Source: Candidatus Eiseniibacteriota bacterium (GTDB lineage Bacteria; ARS69). Taken from it: a stretch of DNA of 15,411 nt. The stretch is from contig JBQTGV010000143.1 of the NCBI GenBank assembly GCA_052390515.1, positions 1-15,411 of the forward strand, given 5' to 3'. The stretch's first letter is position 1. Each line of letters starts with the position of its first letter. The translations under genes and the position numbers were made by a program. The notes under the pieces were generated by a model that was not told where the DNA came from, ran no database searches, and was given only the letters and a program-made list of their open reading frames with translations. Positions 1 to 15,411 of the stretch are shown piece after piece.

Positions 1-245
1 ACGAGGATCGTGTTCTGGAAGTCGTCCGCGGGTTCGGCCAGCCCCGGGGCGAGCTCCACCGCCTCGCCGGCGGCTATCTCCTGGCCCGTCCTCGGCGCGC
101 CTCCCGGCAGCACGAGCGCCGGCGCGCCGGCGGGCGTCACCTCCGCGGTCTCTCCAGCCGGCGTCTCCGCGCGCGGCTGACCCGAGCAGCCGGTGAGAAG
201 CGCGCACCCTGCCAGTATCACTGTGTGTCTAATCGACGGTTTCAA
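1..245 (-). CDS. Putative lipoprotein, 5' part only (runs off the window start)
   Basis: Not in the ORF track. TTG at 245-243 has GGAGG upstream. It translates as MKPSIRHTVILAGCALLTGCSGQPRAETPAGETAEVTPAG..., i.e. a basic N-terminus, hydrophobic stretch, lipobox L-T-G-C and a Pro/Ala/Glu-rich linker. It overlaps the MFS stop codon and stays open to position 1. Confidence 0.65.
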   Translation of the reverse strand, partial: MKPSIRHTVILAGCALLTGCSGQPRAETPAGETAEVTPAGAPALVLPGGAPRTGQEIAAGEAVELAPGLAEPADDFQNTIL

Positions 246-1572
246 CTCGAAGCCCTCCCTGGACCGGCGCCCGCGCCGGCTCCTCGTCCCGCTTGCCACG
301 CGTAGACGGCAGCAGGAACGGCAGCACGAGAAGCGGCGCGAACCCGATCCACGCATCCAGGTGCACCGTCCTCGCGTAACCCCACGCGTCCGCGGCGGTC
401 CCCTGCCACAGCGCCGAGTACGAGTACACCAGGTTCTTCAGCGCCATGTACCCGGTGAACTGCGTCGCCGCGACGAGCGGCGAAGTCAGCCCCATGAACA
501 CGGCGATGGCCGTTCCCTGCACCAACCCCGATGCCAAGCTGTAGACCATCACCGCACGATAGTACTCGCCGACGGTGACCCCTTCCATCCCCGCCCCGGT
601 GAACTGCCTCGCCAGCCAGAACGTCGGCAGCGTGGTGAGCACATACCAGACGGCGAGCGACTTCCTGTGCCCGAAGCGGTCGGAGATGAGCCCGCCGATG
701 ACGCAGCCCGCGGCGGAGACGATCGAGGACCACAGGCTGAGCGTGGCGATGGCGTTCTCGTCCATGGCCAGGTCCACCTGCATCGTCGTCCCGAGCGCGA
801 GGCCCAGCGCCAGCGCCCCGCCGGGGATCGAGGCGAAGAGCACGCCGAGCATCGGGCCGCGTCCCGAGCGGAACAGGCCGTCGCGCAGGTCCCGGAGGAA
901 CCCGCCGAGCCTCGACCGCAGCGCCGTCCAGAAGCTCCGCGTCCCCCGCCCCACTGTCGCCGCCGCCTCGGCGAAGACCGGTTCGTGCAGCCGCAGCGTC
1001 ACGGTGAAGAGGATCAGGGCGAGCATGCCGCAGACGAAGGGGAAGCTCGCGGCGAACCCGAACGCGCCGGCCACGAACAGCGCGCCGCTCCCGCCGATGG
1101 ACTGCCCGAGGTACGACGCGCCGAACATCGCGCCGTTGGCCAGCCCTCGTTCCTTCGCCGGCAGCACCTGCACGGCCAGTGCGTCGATGGCCACGTCCTG
1201 CGTGGCCGCGAAGAGATTGTGCACCACGATCAGCATGGTGAGCAGCGGCACGTTGTCGGCCACGTCCAGGAACATGATGACGCCGAGCGTCACGATCATC
1301 ATCAGCTGCGCGCACGCGATCCACAGGCGGCGCGGTCCGAAGCGCCGGATCTGGATCAGGTCGACGAGCGGCGCCCACGCCCACTTGAATCCCCAGGGAG
1401 CGTAGAGGCTGGCGGTGAACGCGCCGATGGCGGCGTTGTCCAGCCCGGACTGGCGTAGATAGGCGGTCAGGGCGATAGCGCTGAACCCGAAGGGGATCCC
1501 CTCGGAGAGATACAGCGCCGAGAACGCGACGAGCCGGCCCGTCCGCGACGCCAGTACGTTCCTGGGAAGCAC
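229..1572 (-). CDS. MFS transporter, AmpG/RhtX-like (muropeptide or siderophore permease family)
   Basis: 447 aa with about 12 hydrophobic segments. Family-type motifs: LYLSEGIPFG, PWGFKWAWAPLVD, FAATQDVAIDALAV, GGLISDRFG, ATQFTGYMAL. GTG start lies 1 nt after the pckA stop. Confidence 0.85.
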   Translation of the reverse strand: MLPRNVLASRTGRLVAFSALYLSEGIPFGFSAIALTAYLRQSGLDNAAIGAFTASLYAPWGFKWAWAPLVDLIQIRRFGPRRLWIACAQLMMIVTLGVIMFLDVADNVPLLTMLIVVHNLFAATQDVAIDALAVQVLPAKERGLANGAMFGASYLGQSIGGSGALFVAGAFGFAASFPFVCGMLALILFTVTLRLHEPVFAEAAATVGRGTRSFWTALRSRLGGFLRDLRDGLFRSGRGPMLGVLFASIPGGALALGLALGTTMQVDLAMDENAIATLSLWSSIVSAAGCVIGGLISDRFGHRKSLAVWYVLTTLPTFWLARQFTGAGMEGVTVGEYYRAVMVYSLASGLVQGTAIAVFMGLTSPLVAATQFTGYMALKNLVYSYSALWQGTAADAWGYARTVHLDAWIGFAPLLVLPFLLPSTRGKRDEEPARAPVQGGLRVETVD

Positions 1573-1573
1573 G

Positions 1574-3148
1574 TCAGGCTTTCGGCTGCGCGGCGATCAC
1601 GTCCGCCGAGGCCTCGGAGCGATACTTGTCGAAGTTCTTGACGAAGAGCCCGGCGAGCTTCTTCGCCTGCGCGTCGTAGGCCGTCTTGTCGGGCCAGGTG
1701 CTCCTCGGCGTGAGCACTTCCGCCGGCACGCCGGGGCAGCTCCGCGGCACCTCGAACCCGAACACCGGGTCCCTCCCGTACTCGACGCGGTCCAGCGCGC
1801 CGGTCAGCGCGGCGGTGATCAAGGCACGGGTGTGCTGGATGGACATGCGCTTGCCGACGCCGTATGCGCCGCCCGACCACCCGGTGTTCACCAGGTACAC
1901 GCGCGCATCGTGCTGCTTCATCTTCTCGCCGAGCATCTTCGCGTAGCGGGTGGGATGCAGCGGCAGGAACGGCGCGCCGAAGCAGGCGGAGAAGTTCGGC
2001 GTGGGCTCTGTGACGCCCGCCTCCGTGCCGGCGAGCTTCGCAGTGTACCCGGAGATGAAGTGGAACATGGCCTGGGCGGCGGTGAGGCGCGAGATGGGCG
2101 GGAGCACGCCGAACGCGTCCGCCGCCAGGAACATCACGTTGCGCGGGTGCCCGCCGACGCCCGGGATCACGCAGTTGTCGATGTGCTCGACCGGGTAGGT
2201 GGCGCGGGTGTTCTCGGTGATGGAGTCGTCGTCGTAGTCGATGGCGCGGGTGGCGGGGTCCACGACGACGTTCTCGACGATGGATCCGAACTTGATGGCC
2301 CGCCAGATCTGCGGCTCGGCTGTCTCCGAGAGGCGAATGACCTTCGCATAGCATCCCCCCTCGAAGTTGAAGATGCCGGCGTCGCTCCAGCCGTGCTCGT
2401 CGTCGCCGATGAGCCTGCGCGCCGGATCCGCGGAGAGCGTCGTCTTGCCCGTTCCGGACAGCCCGAAGAAGAGCGCGGTGTCGCCGTCCTTGCCGACGTT
2501 CGCGGAGCAGTGCATGGGGAACACGCCGCGCCGCGGCAGGAGCCAGTTCATCACCGCGAAGATGGACTTCTTGACTTCGCCGCCGTAGTGAGTGCCGCCG
2601 ACCAGGATGATCTTCCGCTCCAGGTTCAGCACGATGAAGACGCCGCTCTTGGTACCGTCGGTGTGCGGATCGGCCAGCAGCTCGCAGGCGTCGATGACGG
2701 TGAACTCGGGGCGGTGCCGCTCGAGCTCTTCCCGGGTCGGGCGGAGGAAGAGAGTACGGGCGAAAAGCGCGTGCCAAGCCTTCTCGGCGATCACCCGCAC
2801 CGGCAGCCGGTAGGCCGGATCGGCCCCGGCGAAGCCGTCGAACACGAACTGATCGCGGGCTCCCAGGTGTTCGTGCACGCGCTCCAGAAGGCGGTCGAAC
2901 GTCGAAGGCGGGATGGCGACGTTGACGTCCCCCCACCAGACCTCGTCGTGCACGCCCGGCGTGTCCACGACGAACCGGTCCTTCGGCGAGCGTCCGGTCC
3001 GATCCCCCGTCTCCACGATCAGCGCGCCGTTCGAGGCCAGCTCGCCTTCCTTGCGGGCCAGGGCGTGCTCGACGAGCGAAGGCGTGGACAGATTGCGGTG
3101 GACCCTGCCCGAGGTCGGAATCTCGAGCGGGGCGATGGTCGTGGACAT
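1574..3148 (-). CDS. pckA: Phosphoenolpyruvate carboxykinase (ATP-dependent)
   Basis: 524 aa. Motifs: [25 protein letters not shown], kinase-1a [54 protein letters not shown] precedes the ATG. Confidence 0.97.
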
Positions 3149-3301
3149 GGACGCGGACCTTTCTGACGGAGCCTTTCGGGGAACTGCGGGCCGTCGAGAG
3201 TACCGCAGTCCGGCGTCCGGAAAAAGCCCCGGGCCTTCGCGTAGTGTCCCGATTCGATCGGCCTGCGGCCAGGGGAGTGGGTTGCCCCGGTCGCGACCCC
3301 G

Positions 3302-5899
3302 CTAGGCCAGTACGGCCTGCTGGCGGCCTTCCCCGACCGGATCCGAGCTCCAGCGGATGAGCCCCGGCAGGAACGGCGTGGCCAGCTCCGGGTGGCGCGG
3401 GACGGCCCGGACGGAGAACCCCGAGCGTCCCGTTCGCCCGAAGGTGACCTCGCCCCGGAACCAGTGCGTACCGTCGTTCCAGGCCTCGGCCGGCTCCATC
3501 GACACGGCGTCCCCGTGGGCCAGGTCCCCGTCGGGTCCGACCGCGCCCTGCCAGATCTGCACGTCGAGCTCGGACGGCCCGAGCCCCGCGAGGCGGACGC
3601 GCGCCCGCACCGTGATGGTGTCGCCCACGGTGCGCTCCCGCGACTCGTCGGCCTCGATGTCCAGGATGCGCACCTCCGGCCATGCCGCGGAGATCCGCGC
3701 GTGCCACCGCGCGAGCTCCCGGACACCGCGGCCGCCGTCGGCCAGAAGCCGCGCGCCGCGCGCCGCCAGCGGCCGGTAGTAGCGCTCGGCGTACTCCGCG
3801 ACCATGCGGTGCGTGTTGAACACGGGCCCGATGCCCTTCATTCCTTCCTTCATCATGCGGATCCACCCGCGCGGCAAGCCGTCCTTGCCGCGGTCGAAGA
3901 AGAGCGGCACGATCTCGTGTTCCAGCAGGTCGTAGAGCGCGCCCGACTCGATCCCGTCCTGCGTCTCCGGATCCTCGTACTCCTCGCCCGCGCCGATGGA
4001 CCAGCCGAGGTGTCGCCCGGCGGCCTCGTCCCACCAGCCGTCCGGAACACTCAGGTTGATGGCGCCGTTGAGGCTGGCCTTCATGCCGCTCGTCCCGCTG
4101 GCCTCCAGCGGCCGGCGCGGGTTGTTCAGCCACACGTCCACGCCGTTCAGCAGGTTGATGGCAACGTCCATTTCGTAATTCTCGACGAACACCATCCGCC
4201 CGCGGATCTCTGGGCGTCTCGAGAACTGCACGATCTCCTGGATGAGCTTCTTGCCGGCGTCGTCCTTGGGGTGGGACTTCCCGGCGATGACGATCTGCAC
4301 CGGCCGCTTCGCGTCGCTGAGCAGGGCGATGAGGCGTTCGGGATCGCGGAGCAGGAGCGTCGCGCGCTTGTACGGGGCGAAGCGCCGGGCGAAGCCGATG
4401 GTGAGCGCCTGCGCGTCGAGCACGTCTCCCGTGGCCGCGATCTCCACCGCGGTCGCGTTGGAGTCCTGCAGCCGGCGCCGGAGGTGATCACGGACATACG
4501 ACACGAGACGATGCTTCTGCGCTTCGTGCGTGCGCCACAGCGCTTCGACCGGGATCTTCTCCACGCCTTCCCACACCGCCCCGTCGTCCGGGTCCCGGCA
4601 CCAGCGCGGGCCGAGGTAGCGGTCCAGGAGCTCGCGCATCTCCCGGGAAACCCAGGTCTGGGAGTGCACGCCGTTGGTGATGGACGAGATGGGCACCTCG
4701 TCCTCGGGTACTCCCGGCCACAGGTGCGACCACATGCGCCGGCTGACCCGGCCGTGCAGGCGGCTCACGCCGTTCGCCGCGTCGGCCATGCGCAGCGCGA
4801 ACACCGCCATGTTGAAGGCGCCGTTCTCCTCCCGCCGCTCCCGCCCGAGCGCCATGAAGTCCTGCGGCGAGAGGCCGAACGCACGCCGCCATTCGCCGAG
4901 GACACTCTCCACCTGGCCCGCGTCGAAGAGGTCGATCGCGGCCTTCACCGGGGTGTGGGTGGTGAACACGGTCGTCGCGGCCTGCAGCACGCGGGCCTCG
5001 GCGAAGGAGAGACCCTCGCGCTGCATCAGCCGGCGGATCCTCTCGAACGCCAGGAACGCGGAGTGCCCCTCGTTCATGTGGCAGATGTCCGGCTCGAGCC
5101 CGAGCGCTTCCAGCGCGCGCAGGCCGCCCACGCCGAGCACGAACTCCTGCTGCAGGCGCGTGTCGGAGTCGCCGCCGTACAGATCGAACGTGATGGTGCG
5201 CTGGGACGGGTCGTTGTCCGGCAGGTTCGTGTCGAGCAGGAGCAGCGGCACGCGGCCCACTTCGCACCGCCACACCTTCACGCGCAGCGTCTTGCCCCGA
5301 AGCGGAAGCTCGAGGACCAGCTCCGCGCCGTCACGGTTGCGGGCCGGCGCGACCGGAAGGTTGTGGAAGTCGTTCTCGGGGTAGCTCTCCTGCTGCCAGC
5401 CGTCGCTGTTCACGTACTGCCGGAAGTAGCCGCGCTGGTAGAGCAGGCCGACGCCCACGAGCGGCAGGCCGAGGTCGCTGGCCGACTTGAGGTGGTCACC
5501 GGCCAGCACGCCGAGACCGCCGGAGTAGATGGGCAGACAGCCGGCCAGCCCGAACTCCGCCGAGAAGTAGGCGATCCGGGGCGAGTCGAGACTCCCGGTC
5601 TTTTTCGCGAACCAGCTCGACTCCCGGTTCTTGTACCCGGCGAAGTCCTTCCAGACGCGCTCCAGGTTCGCGAGGACGGCGTCGTCCTGCGCGCAGCGGT
5701 CCAGGCGCTCCTGAGGGATCGTGCCGAGGAAGAGCACGGGGTTCTTTCCGCATGCCTCCCACAGGTTCGGGTCCATCATCCGGAAGAGATCCTGGGTGGC
5801 CGGGTCCCAGCTGAACCGGGCATTCCAGGCGAGCTCCCGGAGGGGCTCCAAAGCGGCGGGAAGGCGGGGGACGACGGAGTACGATCGATGGGGACGCAT
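3302..5899 (-). CDS. glgP: Alpha-glucan (glycogen/maltodextrin) phosphorylase, GT35
   Basis: Motifs: AYFSAEFG, YSGGLGVLAGDHLKSASD, HMNEGHSAF, FTTHTPV, ITNGVH, FARRFAPYKRA and the PLP-lysine motif EASGTSGMKA. The ATG at 5899 (MRPHRSYSVVPRLP, 865 aa) has GGAGG upstream and is preferred to the ORF-track GTG at 5977. Confidence 0.96.
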   Translation of the reverse strand: MRPHRSYSVVPRLPAALEPLRELAWNARFSWDPATQDLFRMMDPNLWEACGKNPVLFLGTIPQERLDRCAQDDAVLANLERVWKDFAGYKNRESSWFAKKTGSLDSPRIAYFSAEFGLAGCLPIYSGGLGVLAGDHLKSASDLGLPLVGVGLLYQRGYFRQYVNSDGWQQESYPENDFHNLPVAPARNRDGAELVLELPLRGKTLRVKVWRCEVGRVPLLLLDTNLPDNDPSQRTITFDLYGGDSDTRLQQEFVLGVGGLRALEALGLEPDICHMNEGHSAFLAFERIRRLMQREGLSFAEARVLQAATTVFTTHTPVKAAIDLFDAGQVESVLGEWRRAFGLSPQDFMALGRERREENGAFNMAVFALRMADAANGVSRLHGRVSRRMWSHLWPGVPEDEVPISSITNGVHSQTWVSREMRELLDRYLGPRWCRDPDDGAVWEGVEKIPVEALWRTHEAQKHRLVSYVRDHLRRRLQDSNATAVEIAATGDVLDAQALTIGFARRFAPYKRATLLLRDPERLIALLSDAKRPVQIVIAGKSHPKDDAGKKLIQEIVQFSRRPEIRGRMVFVENYEMDVAINLLNGVDVWLNNPRRPLEASGTSGMKASLNGAINLSVPDGWWDEAAGRHLGWSIGAGEEYEDPETQDGIESGALYDLLEHEIVPLFFDRGKDGLPRGWIRMMKEGMKGIGPVFNTHRMVAEYAERYYRPLAARGARLLADGGRGVRELARWHARISAAWPEVRILDIEADESRERTVGDTITVRARVRLAGLGPSELDVQIWQGAVGPDGDLAHGDAVSMEPAEAWNDGTHWFRGEVTFGRTGRSGFSVRAVPRHPELATPFLPGLIRWSSDPVGEGRQQAVLA

Positions 5900-6154
5900 G
5901 AAACGGCGCTTCCTCCGGATCCGACAGGGCCCGACCCCGGCTGACCGGGGATCGGCAGACCGAGACACTGCCTCCACCCCCCGGCCCGGTCCCTTGCCCG
6001 GTCCCGTGGGGGGCGCGAGCGGGCCAGATTACCGATCCGGGGCGCCGCGATCCAGCCCCGGGAAAGCCCGGAGCGGCCTCAAATCCGCGGGAGATGCGGC
6101 CGAAACAGGGAGGTACAGCCCACCAGCCGCCGCCCACCCGTCCAGGGAAGCCCC

Positions 6155-7585
6155 GTGCCCTTCACCACGACGCCCGACGCCCCGACCCTTCGGCCTGCGT
6201 CCGGTTGCGGCACGCTGGAGTCGCCGTGGACCGGCTGGGAAGCCCAGATCGAGGTTCGAACCCACGAGCCGAACACCTTCCGGCTCCTGCCGGGGTTCTA
6301 CGGCGTGTCCCGGCCGGTACGGCTGGCCGATGGCGTTTCCCTGGCCGAGGATCCCGGGGACGCGGGGCGGGCCTGGTTCCTGCCCGTGGCGAGCGCGCCG
6401 CTCGAGACGCTCTTCGAGATCGAGGGGCGGCGACGGGTGCGCCTCTCCGGCGTCTGCTTCAACGGCCGAGGCGCGCGGGCACGCCACGGCATCGTGGTGC
6501 GCTCCGTGCAAGGCCTGGAGATCATGCGCTGCCGCTTCGAGGACTTCGCCGACCCCGAGGGCGGCGCGATTCTGGTGGACGGCGGCCCCCAGTTCCCAGC
6601 GCGCGAGATCGTCGTGCAGTCCTGCTCGTTCCTGCACGGGAGCTCGGGTCTTCGCCTGGGGCGAAATGCCGCCGATCTGCTCGTCGTGGACAATCTCTTC
6701 GAGGAGATCACCGGCTCCTCGCTCTGGATCGATCCGCGGGACGAGTGGGCCGACTACGGCCTCATCTTCGTGCAGAACCGAATGCGGGCCGCGCGCGAGA
6801 CCCGCACCGCGCCGTTCGTGACCATACGCCCGGGCGCGGAGGGGATCCGCATCGCCGGGAACACGCTGGAAGCGGAGCGCGCCGCGCAGGGCGGGGACCT
6901 CGCCGCGATCGAGGTCCGCGGCGGCGGACCGCGCAGCCGCCGGCGGCTCGAGCTCATGGTGAACCGGATCGTCGGAGTCGGAGGTCCCGCGGTGCGCGCG
7001 CGTCAGTGCGGGCCCGGATTCGCCGTGGCGGGTAACGAGATTGTCGCGTGCGGGAACGGCCGCGACGGCTCCATCGACCTCCTCGGCTGCCACGGGATCC
7101 TCGTCGAGGACAACCGCATCTCGGAGCCGTCGGGCGCGGGCATCCGCGCGCAGGACTGCTCCGGCGCGCGGCTCAACGGCAATGAAGTCGAGGGCGGCTC
7201 GCCCGTGCTGCCGCGTGGTGGGACGGTCGGACTGCTCGTCGAGGGCGAAGGCTCCGTGCGGCTGCGCCTTACCGACAACCGCGTCTCCGCCGTCCGCGAG
7301 GACGGGCTGCGCATCAACTCGTGCAAGGGACTTCGCGTCGTCGGTAACGAGGTGGAGGACTGCGGTCGGGGGATCTTCGTGGAGCGGGCGGAGCGTCTGC
7401 TGCTGGTCGGCAACGACTGCCGCGACAACGGGCAGGGCGGGATCCGCATCGACCGGAACGTGCGCCGCGGTTTCGTCGCGCTGAACTACGCGATCCTGAA
7501 CGGCACGTCGGACCTCCACGTCCGCGGGGAGCGGATCCGGTGCCGGAGCAACAAAGTGGACAGGGAGTCCCCCGCGGAGGAATGA
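6155..7585 (+). CDS. Right-handed parallel beta-helix repeat protein (pectate-lyase-like fold), no evident signal peptide
   Basis: 476 aa with repeated coils such as GILVEDNRIS, ARLNGNEVEG, LRLTDNRVS, LRVVGNEVED, LLLVGNDCRDN. The N-terminal LLPGFYGVSRPVRLADGVSL resembles the cap of pectate-lyase-3-type helices. GTG start has AGGGA upstream. Confidence 0.8.
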   Translation: MPFTTTPDAPTLRPASGCGTLESPWTGWEAQIEVRTHEPNTFRLLPGFYGVSRPVRLADGVSLAEDPGDAGRAWFLPVASAPLETLFEIEGRRRVRLSGVCFNGRGARARHGIVVRSVQGLEIMRCRFEDFADPEGGAILVDGGPQFPAREIVVQSCSFLHGSSGLRLGRNAADLLVVDNLFEEITGSSLWIDPRDEWADYGLIFVQNRMRAARETRTAPFVTIRPGAEGIRIAGNTLEAERAAQGGDLAAIEVRGGGPRSRRRLELMVNRIVGVGGPAVRARQCGPGFAVAGNEIVACGNGRDGSIDLLGCHGILVEDNRISEPSGAGIRAQDCSGARLNGNEVEGGSPVLPRGGTVGLLVEGEGSVRLRLTDNRVSAVREDGLRINSCKGLRVVGNEVEDCGRGIFVERAERLLLVGNDCRDNGQGGIRIDRNVRRGFVALNYAILNGTSDLHVRGERIRCRSNKVDRESPAEE

Positions 7586-7632
7586 GGCTTGATCCGGGGA
7601 GCGGATTGATGTAAATACGGCCCGGACTCGAG

Positions 7633-7661
7633 GTGAAGCTAGACCCGAGAAGGTGTATGCT
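7633..7661 (+). promoter_or_regulatory. Possible sigma70-type promoter for the rho leader
   Basis: GTGAAG (7633-7638), 17 nt spacer, TATGCT (7656-7661), in a relatively AT-rich patch. The -35 match is weak. Confidence 0.3.
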
Positions 7662-7667
7662 TGGGTA

Positions 7668-7988
7668 CGCGCTTCGAGTGAGGGGCCGCGTCAGTCGCCC
7701 CCCCGATCCCACCGGGACGCACCCCTTCCCGCGGATCGGGAACCCAGTAGGCGGAGGTCGGACCGGCTGGTGTCCGCCGGCCCTTCGCCCCGGGCGGCTC
7801 GTTCGAAGATGGGCGCGCATCGGTCGCCAGCAAGCCGTGTTCGGCAGCGCGCGCTCGACGGGGACTGCTCCCCGATGTCAGCCCGCCGTGCGGGCTCCTG
7901 AGAGAAGGACCGAAGGATCGGGTACGAACCCCGAGAAACCATCCCATCAACCGTGACCGGCGGCTCTTCGCCATGCCGGGGAGAACCC
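7668..7988 (+). promoter_or_regulatory. Long, potentially structured 5' leader or ncRNA upstream of rho
   Basis: No credible ORF. Inverted repeats read by eye: 7702-7709/7733-7740, 7750-7755/7773-7778, 7811-7818/7849-7856, 7859-7864/7869-7874, 7880-7886/7890-7896, 7918-7922/7930-7934, 7957-7964/7970-7979. No match to an RNA family I recognise. Confidence 0.4.
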
Positions 7989-9206
7989 TTGGACTCCTAT
8001 CGACCCAGCTCACGCTCCCGCCGTCCGCGGCCCCGCAAGCGGCCGGGATTCGTGGACCCCAACGCTGCCGGGGAGACCCGGCCCGAGCAGCCGCCCAGCA
8101 ACGGACAGCCGAACCAACCGAACCAGCAGAACCAGCCGAACCCGAAGGGCCCGAGGCACTCGCGGGGAAGGTGGCGGAAGAAAGCCAGCCGTGTCGACAG
8201 CGGCTACACCTCCTCCCCCGTTCCGAGCGGCAATCACCAGAACAACGGGCCCCAGCAGCAGAATCAGCGCCGCGGCAGACCCGGCGGGCGCGGACCCGGC
8301 CAGCGTCGCACCCGCATCCCCATCGGCGAGATCCCCGCGCTCAAGATGATCCAGCAGGGCGTGAGCATCGACCCGCAGGAGCGCTTCGTGCTGGAGACGA
8401 CCGCGGACGAGGTCACCACGCGGACGCTGGACTTGATGACGCCGATCGGCCGCGGCCAGCGCTGCCTCGTCGTGGCGCCGCCCATGGCCGGCAAGACGAC
8501 GCTCCTGATCAAGATCGCCAACGCGATCACGCTCAATTACCCGGGCGTGCACATCTACACGCTGCTGGTGGACGAGCGGCCCGAGGAGGTCACGCACTTC
8601 CGGCGCAGCACGCAGACCGAGGTGCACGCCGCCTCCAGCGACATGTCCACCACACAGCACATCCGGGTGGCGGAGGAGTGCGTCAACGTAGCGCTGGAGC
8701 GCGTGCTCAAGGGCGAAGACGTCGTGCTGCTGCTGGACTCCATCACGCGTCTGGCCCGTGCTTACAACACGGTCTCCGACTCCGGCGGCAGGACGCTCTC
8801 CGGCGGGCTGGACTCGCAGACGATGCTCGTGCCGCGACAGATCTTCGGCTCGGCGCGCAAGATCGAGAACGGCGGGAGCCTCACCATCATCGGCACGGCG
8901 CTGATCGACACCGGATCCCGCATGGACGAGGTCATCTTCCAGGAGTTCAAGGGCACCGGGAACATGGAGCTGTTCCTCTCCCGGGACCTCTTCACCAAGC
9001 GCATCTTCCCCTGCATCGACATCGAGAAGTCCGGCACCCGCAAGGAAGAGAAGCTCATCCCGGCGGAGGACATCCAGCGCATCCACCTGCTGCGGCGGCA
9101 CATGACCGCGATGAAGCCGGCCGAGGCGATGACGTTCCTGCTGGAGCTGCTGTCCCGTTACCGGACCAACGCGGACCTGCTGGGGAGCATGGTGGCCAAG
9201 AGGTAG
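7989..9206 (+). CDS. rho: Transcription termination factor Rho, atypical: ATPase domain intact, N-terminal RNA-binding domain replaced by a disordered Q/N/R/G-rich arm
   Basis: Motifs: LDLMTPIGRGQR, Walker A APPMAGKT, DERPEEVT, Walker B LLLDSITRLARAYN, Q-loop SGGRTLSGGLD, GGSLTIIGTALIDTGSRMDEVIFQEFKGTGNMEL, Arg finger SGTRKEE. TTG at 7989 with GGGGAG 5 nt upstream (405 aa) is preferred to the GTG at 7953. Confidence 0.92.
   Translation: MDSYRPSSRSRRPRPRKRPGFVDPNAAGETRPEQPPSNGQPNQPNQQNQPNPKGPRHSRGRWRKKASRVDSGYTSSPVPSGNHQNNGPQQQNQRRGRPGGRGPGQRRTRIPIGEIPALKMIQQGVSIDPQERFVLETTADEVTTRTLDLMTPIGRGQRCLVVAPPMAGKTTLLIKIANAITLNYPGVHIYTLLVDERPEEVTHFRRSTQTEVHAASSDMSTTQHIRVAEECVNVALERVLKGEDVVLLLDSITRLARAYNTVSDSGGRTLSGGLDSQTMLVPRQIFGSARKIENGGSLTIIGTALIDTGSRMDEVIFQEFKGTGNMELFLSRDLFTKRIFPCIDIEKSGTRKEEKLIPAEDIQRIHLLRRHMTAMKPAEAMTFLLELLSRYRTNADLLGSMVAKR
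8106..8141 (+). repeat. Four imperfect 9-bp tandem repeats encoding QPN-QPN-QQN-QPN in the Rho N-terminal arm
   Basis: cagccgaac caaccgaac cagcagaac cagccgaac. Confidence 0.85.
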
Positions 9207-9265
9207 CTCTGCGGCTCACAGCCTCACGTACGCCCCCGGCTGCGTTCGGCGACGAGCGCCGGAGG

Positions 9266-9883
9266 TCAGTCCAGCGAACCTTCGCCGCTCCCGGCCAGCG
9301 CGCGCCGCGCCAGCGCCGCCTGCGCCGCGACCACCGAGGCCCTGCTGTCGACTTCAAGCGTGGCACCGGTCAGCGTCCCGAGGGCGGCGAGGTCCGCGCC
9401 TCGGAATCCCGTGCCGTCGTACGCCGGGACCGTGATCAAGAACCCGTACCGGCCGTACTCGCCTTCGACGATGGCTCGGACCAGCGAAGTCACATCCAGA
9501 CGGAGCGTCTCTTCCCGCGAACCCGACGCAAGGACGACCGTGTCGTAGTGCGCGTCGTCGAAGTCTCCGCCCGGAGCAGCCCAGGGGGCGTCCCAGGTGA
9601 CCGTTCCCGCACTCCACTCCGTGGCCAGCAGGTAGACGCGGACGGGTAGATCCCGCAGGGCCTGGAGCCCCGGGAGCGTGAAGCTCAGCGTAGCCGCGGT
9701 GATGAACTGATCCTCGAACGAGGAAAGATCGCCGGGCTTCACCAGGACTCGCGTGTTCCCCGAGCGATCCGAGATCACGGAGGTCTCCACGATCGAGACC
9801 GCCACGGGGTCCGCATGAGTCGCCAGGGGTGCCCCGGCGAGAACCGCTCCGAGGATCCCGGCGAGGGTCGCGTTCCGTTGCAT
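9266..9883 (-). CDS. Secreted DNRLRE-like beta-sandwich domain protein
   Basis: ATG at 9883 with GAGGAGG upstream (205 aa). Signal peptide MQRNATLAGILGAVLAGAPLATHA. Motif pattern RVLV..DLS...ITAATLSF, VYLLATEWSAGTVTW, PWAAPGGDFD, LDVTSLVR, YGFLI is typical of DNRLRE-type domains. Confidence 0.7.
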   Translation of the reverse strand: MQRNATLAGILGAVLAGAPLATHADPVAVSIVETSVISDRSGNTRVLVKPGDLSSFEDQFITAATLSFTLPGLQALRDLPVRVYLLATEWSAGTVTWDAPWAAPGGDFDDAHYDTVVLASGSREETLRLDVTSLVRAIVEGEYGRYGFLITVPAYDGTGFRGADLAALGTLTGATLEVDSRASVVAAQAALARRALAGSGEGSLD

Positions 9884-9894
9884 GGCTGTCCTCC

Positions 9895-11199
9895 TCACCG
9901 ATACAGTGTCTTGAGTTGACCCCAGGTCATCGCCCGCACCGCCACGCTCCCGCAGCCCACGCCGAACGCTCCGACCTGGCCGCAGGTGGTGTTGTTGCCG
10001 GCGGCGTAGGGCGATTGGGCGTCCAGGGTGAAGTCCAGGCTTGGGGCGTCACAGAAGCGGGGATCCAGGAACACGTCCGTGGCCGATGGGATGTAGTCGC
10101 CGACGCCTCCCTCGTTGTTCCAGAAGCCGTTACAGCTGCCGGGAAGCGGCGCGAAGATCCCAATGGCAGCGGCCCCCGTGCAGTTCACAAATAGGTTGTT
10201 CGAGAAGTTGAAGATGCCAGCGCTGCCCATTCCGACGACCGCCGATCCCGTCGTTGTTGCCGGCGCGTGGCACCCCACGAACGTGTTGTTCGAGACGTCG
10301 CCGTTGAAGAAACCGAACAGCAGACCCGCCGCGCCCCCGTTGCCGTACGTGCTGTCGTAGGCGAACGTGTTGTAGCGAATCGTCCCGAACGAGTACGTGA
10401 CCCAGAGGCCTCCTCCGGTATCCGAGGTGTTCACGTTCCTCAGGAACAGGTTCCGCTCCACCTGCACCGTGTATGGATCCACCAGACCGACGGCCGCACC
10501 GTCGACCGACATTCGGTTGTCGATGAACTCGCAGTCCAGGATGACGGCGGAGTCGTTGTTGCCGGTGCCGGAGAGCTCCACGGCTCTGCCCTGGTTTCCT
10601 TCAAAGCGGCAGCGGAGGATCTCGATGCTGCAGTCGACGGCGTAAACGCCAGCCGCGCCACCGGAGACGTTGAAACTCGCCTCACAATCCTCCAGCAGCA
10701 AGTCGCAGTTCTGCACTTCGACCGCCCCGCTGTGGCCCGAGGATGTGATGCCGCTCACACCGCACGCGCGGAGTACGAGACGTCCTGCATTGTCCGCGAA
10801 TACCCCCGATCCGGCACTCGCGGCACCGGTGATCGACAGGCTCTCCACGGTGGCCTCCGTCCCGGGATGGTTCGCAAACAGAAGAGGCGTGACGAAACCC
10901 GTTCCCGATACACCGGCATCAAGGGTCGTGACGTCCTTCCCACTTCCGACGATTGTCACGCCGCCCTTTAGAAAGCCACACGACGTGAACGTCTTCAACG
11001 AGCCTCCGATCGAAACGATGCGAGTCTCCTTGGCGGTCCACACGCCCGGTCCGACAACTACCGAGTCGCCAGCGGTGGAAGCGTCGATGGCGACCAGAAC
11101 GCTCGGGTAGTCCTCCGGTACTCGCAGAACTCCAGCCGCACAGGGAAGAGCGGCTAGCAGGAACGCGCCAGCGGTGACATGAGGGAGCATGAGGTTCAC
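9895..11199 (-). CDS. Secreted right-handed beta-helix (Pmp-like repeat) protein with C-terminal TWGQLKTLYR tail
   Basis: GTG at 11199 (or ATG at 11190) follows GAGGAGGGAG. Signal peptide ...AGAFLLAALPCAAG, then the cap VLRVPEDYPS...AIDAS..GDSVVVGPGVW, FxxN/GGA-type repeats (CRFEGN, CEFIDN, NLFLRN..GGGL, NTFVGC), and the C-terminal cap DPRFCD...DFTL...SP...CGQVGAFGVGC. The ORF-track extension to 11322 overlaps the upstream gene and is unlikely. Confidence 0.82.
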   Translation of the reverse strand: MNLMLPHVTAGAFLLAALPCAAGVLRVPEDYPSVLVAIDASTAGDSVVVGPGVWTAKETRIVSIGGSLKTFTSCGFLKGGVTIVGSGKDVTTLDAGVSGTGFVTPLLFANHPGTEATVESLSITGAASAGSGVFADNAGRLVLRACGVSGITSSGHSGAVEVQNCDLLLEDCEASFNVSGGAAGVYAVDCSIEILRCRFEGNQGRAVELSGTGNNDSAVILDCEFIDNRMSVDGAAVGLVDPYTVQVERNLFLRNVNTSDTGGGLWVTYSFGTIRYNTFAYDSTYGNGGAAGLLFGFFNGDVSNNTFVGCHAPATTTGSAVVGMGSAGIFNFSNNLFVNCTGAAAIGIFAPLPGSCNGFWNNEGGVGDYIPSATDVFLDPRFCDAPSLDFTLDAQSPYAAGNNTTCGQVGAFGVGCGSVAVRAMTWGQLKTLYR

Positions 11200-12671
11200 A
11201 GAGTTCTCCCTCCTCACTTCACGATAGTGACGGTTCGCGTGGCGCGATAGCCGTCCCCCCGTAGTTGGACAAAGTAGACGCCCGACATGACGCGCGATCC
11301 ACCCTGGTCGGTTCCGGTCCAAGTGGCTCGGTGGCGTCCGGGAGGTACGACCCCCTCCACCAACGTTCTGACCGCCCTACCCGCCACGTCGTACACCACA
11401 AGGCTCACGCGCCCGGAGTAACCCGCGGGCACTTCGTATGCGATGCTTGTTGCAGCGCGAAGCGGGTTGGGGGAACTCGCGGCCAGCGCGAACGCCGTCG
11501 GGAGCGGATCGCCTCGAAGTTCTGGGGCGCCCCTTGCAACCTCCCTCTCCGGACCAACCCCCTGGGCCGGGCCAGCAAGCACACTCGGCGCCCCGCACAA
11601 CTGTTCCGACCCAAGAGGAGGGTCGTAGCTGACGTTGCCAGTAATCGTAGTGCCGATCGTCGTCAAATCCGTCGTAATCGAGCCACTCTTCCACCACGTG
11701 TTCTTCAGTGCGTCGATCGTCACCGTTGCGTCTGACGACACCACGTTCTTCCCGCCTTGCGCGGTCTCTTCAGCAATACTGTTACTCCCTTCTGTTGCGG
11801 CCTGGGTGTCAGGCCGCAGAAGCACGCGGTAGCCAGGGTCCGTGTGGAAGTTCTTCTCCAGGCTCGTCTTGAGCACGTTCTGTGAGAACCGTACTGTGTC
11901 CCCAGCGGCCGCGCTCGTCCTCGTGTAGTAGACGCCGTTCCTGTTATCGATGATCTCGTTGCACGATACGCGCGTCTCCGCACACTGCTGCAGGTGCAGT
12001 CCGCGGTTGGGCCAGAGAGTGATCTCGTTGTTCTCGATCCGCGGGTGTCGATGGTCGCAGCCCCAGAGGACGAGGAGCCCCGTCTGGGCCTGCTGCCCGC
12101 CTTCTCCCTTTCCTACGATCGTGTTGGACACGATGCGCAGCGTGTCCTGCCCGACAGGTTGGTCGCAGTAGCTCTTCGACCACTCCGCCTTGATCCCAAA
12201 GGCGGACAACCCCAGCGCGTTCTGCCACGTCACCGTCGTGCCTTCGATTCGTGCTGCCGAGTAGTAGACGTGTATGCCCGTTCGGGTCGCGGGCAGGTTC
12301 CCACCCGGCGCCCCGTCGATCCAGCTGTCTTTGATCCATGTCTTGGAGCCGTAGTCCACCACCGCCTCGTCCCGGAAGTCATAGACCCGGCTGTTCCACA
12401 GCCGCGCGTTCGTCGCGCCGTCGAAGAAGACCGGATCCGTGGCGTGGCCGATCGAGGCGTAGCTCAGGATCAGCCCTGCCTCGCGGCAAGTGATCCCGAA
12501 CCAGTCGTCTCTCGCCTGCGTCGGAGCATCCGAGGTGAACCACACCGAGTCCGCGCCCGCACCTCCCGTCTCGAGCCAGCCGTCCACCGTGAACTCCACC
12601 CGGAGCTGGTCCGCCTCGAAGGTCGGTACGGTCCAGGTCGCGCCCAGGTCCACGTCGTGAGCGAGAACTCT

Positions 12672-13286
12672 GGTGGGGGCGTCGAGAACCCACTGGTAGG
12701 TGTACGGGATCCGCGTATCACGATCGACGTAGATGTCCGCTTTCTCGGTGCTGGCGAACGTGCAGTGGATGAGGTTCCCGCTCAGCGAGTCGACGCCGAT
12801 CGCGTACTTCGCCCCATTGAAGTCCACGTAGGACAGGCTGCTGAGCGAGTTGTCGGAGGCGTCGAGGAACCGCACGCCGTAGAAGTCCGCCGGGTTCGTC
12901 GGTGCCGGGTGGTCGGATCGAATGGCGATGTGCGTCGTGGTGTTTCCGTCCGCGAGCAACCGACCCCGGATGATCAGCTCCGACAGTGAGTCGATCTCAT
13001 GGGGTTGTCCGGGCTGTTGATCGAGGCCTGCTGCGAAGCCGAGCTTCCTCCCTGCGGGGATGGTCAGGGTCTGGCCAGTGTCGACCAGGAAGTCCCGGTC
13101 AAGGCTGACGTCGGTCACGTTGCCCTGCCAGACCAGCGACGAGCTCGCCAGGAGCGCATTCAGCTGCCCGAGCGTCAGCCCTTGGTCTTCCAGAGCCAGC
13201 GCACCCCGCGCGTCGCCGAACAGCGTGTTCCCGAGCGTCGCGTCGTCCAGGTCCCCGATGCGGATGCCGTACCAGTCTCCTGCCGC
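12672..13286 (-). repeat. Internal duplication copy B (~205 aa, AAGDWYGIRIGDLD...LDAPT)
   Basis: Aligns with 13431-14045 at a constant 759-bp offset (13252/14011 and 12724/13483 checked). Long identical peptide stretches such as RFLDASDNSLSSLSYVDFNGAKYAIGVDSLSGNLIHCTFA. Confidence 0.95.
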
Positions 13287-13430
13287 GGGTGAGGCAGCTC
13301 CCGAACGGAACTGAACTTGGCTTCCGGTTCCCTGAGTCGTGAGCGTCCCGCTCACCACGATCTCGACCCGCGCAGGGTCCTTTCCTCCATGGGTCGGTGG
13401 TCCGGCGTCGATCGGCGCCGCCTTCACGAC

Positions 13431-14045
13431 CGTCGGCGCATCCAGGTTCCACTCATACCCGTCGGCGATCCGCGTGTCCCGGTCGACGTAGATGTCCGCC
13501 TTCTCGGAGTTGGCGAACGTACAGTGAATGAGGTTCCCGCTCAGCGAGTCGACGCCGATCGCGTACTTCGCCCCGTTGAAGTCCACGTAGGAGAGGCTGC
13601 TCAGAGAGTTGTCCGAGGCGTCGAGGAACCGCACGCCGAAGAAGTCCGCCGGGTTCGCCGGCGCGGGGTCGTCGGATCGAATGGCGATGTGCGTCGTGGT
13701 GTTCCCGTCGGCCAGCAGCCGGCCCCGGACGATCAGCTCCGAGAGGGGATCGATCTCGTAAGGCTGTCCGGACTGCTGATCGACGCCGGCCGCGAAGCCG
13801 AGCTTCCTCCCCGCGGGGATCGTCAAGGTTTGCCCGGTGTCGACCAGGAAGTCACGGTTCAGGCTGACGTCCGTGACATTGCCCAGCCAGACCAGGGAGG
13901 AGCCTGCCAGAAGCGTATTCAGCTGAGCCAGCGTGAGCCCTGAATCCTCCAGCGCCAGGGCACCTCGCGCGTACCGGAACTCGACGTTCGCCAGGGACGC
14001 GGCATCGAGGTCCCCGATGCGGATGCCGTACCAGTCGCCGGCGGC
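13431..14045 (-). repeat. Internal duplication copy A (~205 aa)
   Basis: Partner of 12672-13286. Many of the differences are at synonymous positions. Confidence 0.95.
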
Positions 14046-15287
14046 GGCTGTGGCCACCTCCCCGCCCCCCAGATAGTGCGTGTTCGCCGCGTCGTCACGG
14101 GAAGAGGTAAACGTAACCTCGTTCCCAACCGTACCCGCGACCACCAGACCGGCGGAGGCGGGAACGACGATCTCCACGCGCTGCTGATCGACACCTGCGG
14201 CGAGCAGGTCCTCAGTACTGGCGATCACCGTGGCGCCGGCGTTGACCGTGAGCGTGCCTCCCGGCGGCACCTCCACGTCCTGCGTCAGCCGGATCCTGCC
14301 GTCCCACTCCATGTCAGGGGGCAGGACGAACGGCTGGTTTGCGGCCGGCGGGTCGTCGTACCTCACGGTCACCTGCATCACGCCGTTCCCACCACCGGGC
14401 TCGGTCTCCCAGTGGATGTCGTAGAACGTGAGGCCGCTGTACATCGACTGCTCGCGCCGCATCGAGCACATGTCGGGGTCGCGGTACGCGGTCTCATTCG
14501 GGTCATTCGGGACGAACCAGTAGAGGTCGGTGCTCGGGTTGGTCCACGGTGCGAAGACGCTCGACGCACCGTTCCCCCAGAGCTCCTCCACGTCTCCCAG
14601 GACCAGTTCGTCCTCGCAAGCCATGCACGACATCTCGTCGAATCCGCTGACCGGATCCGGCACCCAGGTGAGGGTGTCGATCATTCCCTGAGGCACCTCG
14701 ATGTCGACCGTCGGCGGGAAATTCTCGTCAGGGCAGCAGTCCAGCGGGCACTCGTCCGCACACGGAGGCGGCGTGCAGAACGGCGCGCTCTGCCCTCCAA
14801 GCTCGCCCAGCCACCAGCCCGCGATGGAGGGGTTCGTCGGTGTGATGCAGCAGTTTCCGGACCCCTTGTGCGACTGATGGTCCGAAACGTGGGCAATCAC
14901 GAGCCCGCTGTTACCCTTCACTCCACCGTCACAGGCACCACCTAGGGTCGATCCGTCGGTGAACACCGTGGCCGTGCTATCGCGATTCTCGATTAAGAAG
15001 AACTGTTTCGGGTCCTGCGTACGCACGACCGCGAAGGGAGTCACGCCCCCCGAGCCGGCGGTGGAAACGTCCGCGAGGGCCAGGACCTGCTCCGATCCGT
15101 CCGTCGTCAGTTGAATGTCGTGCTGCGGTGAGATCCATCCCAGTTTCCACCGCAGGATCGTCTCCATGATGTCGCCCTTGTAGAAATCGGCGACGGTGCC
15201 GTCCATGATCCCGTAGCGGCCGATCGACTTGATGTGACCCGGCACGTCCAGTCCGTCCAGCGTGGGCAAAGTGTTCGCGAGGGCGAC

Positions 15288-15411
15288 TAGTGTCCTGTTT
15301 GATTAGTTCATGACAGATTGGGATCGATCTGCGAGTCTCTGGCAAGCTCCGTCCAAGGAGGGAAGAGATGCGCACGGGTCGAAGGTTGAATCGCTTCGTC
15401 TTGAGTCCGAC
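15288..15411 (+). mobile_element. Probable left end of an IS630-family insertion sequence, inserted at the TA of a CTAG
   Basis: CTAG at 15287-15290 runs into the AT-richer GTGTCCTGTTTGATTAGTTCATGACAG at the point where the peptidase frame breaks. A strong RBS and a transposase-like start follow. TA targeting is established for IS630. Only 124 bp are visible. Confidence 0.6.
15368..15411 (+). CDS. Putative IS630-family transposase, first 14 codons (runs off the window end)
   Basis: AAGGAGGG (15355-15362), then ATG at 15368 giving MRTGRRLNRFVLSP. From recall, this resembles the 'MxTGRPxxxLxLS/TxxER' N-terminus of IS630 transposases. Confidence 0.55.
   Translation, partial: MRTGRRLNRFVLSP

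Follow-up and report, generated by a model that had tools for sequence, protein, structure and literature searches.

In textbook Rho action, the first step is the binding of C-rich rut RNA by the primary site, an OB fold. The locus described here raises the question of whether a Rho motor can engage RNA when this fold is missing. The gene lies within a 15,411-nucleotide stretch of DNA (the window; contig JBQTGV010000143.1), and a sequence-only reading proposed that it encodes a Rho homologue in which a disordered arm stands in place of the primary RNA-binding domain. Both the need for the primary site and its mode of action, i.e., tether versus allosteric switch, are still debated (PMC4150792, PMC7819879, 10.1101/2022.08.29.505764).

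The reading frame is open from a GTG at 7953 to the stop at 9204-9206, and both this GTG, which would add 12 residues, and the TTG at 7989 are in frame with that stop; GGGGAG, which supports the TTG as start, stands at 7977-7982, 5' of it. Because the protein that begins at the TTG (MDSYRPSSRSRRPRPRKR) is in register with the N-termini of its relatives (e.g., MKSYQPSSRSRRPRPRKR and MSSYSPNQRSRRPRSRRR), we consider the 405-residue frame the best gene model (Table 1). The DNA near the locus is high in G+C and yields many spurious long ORFs, and the source assembly is fragmented (223 contigs).

Table 1. Features of the OB-less Rho locus, in window coordinates. A1 is the alignment of 14 own-clade proteins.
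Feature	Position	Strand	Basis or remark
Putative promoter: CTTGAT, 13 nt, TGATGTAAATA	7588..7617	+	Immediately follows the stop codon of the beta-helix gene upstream
Putative long 5' leader, ~370 nt	7618..7988	+	374-539 nt in relatives
OB-less Rho paralogue, CDS	7989..9206	+	405 aa from TTG 7989
Disordered polybasic arm, aa 1-113	7989..8327	+	Composition, AlphaFold2, no Pfam domain, hhalign 0.1%
Conserved Arg-rich motif RSRRPRPRKR, aa 9-18	8013..8042	+	Alignment A1
Short conserved motif R-V-D-S-G-Y within the arm, aa 68-73	8190..8207	+	Alignment A1
Connector helix and Rho RecA-type ATPase/translocase domain, aa 114-405	8328..9203	+	PF00006, PDB, Foldseek, AlphaFold2
P-loop/Walker A APPMAGKT, aa 163-170	8475..8498	+	1pv4 alignment; invariant in A1
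DERPEE, aa 195-200	8571..8588	+	1pv4 alignment, A1, A2; invariant in 65 sequences
Walker B LLDSITR, aa 248-254	8730..8750	+	1pv4 alignment, A1, A2
Q-loop (secondary RNA-binding site) SGGRTLSGGLD, aa 265-275	8781..8813	+	Alignment with solved Rho, A1, A2
R-loop (secondary RNA-binding site) TGSRMD, aa 308-313	8910..8927	+	1pv4 alignment, A1, A2
SGTRKEE with Arg finger, aa 348-354, aligned with E. coli R366	9030..9050	+	1pv4 alignment, A1, A2

The sequence-only reading had predicted that, of the Pfam profiles for Rho_N, Rho_RNA_bind and ATP-synt_ab, the ATPase alone would match. This was indeed the case: PF00006 (ATP-synt_ab, E 1.4e-24) was the sole domain found, with no match to Rho_N (PF07498) or Rho_RNA_bind (PF07497) in the protein at E values up to 1. 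NF006886, the NCBIfam model of full-length Rho, matched with E 8.3e-115, the match being restricted to model positions 137-413 of 413 and beginning at about nucleotide 8361, near the ~8340 at which the Rho likeness had been placed. Its score passes the cut-off (383.8 bits versus 315), which is why pipelines label the protein plain ‘Rho’. TIGR00767 stayed below its cut-off (369.8 bits versus 509.45), and NF041509 matched at positions 81-359 only, scoring 322 bits where the cut-off is 628.

Searching all six frames of the complete genome with PF07497 recovered a single OB fold, that of a canonical rho on contig C26, and nothing in or 5' of the OB-less gene. When arms were compared with the N-terminal profile of canonical Rho by hhalign, the probability was 0.1% for the arms of the window's own clade and 0.4% for those of the Eisenbacteria clade; short paralogues from Acidobacteriota, taken as positive control, reached 95.2% (E 2.5e-8, 98 columns). 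AlphaFold2 predicted neither a helix before residue 116 nor an OB fold in the arm. Pfam, hhalign and AlphaFold2 thus agree with the claim that no OB fold and no helix bundle precede the Rho-like part, and a cryptic or frame-shifted OB fold is rejected on the six-frame search together with the latter two. The helix bundle and OB fold, i.e., the primary RNA-binding module, are replaced by a disordered tail of ~113 residues.

This arm (residues 1-113) is composed of R 17.7%, P 16.8%, G 12.4%, Q 10.6%, S 9.7% and N 8.8%, carries a net charge of +19 and holds eight V/I/L/M/F/W/C residues. AlphaFold2 modeled residues 1-110 without secondary structure at a pLDDT of 41-54, with values above 90 from about residue 120. 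The arm had been described as ‘prion-like/RG-rich’; these figures bear out the disorder and the basic blocks but not the RG richness, as it contains three RG dipeptides and no RGG, and it is better called basic and R/P/G/Q/N-rich. Its best 60-residue window contains 20 Q/N, along with 9 charged residues and 10 Pro, while ten relatives have 4-19 Q/N in theirs, and across 75 family arms of at least 40 residues Q+N ranges from 0 to 30%, so ‘prion-like’ finds no support as a property of the family. The positive charge, on the other hand, is kept family-wide: all 75 arms are net positive (median +0.154 per residue), with R at 22% and hydrophobic residues at 5.5%. Two motifs are conserved within the arm. 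R12 and R16 of the Arg-rich motif are invariant among the 14 own-clade proteins and R9 is present in at least 90% of them; family-wide, at least six R/K fall within a 10-residue window near the N-terminus in 54 of the 75 arms. In the R-V-D-S-G-Y motif, where AlphaFold2 predicts no structure, G72 is invariant and R68 and Y73 occur in at least 90% of the same 14 sequences.

The remainder of the protein is Rho throughout. Sequence matches in the PDB were to Rho without exception (best 8hsj, 303 bits), and the top 50 Foldseek hits were all Rho chains, over ~285 columns at an rmsd of 1.4-2.3 Å and ~50% identity. Among the 14 own-clade proteins, this domain is nearly invariant, and the segments that hold Walker A (GKT), DERPEE, Walker B, the Q-loop, the R-loop and the Arg finger align without gaps with E. 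coli Rho (1pv4) and are conserved in alignments A1 and A2. Proteins of the window's clade carry Met at the P-loop position that aligns with K181 of E. coli Rho; the variants among 121 family proteins are SPPKAGKT (74), APPMAGKT (36) and APPKAGKT (11). The Q-loop stretch GRTLSGGLD is identical in Thermus Rho (8hsj), and TGSRMD of the R-loop is also found in the canonical Rho of the same genome. DERPEE presumably comprises the catalytic Glu and the Arg valve, the counterparts of E211 and R212 in the alignment with E. coli Rho. Both roles are named generically in PMC11347177. At the position associated with bicyclomycin resistance (EcLeu320, MtbMet495), the window protein retains Leu, and we therefore make no claim of resistance. 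Judged by these alignments, the ATPase and secondary RNA-site motifs are intact.

The OB-less protein is a paralogue that coexists with a canonical Rho, one of the possibilities entertained at the outset: the rho on contig C26, a different contig, is full-length, and the two proteins share 55% identity over 275 residues. The architecture recurs widely. All of the best 120 database matches carry PF00006 and lack Rho_RNA_bind and Rho_N, and in the small phylum-level lineage to which the window belongs, 11 of 12 genomes hold both genes, the exception being 67% complete. OB-less second copies also occur in Candidatus Eisenbacteria (30 of 51 genomes, or 29 of 50 if the unpublished G059 is left aside) and in Krumholzibacteriota (5 of 41), and canonical Rho in all 92 genomes of these two groups. 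The domain loss is thus common to many relatives and no artefact. Across the genomes examined, the OB-less protein was always accompanied by canonical Rho (104/104), and OB-less and OB-keeping short forms never occurred together in one genome (0/104).

A tree of OB-less Rho proteins, built as had been proposed, placed them in one clade: 28 OB-less rows, including second copies from Candidatus Eisenbacteria and Krumholzibacteriota, fall on one side of a branch with UFBoot 100 / SH-aLRT 98 that appears in 100% of 200 bootstrap trees. Long branches with full support, each of ~0.5 changes per column, set the OB-less paralogues apart from the canonical ones, and 13 alignment columns are fixed to different states in the two groups. 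The OB-less architecture is thus conserved in a single clade over at least three phylum-level lineages.

How, then, does the protein relate to known types of Rho? With canonical Rho of the E. coli type (TIGR00767/NF006886; 1pv4, 3ice, 8hsj), it shares the C-terminal ATPase domain, at the identity and rmsd given above, with all catalytic and secondary-site motifs, but it lacks the helix bundle and the OB fold, hence the primary (rut) site. The short second Rho, which D'Heygere et al. 2013 call Group B and Moreira et al. 2024 Type 4 and 2d, and which has the architecture of NF041509 (‘paralog_Rho2, short form’), shares its niche, the two forms never occurring in one genome, as noted above. It too is a second copy beside a full-length Rho, without the helix bundle and frequently with a polybasic N-terminus, and at 11 of the 13 separating columns it bears the OB-less state. 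It differs in having kept the OB fold, as evidenced by a Pfam Rho_RNA_bind match or an hhalign probability of 95%, and it is matched by NF006886 from position 45-52 and by NF041509 over 1-360; in the window protein, no OB fold precedes the ATPase domain. A compositionally biased, disordered N-terminal region is likewise found in Rho proteins with disordered insertions (Bacteroides thetaiotaomicron, B. fragilis, Mycobacterium tuberculosis and the prion-like domain of Clostridium botulinum), and several of these regions are reported to be basic, raising RNA affinity or driving condensation (PMC11347177, PMC13269538, PMC4703818). There, however, disorder is added to a complete N-terminal domain, whereas here it stands in its place.

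Of note, ATPase-only proteins have been recorded before. Moreira et al. 2024 (NAR 52:8979, PMC11347177) list, in their supplement, 28 ‘Rho-like ATPase domain’ sequences from 28 of 2730 complete genomes, belonging to Pseudomonadota (myxobacteria included), one PVC species and one Chloroflexi species, and class them as ‘not functional Rho factors’, in one paragraph and without a tree. By that description, the window protein resembles this class, in that the Rho ATPase/bicyclomycin-binding domain alone is detectable and essential residues are kept; as listed there, the 28 include none of the phyla found here. Such proteins are thus already known, if only from that supplement and from other phyla, and the novelty implied by the sequence-only reading is reduced accordingly.

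The explanation we favor, at about even odds, is that the locus codes for a second, functional Rho-family protein, i.e., an RNA-dependent, hexamer-forming motor whose primary module has been swapped for a basic tail. In the mechanism we propose, the OB-less protein would form a Rho-like ring, whose six polycationic tails would capture RNA electrostatically, independent of the YC/rut specificity that the OB cleft confers, and pass it into the central channel, to the conserved Q- and R-loops there, upon which the ring would translocate 5'->3' on ATP. Contacts with NusG and RNA polymerase, all of them made through the C-terminal domain in E. coli, may aid loading onto transcription complexes, and the motor may work by itself or share rings with canonical Rho. 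The outcome would be a second, less sequence-selective termination or RNA-remodeling activity beside the housekeeping Rho.

Several reports bear on these steps. Basic insertions in other Rho proteins raise RNA affinity (PMC11347177), and motifs for hexamer cohesion are assigned to the C-terminal domain (review PMC12360218). In E. coli, primary-site recognition is described as largely dispensable in vivo with the help of NusG (PMC4150792), the NusG-KOW contacts the C-terminal domain, at helices 16 and 18, and favors ring closure even on C-less RNA (PMC7819879), and in a pre-termination structure Rho touches the elongation complex via its ATPase domains throughout (10.1101/2022.08.29.505764). 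The E. coli pre-termination system of the last report still needs a primary-site ligand for termination, in a role proposed to be allosteric, so a ring without a primary site may be inactive or need another trigger. Also counted against the proposal are the P-loop Met, the verdict of Moreira et al. 2024 on ATPase-only sequences, the lack of a neighbor conserved over phyla and an expression signal that amounts to a weak hint.

Taken further, the proposed mechanism would make the OB-less proteins an autonomous and ancient Rho class that loads without an OB fold or rut recognition, by means of its six disordered polycationic tails, of contacts with NusG and RNA polymerase, or of both, with the short paralogues that combine a degenerate OB fold and a polybasic N-terminus as living intermediates of domain replacement. 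We put this forward tentatively, as a possibility that falls short of being probable. If true, Eisenbacteria, Krumholzibacteriota and the window's lineage would possess a second, sequence-independent termination or RNA-surveillance pathway.

The invariable presence of canonical Rho alongside fits a dependent or modulatory role as well as an autonomous one. We weighed an alternative in which the OB-less protein does not work alone but joins canonical Rho in mixed hexamers, where fewer OB sites per ring and the basic tails would tune RNA specificity, ring closure or terminator activity. The 55% identity across the domain that holds the ring together is compatible with such mixing, and hetero-hexamers have been raised for short second copies (Moreira et al. 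2024, PMC11347177). However, the length of the branches between the paralogues and their 13 differently fixed columns speak against it, as do the complete catalytic and RNA-loop motifs of the OB-less protein, which a passive subunit would not need, and on the whole we consider a purely modulatory subunit unlikely.

It is quite unlikely, in our estimate, that the Rho motor was re-used for an RNA task other than termination, be it remodeling/chaperoning, R-loop removal, RNA decay or condensate scaffolding. The loss of rut recognition would suit such a task, as rut recognition is what directs Rho to nascent untranslated RNA, and non-specific tethering of RNA is typical of basic disordered tails. 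IDRs are also reported to drive the condensation of Bacteroides thetaiotaomicron Rho (PMC13269538). Against re-use, the Q/N richness is not conserved; the retained domain is the one whose surface, by analogy with E. coli, would face RNA polymerase and NusG; and the genomic context offers no link with RNA decay or another pathway, the sole conserved neighbor being an upstream beta-helix gene of the window's own lineage (7/7 own-lineage loci versus 0/11 loci of other phyla).

Finally, an error of assembly or gene calling, or a rho pseudogene of recent origin that has lost its 5' part, for which the fragmentation of the assembly and the spurious long ORFs could be cited, is extremely improbable and is refuted as far as sequence data reach, given that the architecture recurs over genomes and phyla and among database matches of several sources, that motifs are conserved within the arm and the ATPase domain is nearly invariant, that the genome holds a separate intact canonical rho, and that a DNA run distinct from the probable source (X2) has contigs over the whole stretch.

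A family in which the primary site was deleted, the motor kept and a basic tail added constitutes a natural experiment. A side-by-side study of the two Rho proteins of one cell, OB-less and canonical, could show whether a ring can load and close without a primary site, what a polycationic IDR substitutes for, and whether mixed rings exist. The plain label ‘transcription termination factor Rho’ hides the missing domain, and may mislead surveys of Rho function in uncultured phyla.

Turning to the surroundings of the gene, a partner shared across phyla was not found among 18 loci, the beta-helix gene being conserved within the lineage only (7/18). A defence-system gene was considered and rejected, as the one PADLOC match of the Rho-like protein was a 21-bit P-loop hit to mad8, and two neighbors gave none. 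Upstream of the gene, we infer a putative promoter (Table 1) from the recurrence of CTTG[AC]T-N13-TG[GA]TGTAnAnA at the equivalent position of five own-lineage loci out of six; a generic sigma-70 promoter/terminator scan returned no promoters, and so did not call this one, and reported two terminator-like sites, both on the minus strand. Within 7400-9400, an Rfam scan found no known RNA element, its one chance match having an E value of 0.8. The fold of the putative leader as a single sequence was no more stable than that of shuffled sequences (z -0.29), and the RNAalifold consensus was weak (-1.99 kcal/mol, 9 pairs). In two soil studies, RNA libraries yielded contigs over 7613-7935 that show 0-2 differences each, near-identical contigs being confined to this part of the leader. 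Those over the coding part are 85-92% alike and stack on the most conserved Rho segments, and we therefore ascribe them to other organisms. The leader contigs provide a weak hint of transcription near the OB-less gene.

The window encodes a real, conserved second Rho in which a polybasic disordered arm replaces the primary RNA-binding module. We took the 405-residue product of an in-frame TTG, the start proposed by the sequence-only reading, as the gene, since GGGGAG precedes this codon and the resulting N-terminus, MDSYRPSSRSRRPRPRKR, lines up with those of relatives (see table). Long open frames overlap it in other frames and recur at relatives' loci; they have the look of shadows that the conserved coding frame casts in ~70% G+C DNA, not of genes.

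Features at the Rho-like locus; residues are counted from the TTG
Feature	Nucleotides	Residues	Strand	Remark
MFS transporter			-	neighbour of Rho-like gene
PEP carboxykinase			-	neighbour of Rho-like gene
Glucan phosphorylase			-	neighbour of Rho-like gene
Right-handed beta-helix protein	6155-7585		+	upstream of Rho-like gene
Match to RNA-library contigs	7613-7935			0-2 differences
Open frame	7953-9206		+	
Overlapping frame	7973-9649		+	example
GGGGAG	7977-7982			upstream of TTG
Rho-like gene	7989-9206	1-405	+	TTG start
Disordered arm		1-113		
Arm island 1				RSRRPRPRKR, near N-terminus, conserved in clade
Arm island 2				R-V-D-x-G-Y, conserved in clade
Arm island 3				R/G-rich run, then RR(P/T)RIPIGEIPALK, conserved in clade
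Overlapping frame	8010-9101		-	example
P-loop APPMAGKT	8475-8498	163-170		
Three beta-helix/disaggregatase-like proteins	9266-15269		-	past Rho-like gene

The only Pfam domain in this protein was the generic ATP-synt_ab, with neither Rho_N nor Rho_RNA_bind detected by Pfam even at E = 1. In line with this, the NCBIfam full-length Rho model NF006886 matched strongly (E 8.3e-115) and only over positions 137-413 of 413, the TIGR00767 score (369.8) fell below its cut-off (509.45), and the ‘short form’ model NF041509 was covered over positions 81-359 of 360 only (322 bits, cut-off 628). AlphaFold2, run on a 65-sequence alignment, predicted a RecA-type domain from about residue 120 (pLDDT >90), for which the top 50 Foldseek matches in the PDB were all Rho chains (~285 columns, rmsd 1.4-2.3 Å, ~50% identity), while residues 1-110 had a pLDDT of 41-54 and no secondary structure. 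Together with the composition of the arm, these results show that the original observation of a Rho homologue with a disordered arm was right in both place and content.

We next compared the ATPase domain with that of E. coli Rho, to which it aligns without gaps (E. coli numbering being the residue from the TTG + 15). Walker A GKT, DERPEE, Walker B LLDSITR, the Q-loop segment SGGRTLSGGLD, the R-loop TGSRMD and SGTRKEE were all present, and varied little or not at all among the 14 own-clade and 65 family sequences. From residue roles in E. coli, we take DERPEE to hold the catalytic Glu and Arg valve, and SGTRKEE to bear the Arg finger. A Met in the P-loop aligns with E. coli K181 throughout the window's clade; the APPMAGKT form occurs in 36 of 121 family proteins, all others having Lys. 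The position whose Leu-to-Met change gives M. tuberculosis Rho bicyclomycin resistance is Leu in the window's protein. These motif classes of Rho are named in PMC11347177, and EcLys184, EcMet186, EcLeu320 and EcPhe355 are confirmed by PMC8828861.

That an OB fold lies hidden elsewhere is rejected by a six-frame PF07497 search of the 4.27-Mb assembly, which gave a single match, on another contig, and none at the Rho-like gene, and by profile-profile comparison of the arms with the canonical Rho N-terminal profile (probability 0.1% for the window's clade, 0.4% for the Eisenbacteria clade), the sole shared piece being the connector ...SIDPxERF. This method can see remote OB folds, because the N-termini of 21 short paralogues (second Rhos lacking the helix bundle, from Acidobacteriota-type genomes and mostly without a Pfam OB hit) aligned to the canonical OB fold with 95.2% probability (E 2.5e-8, 98 columns).

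The genome also holds the canonical rho that the sequence-only reading had proposed to look for: a full-length Rho of 507 aa on another contig, C26, matching NF006886 positions 1-413 (706 bits) and containing the classical GYGFLR and DDIYVS segments. The window's protein is 55% identical to it over 275 aa, and is a paralogue, not the cell's own Rho. Quick trees place the canonical Rho of this lineage together with its counterparts in Eisenbacteria and Krumholzibacteriota (SH-aLRT 95-96).

The arm (residues 1-113) consists largely of R (17.7%), P (16.8%), G (12.4%), Q (10.6%), S (9.7%) and N (8.8%), with a net charge of +19 and only 8 V/I/L/M/F/W/C residues. It evolves fast within the window's clade, yet the clade alignment retains three islands. 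Among 121 family proteins, the stored gene call gave 75 an arm of 40 aa or more, and all 75 were net positive (median +0.154 per residue, R 22%, hydrophobic 5.5%, median length 97 aa); in 54 of them, some 10-aa stretch close to the N-terminus holds 6 or more R/K. Q+N content, in contrast, ranged from 0 to 30%, the window's arm ranking 13th at 20%; its best 60-aa window holds 20 Q/N, along with 9 charged residues and 10 prolines, against 4-19 Q/N in ten relatives. Positive charge is thus the conserved property of the arm and Q/N richness a local flavour; as a label for the family, ‘prion-like’ is not supported.

The domain loss recurs in many relatives and is not an artefact. The best 120 of 8000 scored database relatives all had PF00006 without any Rho N-terminal Pfam domain, in a search where full-length forms could have surfaced because proteins of 229-730 aa were eligible. 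In our genome collection the window's lineage is ranked as a phylum-level group (12 species genomes, one family, 8 genera); public records label its nearest relatives Gemmatimonadota or unclassified ‘bacterium’, and more distant ones Candidatus Eisenbacteria and Krumholzibacteriota. Of the 12, 11 pair a full-length Rho with an OB-less copy that matches the model from position 135-140 on, the exception being 67% complete; none of 29 unrelated genomes had an OB-less copy. Canonical Rho was found in all 51 Eisenbacteria genomes sampled, accompanied by an OB-less copy in 30 (29/50 without the unpublished G059), an OB-keeping short copy in 12 and no second copy in 9. The corresponding counts for 41 Krumholzibacteriota were 41, 5, 10 and 26. 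Although they form separate clades, OB-less and OB-keeping second copies coexisted in none of 104 genomes, and the two may fill the same role. In one genome of the window's lineage, G011, a third, partial Rho-like match lies within an open frame of 333 aa (C1:73200-73529; model positions 70-179; 165 bits) and may be a vestige or a further derivative.

In a maximum-likelihood tree of the ATPase domain (IQ-TREE LG+C20 PMSF, careful mode; 287 columns, 72 rows hand-picked from matches of the database and genome searches), the 28 OB-less sequences formed a single group on one side of a branch (UFBoot 100 / SH-aLRT 98; 100% of 200 bootstrap trees). Support was 100/100 for canonical Rho (18 rows), for the Eisenbacteria short paralogues (7 rows) and, inside the OB-less clade, for the window's lineage (9 rows). 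Locus L112, with no frame bearing the search motif, is missing from the tree; the Acidobacteriota row L031, which has no Pfam OB hit, was placed by the tree within the short paralogues, and we treated it as one of them. The tree is unrooted, and it is from parsimony that we infer the OB fold to have been lost rather than gained. OB-less and canonical sequences are each fixed (at least 90%) for a different residue at thirteen columns; at 11 of these the commonest residue of 26 short paralogues is the OB-less one, a hint that the short and OB-less forms make up a single ‘second Rho’ lineage. Many Acidobacteriota short paralogues have a polybasic start (RRRRRPRRR) followed by a degenerate OB fold without the aromatic RNA-contact residues, and are plausible intermediates. 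In the Thermoanaerobaculia/Holophagae copies (L041, L047, L057, L079 and other Acidobacteriota-type loci) the start is followed by VEGYLWVRDNG..., and the fold, its canonical aromatics replaced, is mostly missed by Pfam (hhalign probability 95%).

The OB-less architecture has been printed once before, in other phyla: full-text searches, bioRxiv preprint supplements excepted, found no study of it beyond a supplement paragraph of Moreira et al. 2024, and the passages searched of a 2025 review (PMC12360218) do not mention it. That paragraph lists 28 ‘Rho-like ATPase domain’ sequences, found in 28 genomes out of 2730: those of Pseudomonadota, myxobacteria among them, and of a single species each of PVC and Chloroflexi. 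It notes a D/G/R-rich initial region in those of Myxococcales, and describes the sequences as ‘well conserved’ and as having ‘the essential residues’, yet judges them ‘not functional Rho factors’. What the present analysis contributes is the set of lineage-wide counts, the tree and the connection with short paralogues.

As for function, three sources report that E. coli in vivo can do with largely compromised primary-site recognition provided that NusG assists (PMC4150792), that NusG-KOW, which binds the C-terminal domain, promotes closure of the ring even when the RNA lacks C (PMC7819879, citing Lawson et al. 2018), and that in the pre-termination complex Rho contacts NusG, the beta flap tip and omega through its ATPase domains only (preprint 10.1101/2022.08.29.505764). 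Because of these results we hold it most likely, if far from assured, that the OB-less protein would be an active ring translocase, its tails serving as non-specific RNA tethers. The same preprint found that termination still needed primary-site ligand, for which it proposed an allosteric role, and two serious rivals stand beside the translocase reading: a modulatory subunit in mixed rings, which we consider rather unlikely, and a non-termination RNA task, less likely again.

The 403-nt spacer upstream of the gene opens with the motif CTTGAT-N13-TGATGTAAATA, and since CTTGAT-N13-TG[GA]TGTAnAnA is kept in 5 of 6 lineage loci, the gene may have its own promoter and a leader of ~370 nt (374-539 nt in the loci compared). 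Contigs from RNA libraries of two soil studies match part of this spacer; the leader matched no Rfam family and was neither unusually stable nor clearly covarying. Canonical rho genes have long autoregulatory leaders, so the OB-less copy may be regulated too.

The neighbours, at 7 lineage and 11 other loci, revealed no functional partner. The upstream beta-helix gene is kept in 7/7 lineage loci and in 0/11 from Eisenbacteria, Krumholzibacteriota and unlabelled relatives. The products of the four flanking genes, right-handed beta-helix, NosD-like or disaggregatase-like, are probably secreted or surface-located; the largest, at 1350 aa, carries a FlgD Ig-like domain at its end.
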